NCBI GenBank assembly: GCA_964621445.1
Contig: CAZUNO010000006.1
Span: 92,336 to 156,335, forward strand
Reading direction: 5' to 3'
DNA length: 64,000 nt
Origin: Candidatus Hadarchaeota archaeon
GTDB taxonomy: Archaea; CAYQAE01; CAYVLA01
Below are positions 1-64,000 of this stretch, piece after piece. Below the pieces are notes generated by a model. That model searched no databases, was not told where the DNA came from, and saw only the letters and a list, made by a program, of their open reading frames with translations. The translations under genes and the position numbers were made by a program. Numbering within the stretch: position 1 is the stretch's first letter; each line of letters opens with the position of its first letter.

Positions 1-388
1 ACTATCATACCCAGAAACATCAAAGCAAAAGTAAGATTTTTGCGATTCACCGTGTTCTCCTCCCTTCGCATAGGTACCATCTAGGCTGTCGAAGTCCCGG
101 TCTTCCTTGGTCTGTTGACCGAAATCCTGGGATGCGTCAGAACGATTTCCTCGAGCCTTTACTGGTAGGTGATCCAGGACGCTGTGGGCAATCCGAAGGA
201 GCATGGTGTCCAATCGGGTCCAGGGAACTCTGGGCCTTCAGGAAATCCTCCAGGTATTCCCGGGTTTGGATGACCGGAATTCAAGACACCGATATACACT
301 TTCTGTCACGCTCAAAATCTAAAAAAGATTTCACTGTTGAGAATCATTTACCGGCGAAGCTTGGACGCCTGCGGAGAGGGTCTCCCCC

Positions 389-678
389 GTGCATGTCCTT
401 CGGGCTGTGGGGACTACTTTGGGGTCAGGTATCTTGGGAGCGAGGCCGGGGGTCTCGATTAGGTCGTGGGTGATTCTGGCCGGCGCGTTCCTGATCGTAG
501 GGATCCTTTCCTTTGTCCTGCCCCGTACTTGCCGGGACTGGCAGATGAGCTGGGTACCGCGGTTCTGGCTCTGGCGGTTGCCAATATGCTTCTGATAATG
601 CTCGAAAATATATCGCGGAGGAGTAATGAAACTGGGCCCAGGATGCCGTCTCCCATTCTATGGGCGCCGGACCTTTGA
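389..678 (+). pseudogene. Probable remnant of a small membrane-protein gene, split across two frames
   Basis: Hydrophobic segments in overlapping frames (389..595 WVILAGAFLIVGILSFVL; 466..678 LGTAVLALAVANMLLIML); no family recognised. Confidence 0.3.
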
Positions 679-720
679 CGAGGCCCCCTGTTTTGTATCT
701 AGAGGCGTTGTCAGATCATG

Positions 721-818
721 TGGGCCCGCAGGGATTTGAACCCCGGATTTCCGCCCCGTTTACCCGCTCTTTCCGCGAGAGCTAAAGGCAGCGTCATAGC
801 CAACTAGACCACGGGCCC
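721..818 (-). tRNA. tRNA-Val (most likely TAC) with 24-nt intron at non-canonical 34/35 (intron 783..760)
   Basis: Minus strand: GGGCCCG acceptor/CGGGCCC-A, GTGGTCTAG...TATGAC D arm typical of archaeal tRNA-Val, anticodon stem CTGCC/GGCGG enclosing 31 nt, T arm CGGGG-TTCAAAT-CCCTG. Confidence 0.8.
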
Positions 819-917
819 TTTTTTTGGCAACTTCAAGGGGCCTGTAAGAAAAATATTTTGTTCAGGGCCTTAATGCTTACCCTATGTTTTTATTCTAGAA
901 AGTTCTGGTGAATATAG

Positions 918-1418
918 ATGTGGTCCAAGATAGAGGAGTATTTCCGGGCCTATCCTGCCCGTTGGAAAGTGGTTTCGCATTTGGTAAGACAAGGTCTCTC
1001 AGTCAGCGAGGGCTCAATAAGGAGCGGGGATATCGAGATACCTGCAGTGAGCGTTGCCAGAGCCTGTGGGGTTGATCGGCGGGTGGTTTCAGCTACCGTG
1101 GAGTGTATCGAGGAGGATGACTTTATCAGGAGCGTTTTCAGGGACCTCGAACCGACGCTGTTTCTTGCCAAAGTTGGGCCAAAGATAGGTTACGGGGTTC
1201 TGGAGGTTCTTGTAGAGGACCCCCAGGCTCCCGGGATAGTGGAGACGGTGACCTCCGAGGTTTCCAAAGCGGGAATATCAATCCGTCAGGTAGTGGCCGA
1301 CGACCCGAGGTTTTCCGACCCCCCCATGCTGACCATCATCACCGATGGACCCCTTCCCGGGGAGCTTCTGGAGAAGATCCGCTCAAAGGAAGGGGTAAAC
1401 GAATTGATAATCCGGTGA
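918..1418 (+). CDS. ACT-domain regulator of amino acid metabolism (COG2150-like)
   Basis: N-terminal IEIPAVSVARACGVDRRVV HTH-like segment plus C-terminal ACT (DPQAPGIV...GISIRQVVADDP). Confidence 0.85.
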   Translation: MWSKIEEYFRAYPARWKVVSHLVRQGLSVSEGSIRSGDIEIPAVSVARACGVDRRVVSATVECIEEDDFIRSVFRDLEPTLFLAKVGPKIGYGVLEVLVEDPQAPGIVETVTSEVSKAGISIRQVVADDPRFSDPPMLTIITDGPLPGELLEKIRSKEGVNELIIR

Positions 1419-1483
1419 GGCAACCACCAGGTCTAAAGACGCTAGTGCATAAGATTTTTCCATACCACCATATCTGTCCTGGT

Positions 1484-2194
1484 ATGAACTTCCTCTCAAG
1501 CCTGATTTCCGGTAAGAAGGACGAAAAGGCCCATTCCGTCATGAATAGATATGGCAGAGGGACGTTTGATGGACCGGCAGCGGAAGGCAGTGTAACCACC
1601 AGAAGCCTCAAGATATCCGGGAGCTATCTTTACGTGCCAATTCTGGCCGAAGTTCTGGCCAATAAAGCCGAAGCCGACCTGAAAATTAGCGGGAATATCA
1701 TCTCTCAGGATGATATCCAGGAAGAAATCGAGGACCACGGCGTTGAGGTTTCGGACGTTCGCAAATGGCGTGGTTATCGGTATAAGATATCCGGGGAGCT
1801 CTCCCCGGAGGATTTCATGGATCTCCACAGGGACCTCTGGGATGTGGCCGTTTTGACCAAGGCCAAGACAAAGGGATTTTCCCTATCTTCCAAATCATCA
1901 GTGCCGAAGCCAAAGAAGTTCAGTGATCCCTCCTTTTGCAAGCTCCGAATGCCCCTATCAGACGACAATAAAATCGAGGCATTCAAAGCCGTTGCCCCTG
2001 GAGCTGAACCACAGACCTTTGAGGAGCTGTCGGTCAGCCACATATTCGAAATCAACGACCTGGTAATTCCGGAGGAACTGGAGGGCCAGCCGGCCTCGGT
2101 TATGAGGGTGAAGGCCAAGAGGAAAGGGGTAATAACCAGGGAAATTGCGGTAGACGGTAAAAAGACCGAGGAATCGTTCGATTTCGTGGCTTGA
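1484..2194 (+). CDS. Conserved archaeal hypothetical protein
   Basis: Long ORF; ATG at 1484 (MNFLSSLISG...) preferred over GTG 1415; ends with ELVIP/AKRKGVITR motifs. Confidence 0.7.
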   Translation: MNFLSSLISGKKDEKAHSVMNRYGRGTFDGPAAEGSVTTRSLKISGSYLYVPILAEVLANKAEADLKISGNIISQDDIQEEIEDHGVEVSDVRKWRGYRYKISGELSPEDFMDLHRDLWDVAVLTKAKTKGFSLSSKSSVPKPKKFSDPSFCKLRMPLSDDNKIEAFKAVAPGAEPQTFEELSVSHIFEINDLVIPEELEGQPASVMRVKAKRKGVITREIAVDGKKTEESFDFVA

Positions 2195-2204
2195 GGTTGT
2201 TGTT

Positions 2205-3425
2205 ATGACTAAAGGTAATCTGGAAAGGATAATCCTGGCCTATTCGGGCGGGTTAGATACTAGCGTGGCCGTGAAATGGCTCCAGGAGAACTACTCAGCG
2301 GAGGTAGTTACTCTCACCATGGATGTGGGTCAGGCTTCAGTGGACCTGGAGGCAGCCAAGAAAAAGGCGATGGATTTGGGGGCCATAGATGCCATTTGCC
2401 TCGATGTCAGAGAGGAATTCGTTGAGGAATATGTGGTTCCGGCAATAAAGGCAAATGCCCTCTACGAAGGGGCGTATCCCATAAGCACGGCCTTGAGTAG
2501 ACCTCTGATAGCTAGTCACCTTGTGAAGACGGCGGATGAGTTTTCCGCGGATGCGGTGGCCCATGGTTGTACCGGGAAGGGCAACGACCAGGTCAGAATG
2601 GATGTGACTATAAAGGCCCTGAATCCCGACCTGGAGATCGTTGGCCCGGCCCGTGAATGGGGATTTGGAAGATCAGAGGAGATGGAGTACGCAAGGGAGA
2701 AGGGCATTCCCATACCGGTCGATGCTGATAGCCCTTACAGCACGGATGAGAATCTTTGGGGTAGATCAATTGAGTGTGGAGTGCTTGAAGACCCAATAAA
2801 TGAGCCTCCCGAGGAAATATATGCCCTGACCCGGAGCATAGACGATTCACCGGAGGAACCGGAATACATCTCCATTTCCTTCGAGGAGGGGGAGCCGGTG
2901 GCCTTGAACGGTGATGCAATTTCTGGCGTGGAGCTGGTAGAAAGGGTTGCCGAAATTGCGGGAAGGCACGGAATCGGTCGTATAGACCACCTCGAAAATA
3001 GGGTTGTGGGGCTTAAATCGCGGGAGATATACGAGTGCCCAGCTGCCTCGGTTATCCTAGCTGCCCATTTTGATCTTGAGAAATATGTATTGACCAGTAG
3101 GGAACAGGATTTCAAGGAGACTGCCGATCGGGAGTGGACTAATCTCGCTTATAGGGGGCTGTGGATGGAACCGCTTCGTGAATCGCTTCAGAGGCTGATA
3201 GTCGATCTTAATCTATCAGTAACCGGAGAGGTGAGGATGAAACTGCATAAGGGCGTTGCCAAAGCAGTTTCCCGTAAATCGCCAAACGCGCTTTATGACA
3301 TTGCCCTCGCCACCTACCAGAAGGATAGGGACATTTTCGACCACAGCTCGGCGAGAGGTTTCATTGATCTTTGGGGGCTGGAAGCAAGGATGGCATCCAG
3401 GCTAAGGTCGAAAAAGAATTCCTAA
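2205..3425 (+). CDS. argG: Argininosuccinate synthase
   Basis: LAYSGGLDTS, AHGCTGKGNDQVR, YSTDENLWGRSIE, ENRVVGLKSREIYE motifs; SD GAGGT upstream. Confidence 0.98.
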   Translation: MTKGNLERIILAYSGGLDTSVAVKWLQENYSAEVVTLTMDVGQASVDLEAAKKKAMDLGAIDAICLDVREEFVEEYVVPAIKANALYEGAYPISTALSRPLIASHLVKTADEFSADAVAHGCTGKGNDQVRMDVTIKALNPDLEIVGPAREWGFGRSEEMEYAREKGIPIPVDADSPYSTDENLWGRSIECGVLEDPINEPPEEIYALTRSIDDSPEEPEYISISFEEGEPVALNGDAISGVELVERVAEIAGRHGIGRIDHLENRVVGLKSREIYECPAASVILAAHFDLEKYVLTSREQDFKETADREWTNLAYRGLWMEPLRESLQRLIVDLNLSVTGEVRMKLHKGVAKAVSRKSPNALYDIALATYQKDRDIFDHSSARGFIDLWGLEARMASRLRSKKNS

Positions 3426-4204
3426 ATTCTCTTTCGCCTCGATTTTGAGGGAATGGACCTCCGCTCAAGGGCCTTCTGCATGATGTCCAGGATCCTCCTG
3501 GCTTCGTTCTCAGAGTCCTCGAGGCAATAAGCAGGTCTCCGTCTTATGCGGTTCCTCCTCCAGGACCATTTGATCTTGCCCATGGATTTGATCCCCTTGG
3601 TTGAGGAAAGGATACCATCGACATCCTTGGCTATATCATAGCCGGAACGCAAAGCGATCTTACGGGTCTTTGCCGCTATTTCTTTCCCCCTCATACCCTG
3701 GCGCTCTATAAGCTTGGCCAGGGCCAGGAAAAACTCGTGTGCTATATCCCGCGGGAAGATGAGAGGGTAAAAAGAGCCCCCTCTGTACATTCTATAGAGA
3801 ATCTTCCGGGTCTTTTTCCTCTTAGGGTCTGACGAAAGATTTGGTTTTCTCTTTTTGCTGGAGCGTAGATATGAAAGCAAGGCGGGGTTGAGATTTTCCT
3901 CCAGCAGTTCATGAATTCTGGAGAAGAGTGATTGGGATATCCTGGTCTCCAGCTCCTCCAGCTCAAACCTCGCGTCATCAAGCCTCGCTTCATGTTGTAT
4001 TCTTTGGTATTGGCTTGTTTTTCTCCTTCTGGCTGCCTCGAAGGATAGCCTTGCGCACTTGTTCTCTATGGCTATATAATCATCGGAATGTCGATTCAGG
4101 ATCTCCTCCAGCAGATAGCCCTGCTTTTCACCGCTTTCACCGGTAACCGGCAGTAGCTCGCTGGGCCAATTTGGCAATGCCTGTGTCGGAGGTCGCATAA
4201 CCAT
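3422..4204 (-). CDS. Hypothetical, strongly basic protein
   Basis: 260-aa ORF with AT-rich upstream region, converging on argG; no recognised motif. Confidence 0.6.
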   Translation of the reverse strand: MVMRPPTQALPNWPSELLPVTGESGEKQGYLLEEILNRHSDDYIAIENKCARLSFEAARRRKTSQYQRIQHEARLDDARFELEELETRISQSLFSRIHELLEENLNPALLSYLRSSKKRKPNLSSDPKRKKTRKILYRMYRGGSFYPLIFPRDIAHEFFLALAKLIERQGMRGKEIAAKTRKIALRSGYDIAKDVDGILSSTKGIKSMGKIKWSWRRNRIRRRPAYCLEDSENEARRILDIMQKALERRSIPSKSRRKRI

Positions 4205-4425
4205 TTCATTTATATTAGAGACACTAACTTAAAAGTTGGAGTGGTTACGGTGTCAGCTTTACTCTCTTTCCTCCTACTGCAATCAGGCAGAGGGGAGCTC
4301 TTTCCAGAGTTCCAGAATCCGGTGATATTCGTAGTACTTTTGGTTTTAATGGCCGCCCTTATTGCCTACGCGATCAAGACACGTGAAGCTTAGGGGCCAT
4401 TTTTCACACATTTTGCAGTCCGGCT

Positions 4426-6174
4426 CTATATCTGATCTGGCGATTCTATTCCAAGTAGCGATAGCAAAATTGTCAGCACCTGCTTCGTGGATTCCACAAG
4501 GGCGATCCGGGATGACCTTAGCGGTTCATCCACCTGGAGAACGCGGTGCTTCATGTAGAACTTATTGAAAAGCGAAGCCAGTTCCAGGGAATGATCGGCC
4601 AAGATGTTTGGTTTCATTTCCCTCGCGGTTCTGGCTATGACCTCGGGGGTCCGGGCAAGGCTCCAAATCAACCTTGTTTCCTCGTCCGTGGATAGGCCCA
4701 CTATTTCCCTTTCCAGATCATATTCCCCGGCATTTCTCAGGATGCTTGCCGCTCTGGCGCGGGCATACTGCACATAGGCTGAGGAGTCGCCCTCGAAGTC
4801 GATGGCCTCCTCCCACTTGAATTCGATTGGCTTGTTGGGGTCGACCTTGAGTATATTGAACTTGATCGCTCCGATGCCAACCTGGCGGGCGATTTCCCTC
4901 ACTTCTTGGTTCGAAAGATAGCTTCTTCTCTTTCTAACCTCTGATTCCGACCTGGATATGGATTCGTCGATTACCTGATCGAGGGGCACTGTGTCGCCCC
5001 GCCTGGTGGACATCTTTTTCCCGCCTTCATAGGACACGAAACTGTAGAAGGCGGCCCTAAGGTCCTCCTCATGGCCTAGTATCTGGAGTGATGCCTTGAG
5101 CTCTGCAAATTCGCGTTTATGGTCCTCGCCCAGAACGGTGATGAACAGGTCCCCATCCTGGAATTTGTACTCGTGGTAGGCGATGTCCCTCAGGGTATAG
5201 GTTGAGGACCCATCCTCCTTAATTAGAGTCAGGTGATCCGATTTTCTTCTCTGGAGACCCATTGAAGATAGATCAAGTCCAACGAATTCACCGTCCTGTA
5301 CGATGACGCCTTTTTTCTCAAGTCGCCGGATTATCTGGGGGAGGCGATTTTCCTCTATGAATCGGCTTTCCGGGGTTATCTCGTCGAAATCTATACCCAT
5401 CCTGTTTAGGGTCTCCATTTGCCCCTTGAGGCATTTCTTGGAGGTCTCCTGGAGCTGGCTAAGTACCTCCTCATCGCTATCGGTCATGGATTCAAGCTCG
5501 GCCACCTCTTCCTGTGCACTCCGGCTCTCCTTGATCCTCTTCATCGCCGGAACATAGGTGAAGAATATCTGAAAATCATTCTTGGAGGCGTATTCCTCGT
5601 ATCTTCGTTCAAGGTCCCGGGATCTGATTTCCTTCCTGAGACCCCAGCAGATGACCACAACCTGATGTCCCACGTCGTTCAGCAGATACAACCGCCGGAC
5701 CGCCCATTTCATATGATCAAATATCCTAGCCAGGGAATCGCCGATCATGGAGTTACGGCACCTGGCTATGTTCAGCGGGCCCGTGGGGTTCACGCTGGTG
5801 TGTTCTATGACCAATTTTCCCTGCTTCTCATCAGGTCTGCCGAAACCAGAACCGGATTGGATAACGCTCCTAACCACGGTTGGACCGAACTCAGCCCAGT
5901 CAAAGTCAAAATTCAGATAGCCGTTTATGGCCCTAACTGATTTAACCATATCCGGCTTCTCCAGAGATTTGGCAGCCTTCTCCGCCAATTTTAGTGGGTT
6001 AAGTCCCCTGGCGGCTGCAGCTTTCAGTATCACCGGTGTCGAGAGGTCCCCAAGGTCATCTCTGTTTGGGGCGTTAAGGTCCACCTCCTCGACTGGAACC
6101 GTAAGTCCGAGTTCACTAAGCGAGCTTGAAACCAGTTCCGCCAGTTCGTTCTTGATCGTGAGAAGCGGGTCCAC
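4426..6174 (-). CDS. argS: Arginine--tRNA ligase
   Basis: IEHTSVNPTGPL, YTLRDIAYH, KMSTRRG, FEGDSSAYVQYARAR, C-terminal anticodon-binding domain. Confidence 0.96.
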   Translation of the reverse strand: MDPLLTIKNELAELVSSSLSELGLTVPVEEVDLNAPNRDDLGDLSTPVILKAAAARGLNPLKLAEKAAKSLEKPDMVKSVRAINGYLNFDFDWAEFGPTVVRSVIQSGSGFGRPDEKQGKLVIEHTSVNPTGPLNIARCRNSMIGDSLARIFDHMKWAVRRLYLLNDVGHQVVVICWGLRKEIRSRDLERRYEEYASKNDFQIFFTYVPAMKRIKESRSAQEEVAELESMTDSDEEVLSQLQETSKKCLKGQMETLNRMGIDFDEITPESRFIEENRLPQIIRRLEKKGVIVQDGEFVGLDLSSMGLQRRKSDHLTLIKEDGSSTYTLRDIAYHEYKFQDGDLFITVLGEDHKREFAELKASLQILGHEEDLRAAFYSFVSYEGGKKMSTRRGDTVPLDQVIDESISRSESEVRKRRSYLSNQEVREIARQVGIGAIKFNILKVDPNKPIEFKWEEAIDFEGDSSAYVQYARARAASILRNAGEYDLEREIVGLSTDEETRLIWSLARTPEVIARTAREMKPNILADHSLELASLFNKFYMKHRVLQVDEPLRSSRIALVESTKQVLTILLSLLGIESPDQI

Positions 6175-6185
6175 ACCATCACCCT

Positions 6186-7433
6186 TTAGGGCTTGTATCT
6201 TAATATTGCCCCCAGGCCTCCGAAGGCCATCACCAGTTGTTTACCCTCTTCGGTATCTGTGGAGATGAATCTGACATCCGAATTATACATCTGGGCCAAC
6301 TCGACCAGTTTGTCGTCCAAATCCTTGACCTCCTTCACGATAGGGTTCCCATTCGGGCATCTCGGACAGCTTTCCAGATTATCCACGAACTCCTGGGGGT
6401 TATCAACTACCTTCCGGAATTTCTGTTCACAGGTTTGACATTGGAATTCTACCACCGATTTCTCCAGCTCCTCCGAAATTAACACGGTTTTAACCGCTCC
6501 CATCTGGATTAGTTCTATAATCTCATTGATACCATAGCTGGCCAGGCCTTCCTTTCCGATCTCTCCCAGGAACTTCTTAACGATCTCCTTCTCCTCAATC
6601 ACTTCCAATTCGGATAGTGAGTCGGAAGCTGCGTTAACCAGCTCCCTCAACCCATCCTCATCGGTGTAGGTGATATCGAAAAGGTCGATTATCTTGTCCT
6701 TATGCTCATTTGATAGGTAGCCCCCCTTCATGAATTCCTCCTTGGTGGGCGAGGGACCACCTACCAGAAGACCCTTGAGGTCCTCGATCTGGGAGAAGGC
6801 CAGATTTGCGGACTCGCCGATACGGTTGAAGAACTCGACTGCAGCAGCCTCCCTTAAACGCTCAAACCTCCTTGCCGATTGGCCTCCAGCTCGGAATTTT
6901 CCTGGGACCCCTGAGGTCATCTTCTTCAGGCAATCTATTCGCTTTCCGTTAAGGATCCCAATTGTGGCCTCCCTTCGGTCCAAAACTAGGAGTCCGAACA
7001 CCTCCGTTTCTTTAAGAACCTCCTCCAAGGGCTCCACAACAAATTTCTGGAGGCATCTGTATAGGCTGATGGTGATTGGTTCCGGGGGGTTCAGGGCGAA
7101 TAGCTGGATATCGGTTTCTCCCTCCCTCTCGCTGACGTTTCCGCAGAAGATTATGAGACCATTTTCGGGGGTCTGCTTGTGGAGCTTTAGGAATTGGGAG
7201 ATCTTTTCCAGGGCTCCCAAGACGTTCTTCCTCGTGGTCTTGGACTTGATATTCTGGGCCGTAGAGTATTCCTCTCTGACCGTTTGGGCCACCAGGTTAA
7301 TGTCGTAACCATCGGGTATGTATATGGAGATGAGTTCGGTATGGCGTCCTCTATAGGACTTGAGCTTTTCGAGGGTCTTCCTTATTCTATGTCTCTCTAA
7401 ATTGGATCTATCCAATATAACCCGGCTCCTCAT
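6186..7433 (-). CDS. prf1: Peptide chain release factor aRF1
   Basis: NIKS, YRCxxxF and GGQSARRF motifs; CxxC..CxxC insert in C-domain. Confidence 0.98.
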   Translation of the reverse strand: MRSRVILDRSNLERHRIRKTLEKLKSYRGRHTELISIYIPDGYDINLVAQTVREEYSTAQNIKSKTTRKNVLGALEKISQFLKLHKQTPENGLIIFCGNVSEREGETDIQLFALNPPEPITISLYRCLQKFVVEPLEEVLKETEVFGLLVLDRREATIGILNGKRIDCLKKMTSGVPGKFRAGGQSARRFERLREAAAVEFFNRIGESANLAFSQIEDLKGLLVGGPSPTKEEFMKGGYLSNEHKDKIIDLFDITYTDEDGLRELVNAASDSLSELEVIEEKEIVKKFLGEIGKEGLASYGINEIIELIQMGAVKTVLISEELEKSVVEFQCQTCEQKFRKVVDNPQEFVDNLESCPRCPNGNPIVKEVKDLDDKLVELAQMYNSDVRFISTDTEEGKQLVMAFGGLGAILRYKP

Positions 7434-7438
7434 ACCGC

Positions 7439-7972
7439 CTATGCGGCTACTACCAATCTATAATAGGTGGATTTTCCGGCGGTAGGGCTATTTCTCTTTA
7501 TCCGGATGATGTCCCCGGGCTCGGCTCTTAGCAGTTTGATTAGGGGATCGTTTTGCCTGATCTTGGGCAATTGGCTGGCCTCTATGCCCAACTGTCCTAG
7601 CAGTTTCTCCCGTTCCTCCTCACCTACTATCTCGTGTTCTGGCACTAGCTCATGCTCAAAGAGGTCGATGAGGACGTTTTGCATGTTGAGGTATCTTATA
7701 TTCTCCTTAGCCACCAGTCTCTTTGCGTATGGGGTTAGCGGTGCATCGGATACGATGTGACCCTCAGTGGCTTCCTCCTCCTTGATCCTGTCCCTGAGTT
7801 CCCTAGCCACCGCTACGCCAACCGATCTCTCCCCGGTAATCACTCTAATGATTATCTTCTCGTCATCCGTGGTTCCGATAAGCTCATCTTCGCCACTGGA
7901 CTCTATCTGGTACCCGTCATCCTCGAATCTCTCAACGGTTTTATTGAACATTTCCTCTTCGGTAACGGGCAA
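7439..7972 (-). CDS. rpoH: RNA polymerase subunit Rpo5/H with N-terminal RPB5-like domain (177 aa)
   Basis: C-terminal HELVPEH...QLPKI..NDP...PGDIIRIKRNSPTAG..YYRLV is RpoH; about 100 extra N-terminal residues; TTG start. Confidence 0.93.
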   Translation of the reverse strand: MPVTEEEMFNKTVERFEDDGYQIESSGEDELIGTTDDEKIIIRVITGERSVGVAVARELRDRIKEEEATEGHIVSDAPLTPYAKRLVAKENIRYLNMQNVLIDLFEHELVPEHEIVGEEEREKLLGQLGIEASQLPKIRQNDPLIKLLRAEPGDIIRIKRNSPTAGKSTYYRLVVAA

Positions 7973-8042
7973 AATCTTTCACCATTCTATATTCAGGTTA
8001 GCTGAGTTGCGTTATTAATGTATCATGATGTCCCTATTTGGG

Positions 8043-9098
8043 CTATCGGGTTATCCTAAGCAGGGCCAAGGGCAGATTCCTATAGTCAGAAACGCTCTCG
8101 TACTTCCCGTGTCCCAAACGGGCCAGATCCTTGCATAGGGTCTCCCCTTTCTTGATGCCCCCTACACGAATGACGTTAAGTCTCCTGAATTTGGGGGCAA
8201 TCTCACGGGGGTCCTCCCCCTGGTTGTAGTCTCCGTCGGTGATCAGCACCGCCCACTTGTCTCTTCTCTTGATCTTGTTCATCTCTTCCCGAGCGGCCAG
8301 AAGTGCATTTTCGATATTTGTATATCCCGACGGTTTGAGATCGAAAATCGTCTCGATCATCTGTTCAATGGGAACCTCGGTATTGAATTTCTTCAGAACA
8401 TGGGTCTCGCTTTCAAATAGCTCCACGGCATAGTTGTCGTGCTTCATGCTGTGAGCGAGAACTGCCACCGTGACGGCAGCCATGGCAAGCTTTTCCTCGT
8501 ACATGGAACCGCTGGTATCCAGAATGAGCATGCCCACCTTCTTCCTCTCCAGCCTCTCCAGCCCCACTATCTCCTTGGTTCCCAGGTAACCCATCTCCAG
8601 GTAGTTCTCAAGGGTCTGATCGAGATCGAACTCCTCCATCCCGGGGATGTACTGGGTTCTCCTGGTGAGGTCCTTCCGAATTCCCCTCCCGGCTATTCTA
8701 AGAGCGGAGCGGAGGATGATCTTGGTTGTAAGGCTCAGGAAGAACCTCCTCGCGCCCTCGGATAGGTTCTCCTTGACCCTGTAATAGAGGTCTATTAGCT
8801 CCCAGCTCTCCTTGCTGGATTCCTCAACCATGAATTCGCTAGCTTCTTCGTTGTGTTCCAGGACGTGAGCCACGGCATACTTGTTCCTCTTGGCCAGGCC
8901 GATTAGGGCCGGAATGCTTCTAACCTCCACCGCCAGCTCAGCTAGGTCGGTTACCTTATCCTTATCCAGACCCTTGGTCTTGAGGTATATATCCTGAGGA
9001 TTGCTGGGATTGATTATGTCGTTTCTCAGCATCTGGTCTCGGTCCATCCGACCGAACCTTACCGGTGTGTCATCGGGGGGAGGTTCCCCCTCAATCAC
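8043..9098 (-). CDS. vWA (MIDAS) domain protein, MoxR partner
   Basis: LDTSGSM, SGYTN, LITDG MIDAS residues; GTG at 9098 overlaps the MoxR TGA (GTGA coupling). Confidence 0.88.
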   Translation of the reverse strand: MIEGEPPPDDTPVRFGRMDRDQMLRNDIINPSNPQDIYLKTKGLDKDKVTDLAELAVEVRSIPALIGLAKRNKYAVAHVLEHNEEASEFMVEESSKESWELIDLYYRVKENLSEGARRFFLSLTTKIILRSALRIAGRGIRKDLTRRTQYIPGMEEFDLDQTLENYLEMGYLGTKEIVGLERLERKKVGMLILDTSGSMYEEKLAMAAVTVAVLAHSMKHDNYAVELFESETHVLKKFNTEVPIEQMIETIFDLKPSGYTNIENALLAAREEMNKIKRRDKWAVLITDGDYNQGEDPREIAPKFRRLNVIRVGGIKKGETLCKDLARLGHGKYESVSDYRNLPLALLRITR

Positions 9099-9946
9099 CG
9101 AAAATCGGGGGTGAGAACGTCCTTGACGCACTCGGCTATGACGTCCTGTACCTTCTTACCGCAACCATCCATGAGCTCGATCTTGGTAGCCAGGGACATC
9201 ACGGAAGCAAGCATCCAGCCCTCTTCATCACCTGAGAGATGCTGGATTAGGTTGGCGATGTCTATGGCTCCCCTCACCGAGGAGCCCCTCCTCACGTCGG
9301 GGTGTTCCCTGGTCTTCCTGGCTATCTTGACGGCGATGTCGATCTGGCCTGAATCTTTGTTGGTGGAACGTACCCTAACGATCCCCTTCTCCTCTCCCTC
9401 GTTTTGGTAATCCAGCCAGATCCAGACGAACCTGTCACGCAGGGCCTCGCTTAGAGCGGTGGTGCCCACGTATTCGGAGGGATTTTGGGTGGCTATTATC
9501 ATGAACCCGTCCTTGGCCTGCAGCGGACCGAGTTTCGGAAGGATGATTTGGCCCTCATCCATGGCCGTCAATAGTACATTCTGAGTGGTTTCCAGCAGAC
9601 GGTTAATCTCATTAATCAGGAGTATGCCACCGGCTTTCATTGAGGTGGTCAGCGGCCCCTCGATGAATGATTTCCAGTCGTAGCCCTCATTAACAACCAT
9701 GGGTGGATCGAAGTAGCCGACGAGCTTGTTCTCGGTAAACCTCTCATCTCCGTCGACCCTGAGGAAAGCCTGATCGAAATGGTTGGCTATGCTCTTGGCG
9801 ATAACCGTCTTGCCGGTTCCAATATTGCCCTCAATCATGAGGTGACGCCCCGATAGCTTAGCTGCCAGGGCTCTCTTGAGCTCGTTTTCCCGACCCACTA
9901 TATTGTATTCCTCTTGCACCTGTTCTATCATCTGTTCCATGTTCAA
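9095..9946 (-). CDS. MoxR-clade AAA+ ATPase (AAA_5 type)
   Basis: Walker A GNIGTGKT, GPLTTSMKAGGILLINEINR, IATQNP sensor 1, LSEALRDRF arginine finger, GSSVRG sensor 2. Confidence 0.92.
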   Translation of the reverse strand: MNMEQMIEQVQEEYNIVGRENELKRALAAKLSGRHLMIEGNIGTGKTVIAKSIANHFDQAFLRVDGDERFTENKLVGYFDPPMVVNEGYDWKSFIEGPLTTSMKAGGILLINEINRLLETTQNVLLTAMDEGQIILPKLGPLQAKDGFMIIATQNPSEYVGTTALSEALRDRFVWIWLDYQNEGEEKGIVRVRSTNKDSGQIDIAVKIARKTREHPDVRRGSSVRGAIDIANLIQHLSGDEEGWMLASVMSLATKIELMDGCGKKVQDVIAECVKDVLTPDFR

Positions 9947-9981
9947 TCGATCGCCTCTCGAAAGGTGAGTTAACCTGAGGC

Positions 9982-10998
9982 CTAGAAATCCAAATCTCTT
10001 AAATATGTTGAAATCTGGTCCTGCAGATCCGGGATTCCAACCATATCCACGCAGCTTATCGTAAAGACCGGGAGCCCCTCCCGTAAACTGGATTCTACCT
10101 CCGCTATCTGATCTTCTCCAGCGATGTCAATCTTGTTAATTGCCACGATGACCGGGTTCTGGAAAAGCTCGAGGATCTGGCGCAATAGGTTCAGCTGGTC
10201 CGCGAGGACGAACCCACTTCTTGTGGTGGGATCGATAATGAATATGACCAGATCGGCCAGGTGTTCCATGGCCTCTACGGCCTTCATTTCGCTCTCATTT
10301 CTCTCCTCGAGGGGCCGGTCCAGGAGTCCCGGGGTGTCTATCACCTGTATCTTTTTCCACCCCTCCTGGTAATACCCGAGCTGGATTCTCTGGGTGGTGA
10401 AGGGCACCGGCTTGACCTCCGGGTCCGATCCGGTTAGAACGGTGAGCAGCGTGGTTTTTCCCACGTTTGGGCAGCCCGCGATGACTATGGTGGGAAGGTC
10501 AAACTTTATGGTTGGCATCTCTCTCATCTTGGGAGCTATCTCATCCAAAAAGTCCATGACGGGCTTCAATGATCGGCAATAGGAGGATATCCTCCCATAG
10601 GCCCTGGTTCTAAAGCGATATAGAGAGCTTGAGTTACGGGCGGAATCCATCTTACGAAGGGTCTTGTCGCGGATTCTTCTTATGGAAGATGAGACATCCA
10701 TTACCTCGTTCTTAGCGCCGAAGATGGGCATCGCTCCCATGGCCTTCAACATGTCCTTGTGAAATGGACTCACCTGTTTCTTGCCCGGGATCTGCTTTTG
10801 GAGCCTAGTCAAATGCCGATCGATGGTGCCGGCGGCCACCCTGATTCTCTTCTTCTCCTTTATTCTGGCCTTTACCCGCGGCCTAAGGCCGGAGACGTTC
10901 TGGGATTCGGCCGCTTCGGAGGCTTTGGAGAAGGCCCTGTCTATCATATCCTCGATATCGATGGAATAGAAGCGAAATTCTTGGCGGGATTCAGCCAT
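9982..10998 (-). CDS. Nog1-family (Obg-like) GTPase
   Basis: GCPNVGKT, PFTT, DTPGLLDRPLEERN, NKID; start 10998 (coupled to DUF504 stop) or 11022. Confidence 0.93.
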   Translation of the reverse strand: MAESRQEFRFYSIDIEDMIDRAFSKASEAAESQNVSGLRPRVKARIKEKKRIRVAAGTIDRHLTRLQKQIPGKKQVSPFHKDMLKAMGAMPIFGAKNEVMDVSSSIRRIRDKTLRKMDSARNSSSLYRFRTRAYGRISSYCRSLKPVMDFLDEIAPKMREMPTIKFDLPTIVIAGCPNVGKTTLLTVLTGSDPEVKPVPFTTQRIQLGYYQEGWKKIQVIDTPGLLDRPLEERNESEMKAVEAMEHLADLVIFIIDPTTRSGFVLADQLNLLRQILELFQNPVIVAINKIDIAGEDQIAEVESSLREGLPVFTISCVDMVGIPDLQDQISTYLRDLDF

Positions 10999-11257
10999 TC
11001 CTTGCCCATCGGACCTTGCCATTGGAATCCCTCACCTCCTCAACGCGATGAAATGGAACATGGGAGATATCATCCCCCATCTTTATGGTCATGAATCCAG
11101 GCTCCAGCTCGACGATTGAGCTACCCTTAACGGATTTAATCCTGCGGATGGTGTTCCCTCTGGTATCCTTTGCTCTATCAACATAGGATATCCTGGCGGT
11201 GGAAAGGTCCTCACGGTGATCCCACTTTAATTTGGAGAGGAAATCTCTGAGCATCAT
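10991..11257 (-). CDS. DUF504 / MJ1316-like predicted RNA-binding protein
   Basis: MLRDFLSKLKWD...ISYVDR...HVPFHRV pattern, 88 aa. Confidence 0.8.
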   Translation of the reverse strand: MMLRDFLSKLKWDHREDLSTARISYVDRAKDTRGNTIRRIKSVKGSSIVELEPGFMTIKMGDDISHVPFHRVEEVRDSNGKVRWARNG

Positions 11258-11394
11258 TCGGTGATCCTAACCAGGGACGAGGGATAAGTCTTTCCAAAAA
11301 GGGGTTATCACCGCGAATGCCAATCTAACCGGGTTCTGCCGGAATGGTGAGTTGGCACAACACATAATACCGGAGTTTCCCTCCTCATGGAGGA

Positions 11395-12438
11395 ATGATG
11401 CGTAGCAAAACCTTCAGGGATAGGACCGTCAAGGCCGCCTTTGGCGGCCCGCTGCTAATTTTCGACCGGGAGAATATGAGATACCTCACGGGCTCCGATG
11501 CCGGCGCGGCGCTGGTGGTTCCCGTTGAGAGGGAACCGGTGCTCCTGGCGTCCAGGATGGAGGCCGAGAGAGCGAGTTCCCAGACCTGGATAGACGATGT
11601 GAGGCAGTTTAACAAGGGAGAGGTAAGTCTAAGAAGAAACGAGGAAGTCATTTCGGACTCCCTGGGAGGAGCTATCAGAAAGGTTGCCCAGGAATTGGAG
11701 ATAGGCGAGATATCATTTGACAGAATTCCTGAAGAGGTCCGGGATGATCTGGACCATCTGGAGTTGTCCAGAACCGACCGGCTTAGGGACATGAGGATGA
11801 TAAAATCGGATCTTGAGATCCGCCGCATAAAGAAGGCCAGAGGGATCGCCGGCGCGGTCTACGATGAGGTATCATCTGAGATCGAGGAGGGGGAGACCGA
11901 GTTGGAGCTGGCGGGGAGGATATACCGTGCAATAATGTCCAGGGGCTCAATCGCGGCCTTTGAACCCATAGTTGCCTTCGATAAGAACTCGGCATTCCCG
12001 CATCATTCTCCCACAACTACTGAGCTGGGGTCTTCGGCGATCGTATTAATAGACCTGGGAGCTAGGGTGGATGGCTATTGCAGCGACATCACCCGCACCA
12101 TGCTTACATTTCCAGGTCCCGCGGAGGAAAGTCTTGAAAAGGTCAGATCGGCCATAAATGCCGCAGTTGACGGTATGGAGCCTGGCATGGAGCTAACCAA
12201 AGTCGCTGAGGCCGCTAGGGAAGCTTTGGGAAAGGAAAGCAGTTATTTCATTCACAGTCTGGGCCATGGTCTCGGCCTGGGTGTCCATGAGCCGCCCGTA
12301 ATCTCGACCAACAGCGACGAGAAGCTGAAGGAGGGCATGGTTTTCACCATCGAACCCGGTATCTACTACAAGGGGAGGTTTGGCGTGCGCTGGGAGGAGG
12401 ACGTGGTATGTCGCCAGGGAGGGGTGGAAATCCTATGA
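11395..12438 (+). CDS. Xaa-Pro aminopeptidase/prolidase (M24)
   Basis: NMRYLTG, PHH, IDLGA..DGYCSDITRT, HSLGHGLGL.VHE, TIEPGIY, GVRWEED. Confidence 0.93.
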   Translation: MMRSKTFRDRTVKAAFGGPLLIFDRENMRYLTGSDAGAALVVPVEREPVLLASRMEAERASSQTWIDDVRQFNKGEVSLRRNEEVISDSLGGAIRKVAQELEIGEISFDRIPEEVRDDLDHLELSRTDRLRDMRMIKSDLEIRRIKKARGIAGAVYDEVSSEIEEGETELELAGRIYRAIMSRGSIAAFEPIVAFDKNSAFPHHSPTTTELGSSAIVLIDLGARVDGYCSDITRTMLTFPGPAEESLEKVRSAINAAVDGMEPGMELTKVAEAAREALGKESSYFIHSLGHGLGLGVHEPPVISTNSDEKLKEGMVFTIEPGIYYKGRFGVRWEEDVVCRQGGVEIL

Positions 12439-12485
12439 TAAAGGTGTATATAGAAATCCGCGAATCTACATAGGAGGAAGTAATA

Positions 12486-12493
12486 TTTATAAA
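12486..12493 (+). promoter_or_regulatory. Candidate TATA box for tRNA-Lys/rpoB operon
   Basis: TTTATAAA in intergenic DNA about 120 nt before tRNA-Lys. Confidence 0.5.
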
Positions 12494-12613
12494 GAGGATC
12501 AGGAATGTTTACTTAGTTTTCTCCGAGGGAAAGCTGGTTGCCGGGCTCCTTCTCGTTATGTCTTTCAGAAGTTATCTTGGTGAGTGGTAGCTCCCTCAGC
12601 ACCTTAGATTTCA

Positions 12614-12687
12614 GGGCCCGTAGCTCAGTCTGGCAGAGCACTGGCCTTTTAAGCCAGGTGTCCGGGGTTCAATTCCCCGCGGGCCCG
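12614..12687 (+). tRNA. tRNA-Lys(TTT)
   Basis: GGGCCCG TAGCTCAG...CTGGC-CT-TTT-AA-GCCAG...GGTTCAATT...CGGGCCC-G cloverleaf, no intron. Confidence 0.97.
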
Positions 12688-12709
12688 CAAAACTAGGAGG
12701 ATAAGAGTA

Positions 12710-15700
12710 ATGGTTGGTCCAAGATGGCCATTAATGAAGGCGTTTTTTGAAGAGAAAGGTTTGGTCAGGCAGCATCTGGACTCGTACAACTACTTCGTGA
12801 GTACGGGTATCCAAGAGGTAATTGACGAGATCGGGGAGATAAGCCTCGATGTCGAGGATTACCACGTCAAGCTTGGGAGGGTTACCATTAGAGCTCCCTC
12901 CATGAAGGAAGCGGATGGAGCTCGGCGGGCGATAATGCCCATGGAGGCCCGGCTCAGAAACCTCACCTACTCCGCACCGATATATCTCCAGATGTGCCTC
13001 ATGAATGGGGATCTGGAGGTTGAGAGCGAAGAGGTCTATGTGGGTGAGCTTCCGGTGATGCTAAAGTCCGATCTATGTGCCCTGCATGACATGTCGGAGG
13101 AGGAGTTGATCCAGGCGGGAGAGGACCCCGTCGACTCCGGCGGTTACTTCATAATTAACGGTACCGAAAGGGTGATCGTGTCCATAGAGGAGCTGGCCGA
13201 GGACCGCATGATAACCGAGAAGGACGAGAGGAGGCATTCCCAGCGTACCCGTCTGTTCTCCACCCGTCACGGATACAGGGCCAAGATCACGGTTGAGAGG
13301 AAGAGAGACGGGTCCCTCAGGGTATCCTTCCCCAGAGTGCCCGGATACATACCCCTGGTCGTACTCATGCGTTCCCTGGGCATGGAGATGGATAAGGACA
13401 TAGCGGATGCAGTATCCAGGGATTCAGCGATTCTAAACGAGCTCTATCCGAATTTGGAGGATGCTAGGGAGATATCCTCCCAGGATGAGGCTCTGGATTT
13501 CGTGGGTAGAAGGGTGGCCTCCGGTCAGCCCCTGGAACGCCGGGTAGAAAGGGCGACCCAGGTCGTCGACAGGTCATTGTTGCCCCATCTTGGGAATGAG
13601 TCCTCGGACCGCATGAGAAAGGCCTACTACCTTGGGCGCATGGCGGAAAGAACCATCGAACTGTCCCTGGGAACCAGGGACGAGGATGATAAGGATCACT
13701 ACGGAAATAAGAGGCTCAGCTTGGCCGGGGACCTACTTAAGAATCTATTCCGAGTCTCGTTCACCTCTCTCGGAAAGGACATCAAATACCAGCTCGAGAG
13801 GAGCATAAGCCGGGGGAAGAGGCTAAAGATCGGGATCGCGGTTAGGGCCGATCAACTGTCGGAAAAGATGAAACACGCGCTTGCCACCGGAAATTGGCCC
13901 GGAGGCAGAACCGGCGTAAGCCAGTTATTGGCCAGGGATAATTTCATAACTGCAATATCACATCTGAGACGTGTCATTTCCACACTGAGCAGGTCTCAGT
14001 CCCACTTCGAAGCCAGGGACCTTCATGCCACCCACTATGGACGCCTATGTCCTTCGGAAACCCCGGAGGGACCCAACTGTGGATTGGTCAAGAACCTGTC
14101 CCTCATGGCCCACATTTCAACGGAGGCCGACCAGGAAATCGTGGAGAACACCCTATATGATCTCGGCGTACGAAAGATGGTTCCCGGGAGAAGTGAGGAG
14201 GGGTCGGCGACCTACCTAAACGGTAGGCTTATCGGGGTCATCGACGAGCCCGAGGATCTAGTTGAGAAGATCAGGGATCTGAGAAGAAAAGGGATGACCT
14301 CGGAGGAAGTAAACGTCAGGCTCGTGGACGAGACTATGGAGGTCCTGGTCTACTCGGATGCCGGACGGGTGAAAAGACCCGTTATAATAGTAAAGGACGG
14401 GGTATCTAAGCTGACCGAGACCCATATCCAGATGCTGGAAAGCGGCGATATGGAGTGGCAAGACCTGGTCGAGGAGGGAATAGTGGAGTACCTCGATGCC
14501 GAGGAGGAGGAGAATTGCCTGATCGCAGTCTCCGAGGATCAGCTCACGGAGGAGCACACCCATCTGGAGATCGACCCATCGGCAACGCTTGGTATATGTG
14601 CTTCTTTAATCCCCTATCCGGAACACAACGCCTCGCCCCGAAATACCTATGGGGCGGGCATGTCCAAGCAGGCCCTGGGTTTCTATTCATCAAATTTTCC
14701 CCTGAGAATGGACACCCGTGGACACCTCCTCCACTACCCGCAGCGTCCGATATGTGAGACCGGGGTTATGGATGCAATTGGCCTGAATAGGAGGTCCTCC
14801 GGCCAGAACTTCGTGGTGGCCGTGGGGTGTTATTATGGTTTCAACATCGAGGATGCCCTGATAATTAACGAATCATCGATTGATCGAGGTCTTTCCCGTT
14901 CCACCTTCTTCCGTTCATATGATGCCGAGGAGAAGAGATACCCAGGGGGTCAGGTTGACATGTTTGAGCTTCCCGAGGAGGAAGCCCGCGGTTTCAGAGG
15001 TGAGGAGAAGTATGGGTATCTGGACTATGATGGGGTAATTTGGCCCGAGTCCGAGGTTGAAAGCGGCGATGTGCTGATTGGAAGAACCAGTCCCCCGCGT
15101 TTCCTGGAGGAAATGGACCGGTTCGGTACCAGAGTCGAGAGAAGGAGGGAGACCTCCACCTACGTTAGACACCGTGAGGAGGGAATAGCTGACGTGGTCA
15201 TGCTCTCGGAGACATCAGAGGGTAATAAACTCTGCAAGGTCAAGGTTAGGGACCTGAGAAGCCCGGAGATAGGGGATAAGTTCGCCTCCAGACATGGGCA
15301 GAAAGGCATAATCGGACTGATAGTCCCCCAGGAGGACATGCCATTCACCGAGGATGGGGTAGTACCCGACCTTATATTGAATCCCCACGCCATACCGGGA
15401 AGGAAAACCCTGGGTCAGATACTGGAGACCCTGGCCGGGAAGATCGGGGCACTGAACGGCGAGACGGTTGATACCACTCCATTCTATGGGATGACGGAGG
15501 AAGAAATCAGGGAGGAGCTCGAGGACAAGTGTTTCAACCATGCGGGCAAGGAGGTTCTCTACGATGGAATTACCGGCCAAAAGATGTCCATGGACATGTT
15601 CATGGGCATAACCTACTACTGGAAGCTACATCACATGGTCTCCGACAAGATACACGCCCGGTCCAGGGGACCGATACAGATGCTCACCCGGCAGCCGACT

Positions 15701-16009
15701 GAAGGAAGGGCTAGAGAGGGAGGCCTGAGGTTTGGAGAGATGGAAAGGGATTGCCTGGTCGGTCACGGCGCAGCGCTTCTGCTAAAGGAGAGACTTCTGG
15801 AGGAGTCCGACAAGTGCACGGTCCTGGTATGCACGGATTGTGGCGGCATAGGCGTTTATGATAGAATAACCGATATGCAGTACTGTCCGATGTGCGGTGA
15901 GAGCGCAATTCTGGAGGAGGTCGAGATCTCTTACGCCTTCAAGCTTCTAGTTGACGAGTTGAAATCGCTTGGCATCAATCCAAGATTCGAGTTGAAGGAT
16001 AAGGCCTAG
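12710..16009 (+). CDS. rpoB: RNA polymerase subunit B (unsplit Rpo2)
   Basis: GGYFIINGTE, CPSETPEGPNCGLVK, GDKFASRHGQKG, GGLRFGEMERD; SD AGGAGG. Confidence 0.99.
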   Translation: MVGPRWPLMKAFFEEKGLVRQHLDSYNYFVSTGIQEVIDEIGEISLDVEDYHVKLGRVTIRAPSMKEADGARRAIMPMEARLRNLTYSAPIYLQMCLMNGDLEVESEEVYVGELPVMLKSDLCALHDMSEEELIQAGEDPVDSGGYFIINGTERVIVSIEELAEDRMITEKDERRHSQRTRLFSTRHGYRAKITVERKRDGSLRVSFPRVPGYIPLVVLMRSLGMEMDKDIADAVSRDSAILNELYPNLEDAREISSQDEALDFVGRRVASGQPLERRVERATQVVDRSLLPHLGNESSDRMRKAYYLGRMAERTIELSLGTRDEDDKDHYGNKRLSLAGDLLKNLFRVSFTSLGKDIKYQLERSISRGKRLKIGIAVRADQLSEKMKHALATGNWPGGRTGVSQLLARDNFITAISHLRRVISTLSRSQSHFEARDLHATHYGRLCPSETPEGPNCGLVKNLSLMAHISTEADQEIVENTLYDLGVRKMVPGRSEEGSATYLNGRLIGVIDEPEDLVEKIRDLRRKGMTSEEVNVRLVDETMEVLVYSDAGRVKRPVIIVKDGVSKLTETHIQMLESGDMEWQDLVEEGIVEYLDAEEEENCLIAVSEDQLTEEHTHLEIDPSATLGICASLIPYPEHNASPRNTYGAGMSKQALGFYSSNFPLRMDTRGHLLHYPQRPICETGVMDAIGLNRRSSGQNFVVAVGCYYGFNIEDALIINESSIDRGLSRSTFFRSYDAEEKRYPGGQVDMFELPEEEARGFRGEEKYGYLDYDGVIWPESEVESGDVLIGRTSPPRFLEEMDRFGTRVERRRETSTYVRHREEGIADVVMLSETSEGNKLCKVKVRDLRSPEIGDKFASRHGQKGIIGLIVPQEDMPFTEDGVVPDLILNPHAIPGRKTLGQILETLAGKIGALNGETVDTTPFYGMTEEEIREELEDKCFNHAGKEVLYDGITGQKMSMDMFMGITYYWKLHHMVSDKIHARSRGPIQMLTRQPTEGRAREGGLRFGEMERDCLVGHGAALLLKERLLEESDKCTVLVCTDCGGIGVYDRITDMQYCPMCGESAILEEVEISYAFKLLVDELKSLGINPRFELKDKA

Positions 16010-19799
<3,790 letters not shown>

Positions 19800-19800
<1 letters not shown>

Positions 19801-20108
19801 TGACCGTGGATATAGACAAGGCCCTGAGAGAGGCAATTCGAACCGGACGGGTAGAGATAGGACTGGAGACCACCATAAGGGCCACTGTAACTGGAAGGGC
19901 CAGGTTGGTAATAGTCTCAAGTAGATGTCCCGATACCAGTCTCGATGATCTCCGCTACTATTCGAGCATGTCGGAGGTTCCCATCATCGAATTCGAGGGG
20001 GATAGCCGCGATCTAGGGAGAGCATGTAGAAAGCCATTTCACGTGGCCTCGGTTGCGGTGATAGATGCAGGCGAGTCAAGCGTTCTGTCTGCCGTTCAAG
20101 GTGCTTAG
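19800..20108 (+). CDS. rpl30e: Ribosomal protein L30e
   Basis: LGRACRKPF motif; canonical position after rpoA''. Confidence 0.95.
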
Positions 20109-20537
20109 ATGGGGATAAAGCTCGGCGAGGAGCAACTTGAGTACATGGCCCTTTTCGAGGGAATCTCGGGTGCGCCAATACTCGATTGCATTATTCCTGA
20201 TGATGCAAATCGTGTTGTCTTTGTGGTCAAGAAGAATAACGTTAGCAAGGCGATCGGAAGGGGCGGCCTTAACGTCAAGAAGGCCAAGAACATGATAGGC
20301 CGGGACATAGAGGTGGTGGAGTACTCCGAGGACCCCAAGGAATTCATCACCAAATTGGTATCACCGGCCCGGGTCCAGAACATCCGTCTGGTGGAGTCCG
20401 AGGGAAACAAGACGGCCTATGTCAACGTCCATCCCCAGGACAAGGGAATGGCCATAGGGCGCGGCGGTTCGACCATCCGAAAGGTAAGGACGTTGAGCGA
20501 TCGTCATCACTCGATAGACAACGTGGTTGTGGTCTAG
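20109..20537 (+). CDS. nusA: Archaeal NusA (two KH domains)
   Basis: AIGRGGLNV and AIGRGGSTI KH GxxG loops; synteny. Confidence 0.96.
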   Translation: MGIKLGEEQLEYMALFEGISGAPILDCIIPDDANRVVFVVKKNNVSKAIGRGGLNVKKAKNMIGRDIEVVEYSEDPKEFITKLVSPARVQNIRLVESEGNKTAYVNVHPQDKGMAIGRGGSTIRKVRTLSDRHHSIDNVVVV

Positions 20538-20675
20538 AGTTTCCCTGTTTGATAGATTTTCAACGTACGGTCAGGTAGGATAAAGTTATATATCCGCCAG
20601 AGGGAATAAACCTTAACTTCGCCCAGGTGAGGGTAGGCATTTTCTACCAAAACCTGGATTCTCTTGAGGTGCATT

Positions 20676-20972
20676 ATGGCACGAGATAAAAACGAGGAGG
20701 AAACGCTTAAAGTAAGAATACCTAGAAGGAATGAGGTAGTGGGTATAGTACAGCAGATGCTAGGTACTGGAAGACTTAGGGTCAAATGCAAGGACGGTCA
20801 TACCAGAATGTGCAGGATCCCCGGTAGAATGCGAAAGAGGATATGGGTAAGGGAAGGCGATGTGGTTATCGTTTCCCTGGGAGAGGTTCAGAGCGATACC
20901 AAAGGGGATATAGCTTACCGCTACACCCAGGATCAAGTAAGATGGTTGAAGCGACGCAACTATTTGTCGTGA
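20676..20972 (+). CDS. eif1a: Translation initiation factor aIF-1A
   Basis: QMLG...[27 protein letters not shown]; ATG 20676 after SD GAGGTG. Confidence 0.96.
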
Positions 20973-20981
20973 GGTGTTAAA

Positions 20982-21419
20982 TTGAGTAAAGGTTCAAGGG
21001 GACTATTTGCATCTAGAAAACTCAAGAAGGACAGGAAGAAATTCAGATGGAGAGATCGTGACTACATGCGTAGGGCACTGAATCTCGACGTCAAGGTGGA
21101 CCCCCTGGAGGGTTCGCCTCAGGCCAAGGGTATAGTCCTGTTTAGGGACAAGGTCGAGGCAAAGCAGCCCAACTCCGCATGGAGAAAAGTAGTTCGAGTC
21201 CAGCTAATAAAGAACGGGAAACAGGTTACCGCCTTTTGCCCCGGCGATGGAGCTCTAAAGTTTGTTGATGAGCACGATGAGGTCCTCATCGAGGGTATAG
21301 GAGGATCTAGAGGCGGTTCCTACGGCGATCTTCCCGGTGTTCGGTGGAAGGTAGTTAAAGTGAACGGGGTTGCCCTTGAGGAAATGGTCAAGGGCAAGAA
21401 AGAGAAACCCATAAGATGA
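20982..21419 (+). CDS. rps12: Ribosomal protein S12 (uS12)
   Basis: [36 protein letters not shown]; TTG start after GAGGTG. Confidence 0.98.
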
Positions 21420-21439
21420 TTTTAACGGGTTGATCTTCG

Positions 21440-22177
21440 ATGGCCAATGAAGATGAAGAATCAAATAACGAAGAGGAAGAGTCAATAGAGGAGGCTGAAG
21501 AGGAAAAACCAGCCGAATCGGAGTCAGACTCAGAGGTAGAGGAGGAAACGGAGGACGAGCAGGAGCCTGAGGACAGGGTTAAATTGTTCGGCAGGTGGAA
21601 TTTCCCGGAGGTTGGGGAAGTCGATCCGGGGCTCCAGAGGTATGTTTGCCTGGATCCTGTAATTATCCCCCATACCGCTGGTAGGGCGGCCAATAAGCGC
21701 TTTGCAAAGTCAGATGTTAATATTGTGGAGCGTTTGGTCAATAAGTGCATGCGGTCGGGGACGGGAAGGAAGAAAATCGCCGGTAAGTTCATTAGGAACA
21801 AGTACGGCTGCGGTAAGAAAGAGAGGTCCATCCGGAATCTCAGGGAGGCATTCGATATCATTGAGGAGAAAACGGATACCAATCCGATCCAGATCCTCAT
21901 CCAGGCGATAGAGAACTGTGCTCCCAGGGAGGAGACGACAACAATTTCCTACGGTGGAATTTCCTACCACAAGTCGGTGGATGTTTCACCCCAGAGAAGG
22001 GTGGATTTGGCCCTAAGAAATATCGCCCGGGGAACATCGGCGTCTGCATTTAAATCCAAGAGAAATCTGGCAGAAGCGTTGGCGGATGAGCTAGTCCTTG
22101 CAGCCAGGAATGACTCAAGTAGTCACGCCGTGGCGCGTAAGGAGGAGACCGAAAGGGTTGCCATGTCATCGAGGTGA
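21440..22177 (+). CDS. rps7: Ribosomal protein S7 (uS7) with acidic N-terminal extension
   Basis: IVERLVNK, PREETT, VDVSPQRRVDLALR, RKEETERVA. Confidence 0.98.
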   Translation: MANEDEESNNEEEESIEEAEEEKPAESESDSEVEEETEDEQEPEDRVKLFGRWNFPEVGEVDPGLQRYVCLDPVIIPHTAGRAANKRFAKSDVNIVERLVNKCMRSGTGRKKIAGKFIRNKYGCGKKERSIRNLREAFDIIEEKTDTNPIQILIQAIENCAPREETTTISYGGISYHKSVDVSPQRRVDLALRNIARGTSASAFKSKRNLAEALADELVLAARNDSSSHAVARKEETERVAMSSR

Positions 22178-22182
22178 CGTAA

Positions 22183-24378
22183 ATGGGAAAAAGAGAGGAA
22201 ATGATGAACAAGATTGGAGAGCTTATGCGCCAGCGAGAGTATATCCGAAATATCGGAACTGTTGCTCATATAGATCACGGTAAGACAACGCTAAGCGACA
22301 ACCTGATTGCTGGAGCAGGGATGATTTCATCCGAACTGGCCGGAAGCCAGCTCTGGCTGGATTTTGACGAACAGGAACAGGCAAGAGGGATAACCATTGA
22401 CGCTGCAAACGTTTCCATGGTCCATGAATTGGAGGATCAGGAGTACCTGATTAACCTGATAGATACCCCGGGTCACGTTGACTTTGGAGGAGACGTTACC
22501 AGGGCCATGAGGGCCATAGACGGGGCCATAGTGGTGGTCTGTGCCGTTGAGGGCGTGATGCCCCAGACGGAGACGGTGATAAGACAGGCCATGAAGGAGC
22601 GGGTCAAGCCCATACTTTTCATCAATAAGGTCGACCGAATGGTAAAGGAGCTAAAGCTCGATCCCCAGGAGATGCAGAACCGTTTCATAAAGATAATCAC
22701 CAAGGTAAACAAGCTCATCTCGGAGTTCGCGCCTGAGGGGCTTGAGGAAGAATGGAAGGTTAGTGTAAATGATGGAACCGTTTGCTTTGGCTCGGCTACC
22801 GGAAACTGGGCCATCAGCGTGCCCTATATGGAGAGGTCGGGCACCAGTTTCAAGGATATAATAGATGCCTGCCAGAATGACGTCCAGAACGAGCTAGCCG
22901 AAAACGCACCACTTCACGTCGTACTTCTCAACACCGTGGTTAGATTTCTTCCCGATCCTCTAACGGCACAGAAGATGAGGATAGCGCATATCTGGAAGGG
23001 AGATGCCGAAAGCAAGATCGGACAGGACATGATCGAGGCCAATGCCGATGGGACCATGGCCATGGTTGTCACCCGGATACTCGTTGATCGACATGCGGGA
23101 GAGGTAGCCGTGGGCCGAATATTCAGTGGTTCCGTCAAACAGGGCCAGGAGATATGGATATGCGGGGTGAACAAGAAGGCCAGAATTCAGCAGGCAGCAG
23201 TATACCTGGGCCCTGAAAGGGTGAATATGCCCTCTATACCCGCAGGTAACATCCTTGCCCTGACCGGCGTGAAGGATGCAATTGCCGGGGAAACCCTTTC
23301 CGGGGGCGATGGACCCGTAACGCCCTTCGAGGCCATAAAGCACCACTCCGAGCCGGTGGTGACGGTTGCCCTGGAGGCAAAGAATACCCAGGAGCTTCCG
23401 AAGCTCATAGAGGTCCTGAGGCAGATGGCAAAGGAGTACCCGGAGATAAAGGTGGAGATATCGGAGGAAACAGGAGAACACCTGCTTTCCGGACAGGGAG
23501 AGCTGCACCTGGAGGTCCTCATTCACAGAATTAGGACCGATAAAGGAGTGGATGTGGAGACCTCTGAACCCATTGTCATCTACCGGGAGACCATTGGCCA
23601 GAAGGCCGGGCCCATCGAGGGTCGATCTCCAAACAAGCATAACAGGTTCGAGATCGTGGTGGAACCCCTGGAGGCCGGGGTATACCAGGCTATCAAAGAT
23701 GGGGACCTCCCTGAAGGGAGAATCCGCGGCCGATCACATGCCGCCGAGTTCCAGGAGGCAGGGCTGGAGAAGTCCGAGGCCCGCAGGGTCATCGACGTTT
23801 GCGGTGGAAATGTTCTCATAGATTCCACCCGAGGAATCACCTATCTGCCAGAGATAATCGAGCTGGTGATAGAGGCATTCGAGGAGGCAGTTGAAGCTGG
23901 ACCCATGTCCAGGGAGACCGCCATAAGGCTCAAGGTCAAGCTGATGGACGCAAAGATACACGAGGACCCGGTGCACAGGGGACCGGCCCAGGTCATCCCG
24001 GCGGTCAGGAGTGCGATATTTGCCTGTATACTGAGCGCGGGTGCCATATTGATGGAGCCAAAGCAGCTCGTTTACATCAACGTGCCCCAGCAGTTCATGG
24101 GTCAGGCCACGCAGGAGATCCAGAGCCGGCGGGGCCAGATCAGGGATATCGGACAGGATGACAACCAGATCATGATAGAGTCCAAGGCCCCGGTCGCCGA
24201 GCTATTCGGTTTCTCGGGAGCAATAAGGTCAGCCACCGAGGGCAGAGCCCTGTGGACGACGGAGTTCACCGGCTTTGAGAAGGTCCCCGAGAACCTTCAG
24301 GAGGATTTGGTGCGCTCCATAAGGGCCAGGAAGGGCCTAAAGGAGAAGCTACCAACGGTCAGCGATTTCCTGACCTAG
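22183..24378 (+). CDS. fusA: Elongation factor aEF-2
   Basis: [26 protein letters not shown]; diphthamide loop [11 protein letters not shown]. Confidence 0.99.
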
Positions 24379-24614
24379 ACGCCCGTTTGGATAGAGGCGG
24401 GTTAAGGATCACGGTGTAGTTACCCTGACTCTAATCCGCTCTCTTGCGAGTTCATAAACTACGGGAAAAGAGTTATAACCGCTTTGGACCTTGATTGCTT
24501 AAGGTTGTCCTGCTCTAGTTTCGGCCGGGCAACGAAGCAAACTGGTCTATTCCGAGGAACTCCAAATAAGATATTAATAGGAATTGACCCTTTGCAACCA
24601 AGAGAGGTGTGGAA

Positions 24615-25883
24615 ATGCCCGAAAAACCGCATATAAACCTCGTAACGATAGGTCACGTTGACCATGGAAAGTCCACAATGGTCGGTCATCTGATGGTCGA
24701 GCATGGGGACGTACCAGAACAGGTTATCAAGAAATTTGAAGATATGGGCGAGAAAGGAAAGACCTTCAAGTATGCATGGATCATGGACAGGCTCAAAGAG
24801 GAGAGAGAAAGGGGCCTAACCATCGACCTGATGCATCAGAAGTTCGAGTCTAGCAAGAACTTCTTCACGGTCATAGACGCCCCTGGCCACCGGGATTTTG
24901 TCAAGAACATGATCACCGGTGCCAGCCAAGCAGATGCCACTGTTCTGGTCGTTGCTGCCGACGATGGTGTGATGACCCAGACCCGAGAACACGCTGCCCT
25001 GGCCTTTACTCTGGGTGTACAGCAGGTAATCGTGTTGATTAACAAGATGGACAGAGTGGAGTATAAGCAGGATGTGTATGAGGAAGTTAAGGCCGATGTC
25101 AAGAAGCTATTGGCCAGCATAGGCTATGGCCCCAAGGCCGATCAGTTCCCATACATTCCCGCTTCCGCTTTCCACGGCAAGAACCTGACTTCCAGGAGCA
25201 AAGAGATGAAATGGTACAAGGGCCCAATTCTCATGGAGGCCCTGGATACCATTGAACCCCCCAAGAAATCCACGGGGAAGCCCCTTCGTATACCGGTGCA
25301 GGACGTGTACACCATCACTGGTGTGGGAACCGTTCCCGTGGGAAGGGTGGAATCCGGAGTGCTTAAAGTTGGCAGCAAGGTCGTGTTCATGCCCTCAGAT
25401 GTGACTGGAGAGGTCAAGTCCATCGAGGAGCACCATGAGAACATCCCTGAGGCCGAGCCCGGTGACAACATCGGCTTCAACGTGAGGGGATTAGGCCGAG
25501 GAGACATCCACAGAGGTGACGTGGTTGGTACCCCCGATAATCCACCCACCGTTGCCAAGGAGTTCATCGGTAAGGTAGTGGTGTTGGAGTACCCCACAGC
25601 CATCACCGCGGGTTACACCCCGGTGTTCCATTGCCATACCTCGCAGGTCGCAGTGACCTTCATTGAACTGATGCAGACCCTGGATCCCAAGACCGGAGAG
25701 CCCAAGGAGAAGAACCCGGCCACCATCAAGAAGGGAGACGTGGCCATCGTGAAGTTCAAGCCCACCAGGCCTTTGGTAATAGAATCGGCCAGCGATATTC
25801 CAGAGCTGAGCAGGTTCGCCATAAGGGATCAGGGGCAGACCATCGGAGCGGGTGTCTGTACCGAGATAACGGAGAAGGTCTAG
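24615..25883 (+). CDS. tuf: Elongation factor aEF-1alpha
   Basis: [38 protein letters not shown]; ATG 24615 after GAGGTG. Confidence 0.99.
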
Positions 25884-25911
25884 CCTTCTCTTCATTTTTT
25901 GAGGACAGTCG

Positions 25912-26223
25912 ATGCAAAAAGCGAGAATAAAGCTCATAGGTACGGATCCGAGCAAGCTTGATGACGTTTGCTCACAGGTGAAACTCATCGCTGAGAGGAC
26001 CGGCGTCAATATCTCAGGTCCCGTACCGCTGCCGACCCGGGAGCTTAAGATTCCAGTCAGAAAATCCCCCGACGGGAGGGGGACCGCTACTTGGGAAAAC
26101 TGGACGATGAGGGTTCACCGGAGACTCATTGACATCGATGCCGATGAGAGGGTAATGCGGCAGATAATGCGAGTGAGGATGCCTGAAAGCGAGGTAAGCA
26201 TAGAGATAGAGCTACTTGGGTAG
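25912..26223 (+). CDS. rps10: Ribosomal protein S10 (uS10)
   Basis: [25 protein letters not shown]. Confidence 0.98.
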
Positions 26224-26274
26224 CACGATTTTTTAGTTGTACGCCCTTTTTTTATCACGGCCATTAGTGGCAAC

Positions 26275-26377
26275 GCCGGGGTGGCAGAGTGGTAATGCGC
26301 TGGACCCCGAGAGGCGGGGCGAACCTTGAGAGCCAGTGTCCCTTCGGGACACGGGGGTTCAAATCCTTCCCCCGGCG
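26275..26377 (+). tRNA. tRNA-Ser(TGA) with 20-nt intron at 30/31 (26304..26323)
   Basis: Removing ACCCCGAGAGGCGGGGCGAA gives CTGGC-CT-TGA-GA-GCCAG; long variable arm TGTCCC-TTC-GGGACA; usual position after S10. Confidence 0.92.
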
Positions 26378-26462
26378 CCTTTTTACCCGTATGATTTATT
26401 GGCGTGTATGGGTATTTTCTCCTAGATCTAGGGAGTAAGTGGGGAGAAAGGGTCGGATATCC

Positions 26463-27217
26463 ATGCACCCAAAGCAAGGGGTTGAAAAAAAGACCATCCC
26501 GGGCGATTATCGCTTGGCCCATTGGTGGGAGAGGGGAATAGCATTCATATTGGATTCTCTTATCGCGTTTTGGATCTTCATGATATTGATTACTCTCCCT
26601 TTCCTTATAATGAATGGGAACTTCCTACACGAGGCCGGTGCATAGTGAGGAACCTCCTCCGGGACGTGGATTACCTTCCAACCATGTATTTCGTCGGCCT
26701 TTGGTCGATGATGTCCGATTCACTTGGAAGGAGAATCGGGGACAGGCTTGCAGGTACAATCGTCGTAAGGCAGAAAGAACGGGACATAGTTGTCTGGCCA
26801 ATAGTAGTATTGATTCTCTCTTATGTATCATTCTCTCCCATTGTCCTAAGCCAATTATTAGGGCTTCAAGAACGTCCCAAGCATGCAAGAATCGAAGTAG
26901 ATGTCCTGTCCTCTCTTCCCATCTTTATAGAGGATGACGATGAGGGATTCTCTGTTGTTCTCCAAATAAAGAATGTCGGAGATGCAGAAGCGGAAAGATG
27001 CATTGTCGATTTCTTGGCGTGTCCCGAATATGTACTACTTCCTTCCGATGAGGATCTGTTTGTTGGTGATATTCGACCAGGGCAGTCCATAAAGACCGCG
27101 TTGGAACTCCGATTGAGATCGAAGCCAGATACAGAATTTGTGGTGGTTATACAGGTCATCTCGGAGGAGAAGGCATCTCGAGGGATCAATATCCCTGTGT
27201 CACTCAGATCAGATTAA
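26463..27217 (+). pseudogene. RDD-family membrane protein with C-terminal Ig/CARDB-like domain, frameshifted near 26640
   Basis: LAHWWERGIAFILD (RDD N-term) and IVRNLLR...RRIGDRLAGTIVV (RDD C-term) lie in different frames; central RDD part missing. Confidence 0.7.
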
Positions 27218-27362
27218 AACCAGGATCTGACATTATCTAATGACTGTTCCTACCCAACCACCCCAAAAGTATTACCCTCAAGAACACTTGAGCGGCAATT
27301 CTATGAATTGGGTTCCCAGGGCGGCTTAACCATTGAATTAGAGATTAAGGTAACCTTTTTGT

Positions 27363-29885
27363 TTGGCATTTATCTGGTTGTTTTTCAGGAGGTCTGGTCG
27401 CATTCCACAATCGGAAGGAGAATTCAATGTCAGGAATGGAAAACGTATAGTAATAATAGTGGGATCTGATGCAACAGGGCTCGAGTCAAGGGCAGCGGAG
27501 ATTTTAGAATCAAGAATCGAAAAACGTAGCAATGTTGAAGTCAGAATCGAGCCTCACACAAAGGCAGAGGATGCCATCGGTTGGGCCGATGTTGTTTTCT
27601 CCGTGGGCAATAATTATATATCGAGTAAATTGATGGAGGATTACGGCGCCCAGCTACCGACCCTACCCAATTCGAACAAGCAACACCCCGAGGGTTTCCT
27701 GGTTAGATCTGGGGTCAACGAAGGTAAACCAGCCATCGTCATTGTCGGGGTTGATGATAGAGGAACAATCTACGGCGTCGGTTATGTACTGAGAGAGATC
27801 GGCTACTACCCCGACCATATAGAGTTACCGAGCTTTGACGTACGGGAGAAACCCGCTTTTTGGCTGCGAGGAAGCGAAGCTACGGGTCCGGGAAGCTCGG
27901 CCAGGAAATTTGGTGATATCCGGCCCCAGACCGAGGAGGAGAGAAGGGAGATATTGGAGGATCTCCTACTTCTCGGCGTGAATATAATGCGTGATGACCC
28001 GGATGTCCTACGTTTATATGGGATGATGGTCTCTACCACGGCTGAGCGTCGAGCGGCAAACGAGATGCTGGGAGGACCGGATGGAAGTCGGAGGGTTAAG
28101 GATGAATGGGCAGCGGACGAGGGTGTGAACAATAAACTGGCCTGCCCCTCGATACCCGAGGCCAGGAAGGCCCTGCTGAAATCCTTCGAGAAGGTTTTCA
28201 GCAAGGGGGTTCACCACGACGTGTTTTTCATAAAGTCCGGGGATCCCGGAGGGTGTCATTGCCCCAAATGCAGGCCTTGGGGCAAGACGTACATGGAGCT
28301 GGTAAGGGAGATCGCTGAGATACTTCATAGATATGATCCTGACTGCAAGGTGATAGCCACCAACCAGGATCTCACCAATGAGGACAATCAGGCGCTATTC
28401 GATTACCTGAACGATCACGATTCGACCTGGTTGTATGCCATATCCTACGGACCCGGCTCAGATGAGATGCAGACCAGGGGCTTCTTCAGAGGACCCGTTA
28501 ACCCCAGGTGGTTCGAATACGAGGGTTTTGGTCGACTGGGCAATTTTGTAAAGCATATGCATCACCAGTTACCGAGAGACACCCATATCTCCCTATTTTC
28601 GGATATCACCCACTGGATGCAGGCCCAGTACGGGATCAAGAAGCCAGATCCGGCCCTTTCCGCGGTCTTCGGCCGCCGCACGTGGAATGCCCGTCCGAAA
28701 AGGCTCCATAGGATAAGCCGGGAAACCTTCCGTTACGCGGTAGGTGAGATGCCCTACAGCGAGGGCATGCATGACGATTTCAACAAGTGGTTCTGGGCTC
28801 GATTGCTCTGGGACCCCGACCAGTCGGCGGAGGAGATAACCAGGGAGTACTGCCGATACTGGTTTGGTGACGATGCCCAGGACGAGATGACCGAGGTCAT
28901 AATGCTAATGGAGCAGACGCTGGAGAACGCCGTACGCGGAAATACCGGAATATCCAAAGCAGTGGAATTGATTCGGTCGGCACGTGAGAAGATCCCCCAA
29001 AATCTGATGGAGCACGATTGGCGGTATCGGATAATAGCCCAGAAGGCACTGATAGATCGCTATATTCAACTGGAGCTCGAAAGAGGGGATGAACTGAAAA
29101 GCAAGGCCCGGGCCCTGATTGAGGACGCTCTAAAATCAGATGATCCTCGGTCCAGGATCGAGGAGGCCTTAGAGATTCTTGAAAGCACTAGGATAACTTC
29201 GCGGATGCGGGAAATAAGGGAGGAGGCCCTGGCTATCGGGGAGGAGTCAAACCAGATAATTGGTTACAGGGTACCCGCGTGCTTCACGGTGGTAAATTGG
29301 GACCTCACCGAGATCGACTGGTGGATAAAGACCTTGAAGGAAGGCCTCTCCACCGGGAACCAAGAGGAGATGGTGAATTCGATCAATATGGTGCTTGAAT
29401 ACGAAAATCCTGGAAAGGGTGGCAGGCACGATCAATTGGGATGGTTCGACAGACCGGAGACCTTGGAATGCAAAGGATTGCGTTGGATGCTCTATCCCTT
29501 CCAGGGCCCGGCCAGGCTTTCCCATTTTGGCCTGGCATACCCCGACCCCGTGAAAAGCGATAGGATCACTCTGGTTTATGATGGTCTGGAAAAGGACGTT
29601 CAGTACAGGCTTAGGGCTCTGGCCAGGGTGCACACCAAGGGATGTAGACCCCACGAGGAAAAGGACGAGGCCGAAGCCTCGATCAGGATCAATGGAAAAA
29701 CGATATGTGATGGTTTGAGGATCAGGGGCGAACTTGAGTTGCATGAGATGGATATACCCAAGGAGCTTACCGAAAATGGAGAGGTAAGAATCCAGTTTGT
29801 AACCGATTCAGGTCCCCCGGCCATGGCAGGGATGTGCGATTTCTGGATAATGGAAAAGGAGAACGTGCCCTGGACCTCCTCCTGA
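27363..29885 (+). CDS. Large glycoside-hydrolase-like protein (GH20/GH67-type N-terminal domain); start uncertain
   Basis: PEGF...IVIVGVDDRGTIYGVG, DPGGCHCPKC, ARLLWDP..AEEITREYC; the SD-associated ATG at 27427 is out of frame. Confidence 0.7.
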   Translation: MAFIWLFFRRSGRIPQSEGEFNVRNGKRIVIIVGSDATGLESRAAEILESRIEKRSNVEVRIEPHTKAEDAIGWADVVFSVGNNYISSKLMEDYGAQLPTLPNSNKQHPEGFLVRSGVNEGKPAIVIVGVDDRGTIYGVGYVLREIGYYPDHIELPSFDVREKPAFWLRGSEATGPGSSARKFGDIRPQTEEERREILEDLLLLGVNIMRDDPDVLRLYGMMVSTTAERRAANEMLGGPDGSRRVKDEWAADEGVNNKLACPSIPEARKALLKSFEKVFSKGVHHDVFFIKSGDPGGCHCPKCRPWGKTYMELVREIAEILHRYDPDCKVIATNQDLTNEDNQALFDYLNDHDSTWLYAISYGPGSDEMQTRGFFRGPVNPRWFEYEGFGRLGNFVKHMHHQLPRDTHISLFSDITHWMQAQYGIKKPDPALSAVFGRRTWNARPKRLHRISRETFRYAVGEMPYSEGMHDDFNKWFWARLLWDPDQSAEEITREYCRYWFGDDAQDEMTEVIMLMEQTLENAVRGNTGISKAVELIRSAREKIPQNLMEHDWRYRIIAQKALIDRYIQLELERGDELKSKARALIEDALKSDDPRSRIEEALEILESTRITSRMREIREEALAIGEESNQIIGYRVPACFTVVNWDLTEIDWWIKTLKEGLSTGNQEEMVNSINMVLEYENPGKGGRHDQLGWFDRPETLECKGLRWMLYPFQGPARLSHFGLAYPDPVKSDRITLVYDGLEKDVQYRLRALARVHTKGCRPHEEKDEAEASIRINGKTICDGLRIRGELELHEMDIPKELTENGEVRIQFVTDSGPPAMAGMCDFWIMEKENVPWTSS

Positions 29886-29944
29886 TTGCCCTGTTCTCCC
29901 TACCCTCGCTTTCCCGGATCAGATCCTACTGTGAATGGATATCC

Positions 29945-31786
29945 TTATCTCACGGTGGAAATGGTGGAGACCTGTCCGTATCTCACCCTGCTACTGGCTA
30001 CGCTGTGCCAGATGTTAACCGTTCTCTCCTCGAATTGCTCGATTTCGGAGATTTCTCCAGAGAGAAAGCCCTCTAGCTTCTTTTCCATATGGCGGAGGCG
30101 GACGAGTTGGCCACCGTAACGGGCCTGGAGGACCTCGAGGCCAAATGGCTTGCGCTCCTCCTGCCATATTTCGGTGTGAGCATCCTTCAATCTCGTCATG
30201 GCCTCCACGAGTCCTGGTATTCCTTCGGATATGGATCGAAGGAGCTCCGTATCTCCTTTGAGGTAGGCCTTCCTTGCTTTATTGTGAAGGTCGGCCTTCA
30301 ATCTGAGGACCTCCGAAAGATCTCTGGCATATTGAAAAAGAGCCCCATCATCCGAGGATGCCTTTGTGGATGAAAACTCGATGTCCTTACCGATCTTTTC
30401 GAAATGCGCTTCCAGGGAGTCGTTTTCATAATGTCTTGCGTAGATGCCGAGTAGAGGGTCATCCCATAGTATTCCCTTGCTGATATTGGCGAAGGACTCT
30501 ATGCTTTCCCGTTCCCTTCCCGGGTAATGATCGAGACGAGAGGGCAGCGAGTAGGTTTCCAGTGGTGTACCGCATATTGCTTGTACCAAATTTGCGGTAT
30601 CCTGGTTTACCAGCTGGGAGTGCCAACAATCCTCGGCGAACTGGCCCAGGGCGGGATAGTTTGAGGCGAATGGAGCCTCGTGCCCGTCATCTCCCCACAT
30701 GGTCATCAGGGCCTCCTGGACACCCTTCGACCTGGAAACCTCCATGAAGCGGGGTGCAGTGGCATCTGCCATGGACTGTGAACCCCAAAGTCGACCCCAG
30801 CTCCAAAGTCCAGGGGCAACTAGGGGATTGAAGCCCATCTCTCGGTACTTGTTTATGGTATCTCTGTAATATTTCTGGTCATGTATTCGATAGGTCCAGA
30901 AAACCATCTTCATGTTCTCGGGCAACCTCTCGGTTTGAGATTGATCGAAGGACTGGGTGCCACTCATACCAATCACTATGTCCCCCCACATCATGGGGTC
31001 CAGGCCCATGCTTTCGCACAGATCGGAGAGCCAGTTCAGATGATCAAGGTATGCCTCCCTGGGGTCGATGGGTTCATTAGGTATGAACGCCCGGCCCGTG
31101 CTCAGTCCCCTGGTCTCGTCTAGTCCCAGATGGATACGCTTGCTTGAATAGGGGGCCACAGCGTTTTCTATGAGCTTCTCAAGCAGGGAGTACGTCTCCT
31201 CGGTCTTTAGATTTAGCACGTTTTCTGTATCTCGTAGGTGGGCGTAATTTGGATGGGAGAGTATCTCTCTAAGGTGGCCTAGCGTTTGAATGCATGGAAA
31301 CATCTCGATACCGAGTTCTCGGGCGTAACGGTCCAGTTCTTCTAGCTCGGAATGGGTGTATTTACCTCTCATATATCCAATTTCAGGATGTTCCTTAACC
31401 TCATAGGTGTCCTCGGTGTATAGGCAGAGGGCGTTATATCCGAAAAGCGCGAGCTTGAGCATGATCTCCTTAATTTTCTCCGGTTTCATCACCGCGTTTC
31501 TGGAGTTGTCAATCATTAAACCCCGGAACTTCATTTCCGGTTCTTCCGAGAGTTCATCCGGCCTCCGGGTTATCCATTGGCCCAGCGATCTCATCAGGTC
31601 GGATTTGGTCCCGTGGCTAATTTTGCAGGTCCCGTTTTCGGCTGATAGATCATAGCCGGGCTTACTCCACTCTTCGGTCACCGTTTTCAATCCTTTCTCG
31701 TGGTTAAAGGCATTGGGATAGGCCTCTACCAGAGCGGTGAAGACCTCGGACTTGGGTAATCTCAACATCTCTTCTTTTCTCGGCAC
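29945..31786 (-). CDS. GH20 beta-N-acetylhexosaminidase
   Basis: FRGLMIDNSRNAV, LYTEDTY, PCIQTLGH, catalytic IHLGLDE, TMWGDDG. Confidence 0.9.
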   Translation of the reverse strand: MPRKEEMLRLPKSEVFTALVEAYPNAFNHEKGLKTVTEEWSKPGYDLSAENGTCKISHGTKSDLMRSLGQWITRRPDELSEEPEMKFRGLMIDNSRNAVMKPEKIKEIMLKLALFGYNALCLYTEDTYEVKEHPEIGYMRGKYTHSELEELDRYARELGIEMFPCIQTLGHLREILSHPNYAHLRDTENVLNLKTEETYSLLEKLIENAVAPYSSKRIHLGLDETRGLSTGRAFIPNEPIDPREAYLDHLNWLSDLCESMGLDPMMWGDIVIGMSGTQSFDQSQTERLPENMKMVFWTYRIHDQKYYRDTINKYREMGFNPLVAPGLWSWGRLWGSQSMADATAPRFMEVSRSKGVQEALMTMWGDDGHEAPFASNYPALGQFAEDCWHSQLVNQDTANLVQAICGTPLETYSLPSRLDHYPGRERESIESFANISKGILWDDPLLGIYARHYENDSLEAHFEKIGKDIEFSSTKASSDDGALFQYARDLSEVLRLKADLHNKARKAYLKGDTELLRSISEGIPGLVEAMTRLKDAHTEIWQEERKPFGLEVLQARYGGQLVRLRHMEKKLEGFLSGEISEIEQFEERTVNIWHSVASSRVRYGQVSTISTVR

Positions 31787-32161
31787 TTATCTCACCTTCC
31801 GGAAAGCATCGTGGTCCAGATTGCTCCCGGCGTCAGATCCTACGGTTATCCAGTTAAGTGTATATCCCGAGTAAAAAGAAGGGGTAGCACTAATATCGGG
31901 AACATATCACGTAATGGTATAAATAAAATTCTCGAGGATCTTATCGTCCATATTCACCATTCTGGTAATCATCGCATTACTGGGCTGCATTGAACCAATC
32001 AGAAAGAAGAGGGAGTAATCAACATAACCGACATGGCGGGCAGGCGGGTTGAGGTGGTTATCGCGAGGCATTTAGGCCATTTTATGGTGACTCCAACCAA
32101 GCGATGTAAGGTTGATGGATTGTGATTTTGGTTAGCGGATAGATCTTTATATGGCCAGATC

Positions 32162-33436
32162 ATGCTTTTGATGGATTTGGTGGAATCCTTGCCACCACTC
32201 AAGTTCTGCATCGTGGCATTTGCTGCCTACCTGTTCATATTGGCATTTGCCGTATCTAATATTTCGGGAGCTAGCAGAATAGAGGTTCTTCTAACTGGAC
32301 AGATAGAGGAATCGATTAATCCACTGCAGAATTGGTTTAAGAGCGAGCCCTTGATTAATTATCATGCCGTTCCATCCAGGGATCTTCGGGACCAGCTGGG
32401 CGGAAACAAGGCCATGAAGAGGTTCATTAGAATCTATTTCCCGCGGAGCTACGAGTTGGTTCGGGGATTTGATTTTATTTTGCTGAACTCGCCGGTCATG
32501 AGCCTTTTTGAGATGAAGCAGATAAAGTGGATGCACGATGCAATAGCCGCTGGTAGCGGTGGGTTAAACACCGCCAGCATCATGAGCCAATACCCGGAGG
32601 TCTACGGTGGCTGGGTAAACTCCGTATTGCAGGAGGCATTTCCCAACGATGCGCCCGGTGTCGCCGAGAAGATGGGCGGGGGAACGAGCAATGTAAAGGC
32701 CTTCAAGATAGAGGTAAACGAGAGGTTCCCGGAACCGGTCCTCACTCCTTTCCTTGACTTGGGGGTGGAGAACTTCGTGGGAGAGGACTCCAGGTTCGTC
32801 ATGCTAAGGCAGGGGGCAATGGCCATCGCATGGCAGGTCGGAAATTTTCCTCGGCGAGAGAATGTGCCCTACATAGCTGCTTGGGAATACGAAAAGGGAC
32901 GAACGCTGACCACTGGGGACTCCTTCGGCCATACTTTCTGGTCCTCGTACCGGGGCACGGAGAGTGACAACATCTACGCTCTTGACATGCTGATCAACAT
33001 CATACTCTACGGTTGCGGCAGGCCACCTGCCGAGAACGTTGAGATAATGCACAGGACGAGAAGGTCCTTCATCGAATACAGGGAGAGAATGGGAATATTG
33101 ATGGCCCTAAAGGATTTCGTTGAAAAGTTCGGCGCCAGCTCCGCAAGGATGGACCAGGAGATTTCAGAAATAGAGGGTCTCTTCCAGGATGCAGCGGAAA
33201 GCTATCTTGACATGGATTTGGTATCCTGCCATGAGAGTATGGAGGAGGTTTGGAAGGCCTGCTCCCGTGCCGAGGCCCTGGCCATTGAGCTGAAGGAAAA
33301 TGCCTTGATGTGGGTGTATCTCATCGAGTGGCTTGCCACCATGTCGGCCATGATGATATCCGGATTTATCGTATGGTCCCTAATGGTACGCAGGAGCCTG
33401 TACCGGGAGACCGGTTCTACCCGTATGGGAGCATGA
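32162..33436 (+). CDS. Secreted/membrane-anchored protein with class-I GATase-like domain
   Basis: N-terminal hydrophobic signal, PYIAAWEYEKGRT motif, helical stalk, C-terminal TM helix plus basic tail. Confidence 0.65.
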   Translation: MLLMDLVESLPPLKFCIVAFAAYLFILAFAVSNISGASRIEVLLTGQIEESINPLQNWFKSEPLINYHAVPSRDLRDQLGGNKAMKRFIRIYFPRSYELVRGFDFILLNSPVMSLFEMKQIKWMHDAIAAGSGGLNTASIMSQYPEVYGGWVNSVLQEAFPNDAPGVAEKMGGGTSNVKAFKIEVNERFPEPVLTPFLDLGVENFVGEDSRFVMLRQGAMAIAWQVGNFPRRENVPYIAAWEYEKGRTLTTGDSFGHTFWSSYRGTESDNIYALDMLINIILYGCGRPPAENVEIMHRTRRSFIEYRERMGILMALKDFVEKFGASSARMDQEISEIEGLFQDAAESYLDMDLVSCHESMEEVWKACSRAEALAIELKENALMWVYLIEWLATMSAMMISGFIVWSLMVRRSLYRETGSTRMGA

Positions 33437-33536
33437 CCCTGCTTTGGAAAAGGGATAAAGGCTCCTGGTCATATTAGAGAAATAATCTCTTTGCTCACGA
33501 AAACAAATACAAATCGATAAGTGGTAATAAGTCCGG

Positions 33537-34022
33537 ATGAAGGAGGAGAATGAAGGAGAGAGAATTGCTTCCTTTCCCTGTAAGGCGAGTAACACCGGGG
33601 ATGCGGTGAGCAAGGTTTTTCCCAGCCTTTTGGCCCTTCTGGGGGTAATTGGTTCTCAAATTGCAGGTAACCCCAATCTTCTTCTACTGCTGGTTCTGGG
33701 CGCGGCCTCCGTCTCCGTCTTAATACCCTTGCTCTTGATGAGGAGAGGAAGGGATGCACGCTGCATAATCAAGGAGAAGGGGATCAGGATAGAGCCCGTA
33801 AATGCTGGTAATGAAAAGGCATTCTTCGTAAAGTGGGATGAGATTTCCAGATTCGAATCGAGCAATGAATCGCATGGAGGGGGCGTCCTGACCTTTTATC
33901 CGGACAAGTTTCCGGGCTTTCTGAGAAAGATAAGGATAAGGATTGAGGATATGTCGGACTATCTCCAGCTCTACAACTATGCATCCTCAAGGGTCGGCAT
34001 GTTCGGTTCAACTAGTCGTTGA
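33537..34022 (+). CDS. Hypothetical membrane protein (2 TM plus PH-like domain)
   Basis: Two hydrophobic helices followed by a beta-rich segment (IKEKGIRI...VKWDEI). Confidence 0.6.
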   Translation: MKEENEGERIASFPCKASNTGDAVSKVFPSLLALLGVIGSQIAGNPNLLLLLVLGAASVSVLIPLLLMRRGRDARCIIKEKGIRIEPVNAGNEKAFFVKWDEISRFESSNESHGGGVLTFYPDKFPGFLRKIRIRIEDMSDYLQLYNYASSRVGMFGSTSR

Positions 34023-34566
34023 GTCGATGAACAAGGCATCGGGCAGCTCTTTTTGCCTTGTCCAGCTCGGATGGTCGGCGGTCAAGGTCTCCCTTATCCC
34101 GGGCATAGATTCTCTCCTTACCCACCATCCGGGCGCCATAGTAGTCGATCCAGCTGGACATCACGTTCTCGTGAGGATCAAACCCCGAGGCGGTTGCTAT
34201 GCTCAATAGACTGTACTTGAGGTCCCGGAGCAAAGTGCCTCCCTTGGAGGAGTAGTACCCGTGGCTTCGATCGATAAAGTCCTTCATCTTTCCCGGTGGC
34301 CCGTTCCAATAAACGGGTGCTCCCATGATACATCCGTCCGCCTCCGCCAGCTGGGAGAGCAAATCCTCAAGGTCATCATCCTGGATTACACAGTGGCCCA
34401 GGTCCATGCACTTTCTGCAGCCCTGGCAGCTTTCGATTCTATGGTCGTATATGCGTATAAATCGAGTATTCACTCCCCTTTCCCGCACATCCGCCAGGGC
34501 TTCCGAGACCGCTTTATCGGTGTTCCCGCCTTTTCTTGGGCTTCCCGAGATTCCTATTATCATCAT
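34012..34566 (-). CDS. Iron-sulfur flavoprotein / flavodoxin-family protein
   Basis: ISGSPRKGGNT, CQGCRKC....C, GAPVYW, MKDFIDR. Confidence 0.9.
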   Translation of the reverse strand: MMIIGISGSPRKGGNTDKAVSEALADVRERGVNTRFIRIYDHRIESCQGCRKCMDLGHCVIQDDDLEDLLSQLAEADGCIMGAPVYWNGPPGKMKDFIDRSHGYYSSKGGTLLRDLKYSLLSIATASGFDPHENVMSSWIDYYGARMVGKERIYARDKGDLDRRPSELDKAKRAARCLVHRLND

Positions 34567-34568
34567 AT

Positions 34569-35417
34569 TCAAACACCAGCCTGATCCATTACCCTTTCCA
34601 GCATATTCTTGGCCCGGATGCAAACGTCTTCAATCTTTTGGTCCCATAAATCTTGATTGAAGAGCTCTACCGATAGGAAATCCGTGTAACCAATGGAATG
34701 CAGTGTGGAAATATATCCGGATAGGTCCATTCTTCCCTCACCGGGTAATACCCTTTCCGAGTCGGTAAGATTCTCCAAAGGAAGGTCAGGTACATCGTTT
34801 ACATGGATAAGAGAAATATATCCGACCGGGATTTCGCGGAGTTCATTCGATGGGCACCCGGCAGTGAAATAATGAAAGAGGTCTATGGTGATTTCCAGGT
34901 TTCTAGCTCCTACTTCCTCGATAAGGCGTAGAACTCGAGAAGGTGTATTGAGGAATGGGGCTTTCCCGATGGGCTCCAGGCTGATTGTGAGGTTATAATC
35001 AAGCGCGGTATCCGCAGTCTCACCTATTCTTTCGACTGCCAGTTCAATTGCCTCTTCCTCGGGCATGTCTTCTACCGGTGGGAGGAAAAGAAGTGCATTG
35101 CTTGCATCGATATCACCTGCTATGGCCATCTTGTCCTTTATCTCGGGAAGGAGTTTGCCGTAGGTTTCATTGTCAGCGAAGGCGAATCCCCCCAGAATGA
35201 ATCCCACCACTTCAAGGGAAAGCCTGGAGAGAAGAGACCTCAGATCACCTATGGACCTCTGGCCAGCGAATTCCTGGGCTTCCTCTATTGAGAATAACTC
35301 GACTCCCTGAAACCCAGCTCGGGAAATGGCTGATAGTACTCGCGGGAAATCATTGTCCCGACCCAGGGTTATGGTGTTAAGGCAGGTCTTCAATGCAATC
35401 CGACCTCCAAACTCCAT
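34569..35417 (-). CDS. Sugar-phosphate isomerase/epimerase (xylose-isomerase-like TIM barrel)
   Basis: GFQGVE, SLEP, IDLFH, IHVND, RVLPGEG, SVELF metal ligands. Confidence 0.88.
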   Translation of the reverse strand: MEFGGRIALKTCLNTITLGRDNDFPRVLSAISRAGFQGVELFSIEEAQEFAGQRSIGDLRSLLSRLSLEVVGFILGGFAFADNETYGKLLPEIKDKMAIAGDIDASNALLFLPPVEDMPEEEAIELAVERIGETADTALDYNLTISLEPIGKAPFLNTPSRVLRLIEEVGARNLEITIDLFHYFTAGCPSNELREIPVGYISLIHVNDVPDLPLENLTDSERVLPGEGRMDLSGYISTLHSIGYTDFLSVELFNQDLWDQKIEDVCIRAKNMLERVMDQAGV

Positions 35418-35552
35418 GAATAAAATTATTGTGATGTAAAGTAAATTTTCCAGTTTCTATGTACGCCGGTTTTCATCATTTACCCCAGTATTTGGATCCC
35501 ACTCGAGGACAGTTTTTTCTACAACCTTTTCATAAAGCTTTGAGGGGTTTGA

Positions 35553-35882
35553 ATGCGAAAGTCGAGCATCTATAAACTATCGGAAGGAACTGAGAATATA
35601 TTGGACGGTATACTTCCCGTCGGAAAGTTCAAGGAGGGAGGACTTCATTTCTTCAAACCTAATGAGGTTTCCCATGCTGACGAGGTCAGACACGTTCACG
35701 AGGGCCATTACGAGGTCTTCATAAACGTTCAAGGAAAGGGTGTCGTTGAGGTCGAGGGTGAAAACCATTCCTTCGAGCTGGGAGATGTCATTCTAATCGA
35801 GCCAGGGGAGTCCCACCACGTTAAGACCGATCCCCAAAACCCGCTGGTCAATCTATGGATGGGTGCTGAGATCAAACAGTAG
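35553..35882 (+). CDS. Cupin-domain protein
   Basis: HVHEGHYEVF and GDVILIEPGESHH cupin motifs. Confidence 0.88.
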   Translation: MRKSSIYKLSEGTENILDGILPVGKFKEGGLHFFKPNEVSHADEVRHVHEGHYEVFINVQGKGVVEVEGENHSFELGDVILIEPGESHHVKTDPQNPLVNLWMGAEIKQ

Positions 35883-36540
35883 CGGTAAGTTCATAGAGAA
35901 TATACCGGTCCTTATGGCCTACCTTCTCAGAGAGGCCTGTGTTATGGAGGGTATAGGCAACTTTTCCGGAAAGCCTTTTACCTATCTTTCCAACCCGGCG
36001 TATGTCCTTGGTGGTGAATGGTGATGGGAGATCGTAAGGAAGTAACTTTAACATGTCCCCGGGAGTTGATATCGTGTTTCTACCCACCACGCCCGCAAGT
36101 CTGGTTTTCCTGACCCTGTTTCTCCTCGATTTCTGGCGGGTTCTCCTTTCCCGTAGCTCGAGGGTTTCAACGAAGAATTCCCTCTCCTTCAGGAGTTCAG
36201 GGATGTAGACCAGTTCCCCAAATGGCTTAAGGGGTGAAGGGTACTTCCTTCGCTTCCTGGTTTTGGAGTCGGTCTTGATCTCCAGTACTTTCTGTATTGG
36301 ATAGACTACACAAACCGAGTAGCCGGAATCAAGCAGGGACCTGGCCTTGTCGCGTATCTTGTAGAAGTCCTTGGTTTGGATTTCGTAAGCTGTATCATCT
36401 ACAAGAACATCAATTCGATAACCATCTATTTCTTGTTCAAGTAAGCCATCGTGGCAGTATGCGTAATACGATTTGAGGTCTCTATGAAGTTTTGACTCCC
36501 TTATCCCGGTAAGGTCTGAGGTATATCGTGTTTTCGTCAC
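35872..36540 (-). CDS. PD-(D/E)XK-like nuclease-fold protein
   Basis: ESKLHRDLK, YRIDV, YEIQT motif set; basic C-terminal HTH-like segment. Confidence 0.65.
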   Translation of the reverse strand: MTKTRYTSDLTGIRESKLHRDLKSYYAYCHDGLLEQEIDGYRIDVLVDDTAYEIQTKDFYKIRDKARSLLDSGYSVCVVYPIQKVLEIKTDSKTRKRRKYPSPLKPFGELVYIPELLKEREFFVETLELRERRTRQKSRRNRVRKTRLAGVVGRNTISTPGDMLKLLPYDLPSPFTTKDIRRVGKIGKRLSGKVAYTLHNTGLSEKVGHKDRYILYELTATV

Positions 36541-36809
36541 CTTCGGTTACCTCGTTAAGAGTTCTAAACGTTATTGGATTTGATTTTGCGTTGTCCATTC
36601 TAATCTTTTTTCCAAGAATATGATTATTCCCAGGGAATAGCCACCGGTAACATGGCCCGACGCCGTTCACGATATGAATGGGAAGAAGTGCCATGGTTGA
36701 TCTATACAACGCCCAGTTAACCATTCACACTTCATCCAACTACGGGCTGACCAGAAAAGAGTTAAGAAAGCTAGTGTGATGGGTTAAACAGGGGCCTAAG
36801 GAGGCAACC

Positions 36810-37355
36810 ATGTCATCAGACTTCAATTACATAGTTAGAATGTTCGGTACCGATATTGACGGTGACCGACCAGTATCCCTTGGTTTGACTAGCATTAAGG
36901 GTATAGGTCTAAATATGGCGACTTCTATAGTCAAGGCCACGGGCATCCCTTTCGACAAGAAGATGGGGGATCTGTCCGAGGGAGAGGTCGACCAGCTGGA
37001 GAAGGCGACCGAGGATCCATTATCTGTGGGGGTACCAAAATGGAAGCTTAATAGACGGAAGGATTTTGAAACTGGCGAGGACCTCCATCTCAATACATCA
37101 AATCTCTTAATGACACACAGAGAGGACATCTCTCGTTTGAAAAGGATCAGATGCTACAGGGGAATAAGACATCAGCTAGGCTTGAAGGTTAGGGGACAAA
37201 GAACCAGATCCACCGGTCGTAAAGGTGGAGTCGTCGGCGTGGAGAAGAAGGAAGGCGGCGGCCTGGTGAGGGAAGGAAGAGGAAGAGAGAGAAGGGCGAG
37301 AAAGCCCGCAAAACCCGAGGAATCCGAGGAAGAGTCGGAGGAAAGCACGGAGTAG
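36810..37355 (+). CDS. rps13: Ribosomal protein S13 (uS13)
   Basis: LTSIKGIG, NRRKD..TG, YRGIRH.LGLKVRGQRTRSTGR; SD AAGGAGG. Confidence 0.98.
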   Translation: MSSDFNYIVRMFGTDIDGDRPVSLGLTSIKGIGLNMATSIVKATGIPFDKKMGDLSEGEVDQLEKATEDPLSVGVPKWKLNRRKDFETGEDLHLNTSNLLMTHREDISRLKRIRCYRGIRHQLGLKVRGQRTRSTGRKGGVVGVEKKEGGGLVREGRGRERRARKPAKPEESEEESEESTE

Positions 37356-37361
37356 ATTTCA

Positions 37362-37895
37362 TTGGGCGGACCCAGAAAGATGCACAAGAAGTTCGAGAGT
37401 CCCAAGCACCCTTGGGACGAGGTCAGGATAGGAAGGGAGAGCCGGATTCGGAAGAATTTTGGACTTAAATCCAAGAAGGAGATATGGAAGGCCGAAACCA
37501 TGCTGAGAGGCTTCAGACGTGAGGCCAGAAGACTTGAGGCCAAGCGTGGAGAGGCCACCGAAAGGGAGATATCCGAGCTCATTCAGAAACTCATTTCTTT
37601 GAAACTTGTGAAGAAGGGGGCCGACCTGGATGCTGTTCTCACTCTGGAGCTTGATGACATCCTGGGGAGAAGACTGCAGTCCGTGGTTTACCAGAAGGGT
37701 CTTGCCAGGACCGCGAATGAAGCCAGGCAGTTCATTAAGCATGGTCATATCACCGTCGGAGGAAGGAGAATCACCGTACCCAGCTATATGGTTCGAGAGG
37801 AAGAGGAAGACCTTATTGGGCATGCCGAGAATTCTACAATTGCGGAGCTTTTCGAGGCGGGACCCACCGAGGAGGAAGCCGAAGGGGAGGCATAA
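37362..37895 (+). CDS. rps4: Ribosomal protein S4 (uS4)
   Basis: PKHPW, GLKSKKEIW, RRLQS...ARQFIKHGHI; TTG start. Confidence 0.97.
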   Translation: MGGPRKMHKKFESPKHPWDEVRIGRESRIRKNFGLKSKKEIWKAETMLRGFRREARRLEAKRGEATEREISELIQKLISLKLVKKGADLDAVLTLELDDILGRRLQSVVYQKGLARTANEARQFIKHGHITVGGRRITVPSYMVREEEEDLIGHAENSTIAELFEAGPTEEEAEGEA

Positions 37896-37900
37896 TGTAA

Positions 37901-38293
37901 ATGGCAGGAAAGGAAAAGGAAGGAGTAGCTCACATATATTCGAGTTTTAACAACACCATAATTCACATCACCGATTTAAGCGGCGCTGAGACGGTAACTC
38001 TATGGTCCGGAGGAAGGGTTGTTAGACAGGACCGCATGGAGTCAAGTCCGTATGCTGCCATGAAGGCTGCGAGGTCAGCCGCTGAAGAGGCCATGGAGAA
38101 GGGGATAAAGAGAGTCCACATAAAGGTCCGAGCTCCAGGAGGTTCCAAGGCAAAGACCCCTGGACCCGGCGCCCAGGCCGCAATCAGAGCACTAGCAAGG
38201 GCAGGCCTAAAGCCTGGTAGGATAGAGGATGTAACCCCCATGCCACACGATGGTACCAAGGGGAAGGGCGGCAAGAGAGGCCGCCGGGTCTGA
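37901..38293 (+). CDS. rps11: Ribosomal protein S11 (uS11)
   Basis: [42 protein letters not shown]. Confidence 0.98.
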
Positions 38294-38300
38294 TTCCCGG

Positions 38301-39074
38301 GTGATCAAGCTGAAACTCCGTATCTTAAAGAGCAGCGAGATGGAGATCGAGGTCATGGTAGAGGATATAAAGCCCGCCCTGGCGAACTCCTTGAGGAGGG
38401 CCATGATGACCGAGGTACCCACCATGTGTATAGAAGACGTGGAGATATACCAAAACTCGTCCTCGATCTACGATGAGATATTGGCCCATAGGCTGGGGCT
38501 GGTTCCCCTCAAGACCGACCTCGATGATTACGTGCTCCCTGAGAACTGCACCTGTGATGGAGAGGGATGTCCATCCTGTTCGCTGATATTCATCCTGGAC
38601 AGGGAAGGTCCGGGAACCGTTTATAGCGGGGACCTGCAGTCCGAGGACCCCAGAATCTTTCCGGTTAGTGATGAGATACCTCTTGTTAAGCTGGCGGAAG
38701 GGGAAAGGGTTCGTATGGAATGCGTCGCTAAACTTGGCCGTGGTATAGATCACGCTAAATGGCAGCCCGGTGTCATCTCCTACAAGAACATCCATAGAGT
38801 GGAGATTCCCGAGGACTGTCCGAGCGAGGTAGTGGAGAAGTGCACCAGAGGCGTGTTCGGGCTTGAGGACTATGAGGTAGTGGTCAAGGACACGACGCGC
38901 TGTAATATGTGCGGTGTATGTCAGAAGATCTGCCCGGATATCAAGATAACCACCGATGAGTCAAGTTTTGTTTTTAAGATTGAGTCAAATGGAGCACTGT
39001 CTGCGGAAAGGATATTCCTTGAAGGCGTTGATGCTCTGCGTAGGAAAGCCGAGGAATTCGCCGACAAGCTTTGA
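38301..39074 (+). CDS. rpoD: RNA polymerase subunit D with Fe-S domain
   Basis: ANSLRR, DEILAHRLGLVP, HAKWQP, CNMCGVCQKICP; GTG start at 38301. Confidence 0.97.
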   Translation: MIKLKLRILKSSEMEIEVMVEDIKPALANSLRRAMMTEVPTMCIEDVEIYQNSSSIYDEILAHRLGLVPLKTDLDDYVLPENCTCDGEGCPSCSLIFILDREGPGTVYSGDLQSEDPRIFPVSDEIPLVKLAEGERVRMECVAKLGRGIDHAKWQPGVISYKNIHRVEIPEDCPSEVVEKCTRGVFGLEDYEVVVKDTTRCNMCGVCQKICPDIKITTDESSFVFKIESNGALSAERIFLEGVDALRRKAEEFADKL

Positions 39075-39078
39075 ATAG

Positions 39079-39163
39079 GCGGGGGTGGCCGAGTTTGGTC
39101 AAAGGCGCAGGCTTGAGGAGCCTGTGACGTAGGTCTGCGCGGGTTCGAAACCCGTCCCCCGCA
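39079..39163 (+). tRNA. tRNA-Leu(GAG)
   Basis: GCGGGGG acceptor, CAGGC-TT-GAG-GA-GCCTG, long variable arm, GGTTCGAAA. Confidence 0.96.
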
Positions 39164-39201
39164 CCTATTTGCCCGTCAAGCATGGTATTGAAACTGAAAT
39201 A

Positions 39202-39333
39202 TTAGTTATATCTCTTGAGATCCAAGTTTTCCGGGTTCGATCTCTTAAGGAAGGGGAGCTTCCCTTGTTCATAAAATCTCTTCATTGGGCACACCGGGTA
39301 CCATTTGCAGACCTCTTTTGAGTCAGAGGCCAT
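39202..39333 (-). pseudogene. Probably truncated small Cys-rich protein (MASDSKEVCKWYPVCPMKRFYEQGKL...)
   Basis: Hand-translated 43-aa ORF; the CKWYxxCPMKRFYExGKL start resembles a small-protein family I recall as longer, with further Cys absent here. Confidence 0.5.
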
Positions 39334-39342
39334 GGGCATTAC

Positions 39343-40035
39343 TCATCCTTGGGAATAATTGAAGCCAGCTCGAACAATTATTTTGCCGGTGTCAAGAATG
39401 GGAATTCCCAGAACCTCTTCGTTCAAAACGAGTCCGAGTTCCGTGCTACCCAGTATGAGTGCTTCAATTTAATTTGCCCGAACCATCTTTTTACATATTT
39501 CAACCAGTTTTCTTTTGGTACTCTCCACGATTTTTCCGTCGGCAAGCTGACCCATGGTTTTTTGGTGGATGTAATCTCTGTCCTCATACTCCGGGACCGC
39601 GACGGAAATGTCGTGTTCTTTGAATTCCTTCGTAAAGAACTCCCCTTCCATGGTAAACTTGGTGCCGAACAGGCCCACGCCAGCAAAGCCCCGTCTTTCC
39701 GCTTCCTTTGCCACTTCATGCAGTATGCTCAACAGAGGGATTGGAGGTTTCTGGGCCAGTTCATCAAAAAAAATGTGGGGAGTATTGGAAGATATGATCG
39801 CGAAGTCGGCTCCGGCTCTTGAAAGACAGCCGATTCCATGAGACAGGATTGATATCGCCCCGGGATAATCCTTAGATTTCAGTGGCTTTCGAAATGTCTC
39901 CATGTTCAAACTGTAGATGATAATAGTAGGATATTGCCGGCCGGGTAGATTCTGTTGAGCAAGCATCGCTAGCTGACGATAGAATTGTAGAGTCGACTCC
40001 GGTGCCATGCCTCGAAGTATTCCTATCTTTTTCAT
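39343..40035 (-). pseudogene. Asp/Glu-racemase family gene with premature TAA at 39469..39471
   Basis: MKKIGILRGMAPEST, SNTPH; reading continues in frame past TAA as IEALILGSTELGLVL...PILDT; GCTE motif appears as GSTE. Confidence 0.85.
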
Positions 40036-40515
40036 GGTGACCTTCTCGTAAGGGGATTTGGGCACCGAAAAGAATAACGTTTCTCTCAATTTCTAGACTC
40101 CGGCGGTCTTAGTCTGAAAGGTGACGAGTTCTTCATCATCCCCCTGGGTCGATTCACCGCTGTGGTCAGACCTAGCAGGGAAGGGTGGTGCAAGAGGCCT
40201 TCCCGTATCTGAGAGACTCTGATAACGATGTATAAATGGTAAAAGTGCCGGTTTGCCGGAAGGCAGCCTGTGAGATGGAATTTTGAGTTGTAGCTATATT
40301 AATTGATGCCAGCTTGGCCGGATTTTAAGGCAAAATTGGTTTTGACTTTTGTTATTTGATATTTATCTTTCAAAATGTTTTTCAAAGAAAAAATATTGGA
40401 TAATATTTACTTTAAGTTAATAAATTGGTTAAGCCTGCTATATGAGGGGTGTTTCAAGAACTTCAATTTTCCGGAATCAGTTCCAACTCTGACAAGTATC
40501 TCTTAAAACCGAATC

Positions 40516-40813
40516 TGGCGCGTAATATTTATGACAGGTCGCCCAGCTCTTGGGCGCAGGTGGTGTTTATCGGGTGGAAGAGACTGTGGATTTTTTTTGA
40601 AACCCTAACGAAGACGTGGCACGACTGCCAAGAACTTATGGATGTAGTACGGCAACGAGCGGGCCGCCGTACGAGGATGTAACTTCCACCGAGATTGGTA
40701 AATGCCCCCTATGCGGCGGTGAGAATCTGAAGACCTGGAACACGAAGTAGATGCCCTGTCCCAAATGCGGTGCCAAGATGGAGCGAGGTGAGTTTTTGCT
40801 TAATTGGGATTGA
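40516..40813 (+). pseudogene. Decayed multi-CxxC zinc-ribbon protein
   Basis: Fragments SGGRDCGFF, HDCQELMDV, KCPLCGGENLKTW*MPCPKCGAKMERGEFLLNWD across frames and stops. Confidence 0.65.
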
Positions 40814-40928
40814 CCGCGGATACAATGGTTCCTTTGGAAAATCCAATCGGCTTGAATTTTAAATGCCTTGGCATTGGAAACGAATTTCTCCAACAAATGG
40901 TGTCAGAACGAGGGTTCTAAAGGTAAAA

Positions 40929-43211
40929 TCAATCGTCAAAAATCATGAAGGGGCCATCAGTTTTGGGTGACTGAATAGGCGGGCTAGATTTCCTATTTCT
41001 GGGTATATTGCGTTTCAAGTATGGCAGTATCGGCAGTAGGATGAGGCTGAGGATGATGGGGAGTATTGCCTCTTTTACCTGTATATCTATTTGATCAACG
41101 ATGAAATCCGGCCACTCCTCTATGTCGGCTTGGAGGTCAAAGTCTTGCGGCTCTCCGAGGCCTCCGTTGGAGGATATGTTGACCATGGTTCGGTTGCTGA
41201 GGGTTATTTCCTGTCCCGATCTCGTCTTTATATCCGGGGAGCCCTGGAGGTTGTAAACCTCCACGTCTTCCCCGGTGGAATCGATTCTAACAATGGATCG
41301 GACCCGGACTTTGACCAGGGCTTCGAGTTTGGACCAGTCCATCTTATTCACGGTTGCCTTATAGATATCGATGGATAACTTGGCTACCTTGGCCGGGATG
41401 CCCACGAGGGGAATTTTCTCCAAGACCTGTATGAATGCGTCCACTCCCTTCATGACACCGAAGCCGAAGAGCCCGGATAACTTGTCCTCAATCGGATAAT
41501 GGAAACCTGAGTCGTAGGCGGTCGGCAGGAGAACAATCTTCGCGTGCGGAATGGGGGGTTCGCAGTCCGACATCTTGCGGCTTATAGGTAGCTGGATGGT
41601 CGCCTTATTACCGTTGATCCACGCGATCTCGATTTTAACCCCTCCATCTATATCTATGATGTCCCCCGGCATCAACAGGAAGCCCTCCTCAACGGGCTTG
41701 TAATCAAAGGTGGGGTGGGCAAGACCCCTCTTAACCCTTACCCGTCCCGGTCCCCAGGGAGCCAATGGCGGATATTCCTCCAAGAAGACATCCTTATACT
41801 TCTGGGACCGTCCTTCACCCGTTATGCTCACGATCTGTGCGATTCCGCCGAACTCCACCTCGACCGAGGCCTCGAGATCGATCTCGTTGTTCTCGGGATC
41901 GACGGTCACAGCCTTAATGGTTCCGCCTATCTTGGCCTCCTCCCCGTGGATGTATGTCTGCTGGATCAGTATCTTTGAGAACTCTACGGGATCGATGAGG
42001 TTCTGCAGGATGTAGTTCACTTCCGCGCCTCCCGAATCATTGGTCCAGGCAGCATCCAGGTATGTCTTCTCATCAATCCCGAAGATCTCGAAGACGGGAA
42101 CATCCACCATGATCGGTGCCGGCTTGAGTACTCCCCTCAGATTCTTCCCGGGTTCCGACTGTCCGGCGTTTTCCTCCTTCACAGCGAAGAAGTACACCCT
42201 CTTTCCCTTCACCGGTTGGCCACTTGGCTCCTTCAATAACGAAACCAATCCGCCGGCAGGCTCGATATCGGTCCCGGTTCCGGCTTTAAAGTACTCAAAA
42301 GGATGAAAATGCTCTAGAGTTAGGAGAACCTTCTCTCCCCAGATCTCAAACTCATGATGATCGGATTCCGCGAGTGGCGAGTGGTTTGGAAGATACGCCT
42401 TGACGTAGACCCTCATCCTTAGAATCCCGGTGTCCTCCGGGGCGTAGTTTTCGCCGAGTTCTCGCAGATAGCTCAGATTCAGGGGCTTTCCCTCTTCGTT
42501 CAGCTGGAGGGCCTCGCAAGTGACCGGCTTCAAGATCCCAAACAAGTCTTGACCCGGGATTGATAGCCACCCACCAAACATATCCTGAGCCCACTCGGCA
42601 TCGGTGTGGTATTCGAAGAACCATCCTACTTCCTCAACCTCGCCCAGCTCCCCTTCACCGAACTGTAGAGCAAAGGTGGCCTTTTTCTTGTCCCGCGTGA
42701 TTTTTTGTGGACCACTGACGGTCAGTGTGAGGCCACGTGTTGCGATAAAATCGAAACTCGCGTCAAAGCGAGGCGATTTTCCAATAGTCTCGTCTCCTGC
42801 GAAGGCCTCGACGATGATGCTGAACTGTAGCACGAGAATATCTTCCCCCTCTTTCCCGTAGCCCAGGGTTCCATGCTCACGGCACAGTCGTTCCATTTCG
42901 CTTATCGTCACGCCTGTTCCTTCCCTCGTCACTACTAGGTCCGATACGGTGGAAAGGGTGACGGGTTCCATATAGTCGTATGGGTCCGTGTTCCTCTCGT
43001 AGAACTTGTAGTAGGAGAAGTTCCAAACAACCTTGGTTACCTCATCTGTGTCGTATCCCTCTGCAGCCAGCTGGAAGGTAACAGAGTCGGCATCGCTATA
43101 GATCTCTTCAGGGGCGGTGACGTGAAGTTCGACCCCGTGGCAGACGGTTGCTCCCAGGTTTATGGTGGTTGCAAGCAGCAGCAGGATGAAGACCTGGTTT
43201 ACGTTTCTCAA
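40929..43211 (-). CDS. Large secreted surface protein with C-terminal membrane anchor
   Basis: TTG 43211 after GGGGGTTGG; signal peptide (VFILLLLATTINLGATVCHG); beta-rich body; VKEAILPIILSLILLPILPYLKR anchor. Confidence 0.75.
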   Translation of the reverse strand: MRNVNQVFILLLLATTINLGATVCHGVELHVTAPEEIYSDADSVTFQLAAEGYDTDEVTKVVWNFSYYKFYERNTDPYDYMEPVTLSTVSDLVVTREGTGVTISEMERLCREHGTLGYGKEGEDILVLQFSIIVEAFAGDETIGKSPRFDASFDFIATRGLTLTVSGPQKITRDKKKATFALQFGEGELGEVEEVGWFFEYHTDAEWAQDMFGGWLSIPGQDLFGILKPVTCEALQLNEEGKPLNLSYLRELGENYAPEDTGILRMRVYVKAYLPNHSPLAESDHHEFEIWGEKVLLTLEHFHPFEYFKAGTGTDIEPAGGLVSLLKEPSGQPVKGKRVYFFAVKEENAGQSEPGKNLRGVLKPAPIMVDVPVFEIFGIDEKTYLDAAWTNDSGGAEVNYILQNLIDPVEFSKILIQQTYIHGEEAKIGGTIKAVTVDPENNEIDLEASVEVEFGGIAQIVSITGEGRSQKYKDVFLEEYPPLAPWGPGRVRVKRGLAHPTFDYKPVEEGFLLMPGDIIDIDGGVKIEIAWINGNKATIQLPISRKMSDCEPPIPHAKIVLLPTAYDSGFHYPIEDKLSGLFGFGVMKGVDAFIQVLEKIPLVGIPAKVAKLSIDIYKATVNKMDWSKLEALVKVRVRSIVRIDSTGEDVEVYNLQGSPDIKTRSGQEITLSNRTMVNISSNGGLGEPQDFDLQADIEEWPDFIVDQIDIQVKEAILPIILSLILLPILPYLKRNIPRNRKSSPPIQSPKTDGPFMIFDD

Positions 43212-43406
43212 GATCAACCAACCCCCGGTGAGGAATTTTGAAGGAGCCTTTGTTGCATTAGAGGTATATAAACATTTAGGATGCCTCAAAGTCAGAAGGA
43301 AACGCATAGACATCTTTTTTCCCACCAGCGAGAATCCTCCAGTTCACAATGGGAATGTCTTCAGCTATCTATCCCTAGATAGTCTGTATAATGAAAATCT
43401 TTGAAT

Positions 43407-44700
43407 CTATATACGCAAAATAGAGATAGCAGGCCTCGAGGTTTTCTCACTGGGACCGGCTAATGGCCAAGCCCACAGCGAATGTATAAACAATAATATG
43501 AAGAGGCTAGGCTCCTCAATTTCCGCGGTCCATTCTCAAAGACCTGACAGCATGTATATTTTGGCCTCCCGGATAGGGCCTTCGGATCTTAGACGAGCCC
43601 GGACCTTGATCTTGGCACCGGGGGCGGCGGTGGGATTTCCGGCGGGACATCATCCACCAGGGGTACGACATCCTCGAACATCGTCGTGTAAGATCTCTGG
43701 ATTGCAGGCTCAAGGCTGGATGCGGCCATCTCGTATTCACCGTTCCGTGTGTGCTTCCTCCCGGCTTCCAGGGCTTTGGATGTGGAAAGGTTAAGATCAA
43801 GCCATCTTGCATAACGGATTAAAAGTTCCAGCTCAAGGATCATCCCTTTTGCCTGACTCAACAACAGGTCATTCCATGGTATCTCTGCAATAAGGCAAGG
43901 AGCGTCATCTATGGTTATATTTGGCGTTATCAATTCTTTTTCGCTGAGGTTGACCCCGATGTAGGTTAGGTCTCTAGTTTCCGAGAAGATGGCGACCTTG
44001 TCGGCTATAACATCGCTTAGGTGGTGGGCTTCGAGCAGGATTGTGGTGGCATTGGGTCCCCCGTATGGTCTGGCCTCCATCATGGGGTATAGTGAAACAA
44101 CGGGTAATGGGGAGGCCTTTGATCGATTAAAAAAGATATATTTGTTCACCAGGCGGTACGCCGCCTGGTAGGAGCTTTCGTCGGCCAGCTTGAATGGGGT
44201 GGGTCCCTGGTATATCCACATCACCCCCTCGTTTCTCACCGCCTGTTCCATGTCATCTATTAGTTCGAAAGGCCTGATTTTGGCGGTCCAAAATCCCGGA
44301 ATGAGCACTCCATTAACGTCCCCTGCGTGTAATTCCCACCATTCCCTTAGCTTCTCATAATTCAGCGAATCATAGCCACCATATGGGTGTTCCGTCCAAA
44401 GGGTCAACGGAACCTCCGACGTATTGAAGCCAAGGGTTACGTTCCAACCACCCATGCCTCCTTAAAGGCCAGAACTCCTAAAGACAGGTTCGGGTTGATA
44501 TCCCGGACCTTCTGAGCCGTATTCCTGGCCATTTGATAGATTTTTCTCTCCTCCCAATTCTGAAATTCCTCTAGGAGGCCTTCGTTCTCCAGGAATTGGT
44601 AGCGCTCACCGGGGGCAATATCCCGGAACCGCCTGCCCGTTTCGTTGGCGAACTTGTGGAAGGCTTTGTAGTCATAGCTGTACATATATTGGGTCCCTCG
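43407..44700 (-). pseudogene. Frameshifted 3' remnant of a secreted hydrolase-like protein
   Basis: Co-linear pieces 44437..44685, 43589..44455 and a hydrophobic tail in different frames; 5' end missing. Confidence 0.55.
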
Positions 44701-44903
44701 CCTCCATTCTCTGACTGGAAGACCAACGTCTTGTTGTACCTCCCTCTGTCTCCCCCGGGACCGAAGTAATCGTGGGAGGCCACCAACCCTCCATCGGGAA
44801 GAACCACTATGCTGGGGGAGCCGATGAACCTTTCGCTCTTGGCCGGGGAGTGATTGATTACCATCCCGGGAACCTGCGAGAAATCAGGGTCCTTGTAGGG
44901 CAT
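44697..44903 (-). pseudogene. N-terminal fragment of a BNR/sialidase-type beta-propeller protein
   Basis: [11 protein letters not shown]...[23 protein letters not shown]...VFQSENGGE; stops inside the first Asp-box. Confidence 0.65.
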
Positions 44904-45239
44904 GATGTGGACCGGAGATGGAGTTCATAATAACCTTTCTTTACCACCATCTAGGAACCGATAAACTTGCATTTGGTGAATTCTCACTTCTTCAAATTAG
45001 TAGTTCCTTTCCGTCCTTTGCCCATTGATTCTGAATGCCTCCTATGAACTCGGTTCCAGGCAGGGGATAGTATGCGGTCCTTTTTAACAATCAGGATCCA
45101 AGGCAAATAGCTTGAGATCGTAAGGGAGCCTAATAGGTTGAATAACTTGGTGGCCTAGGGCCCACTGGGGTTCTTCAGCCTGAGAATATAACCAAATACT
45201 TAGGAATTTGAATGGTAAGAAAAGCAATTTACGATTCGA

Positions 45240-46661
45240 TCAGGATTCGCTGGGCAACCGGTTACTAGCTTTCCTGCTATCAGGCCTGGAAAGCTGGATT
45301 CCTTGGCGGATATAACTCTGCCTGCCGGATGATATGCTGAAGCCCAGCTTTTCAAAATCCAAAACGGGAGTCTCTGCCTGCCTTAGCTTCAGAACGCAAT
45401 CGAAAAGCTCCTTTATCATGGCCAAGTCGGCCTCGTCTTCAACTAGCATGGGATTCAGCATGAACACCACCGTACAGTTCGCTTTCCTGAAACGATCGAC
45501 CATTTCCATTATGTGGGGATAGATGGTCTCTATCCGTGATGATACTAGATAGGCAGATAGAATGTCAACCAAAGCCCTCTTTTTCCTTGGTTCAATTGCC
45601 TCCAGTGCTCTGGACATCGCTACTTCAACCACAGATAATGCCACTGGGGATACGTAGGTATCTTCATGTGTTTCCAGAGTGGGGACTTCGGTAAACCGGC
45701 TGGTGTAACAGTCAACGATCCTGAGCCGGGATTTACCCTGGTTGAGATCTGAGCGTATCTTGTCGGGTGTTCTTGTCGCACTCACCACCAAGGAGCCCTC
45801 ACCTTGATCGAGTCCGGTTTGGATGAAGGCCCGAGCAAAGTCCTCCTTTTCCTGGTTGGGACCTGCGACCAGTAACATTGCCATGCCTTTTGGCAGTCCT
45901 CCATCGAGGGCCTTATCGAGGTGGCTAATTCCGGTGGATATCCGGGAGGTCAACACCCCGTCATATATGGTATGGAGAAGGCCTTCCTCTATTAGGTAGT
46001 CCATATACTTATTCACCGTTCTGCCACAGTTGGATCTGACTATCCTTCGAAGTTCCTCATGGTCATCTATATTAGCAATTTTCGCGAAATGATCAACGAT
46101 GGCTTCAAACAGGTCGACGAGTTCTTCCTTTCTTACCTGATCCTGGTCGACTTTCAGAACGGAATCACGATCAAGCATGAATTCGCCCTTGTCCGTGAAT
46201 CGGGAACGCGATAATATGGCTTGGTTATTAACATATCTTTCTAGGATCATATTTAGCCGTTCTGCACCCTCAAGAACGACTATTGGCTGTGCAAGATCCT
46301 GGTACAGTTGTCCAAATAGGCTTAGGGCAACGTGATTGTCCGAGGGTAAGGGGAATCCAGGGTCAAAATGACCCGTTGCCGCTATCTGTTCCATTCTTCT
46401 CCGGTTTTGTTCGGCCCAATAGGTATAGAAAGGAAGACCCAGAGCCTGGAGCACGAGGAATTTCATGGCCTGATCGGGGTTTCCATTGGAGTAGGCCTGG
46501 AATAGAAAAAGCGAAGGACCCAGTACGAGAATAACGGTGGGGAGCATTGCCAAATGAGGGGTATATCTGGTCCTTGCATAGAACTGGAGAAAACCAATCA
46601 CTCCCATGGCCAGAGTAACGAGGGCCAGGATTTCACCTATTATCGCTACCAGCCCGATCAA
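45240..46661 (-). CDS. Membrane-anchored KaiC/RAD55-like protein with degenerate Walker A
   Basis: 3 N-terminal TM helices, helical linker, ISTGISHLDKALDGGLPKG, AGPNQEKE in place of GxPGxGKT, IVDCY, LFDCVLKL. Confidence 0.8.
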   Translation of the reverse strand: MIGLVAIIGEILALVTLAMGVIGFLQFYARTRYTPHLAMLPTVILVLGPSLFLFQAYSNGNPDQAMKFLVLQALGLPFYTYWAEQNRRRMEQIAATGHFDPGFPLPSDNHVALSLFGQLYQDLAQPIVVLEGAERLNMILERYVNNQAILSRSRFTDKGEFMLDRDSVLKVDQDQVRKEELVDLFEAIVDHFAKIANIDDHEELRRIVRSNCGRTVNKYMDYLIEEGLLHTIYDGVLTSRISTGISHLDKALDGGLPKGMAMLLVAGPNQEKEDFARAFIQTGLDQGEGSLVVSATRTPDKIRSDLNQGKSRLRIVDCYTSRFTEVPTLETHEDTYVSPVALSVVEVAMSRALEAIEPRKKRALVDILSAYLVSSRIETIYPHIMEMVDRFRKANCTVVFMLNPMLVEDEADLAMIKELFDCVLKLRQAETPVLDFEKLGFSISSGRQSYIRQGIQLSRPDSRKASNRLPSES

Positions 46662-47040
46662 GAATCCACCTCCTCCCCCTAACTATGTGCTGGAGTAGGA
46701 GCTTGTTTGAGAACTGGGCAAGAATCAATCCAAGAATCAGGCAGTATCCTCCAAGGAGTACCATCCATGAATTGCCCAGAATTAGGTAGGCCACTACTGC
46801 GATATATCCAGAGGCGAGAACGCAGAAGGCCAAGGCGTAAAGGTAGGACCTTGGCATATTGCCGCTCACCGATTCTATTCTTACATACTGATATACCATG
46901 TTGTAGAAGAAGGCGATTATTGAGACGGCAGCTAGTAGGAGAGCACCATTATGCATGTAGCCCTTCGAATATAGTGTAATTCCAATAGCAACCGCACAGG
47001 TTACAGCTATAATGCTTGTATTTCTTGATAATTTCAACAA
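46633..47040 (-). CDS. Four-TM membrane protein, coupled to the KaiC-like gene
   Basis: Four hydrophobic helices; its 3' end holds the GGAGGAGGTG SD of the next gene. Confidence 0.7.
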   Translation of the reverse strand: MLKLSRNTSIIAVTCAVAIGITLYSKGYMHNGALLLAAVSIIAFFYNMVYQYVRIESVSGNMPRSYLYALAFCVLASGYIAVVAYLILGNSWMVLLGGYCLILGLILAQFSNKLLLQHIVRGRRWILDRAGSDNR

Positions 47041-47245
47041 TATTTACAACCATTGAATAATTATTGAGGCAATTTTCTTTGAACACATAAAAATGTCTTT
47101 GATATTGGAAACTAATCAAAAAGATAGATTCTCATCGAACCGCCTTTTATCGATGAGTCCGCTAACTCTTCCAAGACCTTTTTTAGTCTGCCCTGTTGCC
47201 AAAAAAAGAATGGTCTCCTGGAATTTCCCCCCCGAGTCATTTTCC

Positions 47246-48103
47246 ATGAAGGCGAAGGCTTGGATACGGATGATGCGGCTTCACACATCCTTGATATATC
47301 CGTCCATGGGGCTCGCCGCATCTCTATTCATTTTAGGACGACCAAGGAGCATTGGTTTTCTTGTTCCCGTAATATCCATCCTGTTGATATCAATATCTGC
47401 CTATATGCTCAATGACGTATTTGACGTTGACGTCGATGAGGTGAGCAATGCCGATCGTCCAATTCCCACTGGAGTGCTCTCCAAACGTGAGGTTTCGGTA
47501 GTTGGTTCCCTTTGTCTGGCAGGCGGTTTTTTATTGGCCACAACATCAGGTTCAATTATAGCAATTGGAATCTCGATCATAATGTGCGCTTTGAGCATTT
47601 TCTACTCTGCTCCCCCCTTACGATTAAGAAGGTTGTTCATTGCGCCTTACCTGGTGATAGCAGGATTTGCTTCCCTTTCCTTCCTATTTGCCGCTGCTTA
47701 CCACGGCTCACTCCTGGAGGGGGATGTCCTGCTAGGCGGTATATTGGTTCTTGGATATGCAACGGGCTCCTGCATGGTGAAGGAATTCAAGGATCTGGAG
47801 GGTGACTCCTCAAGCGGGGTTAAGTCAATCCCCAGCACTTTGGGTCTGGAGAGGGGTGTAAAGGTAACCCTTCCCCTGTACCTGGGTGCGTACATGCTTC
47901 TACTTCCTCTCTACTGGATATTCTCTTTACATGCAATCTTTTTAGTAGCATTCGCTGCCATACTTGCCATTAAGGTCAAGAAATCCTATGATCTTTTGCA
48001 GGCTCCAAGGGAGATGGAACGGAGAATAGGCATCCTGAAGGTAGAGGTCGTTTCCACGGTAGTCATCTTCCTGCTGGCTGCTCTAAGCGCCACCATGGGT
48101 TGA
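47246..48103 (+). CDS. UbiA-family prenyltransferase (DGGGP synthase-like)
   Basis: NDVFDVDVD..N..RPIPTG, YSAPPLRL, KEFKDLEGD..GVKSIP; multi-TM; ATG 47246 preferred. Confidence 0.9.
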   Translation: MKAKAWIRMMRLHTSLIYPSMGLAASLFILGRPRSIGFLVPVISILLISISAYMLNDVFDVDVDEVSNADRPIPTGVLSKREVSVVGSLCLAGGFLLATTSGSIIAIGISIIMCALSIFYSAPPLRLRRLFIAPYLVIAGFASLSFLFAAAYHGSLLEGDVLLGGILVLGYATGSCMVKEFKDLEGDSSSGVKSIPSTLGLERGVKVTLPLYLGAYMLLLPLYWIFSLHAIFLVAFAAILAIKVKKSYDLLQAPREMERRIGILKVEVVSTVVIFLLAALSATMG

Positions 48104-48449
48104 GTACTTAGAGCACTTAGTAATCACTTGGAAGTCACTCCACTCTATACAGGGATCTACTGCCGTAGGATTCACAAATGAGTTTCCAAATTTTGGCGAA
48201 TTCAACAAAAGATGAAGTTATATTTTTAAAAGCGGGCATGTCATCCCTAGGTAATGAAGATGCATCCGGACCATTCGGTTATTACTCAGTTTTGTGAGTG
48301 CCGATTCTGTTTGGTAATTGCATTTTCGGTCCTACCCTAAAGGAAGCTGAAAAAAGCTCCGAGTGAGGGGGTTTTCTTTTTGTGTGAAATTTTTGGTAAT
48401 AACCACAGCGTAGACTATTTCATATGGACACCATTTTCGGAGGTGGCTA

Positions 48450-50735
48450 GTGATGAATGGAGATGAAGAGCATCTCCCGGAGGACTTCTATCCCGAGCCC
48501 TCGGAAGAAGTGGAGACCTCCCTGGATTCTCTGATAGAAAAGGGAGAGGAGATAATTTCCAGGTCCATGGCCGACATAGATTCAAAGGGCAATTATGGCC
48601 GGATTTGGGTTTTCCTCACTAAGAAGCATCTCATGGTAATAGAAGATGATGGTGAGATAAAGTACAATTTGCAAATGGCCAACCTCCAGATGGTCGAAAT
48701 CAGGGACTTTGTGGGAAATGGGCTTCTAACAGTCCTGGACAATGAGGAGAAAAGGATAGACGTAGTTCGATTTTCCAGAACCAGATCCAAGGGATTCCTG
48801 GACCTGGCGGGAAAGGTGGCCGAGGTCCTAAGGTCTAATGGAAATGCTAAGGATCAGGAAGATAGGGAAAAGGGACTTAAGGTCGAAGGGGATGCAGGAG
48901 AGGAGGCGCGGCGCTGCCCCAAATGTGGTCGTCCTCTTCCCAAGAGATCCGATATCTGTCCCCACTGCGTAGAGAAACGACGGGTATTTAGGAGGTTACT
49001 GAAATTCGTTCGACCCTATTGGATCCCGGTTACTGTGAGCTTCATTCTCACCGTCTTCATCTCCCTGGCAAACCTGGTTCCGGCCATACTCCTCAGGGAC
49101 CTAATAGATGGTTTAGTTGACATGAGGGGTGGGGATGCCTCCGCCGCGAGTCAATTTTTAGGACAACTGGCCTTGTTCTTGGGTATAGTGTACGCGACCT
49201 CCGCGGTGGCAAAGGCGGGGCGTCGATATCTGAATGGATGGTTGGGAGAAAAAATAACCTTCGATATCAGGAAGGCCATGTACCGTTATCTTCAGATGCT
49301 TTCTCTCAGGTTCTACGACCGCAAGAGAACTGGCGAGTTGATCTCAAGGGTCAAGAAGGATAGCTCCAACATAAGGGCCTTTCTAATACAGGGCAGCCAG
49401 AAACTACTAGTTGATATGGTGACCATGGTTGCTATATCCGCCATTCTTTTTTCCATAGAGCCCAGGATAGCGGCGGTTTCGCTTTTGCCGGTCCCCATCC
49501 TGGCCCTGGGAACATCTCTTTTTGCCAAAAAGATACACCGCATCTATCATAGGGTATGGCGTTCATGGGCCAAGATGAGTTCGGTACTTGCCGATACAAT
49601 TCCGGGCATCTTGGTGGTAAAGGCATTCGCACAGGAGGATAGGGAAGTCAACAAGTTCGAGGATAGCACCGATAGTTTTGTATCCGCCAAGATAAGAACC
49701 CATAAACTGAAGTCTCTATTCTTCCCGGCCATGGGACTTCTCATGTACATGGGAAGCGTTATCGTCTATTGGTGGGGGGGTATTCTAAGCGTCAAGGAGA
49801 CCATTACCATAGGGACGCTTACGTTATTCGTCTCCTATCTCTGGAGATTCTACCAGCCGGTTCAAAGACTGAGTCAGATAACGGATCAGATTGAGAAGGC
49901 TTCCACTGCCGGAGAGCGGATATATGAAGTGCTGGATACCACCCCCGAGGTTCGTGATGCAAATGATTCGGTTAAGATGGAGGACATGAAGGGAGCAATC
50001 TCGTTTGAGGACGTGTCCTTTTCATACAATAATGAGAGCAGAGTTCTGGAGGGCATTAACCTTGAGGTGGAGCCGGGAGAGATGGTTGGCCTCGCCGGTC
50101 CCAGCGGTTCGGGCAAGTCGACTCTGGTTAAATTGATATCCAGATTCTATGACCCCGACGAGGGAAAGGTTAGCATCGATGGCGTTGATGTGAGGAAGAT
50201 CAAGCAGAGATCACTACGAGAGCGAATAGGTGTCGTCCTTCAGGAACCCTTCCTGTTCCATGGGTCCATAGCGGAAAACATCTCCTATGCACGTCCAAAG
50301 GCAAGCAGAGAGGAGATCATTCAAGCGTCCAAAGCGGCAAATGCACATTCATTCATAATGCGCCTTCCCGAGGGTTATGACACCCAGGTTGGTGAGCGCG
50401 GGGCTCGACTATCCGGCGGGGAGAAGCAGAGGATATCCATCGCCCGGGCAATAATTAACAAGCCCTCGATAATCGTGTTGGATGAGGCAACCTCCTCTGT
50501 TGACACGGCAACGGAGAGATCAATTCAGGAGGCACTGGAGAGGCTAATCGAGGGCAGGACCACAATTGCCATCGCACATAGACTATCCACCTTGAGAAAT
50601 GCCGATAAGCTCATCATCATGGAGGATGGCAAGATCGTGGAACGCGGGAAACACGAGGAGCTGCTTGAAAAGGACGGGGTCTATGCTAATCTGGTTAGGA
50701 TGCAGGGCGAATTGGCAAAGGCTAATGCTGTGTGA
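48450..50735 (+). CDS. ABC exporter (TMD+NBD) with N-terminal extension and Zn ribbon
   Basis: CPKCGRPLPKRSDICPHC, about 6 TM, GPSGSGKS, LSGGEKQR, LDEAT, IAHRLST; SD GGAGGTG. Confidence 0.95.
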   Translation: MMNGDEEHLPEDFYPEPSEEVETSLDSLIEKGEEIISRSMADIDSKGNYGRIWVFLTKKHLMVIEDDGEIKYNLQMANLQMVEIRDFVGNGLLTVLDNEEKRIDVVRFSRTRSKGFLDLAGKVAEVLRSNGNAKDQEDREKGLKVEGDAGEEARRCPKCGRPLPKRSDICPHCVEKRRVFRRLLKFVRPYWIPVTVSFILTVFISLANLVPAILLRDLIDGLVDMRGGDASAASQFLGQLALFLGIVYATSAVAKAGRRYLNGWLGEKITFDIRKAMYRYLQMLSLRFYDRKRTGELISRVKKDSSNIRAFLIQGSQKLLVDMVTMVAISAILFSIEPRIAAVSLLPVPILALGTSLFAKKIHRIYHRVWRSWAKMSSVLADTIPGILVVKAFAQEDREVNKFEDSTDSFVSAKIRTHKLKSLFFPAMGLLMYMGSVIVYWWGGILSVKETITIGTLTLFVSYLWRFYQPVQRLSQITDQIEKASTAGERIYEVLDTTPEVRDANDSVKMEDMKGAISFEDVSFSYNNESRVLEGINLEVEPGEMVGLAGPSGSGKSTLVKLISRFYDPDEGKVSIDGVDVRKIKQRSLRERIGVVLQEPFLFHGSIAENISYARPKASREEIIQASKAANAHSFIMRLPEGYDTQVGERGARLSGGEKQRISIARAIINKPSIIVLDEATSSVDTATERSIQEALERLIEGRTTIAIAHRLSTLRNADKLIIMEDGKIVERGKHEELLEKDGVYANLVRMQGELAKANAV

Positions 50736-50760
50736 AATAGGATAACTCTTTCACTGGATT

Positions 50761-50905
50761 TTAGATTCTGTTGCGGATGTTTCGTATTATTGCCTGGCAG
50801 TACTGAGGTAGGTCACCGGGGGTGGCGCGAGGTTACCATATTTCCGTCAACTACTACGGGTTCATCCTTGTAGTTTGCAGCAGCATTTTCCAGATCATCC
50901 CAATG
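50761..50905 (-). pseudogene. C-terminal fragment of PfpI/DJ-1 (YhbO-like) protein
   Basis: Hand translation DDLENAAANYKDEPVVVDGNMVTSRHP / DLPQYCQAII with a frameshift in a C run; not in the ORF track. Confidence 0.75.
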
Positions 50906-50970
50906 TGAGGATCCATCAATGGCGGGTGAAACCGCATGTTTTTTAATGTGGAAAGCGAAAAGGCGAGATA

Positions 50971-51291
50971 ATGACTGACCCAGATCCAGATGAGATGGAG
51001 GATCGTCTGACCGTTGAGGATGATGAGGCCGAAGAGGTACTAAGGAACTTTCTACATCATTATATCGAGCAAAAAGTCGGCACTCACGAGGATGTCAACG
51101 TGGAGGAGATATTGGGCCGTATTGACGATCCTGATCTGATTGATTCCCTCGCCTGGGGACGTGAGATGTCCAGAGTGCGACAGACGTTAAAGGGCTTTTC
51201 AAAGGATGTCCTGGTGGACATCATCTCCGAGGAGATGGAGGCAGAGGGTCTGTTGGATTCAGAGGAAACTAGAACCGCTTTAAGAATCTAG
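50971..51291 (+). CDS. Small acidic hypothetical protein
   Basis: 106-aa D/E-rich ORF with plausible codon usage. Confidence 0.6.
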   Translation: MTDPDPDEMEDRLTVEDDEAEEVLRNFLHHYIEQKVGTHEDVNVEEILGRIDDPDLIDSLAWGREMSRVRQTLKGFSKDVLVDIISEEMEAEGLLDSEETRTALRI

Positions 51292-51335
51292 GAGGCTTAG
51301 TAAAAACCTGTGCACCGGACACGGACTTGATTTGA

Positions 51336-52116
51336 GTGAGGGTAGGATCGAAGGAGATTTAGATTTCCAACTGGGATAATGTTCTTTTTCCTGAAGCCGG
51401 GATAACCAAGGGTGACGTCCTAGAGTATTACCGCGACATATCGGTTCACATCCTTCCCCATCTAAGGAACCGGCCATTGAGCATGCACAGGTTTCCGGAT
51501 GGCCTGGCAGGGGAGGATTTTTACCCAAAAAAGAAGCCTGATCATTTCCCGGAGTGGATAACCGAGATTGAGGTCCACAAGATTATCGTCCCGATAGAAT
51601 CGTTTTCGACCTGAACCCGCCTGAGGAGGAGTTCGACGATGTGGTGTTTGGCGCGTTTCGTGTGAAGGAATTGCTGGAGGAGGACGATCCCCCTGGTTAT
51701 GACTACCGGATCCCAGGGAGTACACGTCACGGTTCCAGTTAGAGGAGAGGTTTCCTATGAGGAGTCACGTACTTTCGACCAAAAAACTGCAAATATTCTG
51801 GCGGAAAAGCATGAGGATCGTCTAACCGTGGAGCAGAGAAAGGATAGAAGGAAGGATCGGGTCTTTATCGATACCTACCGCAACTCGTATGCACAGACCT
51901 TTAGTGGCGCCCTACTCGCTTAGAGCTAGGGAGGGAGCTCCCGTGGCAACCCCGCTAGAATGGAAGGAGCTTAAGGGGAATTTTCGTCCCAGGAAATATA
52001 AATTGAAAAACATATTTCGGAGAATAACACAGAAGAAGAATCCCTGGGAGGACATAGACAGGATATTCGTAACTCTGGATATCGCGGATGAGCTACCTGA
52101 TTCTAATGAGGTATAA
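51336..52116 (+). pseudogene. LigD polymerase/primase domain (NHEJ), inactivated
   Basis: ISNWDNVLFPEAGITKGDVLEYY, RPLSMHRFPDG, PDRIVFDLNP, TTGSQGVHV, RVFIDTYRN, APYSLRAREGAPVATPLEW; TAG at 51360, internal deletion, several frameshifts. Confidence 0.9.
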
Positions 52117-52176
52117 CCTTGTATGACTCCAGCGTCATATAGGATTAAGAAAGAAAAAAGAAAATGTAGATGCTCC

Positions 52177-52845
52177 CTATTCGGGGGCCACTACCAGGGT
52201 TTCCTCCACATCGACGACGCCTGAGGTGAATTCGGCGGAGTCAAGGGCCATGCGGTAGGATGCCCAGTCTGGAACGCTTCCCGTCAGTGTTACCTTCCCG
52301 TCCACTACCTCCACGTCAACCGAACCTGCATCCGGGCCAAGCCTTCGCTCCAGGGCATCAGTGATGTCCTGGGCAATGGATTCGTCGACGTAATCATCGG
52401 TGGGCACGACCGCTATGTTGTTGATAACCTCGAGCACGCCCAGGGTCTCGTATGCTATGTTCTCTATTTTGGTCTTCTTCCAATAGACGTCTATGGTTCC
52501 CTCCAGGGTGACAACGCCCGAATCTGCATCTATGTCGACCTTTGATGACTGAATGGTGGTATCCCATACTAGCCGCTGATCCAGGTGGTCGGCTATCTTT
52601 TCGTCCTCGGGTATCACTATCTCCTCAGGGTGTTCGATCTCTATCTGGTTAATGACATCGGTAACGTCCCTGGCTAGCCAAGCATCGGCTTCTGCAGCGT
52701 CCACCGCGTTCCTGTCGGGGACGGTCCCCGAAAGGGTTACCACCGTTCCTTTGACATCCACCTTTATGTCCGAGGCATCGACGCGGTTATCCCAGTAAAT
52801 TTCGTCCACTACTCTTTTCTTAATATCTTCCTCCAATACAATCAC
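52177..52845 (-). CDS. Triple-BON-domain protein (OsmY-like)
   Basis: Three repeats of I/V.V.V..G.VTL.G.V/I...A....GV..V.N/E; no signal peptide. Confidence 0.9.
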   Translation of the reverse strand: MIVLEEDIKKRVVDEIYWDNRVDASDIKVDVKGTVVTLSGTVPDRNAVDAAEADAWLARDVTDVINQIEIEHPEEIVIPEDEKIADHLDQRLVWDTTIQSSKVDIDADSGVVTLEGTIDVYWKKTKIENIAYETLGVLEVINNIAVVPTDDYVDESIAQDITDALERRLGPDAGSVDVEVVDGKVTLTGSVPDWASYRMALDSAEFTSGVVDVEETLVVAPE

Positions 52846-52971
52846 TATCTGGAATTGATTCGGAATTCAATTATAAAGTCAGGGATTGATAATGGAGTTG
52901 ACAGAAATCGCATCCGATTTTCACTGGACTAATGAGGTTAATGTCTATTTTGGATGAGGATATGAAAAAGA

Positions 52972-53355
52972 ATGGAGGGAGGAAGACAGGACCAAAAACC
53001 ACCCGGATTCATTTACTCAATCCTATCATCGGTACTAGTGATTTTGAATGCGATAGCAATATGGGTAGATGAGGAGATTATCGATTACCTTTTTGCTCCT
53101 CTAAAATACCTAATTGGAATGGAACTTCTTCTTAACTTAGTTCCGATCTGTTTCACCCTCGCGCTCATAATCCTTGCAAGTGGACTGGCCTTGAGGATAA
53201 TGCCTAGGCAACATCTTAGAATTGGGGTTTTATTGATTGCCTGCTCCTTATTCTGTCTTCTAATTGGGGGTGGTTTCGTTTTCGGTTCTGGCTTTGGCAT
53301 AAGGGCAGGCGTGGCAGCTTTAAGACATACAAGGAAGGATCGGGGAATGGGTTAG
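52972..53355 (+). CDS. Small membrane protein
   Basis: 3-4 TM helices with GGGFVFGSGFGI motif. Confidence 0.6.
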   Translation: MEGGRQDQKPPGFIYSILSSVLVILNAIAIWVDEEIIDYLFAPLKYLIGMELLLNLVPICFTLALIILASGLALRIMPRQHLRIGVLLIACSLFCLLIGGGFVFGSGFGIRAGVAALRHTRKDRGMG

Positions 53356-53366
53356 AGTTCAGTTGG

Positions 53367-54149
53367 TCATTCAGGGGTGCGCGCCTTGGCGGTTTTCACG
53401 CTCTTCTTAAGCGCCTCAACCAGGTTTTCAGGTTCCTCCTCCTCTTCCTCAACCCTCTTTTCAACTTCTATCCCGCTTATATTAGCCTGTATGATGTTCT
53501 TGAGCGCCTTTCTGTATTGGTCTTCGATCTCTTCGGATTCGAACTCCTCGGTCATTGAGTCAATTAGGTCCTCGGCCATGCGTAGTTCATTAGATCTTAC
53601 CTCGATGCTCCCCAAATGGGTGGTGGCCCCCTCCATTGAACGTATCTCGTCGGGGTAATACATGGTCTCCAGCAATATTCCCTTCTGGTAATGCCTGAGA
53701 CAGCATAGGTGTTGCTTGGTCCTCATCACTATCTTGGCGAGGGCGACTTTGTCGGTGTTTTGCATTACCCTGGTCAATAGTGCGTAGGCCTTTTCGGCGC
53801 CCTGTTGTGGTGATAGGTAGTAGGACTTATTGAAGAAAATGGGATCTATCTCCCCTAGATGCAGGAACTGGATGATGTCAATATTTTCCGGGTTTGGTAG
53901 ATCGATGGCCTCCAGATCCTCGTCCTCTATGACCACCCAGTTTCCCTTCTCATATTCATACCCCCTGGAAACGTGCTCCCAGGGCACTACCTCTTCACAC
54001 TGAGGGCAGTATCTTTGGTACTTCAGGGGGGTCTTGCACTGGTCATGAATATAATTGAATGATATGGACTTTGATTCGGTGGCCTTGAACATATTTACCG
54101 GTATGGTTACAAGGCCAAAGCTTATGTGACCGGACCAGACTGTCTGCAT
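53367..54149 (-). CDS. ku: Ku protein (prokaryotic NHEJ)
   Basis: MQTVWSGHISFGLVTIPV, RGYEYEKG, IDPIFFNKSYYL, TMYYPDEIR, DQYRKAL, NLVEALKKS. Confidence 0.96.
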   Translation of the reverse strand: MQTVWSGHISFGLVTIPVNMFKATESKSISFNYIHDQCKTPLKYQRYCPQCEEVVPWEHVSRGYEYEKGNWVVIEDEDLEAIDLPNPENIDIIQFLHLGEIDPIFFNKSYYLSPQQGAEKAYALLTRVMQNTDKVALAKIVMRTKQHLCCLRHYQKGILLETMYYPDEIRSMEGATTHLGSIEVRSNELRMAEDLIDSMTEEFESEEIEDQYRKALKNIIQANISGIEVEKRVEEEEEEPENLVEALKKSVKTAKARTPE

Positions 54150-54370
54150 CTTGATCGAGGCCTGGCTTGGGTTCAACTGATATTAATTGTTGTTAACATC
54201 TTGTCTGATTGCCGAAGGCGGGTATTGTGTATAGATCTAGGGAATAATCTATCCGAGACCCTACCTAATCTAGATTTTTCCAAACTGCGAGATAATGGAG
54301 GGGAAGGGAATAATACGCTGGATTAATAAACCCGTTCCGAGGGTTCATAGGCTAAAAGGCCGGTTTTTAT

Positions 54371-56086
54371 ATGGAAGGGAAACTCGATATCGCCGAGGAG
54401 GCCTCGTTAGTACTCTGTGGGGCTGCTGGACAGGGACTAAAGACAGTGGAGAATCTATTGACCAAGGTTCTCAAATCGAGTGGGTATAATATATTCGCGA
54501 CAAAGGAGTTCATGTCCCGAATAAGGGGGGGAACAAATTCAACATCCATTAGGGTGTCCTCAACCCCTGTGAGAGGTTACTGCGATAGAATCGACCTATT
54601 GGTGCCTCTTAGTAAAGGGGGGATCAAACACGTCAAAAGCAGGATGTCGGAAGCCACCATGGTGATGGGCGAGGAGGAGGTGATTTTCCCTGAAATCCAG
54701 AGGGAGAGGGGATTGGTGATCCCCCTCACGGAGATAGCAGAGGATGTAGGGGGAAAGATCTACGCCAATACGGTGGCTGCCTCCAGCATTTCCGCCCTAT
54801 TTGGCGTGAAATTCGAGGTCCTGAGCCATATCTTGAAAGAGGAATTTTCCGAAAAGGGAAAAGAAATAGTGGATAAGAATCTTGAGGCGGCCGAGAAGGG
54901 GTTCGAAGCAGGATCCGATCTGGTTAAGGAAGGAAAGGTCAGGATAAAGATAGAGAGAGGCAAGGGGATTGAGGATCAAATACTGCTGAATGGAACCCAG
55001 GCTGTCGCTCTGGGCTCACTGGCCGGGGGTTGCAACTTCGTTTCCTTCTATCCAATGACTCCGGGAACCGGGGTGCCAACCTTCATCGCACAGCACTCAC
55101 AGGACCTGGGATTATTGGTTGAGCAGGCCGAGGATGAAATCTCCGCCGTTAACATGTCTATAGGTGCCTGGTATGCCGGGGCCAGGGGGATGGTTTCCAC
55201 CTCCGGAGGAGGCTTCGCCCTCATGGTGGAGGGTCTAAGCCTCAGTGGCATCCTGGAGACCCCGGTGGTTATTCATCTGGCACAGCGTCCGGGACCGGGA
55301 ACCGGGCTGCCAACCAGGACCGAGCAGGGAGATCTGCTCTTTTCGGTGTACACGGCTCATGGAGAGTTTCCCAGGGTCATCTATACGCCCGGTTCCGTGG
55401 AGGAGGCATTTGAGCTATCCTACAGAGCATTTCAGGTAGCCGACAGGTATCAAGTTCCGGTAATCATTCTCACCGATCAATACCTGGTTGATTCCTATTA
55501 CAACCTCCCCGATCTGGAGCTGGATGACAAAGAGCCTGAAAACCATTACCTGGAGACAGGGGAGGATTACAGGCGGTATGATCTGACCGAGGACGGAGTT
55601 TCTCCCAGAGGCGTTCCAGGAGTGGGGAGAGGCCTGGTTGTAGTGGACAGCGACGAGCATGATGAGGAGGGTCACATAACGGAGGATTTCGATACCAGGG
55701 TGAGCATGGTAGATAAGAGGTTGAAAAAACTTGAAATGCTACGAGGCGAGGCCGTGCCCCCGCGATTGATTGGCGGTGAGGATTACGAGTTGCTAGTTGT
55801 TGGATGGGGCTCGACCCTGGGTATACTAAAAGAGGCGGTCGAGGGCCTGGGGGACAAACCGGTATCACTGCTCCATTTTCCACAGGTCTACCCTGTCCCG
55901 GATCAGGCCACCGAGATCATAGAAAGAGCCGAGAGATCGGTGGTTATAGAAAATAATGCTACTGCCCAGTTTTCAAAACTACTCCGCTTGGAGACGGGTC
56001 TAGAGATCGAGGAGAGCATAAACAAGTACAATGGACTTCCCTTTTCGGTTGAGGAAGTTAAGGATAGATTGGAGGGATTAACCTAG
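54371..56086 (+). CDS. korA: 2-oxoacid:ferredoxin oxidoreductase alpha (gamma-alpha fusion)
   Basis: GAAGQG, SRIRGG, YPMTP, QAEDEI, TSGGGFALM, QRPGP.TGLPT. Confidence 0.94.
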   Translation: MEGKLDIAEEASLVLCGAAGQGLKTVENLLTKVLKSSGYNIFATKEFMSRIRGGTNSTSIRVSSTPVRGYCDRIDLLVPLSKGGIKHVKSRMSEATMVMGEEEVIFPEIQRERGLVIPLTEIAEDVGGKIYANTVAASSISALFGVKFEVLSHILKEEFSEKGKEIVDKNLEAAEKGFEAGSDLVKEGKVRIKIERGKGIEDQILLNGTQAVALGSLAGGCNFVSFYPMTPGTGVPTFIAQHSQDLGLLVEQAEDEISAVNMSIGAWYAGARGMVSTSGGGFALMVEGLSLSGILETPVVIHLAQRPGPGTGLPTRTEQGDLLFSVYTAHGEFPRVIYTPGSVEEAFELSYRAFQVADRYQVPVIILTDQYLVDSYYNLPDLELDDKEPENHYLETGEDYRRYDLTEDGVSPRGVPGVGRGLVVVDSDEHDEEGHITEDFDTRVSMVDKRLKKLEMLRGEAVPPRLIGGEDYELLVVGWGSTLGILKEAVEGLGDKPVSLLHFPQVYPVPDQATEIIERAERSVVIENNATAQFSKLLRLETGLEIEESINKYNGLPFSVEEVKDRLEGLT

Positions 56087-56097
56087 GAGGTGGTATT

Positions 56098-56958
56098 ATG
56101 GATCCGGAAATTTTTAATATGGAAAACCTTGATATAGCCTGGTGCCCGGGTTGCGGTAACTATTCTATCCTGCCCACCCTGAAGGAGGCGCTCTCGGACC
56201 TGGATTTAAAGCCCTGGGAAGTGGTATTCGTTTCCGGGATAGGACAGGCGGCCAAGACGCCTCATTACTTCAAAACAAATCTGGTTAATGGTCTACACGG
56301 CAGATCCTTGCCTGTGGCCACGGCGATCAAGGTCTGCAACCCCGACCTTGAGGTGATTGCCGAGAGCGGGGACGGTTGCATGTATGGCGAGGGCGGGAAC
56401 CACTTCATTCACTGCATTCGTAGGAATCCGAACCTCACCTGCATGGTCCACAACAATATGGTCTACGGTCTCACCAAGGGCCAGGCCTCACCAACCTCCC
56501 AGCTTGGATTCGAGACCTCCATCCAGGTTGAGGGAGTTTTCGAGCGTCCCTTGAACCCCGTAGCTCTGGCCATATCCCTCGGTGCGTCATTCGTGGCCCG
56601 CACATTCGCCGGCGATAAGGACCATCTGAAGGAGACCTTGAAGCAGGCCATAGGGCATAAGGGATTTTCCCTGATTGACGTCTTCCAGCCCTGTGTATCC
56701 TACAACAAGGTCAATACCTTCAAGTGGTTCCGGGAAAAAACCTACAAGGTTGCTGAGTCATATGACCCTGAGGACAGGGAATTGGCCTTCTCAAAGGCCG
56801 TGGAAAAGGATAAGCTGGCATTGGGATTGATCTACCTCAATCCAAGACCAACATTCGAGGAGGAATCGGTGCCTTACTCCAGCGGAGACCAGACTTCCCT
56901 TTTCAAGAGGTCTGCGGATAGAAAGAAGCTACTGGAAATCATGGATGGCTTCCGGTAG
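56098..56958 (+). CDS. korB: 2-oxoacid:ferredoxin oxidoreductase beta
   Basis: WCPGCG, LHGR, GDG TPP-binding motif, NMVYGLTKGQASPT, QPC. Confidence 0.94.
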   Translation: MDPEIFNMENLDIAWCPGCGNYSILPTLKEALSDLDLKPWEVVFVSGIGQAAKTPHYFKTNLVNGLHGRSLPVATAIKVCNPDLEVIAESGDGCMYGEGGNHFIHCIRRNPNLTCMVHNNMVYGLTKGQASPTSQLGFETSIQVEGVFERPLNPVALAISLGASFVARTFAGDKDHLKETLKQAIGHKGFSLIDVFQPCVSYNKVNTFKWFREKTYKVAESYDPEDRELAFSKAVEKDKLALGLIYLNPRPTFEEESVPYSSGDQTSLFKRSADRKKLLEIMDGFR

Positions 56959-57006
56959 CTCCACCCGGGTTAACAGTTTTCTCTATCCGCCGAGCGGGTA
57001 AACCCG

Positions 57007-58419
57007 GTGGCTAGAAATATGCAGGAACCGCATGAAGTACCAATAGGTGAGTCTCAGCTATTTCTGGACGATTGCCTCATACACAGCAAGGAAAAGGTTA
57101 CCAGGATCTGGCACCGCCTTCAAAAACACCCCGCTAACCCAATCATGTTGAGATCCGACCGCGAGGAGAATATCTTCCTATTCGGCACCGTTATTCGGGA
57201 TGTTGATCCCCTTCTTGAGAAGGAGGTCTTCAGGATGTGGTACTTCGCCTGGGGACTTAACACACAATGGATTGCCTATGCCCGTAGCAACGATGGGTTG
57301 AGGTGGGAGAAGCCGGATATAGGAATTGGGGATCGCGATGCGGATCAACCGAGGAATGCGGTTTTCATTAACCCTGATTGGCGTTTAATCGGCCTTTCGG
57401 GAGTTTTAAAGGATCCTCTGAAAGGCGGGTATAAGTTAATGATTCCCGCGGCCGATGCGGAGACCAATGATAAAACCTACCTGATGGCCGAATCCCGCGA
57501 CGGCCTGGAATGGAAAATCGTGTCCACGTTCACCCCCGAACCCCCCTGCAACCCGGACAGGGCGTGTTTTACCTGGGACCCGAAGGAGAAATGCTACCTG
57601 CTGTATAATAGAGCAAAGCATGCGGATCAGGACCTGAAGGAAAGGGGCGGACCAGCATACTGGGGCCGGGCCATCGCGCTTTGCACCAGCAGGGATTTCA
57701 GGACCTGGTCCCCGCCCAAAATGGTGGTGCATGCTGAAACCAACGAACCGGATGGTACCGAGCTGTACGGTATGGCTGCCTATCCCTACCAGGGGGAGTG
57801 GATTGGTTTGGTCCAGGTGTTCAGGTCGCTTCCCAGGCTTGCCTATATCGATCTGGCCATTGCATATTCACGAGACGGGCGTAACTGGGACCGCGAGAGA
57901 GAGTTGGTACTTCCCCGGGGCGGGGTTGGCGAATGGGATCGGTTCAACCAGTGTGCATCAACCCAATTGGTCAGGGTGGGAGACCGGCTTTGGGTCTACT
58001 ACTCGGGACGCCTATATCGGCATGGTGAGTACGAGAAGTTCACCGCACTAAAAGACACCGGCCCCAGACAGGTGGGAATAGGCCTAGCCACCATTCGTGT
58101 CGACGGTTGGTGTTCCATGAGGGCAAGCTTCGATTCGGGTCAGATAACCACAATTCCCCTTGTACTTCCTGAAAAGGTGACTATGTGCCTGAACGCAAAA
58201 TCCAGATGGGGGGACATTGTGGTCGAGGTCTTGGATGAAAACCAAAATGAGATACCGGGTCTCAAATCAAGGTCTATTAGAGATGACGCCATACGAATTC
58301 CGGTCATCTGGGAGGAGAATAACGCCTGGCACGGGTTACTTGGCGAGCAGATGCGTATCAGGTTCAAAATGAGAAATGCTGAACTATATTCCTGGTCTAT
58401 CAAACCGGAAAGGGTGTGA
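57007..58419 (+). CDS. Five-bladed beta-propeller glycoside-hydrolase-like protein (GH32/43 clan-like)
   Basis: QLFLDD, KHPANP, repeated S.DG..W boxes, LWVYYSG, IGLATIRVDG, C-terminal beta-sandwich. Confidence 0.75.
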   Translation: MARNMQEPHEVPIGESQLFLDDCLIHSKEKVTRIWHRLQKHPANPIMLRSDREENIFLFGTVIRDVDPLLEKEVFRMWYFAWGLNTQWIAYARSNDGLRWEKPDIGIGDRDADQPRNAVFINPDWRLIGLSGVLKDPLKGGYKLMIPAADAETNDKTYLMAESRDGLEWKIVSTFTPEPPCNPDRACFTWDPKEKCYLLYNRAKHADQDLKERGGPAYWGRAIALCTSRDFRTWSPPKMVVHAETNEPDGTELYGMAAYPYQGEWIGLVQVFRSLPRLAYIDLAIAYSRDGRNWDRERELVLPRGGVGEWDRFNQCASTQLVRVGDRLWVYYSGRLYRHGEYEKFTALKDTGPRQVGIGLATIRVDGWCSMRASFDSGQITTIPLVLPEKVTMCLNAKSRWGDIVVEVLDENQNEIPGLKSRSIRDDAIRIPVIWEENNAWHGLLGEQMRIRFKMRNAELYSWSIKPERV

Positions 58420-58534
58420 GTATCAAGCAGGCTTTCGCATAAAGGAATACCTCCACCTTACCGGGGCCCGGAAATCTCCTTGGTAACAACCGCCGGAGTT
58501 AATACATATATGGCCAATATGATTGGGTGAATAC

Positions 58535-60829
58535 ATGATTCGTGAGTTAATTCGTATCCCCCAGGGATACAGCGCCTGTGCAGGTATATGTGATTCGGGG
58601 TGGTTCGCTGGGGTTTTGGTAATCGATGATATCGATGAGGATTTTCTTCAGAAGAATCCCAAAAAATACGAGACCTGTCGGGAACAGGCAAGACATTGGC
58701 AGGGAAGGGCGCGGGGTCTGGAGAGACGCCTAGTTATGGTCAGGGAGAGCGATGGAGATGTAACTGATCTAGCCGCGGGCGAGCGTATTTGCGGTCCTGT
58801 GTGCCCGAAAAGGAGTAATGAAACTCCCCTAGTGGCCTGGACACAGCGATTTAGTGGGTCATGGGAACTCAAGTACCACAATGGAAAGAGGCCCCACACG
58901 GTTCTTGGTGATTCCCGAGTGATTAGGAATCCTCAGATATCCGTGTTTGAGGAGAAAATACTTTTTGCATGTGAGAGAGATACCACTGAAGGCAAGGGCG
59001 AGGTTCTAGTCCTTTCGGAAAATGGCGACCGAGTCATTTCCACGGAGGGGCGGAATCTTAAGTTGGTGACATCTAGCAAGGGGATCGCGCTACTGACGGA
59101 AGAGATCTCTGAAAATAGAGTCAGCCTGGTTATTCATGAGTTTGATGGCCTGGAATTGGCGAGGACAACGAGGATTGAAGGTGGGGATGATTACACATTC
59201 AACGCGGATCTTGCCTACAATGCTTTGAATGATGAATTGTTGGTCGTCGCCGAGAACTGCCCTGCCTTCGGGATGGACGACCGGGTCGGGATGCATAGAT
59301 ATCTGAAGGTTTGGAGCCTGGACGGAGGTGGCGATCTGAGGGATTTATCCGGCGAGACCGGTCGCCTTCCCATCAAGCCGCGCGCCTTTAACTACTGGAG
59401 CACCGAGAATACCCCGCCCATACGGCCCCACATTTACCTTCAAAACGGCAAAACATCGGTTTCATTTCGTCAGTTCCGTTATTCGGGGTTCAAGGCCTTT
59501 GGCTGGGACGTATACAGGTTGGATCTCATCGAGGGCGATTGGAGCTCCCCGGTTCGTATGACCCCCAATCGAACCACTCCAGACACGGGGTACGCGGTGC
59601 TTCCAACCGAGGAAGGGTATCTTGGAGTTTTCCCCTGCATCGACAATCCAGGTGGTTCAACTCGGTGCAGTAACTTCAGGGTGGAGATAGTGGAGTTGGA
59701 TAGAGACGATGCCCTTCCCCGTGTGGATATTAAGGAGGCGGAGAGGGATGAATACCTGCCCACCACGGGATATAGAAACGTGGCACCAACTCCACCAGCA
59801 CTGGAGGAAACCTATATGGGACGAACCCTGATTTGGGGCGACCTTCATCCCCATACAAATTACTCTAAGTGCGTATCAGCTGCCGACGGTTGTCCAAACG
59901 AGATGTTCAGATATGCCAGGGATGTCCTGGGATGCCAGGTCTTCACCTTCATAGATCATTCCAATATGCTGGGCGGCCCCGAGTCCACCTGGGTTAATGA
60001 CCAGCTAGAGATACTGGCCGGAGGGAGAGGAATCCCGATCTTTGGGGCTGAGACCGGGATGAGTCCGGGCCGGCATACAAACTGGTATGCGTATGATCGG
60101 GACACCTTTGATCAGTTGAGATGCATCCTGAACTCTCAGGGGACCAGTAGGGAGAACTGCTACCGTCAGGTAAGGGAGGAGCTGCCGGAGGGAAGCGTGA
60201 TGGCCCTCCGGCATTTTCACGGGGGCATGGAAGATGAAAAGGTGATAATGCACAGCTTCGAGCCGCGGCTGGAGCCTGCAATGGAGGCCATGCAAGGCCG
60301 GATAAATGCGCTGATAAAGCCTTCGGAGAAATATCCCCGGTTCCCGAACCAATTTCTGACGGGGGGAGCCAGGATAGGATTGGTGGGAGGTACCGATCAC
60401 TACCGGGGCAACGGGCCCAACCATTTCTGCTTAACCGGGTTCTGGGTCAAGGAAATCACCCCCAAGGGTGTATGGGAGGCACTGCGCAATAGATATACGA
60501 TCGCCATGTCGGATTCCAAGGTGTCGATGGCCGCCTGGCTGGATGGACAACCCGCGGGATCGACGGTAACCATGGAGGGCAAAGGGACTCTGTCAGTAAG
60601 TCTATCTGCATCCTGCGGTCATGAAATAACTAGGGCCACCTTGATCAGGGACGGGGAAATACTCCCCTGGACTCCTGTTAAAAGGAGTTCGGCAACGATT
60701 GAGCTGGAGGATAATGAACCTTCTCCGGGCTTTCACTGGTATGTCCCCACGATTGAGGTGAGGACTGCATATGGATCGTATAACCGGGGATATGGACACA
60801 GCTCGCCCTTCCTCGTCATGGTCCGGTAG
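58535..60829 (+). CDS. PHP-like metallohydrolase (DUF3604/CehA-McbA-like) with N-terminal propeller-like region
   Basis: WGDLHPHTNYS, FIDH, GGTDH, VWEALRNR.T.A motifs. Confidence 0.72.
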   Translation: MIRELIRIPQGYSACAGICDSGWFAGVLVIDDIDEDFLQKNPKKYETCREQARHWQGRARGLERRLVMVRESDGDVTDLAAGERICGPVCPKRSNETPLVAWTQRFSGSWELKYHNGKRPHTVLGDSRVIRNPQISVFEEKILFACERDTTEGKGEVLVLSENGDRVISTEGRNLKLVTSSKGIALLTEEISENRVSLVIHEFDGLELARTTRIEGGDDYTFNADLAYNALNDELLVVAENCPAFGMDDRVGMHRYLKVWSLDGGGDLRDLSGETGRLPIKPRAFNYWSTENTPPIRPHIYLQNGKTSVSFRQFRYSGFKAFGWDVYRLDLIEGDWSSPVRMTPNRTTPDTGYAVLPTEEGYLGVFPCIDNPGGSTRCSNFRVEIVELDRDDALPRVDIKEAERDEYLPTTGYRNVAPTPPALEETYMGRTLIWGDLHPHTNYSKCVSAADGCPNEMFRYARDVLGCQVFTFIDHSNMLGGPESTWVNDQLEILAGGRGIPIFGAETGMSPGRHTNWYAYDRDTFDQLRCILNSQGTSRENCYRQVREELPEGSVMALRHFHGGMEDEKVIMHSFEPRLEPAMEAMQGRINALIKPSEKYPRFPNQFLTGGARIGLVGGTDHYRGNGPNHFCLTGFWVKEITPKGVWEALRNRYTIAMSDSKVSMAAWLDGQPAGSTVTMEGKGTLSVSLSASCGHEITRATLIRDGEILPWTPVKRSSATIELEDNEPSPGFHWYVPTIEVRTAYGSYNRGYGHSSPFLVMVR

Positions 60830-60850
60830 AGCCTGGAGCTACCGACTCCA
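60823..60850. terminator. Short hairpin(s) between convergent genes
   Basis: CGGTAG-agcctggag-CTACCG and TGGAG-ctaccga-CTCCA at the convergent junction. Confidence 0.35.
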
Positions 60851-60853
60851 TAA

Positions 60854-62212
60854 TTAGGAATCATTCTCAGGGATGTATTTCGGGTTCAGCGTGTGCATCT
60901 TGGCGTCAACGGACCGCAGCCATTCATAGAGTTCCCGTTTCAGGTTATCTGCCAGTTCCGGCATCTCCTGGGATAGATCATTTTCCTCGCTCAGATCCTG
61001 GGACAGGTCATAGAGCTCCGTCTCCTCGGGGTCGTAGTGGTGAATCAGCTTATGGTTCCCCGAGCGGATTGAGGCGCCGGGCATCTTTGCCGGGGGTGCG
61101 TAATGTGGGTAATACCAGTGGAGGTTTCTATCAGGGAAACCATCGGACTGTCTCAGTAGCGGAATTAGGCTGCTCCCATCGGTAACCTCGTTCGAGGCAG
61201 TTCCCGGGCCAGCCATATCTATCAGGGTAGGGTAGAAATCCTCGCTGATTACCGGAGTGCGGCAGATCGTTCCCTCCTCCACCACTCCTGGCCATCTTAT
61301 TATGAGAGGAACCCTTATCCCTCCCTCGTAGACAAAACCCTTACCCTCCCTCAGCGGAGCGTTATTGGTTGCCTTCTGGGATCCGCCGTTGTCGCTGGCG
61401 AAGATAACCACGGTGTTCTCCACGATACCCAGGTCCTCAAGCGTTTGGAGAATCCGGCCCACATTCCAATCCAGGTTTTCCACCATTCCCCCGTAGATTG
61501 GGCTCTTTTGGGAGTGATCCGTCTCCATCTTTTTCTCGTATTTGGCCACATACTCCGGGGGAGCTTGTAGCGGTGTGTGGACCGCGTAATGGGGTAGGTA
61601 CAGGAAAAAGGGGCTGTCATGGTTATGCTGTATGAACTTTATGGACTCATCCGTAAGGCGCGTGGTGAGGTACTCCCCCTCCTCTCCACCTTCCATGGTT
61701 GGTATTTCCTGGTTCCAATCACGGTCCGGCGCCTCATAGGGGTACCAGTAGCTGGGGGGACTGCCGTGCGTATGGCCAGCCACGTTGACGTCGAATCCAT
61801 GGCCCAACGGCCAGTACTTTGGTTCGTTACCCACATGCCATTTGCCGATGCTCGCCGATACATATCCAGCAGGTTTCAGGGCCCTGGCCAGGCTGATCTC
61901 ATCAAGAGGAATGTAAAATCGATCATCGGGAGGGATGATACGGCCATGTTCCGGGTATCGATGCCTATTTACGGCCGTTATATGCCCCGTAAAACGCAGG
62001 CGAGTCGGGTTCTTTCCAGTTAGCAGAGCCGCCCTGGTGGGAGAACAGACGGGACAGGATGAATAAGCCTGGGTGAAACGCATTCCCTGGTCCGCGAGGG
62101 AATCTATGACCGGTGTCTCATAGAAGCTACTTCCCTGACAACCCAGATCCATCCAACCCAAATCATCAACCAGAATAAACACGAAGTTCAATTTTTCTCG
62201 GGGGGATTCCAT
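60854..62212 (-). CDS. Formylglycine-type (S1) sulfatase
   Basis: LVDDLG, CSPTRAALLTG, IGKWH, PFFLYLPHYAVHTP, SDNG, GK..VYEGGIRVP, ELYDLSQD; SD GGAGG. Confidence 0.96.
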   Translation of the reverse strand: MESPREKLNFVFILVDDLGWMDLGCQGSSFYETPVIDSLADQGMRFTQAYSSCPVCSPTRAALLTGKNPTRLRFTGHITAVNRHRYPEHGRIIPPDDRFYIPLDEISLARALKPAGYVSASIGKWHVGNEPKYWPLGHGFDVNVAGHTHGSPPSYWYPYEAPDRDWNQEIPTMEGGEEGEYLTTRLTDESIKFIQHNHDSPFFLYLPHYAVHTPLQAPPEYVAKYEKKMETDHSQKSPIYGGMVENLDWNVGRILQTLEDLGIVENTVVIFASDNGGSQKATNNAPLREGKGFVYEGGIRVPLIIRWPGVVEEGTICRTPVISEDFYPTLIDMAGPGTASNEVTDGSSLIPLLRQSDGFPDRNLHWYYPHYAPPAKMPGASIRSGNHKLIHHYDPEETELYDLSQDLSEENDLSQEMPELADNLKRELYEWLRSVDAKMHTLNPKYIPENDS

Positions 62213-62349
62213 TGAGGACCTCCAAACCGGTTCTATAATTCATGGACTCTTTTGTCTTTCGGAATGAACCGCATGGTCCATTTGCTTTGACGTGTCTAGA
62301 ACCGCATATTCACAAACCATATAAGGTTTTTTCGGCGGCTTGTTTGGTG

Positions 62350-63924
62350 ATGGTGAATAGCTGTAGGTAGGGAATTCCGAGTTGCAGATGTCGATGAACT
62401 TGAGATCATCGAAATGAGGAGGTCAAGGTTGGAGAAAACAGTATTCTTCTGGTCCGACTTGAGGAGGGGTATAGGGCGTTAGGTTCGTCCTGTCCCCATA
62501 AAGGGGCCCCGCTCTCCGAGGGCCATCTTGAGGACCATCATCTTCGTTGCCCATGGCACCAAGCTGTATTCGATATCAATAATGGCGATGGCGAGTTAAT
62601 TGAGCCTTGTTCCTTGGACTCCATACCTAGGTTCAAGCTTCGAACCAGGAATGATGGTCTCTATTTGACTTTACCGGAACCCGTTCCCGATTTCCTGGTT
62701 CCAGTAATGAAGGCAATGAATCCCGCCCTGGATAGCCGGGTATTTGCCATGATAGGAACCGGGGCGGCGGGTATGGCTGCGGCAGAAACACTGCGCCAGG
62801 ACGGTTACCAGGGAAGAATCGTCATGGTGACCAGGGAACAGGACCCCCCTACGATAGGACCGATCTTAGCAAAATGTATCTTGCTGATCCTCATGCGGAT
62901 GAGCCCTTCATACGTTCAAGCGGTTTCTATAGAGAACACGGGATCGAGATAATGTTAGGCCATGAGATAAGGGGACTTGAGGTCGGTAAAAAGGAAATAA
63001 AGTTCTCAAACGGTTCTAAGCTCTGCTTTGATAGATGTCTCCTGGCCACCGGATCCAGGCCCCGCAGACTGGATGTACCCGGGGAGACCCTAGGCATGGT
63101 GTTTAAGCTTCGTTCCTATGCAGACTGCAGGGATTTGCGGTCGGTCATTGGGAATGCTTCAAGAGCGGTAGCGGTGGGATCGGGTTTTCTTGGCATGGAG
63201 GTAGCGGCTTCACTGGCTGACGGGGAGTACACATGGCTGTGGTTTCCCCAGATTCATATCCATTGGAGTCGGCTTTAGGGAAGGATATTGGTCATATGTA
63301 CCGAGAGGTCCATGAAGAACACGGGGTGGAATTCCGACTTGGCAGGGAGATCAATCGTTTTGAGGGAGGTGGCGAGGTTGATACCGTTGTACTGGATGAT
63401 GGATCGAGCTTGGAAACGGACCTGGTAATTATCGCCATCGGCGTGTCACCCAACACGGGATATATCAGGGAGGTGGATCTAAATGAGGACGGAAGCATCA
63501 GCGTGGATAGGCATATGCGAGTTTGTGAGGACGTCTACGCCGCAGGTGATATAGCCCGATTCCTGGATTGGAGAACGGGATCGGGAATACGTATCGAGCT
63601 TTGGCGTCTTGCGCTACAACTTGGTCGTCTAGCAGCCCGCAATATGGCTGGTAATAACCGGGAATATGCGGACGTTCCCTTTTTCTGGACAATGCAATAC
63701 GATGTAAATACCAAGTACGTGGGCTTCTGCCGTAAATGGGATGACATAATCTATGATGGTGATCCAATCAAAGGGACTTTCTTGCTCTATACGCAAAGAA
63801 CGGCGGGGTGGAAGCGGCTGCCGGTTGCTCAAGAACCCTAGCTCTCTGTAAGATAGCAGAGCTTCTCAAGGAAACCAGGAAACCTCCGGTTGAGGAGGTA
63901 ATGAAACTTGCGGCAAATGAGTGA
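62350..63924 (+). pseudogene. Rieske + FAD-dependent oxidoreductase (AIF3-like), multiply frameshifted
   Basis: CPHKGAPL/CPWH Rieske motifs, GTGAAG, ATGS, GSGFLGMEVA, YAAGDIA, PFFWT spread over at least 4 frameshifts. Confidence 0.88.
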
Positions 63925-64000
63925 AAACTCGGGATGCTCCCAAGGAAACTAATCCTCGTCCAGTTTGCCTTTGGCAAAGTATCGTACTGTTTGATCAATT

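Follow-up and report, generated by a model that had tools for sequence, protein, structure and literature searches.

What anticodon does a tRNA gene deliver when the intron of its precursor can be folded for removal in two mutually exclusive ways? This question is raised by a gene on the minus strand (818..721) of the window, i.e., the whole 64,000-nt stretch of Candidatus Hadarchaeota archaeon DNA that was analysed, in which 31 nt (786..756) instead of the usual 7 separate the anticodon-stem halves CUGCC (791–787) and GGCGG (755–751). A first-pass annotation had described a Val-type body with 31 nt inside the anticodon stem, and two splice registers leading to the anticodon UAC (register A) or UAG (register B). 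This description was confirmed in every detail from a reading of both strands, and a BHB scan, set to a central helix of 4 bp, bulges of 3 nt, and cleavage after the second bulge base, reproduced the two registers exactly.

Gene structure and the two splice registers

The sequence 818..721 folds into a cloverleaf with a 7-bp acceptor stem and D and T arms, and all four of its stems are intact. The variable loop, AAAUC, is 5 nt long (class I), and the discriminator is A73 at position 721. The Rfam tRNA model RF00005 matches the gene with 50.3 bits (E-value, 8.2e-8) and places the insertion in the anticodon loop; it is because of this insertion that the score is moderate. ARAGORN run without the intron mode missed the gene, while ARAGORN -i reported tRNA-Val(tac) with a 24-nt intron, i(36,24). 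Both spliced forms are taken by ARAGORN as full-length 75-nt tRNAs, namely Val tac (35–59 removed) and Leu tag (38–62 removed). The features of the locus are as follows (arrows mark cuts).

721..818, minus strand: predicted tRNA-Val(UAC) gene, interrupted by one 24-nt intron; pre-tRNA of 98 nt, mature tRNA of 74 nt before CCA (RF00005, ARAGORN -i)
784..818, minus strand: 5' exon of register A, tRNA positions 1–34, with U34 as the last base (BHB geometry)
760..783, minus strand: intron of register A, 24 nt, at the non-canonical position 34/35; its removal gives the loop UUUACGG
721..759, minus strand: 3' exon of register A, beginning with A35 and C36, with the discriminator A at 721 and CCA not encoded
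786..789, minus strand: 5' strand of the register A central helix (G29 C30 C31 U32, from the anticodon stem), pairing with 762–765
762..765, minus strand: 3' strand of the register A central helix, GGGU, followed by the 3' splice-site bulge AA↓A (761–759)
766..782, minus strand: inner helix h' of register A, the intron hairpin GCUCU (782–778) / AGAGC (770–766) with a 7-nt loop
757..780, minus strand: alternative intron of register B, at the canonical position 37/38 (strict hBHBh' in this genome)
786–783 / 762–759, minus strand: central helix of register B, with the bulges GCU (782–780) and CGG (758–756)
779–775 / 767–763, minus strand: inner helix of register B, the outer helix being the anticodon stem
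849..859, minus strand: A/T-rich box AAAATATTTTT, 31–41 nt upstream of the mature 5' end (read from the sequence)

In register A, the cuts fall between U784 and A783 and between A760 and A759 (after gene positions 35 and 59), so that 783..760 is removed and the product loop reads UU-UAC-GG, with the anticodon UAC and the intron at 34/35. All four pairs of the central helix GCCU/GGGU are formed, the inner helix GCUCU/AGAGC has 5 bp, and the contiguous outer helix has none. When the fold was constrained, the 5' bulge UU↓A was closed by H and h', and the 3' site lay in a 6-nt bulge closed by 3 bp. Since its 3' site is without a contiguous outer helix, register A is a member of the relaxed HBh'/BHL group rather than a strict hBHBh' motif.

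In register B, the cuts are located between C781 and U780 and between G757 and G756 (after gene positions 38 and 62), and 780..757 is removed. The central helix UUUA/UAAA (4 of 4 pairs, each of them A-U), the 5-bp inner helix, and an outer helix identical with the 5-bp anticodon stem make up a strict hBHBh' motif. The product loop is UU-UAG-CG, with the anticodon UAG, a pyrimidine (C37) next to it, and the intron at the canonical 37/38 position. A purine at position 37 combined with A35 and C36 is thus a property of the register A product only. Among the other registers in this genome, retention of 2 loop bases would give AAC and retention of 5 or 7 would give UAG, and none of these has a 4-bp central helix. 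Sequences of the type found in the related genome G001 allow two more BHB-like registers (cuts 34/59 and 33/60), which leave loops of 6 nt or 4 nt.

The frequency with which a second fold arises by chance was estimated in 200,000 simulated sequences, in which the exons and the register A pairing were kept and the remaining positions were filled at random. When an inner helix of 2 bp or more was demanded, a strict register B emerged in 2.3% of the trials; with 3 bp or more, the share was 0.9%. The double fold is uncommon, but a scan of many windows could yield it by chance. Three of the four central pairs of register B join U32, U33, and U34 to A35 and to the purine-rich 3' bulge of register A, and the bases of these three pairs are fixed for other reasons.

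Upstream of the gene, the orthologues described below (L035–L041) carry ATTTTTGT about 32 nt away, at a distance similar to that of the A/T-rich box in this genome. The box is possibly an archaeal TATA-like promoter element.

Valine tRNA set and conservation of the intron

The assembly consists of 89 contigs, is 96% complete, and contains 38 matches to RF00005. BHB candidates and ARAGORN calls over these 38 matches were very permissive, many of them being spurious, and were used only for genes that were also read by eye. The first-pass annotation had left it to be seen whether the genome holds other tRNA-Val(UAC) and tRNA-Leu(UAG) genes. No second Val-UAC gene was found among the 38 matches of this assembly, while a long-armed, class II Leu-UAG gene with two insertions is present at C25:41388-41505. 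The other valine isoacceptors are Val-GAC (G000:C3:160497-160593), which has a canonical intron and is wrongly called Leu(caa) by ARAGORN -i, and Val-CAC (G000:C5:169963-170051), which has a 16-nt D-loop intron and is wrongly called Asp(gtc). The codon GTA has a frequency of 11.7 per 1000 in 839 long ORFs; since it is in use, a UAC anticodon is needed.

The 5' half of the gene is 92–94% identical to intronless Val-UAC genes of other archaeal genomes (G004, G034, G011, G055) and 85% identical to the Val-GAC gene of the same genome, and its 3' end is 96% identical to the Val-CAC gene. Judged by these identities, the body is of the Val type. Identity as a tRNA-Leu(UAG) was also considered and was rejected, as the variable loop has 5 nt and no long arm, and the class II Leu-UAG gene is located elsewhere.

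Other disrupted tRNA genes were observed along the way. The window contains a second one (26275-26377, plus strand; RF00005, 42.8 bits), which ARAGORN -i reports as Leu(gag) and which, read by eye, is a class II tRNA-Ser(UGA) whose anticodon stem is interrupted by ~20 extra nucleotides near 30/31. Two insertions are present in tRNA-Ala(CGC) at G000:C19:3831-3954 (plus strand). The first of its introns, at 33/34, shows the architecture of the Val intron: its 5' bulge is UU↓A, the central helix is built from anticodon-stem bases, and the outer helix is absent. Gene callers that are aware of introns and blind to the BHB scramble the tRNA set of this genome.

The class is represented by five genomes in the collection. 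Full-length orthologues were found in two family members, G003 and G001 (88% and 86% identity, respectively). In G004, which belongs to another family, the Val-UAC gene is intronless, and in G002 (91% complete, 500 contigs) no Val-UAC gene was found; three candidate loci in the latter genome turned out to be Arg-CCG, Met-CAU, and Lys-UUU. A pattern search, in which the 3' exon was required to begin with ACGGGGCGG, matched five metagenome contigs and, again, G003 and G001. The pattern is able to match intronless genes too, and every match was intron-bearing. In total, 10 gene copies (G000, i.e., this genome, G003, G001, and the five metagenome contigs) were reduced to 6 distinct sequences. The MAFFT alignment (A1) had gaps misplaced inside the intron, and pairs were therefore counted by splice-site geometry.

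The exons are the same across the three genomes and five metagenome contigs save for three positions, and the 5' exon is the same in all of the orthologues save for one D-loop base. The introns are 18, 20, 23, or 24 nt long and vary in sequence but keep their pairing. In all six sequences, register A forms 4 of 4 central pairs and no fewer than 4 contiguous inner pairs, and its product loop is UUUACGG. Inner pair 3 is U-A in two sequences and C-G in four, which is a compensatory change; at central pair 1, four sequences have G-U and two have G-C. Three of the six are closely related, and the covariation thus rests on few independent events.

Register B fares differently. Its central helix is complete in this genome and in none of the other five sequences, where an A.C or U.U mismatch interrupts it; the numbers of contiguous inner pairs across the six are 5, 3, 1, 1, 3, and 2; and its product would carry the anticodon UAG in three sequences and UUG in the other three. 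The first-pass proposal of register B as an evolved alternative splice is contradicted by the mismatched central helix in five of six sequences and the UUG product in three of six, as the register B pairing is not kept in the orthologous introns. The weaker form of that proposal, mis-splicing or a decoy fold, may apply to this one lineage, where register B is a perfect motif with a slightly better folding energy. Because register B is present here and absent from the relatives, an accident is more likely than a designed switch, and on comparative grounds register B is probably such an accident.

A further observation concerns the first intron base and the base closing the register A central helix, which are A and U, and so able to pair, in this genome, whereas each of the five other sequences has a non-complementary combination (A/C or U/U). 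This could hint at an avoidance of register B in those sequences, which are far too few as independent cases.

A close strain is represented in contigs of two runs (X3 and X4) from a second study, labelled as a hypersaline lake metagenome, that cover window positions 716-950. Over these 235 bases, it differs at six positions and by one 1-base deletion, and its sole change inside the gene is an intron-loop base (window position 774). In the contigs of four DNA runs over positions 600-950, no splice joint was seen, and there was one difference inside the gene. A search for RNA runs covering window positions 500-1100 returned none.

Folding energies, splicing enzymes and rival readings

Ensemble free energies were calculated at 37 °C under constraints that fixed the cloverleaf arms and enforced the entire BHB. 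In this genome, they amounted to −36.3 kcal/mol for register A and −38.9 kcal/mol for register B, so that B was favoured by 2.6 kcal/mol at 37 °C, and at 55 °C by 1.6 kcal/mol; in the other five sequences, register A was favoured by 6.9–12.8 kcal/mol. The unconstrained minimum-energy fold of this precursor contained the anticodon stem and the register B inner helix, not the hairpin of register A. Without body constraints, the cost of forming the motif was 4.8 kcal/mol for register A and 4.4 kcal/mol for register B. The latter value falls inside the 3.1–5.4 kcal/mol spanned by five genuine canonical introns from the same genome, and by this modelled cost register B looks like a normal substrate. 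The range for six non-canonical introns, which were hand-picked and of which two are uncertain, was 1.7–9.5 kcal/mol. With the body fixed, formation of register A cost 7.1 kcal/mol in this genome and 1.7–8.2 kcal/mol in the orthologues; as the former lies inside the latter range, register A is no harder to form here than in the sequences that have it as their sole option. The 3' bulge begins with A in 10 of 11 other, hand-picked BHBs of this genome, and this pattern favours register A, whose AA↓A fits it, over register B, whose CG↓G does not.

The Pfam models PF01974 and PF02778 match two genes, giving two EndA paralogues (L042, L043):

G000:C2:82920-83723, minus strand: EndA paralogue
G000:C9:28248-29768, plus strand: EndA paralogue

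Residues 125-507 of the ORF on C9 (507 aa as listed) align with residues 13-387 of the 395-residue chain of PDB 4FZ2 (E-value, 4.6e-74), and its true start is probably later than listed. The protein is of the epsilon type, with three units, and homologues with 62–68% identity are found in 4 of 4 family genomes; G004 yielded nothing better than a 36% match, in a frame of 190 aa. The 373-aa protein on C2 has the two-repeat layout of alpha'2, and its catalytic half aligns gap-free to the alpha subunit of A. pernix, with RKPK opposite the loop residues K44/R46. The structure 4FZ2 is the epsilon2 EndA of ARMAN-2, for which PMC3488258, PMC3239211, and PMC6379350 describe a broad specificity, with both strict and relaxed motifs being cut, and the K44/R46 loop of A. 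pernix is tied to broad specificity in PMC3241643. Both paralogues are present in all four family genomes searched, and the single sister-family genome yielded one short match only. RtcB is also present (609 bits). Based on these homologies, the genome encodes two predicted EndA paralogues with broad-specificity features, together with a predicted RtcB.

Maintenance of register A in all six sequences, together with the tRNA set and the use of GUA codons, points to register A as the functional splice. This reading, to which we assign a probability of about 0.8, takes register A as the functional and selected splice of the only Val-UAC gene found and register B as an unselected by-product of lineage-specific drift. 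The preference of the first-pass annotation for the UAC product is supported by the same evidence. We infer that in the cell the three inner pairs of the anticodon stem would open in the precursor, and G29-C30-C31-U32 would pair instead with the GGGU of the intron, giving the 4-bp central helix. The 3-nt 5' bulge would then consist of U33, U34, and the first intron base and be closed by the 5-bp hairpin of the intron itself, and the 3' site, AA↓A, would lie just past the central helix, in a bulge that is unclosed or enlarged (relaxed HBh'/BHL). A broad-specificity endonuclease, either the epsilon-type EndA or the alpha'2-like EndA with its Crenarchaea-type loop, may cut both sites, after which RtcB would ligate U34 to A35, thus creating the anticodon UAC, and the anticodon stem would form again.

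The main competitor holds that dual-register splicing is real here, with Val-UAC produced via register A and more than a few percent of the precursor processed in register B to a Val-bodied tRNA with UAG and C37, which would be either inert waste or a source of low-level Leu-to-Val mistranslation at CUA/CUG. The hBHBh' that register B forms at the canonical site is perfect, strict BHB motifs are, to our knowledge, accepted by every EndA type, and at 37 °C the energy of register B in this genome is the better one by 2.6 kcal/mol, with a formation cost within the range of genuine canonical introns. The near-identical variant from the second study keeps both folds, but it is too closely related to show selection. 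Against this reading stand the perfect register B central helix in only one of six sequences, with register A favoured by 6.9–12.8 kcal/mol in the other five, the appearance of register B in about 1–2% of random fillings, its composition of four A-U pairs, and a 3' bulge, CG↓G, that departs from the A-first pattern of the genome. Its product would carry C37 and would be without C36, which is an identity base for ValRS. We therefore consider dual splicing unlikely. Doubtful to the same degree is the more specific claim that, in this organism and its close strain, a pre-tRNA with two mutually exclusive motifs is cut in both registers in vivo. If it were true, Val(UAC) would make up the majority or a sizeable share of the product and the rest would be Val-bodied with the Leu anticodon UAG; this would amount to a natural choice of anticodon by alternative tRNA splicing, either as tolerated noise or as a source of Leu/Val ambiguity.

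Splicing at 37/38 only, which would turn the gene into a UAG tRNA (an odd-bodied Leu decoder or a non-functional relic) and register A into an accident, could draw on the strict motif at the usual position, the slightly better energy in this genome, and the acceptance of the register B product by ARAGORN as tRNA-Leu(tag). It is very improbable, as it is register A, not B, that is conserved in six of six sequences with a compensatory change, while the register B anticodon differs (UAG or UUG) among the orthologues. Moreover, a genuine long-armed Leu-UAG exists elsewhere, GUA codons (11.7 per 1000) would be left without any reader found, the body, with its variable loop of 5 nt, is 92–94% identical to Val-UAC genes, and the product would have the pyrimidine C37. 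Slighter still are the chances of a decaying pseudogene in which neither fold is used: the moderate Rfam score of 50.3 bits would fit, but the four cloverleaf stems are intact, the exons are nearly invariant (three positions differ) around an intron that is free to vary and yet keeps its pairing, no other Val-UAC gene was found, and the upstream A/T box is conserved.

For the preferred reading, i.e., register A as the functional splice, the most immediate consequence is one of annotation, because under the canonical reading the isotype comes out wrong. In the unspliced gene, the anticodon position reads TAG and the canonical motif is flawless; a gene finder with a preference for 37/38 would report tRNA-Leu(TAG), leaving the genome apparently without a decoder of GUA. 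Beyond annotation, the precursor would offer a natural substrate for studying the choice of EndA between mutually exclusive strict and relaxed motifs on one RNA, and it could also reveal how far the cell tolerates an imperfect splice choice.

Comparison with known archaeal introns

The primary catalogue of non-canonical archaeal tRNA introns is reportedly that of Marck and Grosjean (2003). Relaxed BHB motifs (HBh'/hBH/BHL) are catalogued for Crenarchaeota, Nanoarchaeum, and ARMAN-2 in PMC4090602, PMC6379350, and PMC3239211. The Val intron resembles these in its 4-bp central helix, one 3-nt bulge closed by the intron hairpin, a second site left unclosed, a position outside 37/38, broad-specificity EndA types, and the many other disrupted tRNA genes of the genome. 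It differs from them in that its 34/35 site splits the anticodon, so that UAC exists only after ligation, and in that three anticodon-stem pairs have to be melted for the central helix; unlike the catalogued lineages, the one described here is a small class, with five genomes in the collection. The positions given in PMC4090602 are 20/21, 22/23, 25/26, 29/30, 30/31, 45/46, 53/54, 56/57, 59/60, 3/4, 'etc.', and 34/35 is absent from this list, which ends in that word. A literature search that included PMC4390854, with the primary catalogues outside its scope, found no archaeal introns at 34/35 among the matches listed. Judging from its sequence, the intron is of a known archaeal kind, at a position that, primary catalogues apart, was not found listed. 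The gene indicates that the anticodon triplet itself can host an intron with a relaxed motif, and that such an intron can be maintained across genera of a little-known archaeal family with two EndA types.

Register B, in turn, is comparable to the canonical 37/38 introns of the strict 3-4-3 hBHBh' type, having a 5-bp outer stem, two 3-nt bulges, an inner helix, and a 4-bp central helix that takes in positions 32–35. In contrast to such introns, it would place a Leu anticodon and C37 on a Val body, its pairing is absent in five of six sequences, and its CG↓G bulge is atypical for the genome.

Introns near the anticodon that were mis-annotated as canonical are on record: according to PMC8450103, tRNAscan-SE 2.0 corrected 54 of them relative to v1.3, and four remained. 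The Val intron is a similar case of an intron located a few bases off 37/38 that, misread in the canonical register, leads to a wrong anticodon and isotype, with the difference that the wrong register here is a fully formed strict BHB and not a software default alone. With ARMAN-2, finally, this genome shares an EndA of the epsilon type, the C9 ORF matching 4FZ2, whereas, unlike ARMAN-2, it keeps a second EndA that is alpha'2-like and has a Crenarchaea-type loop.
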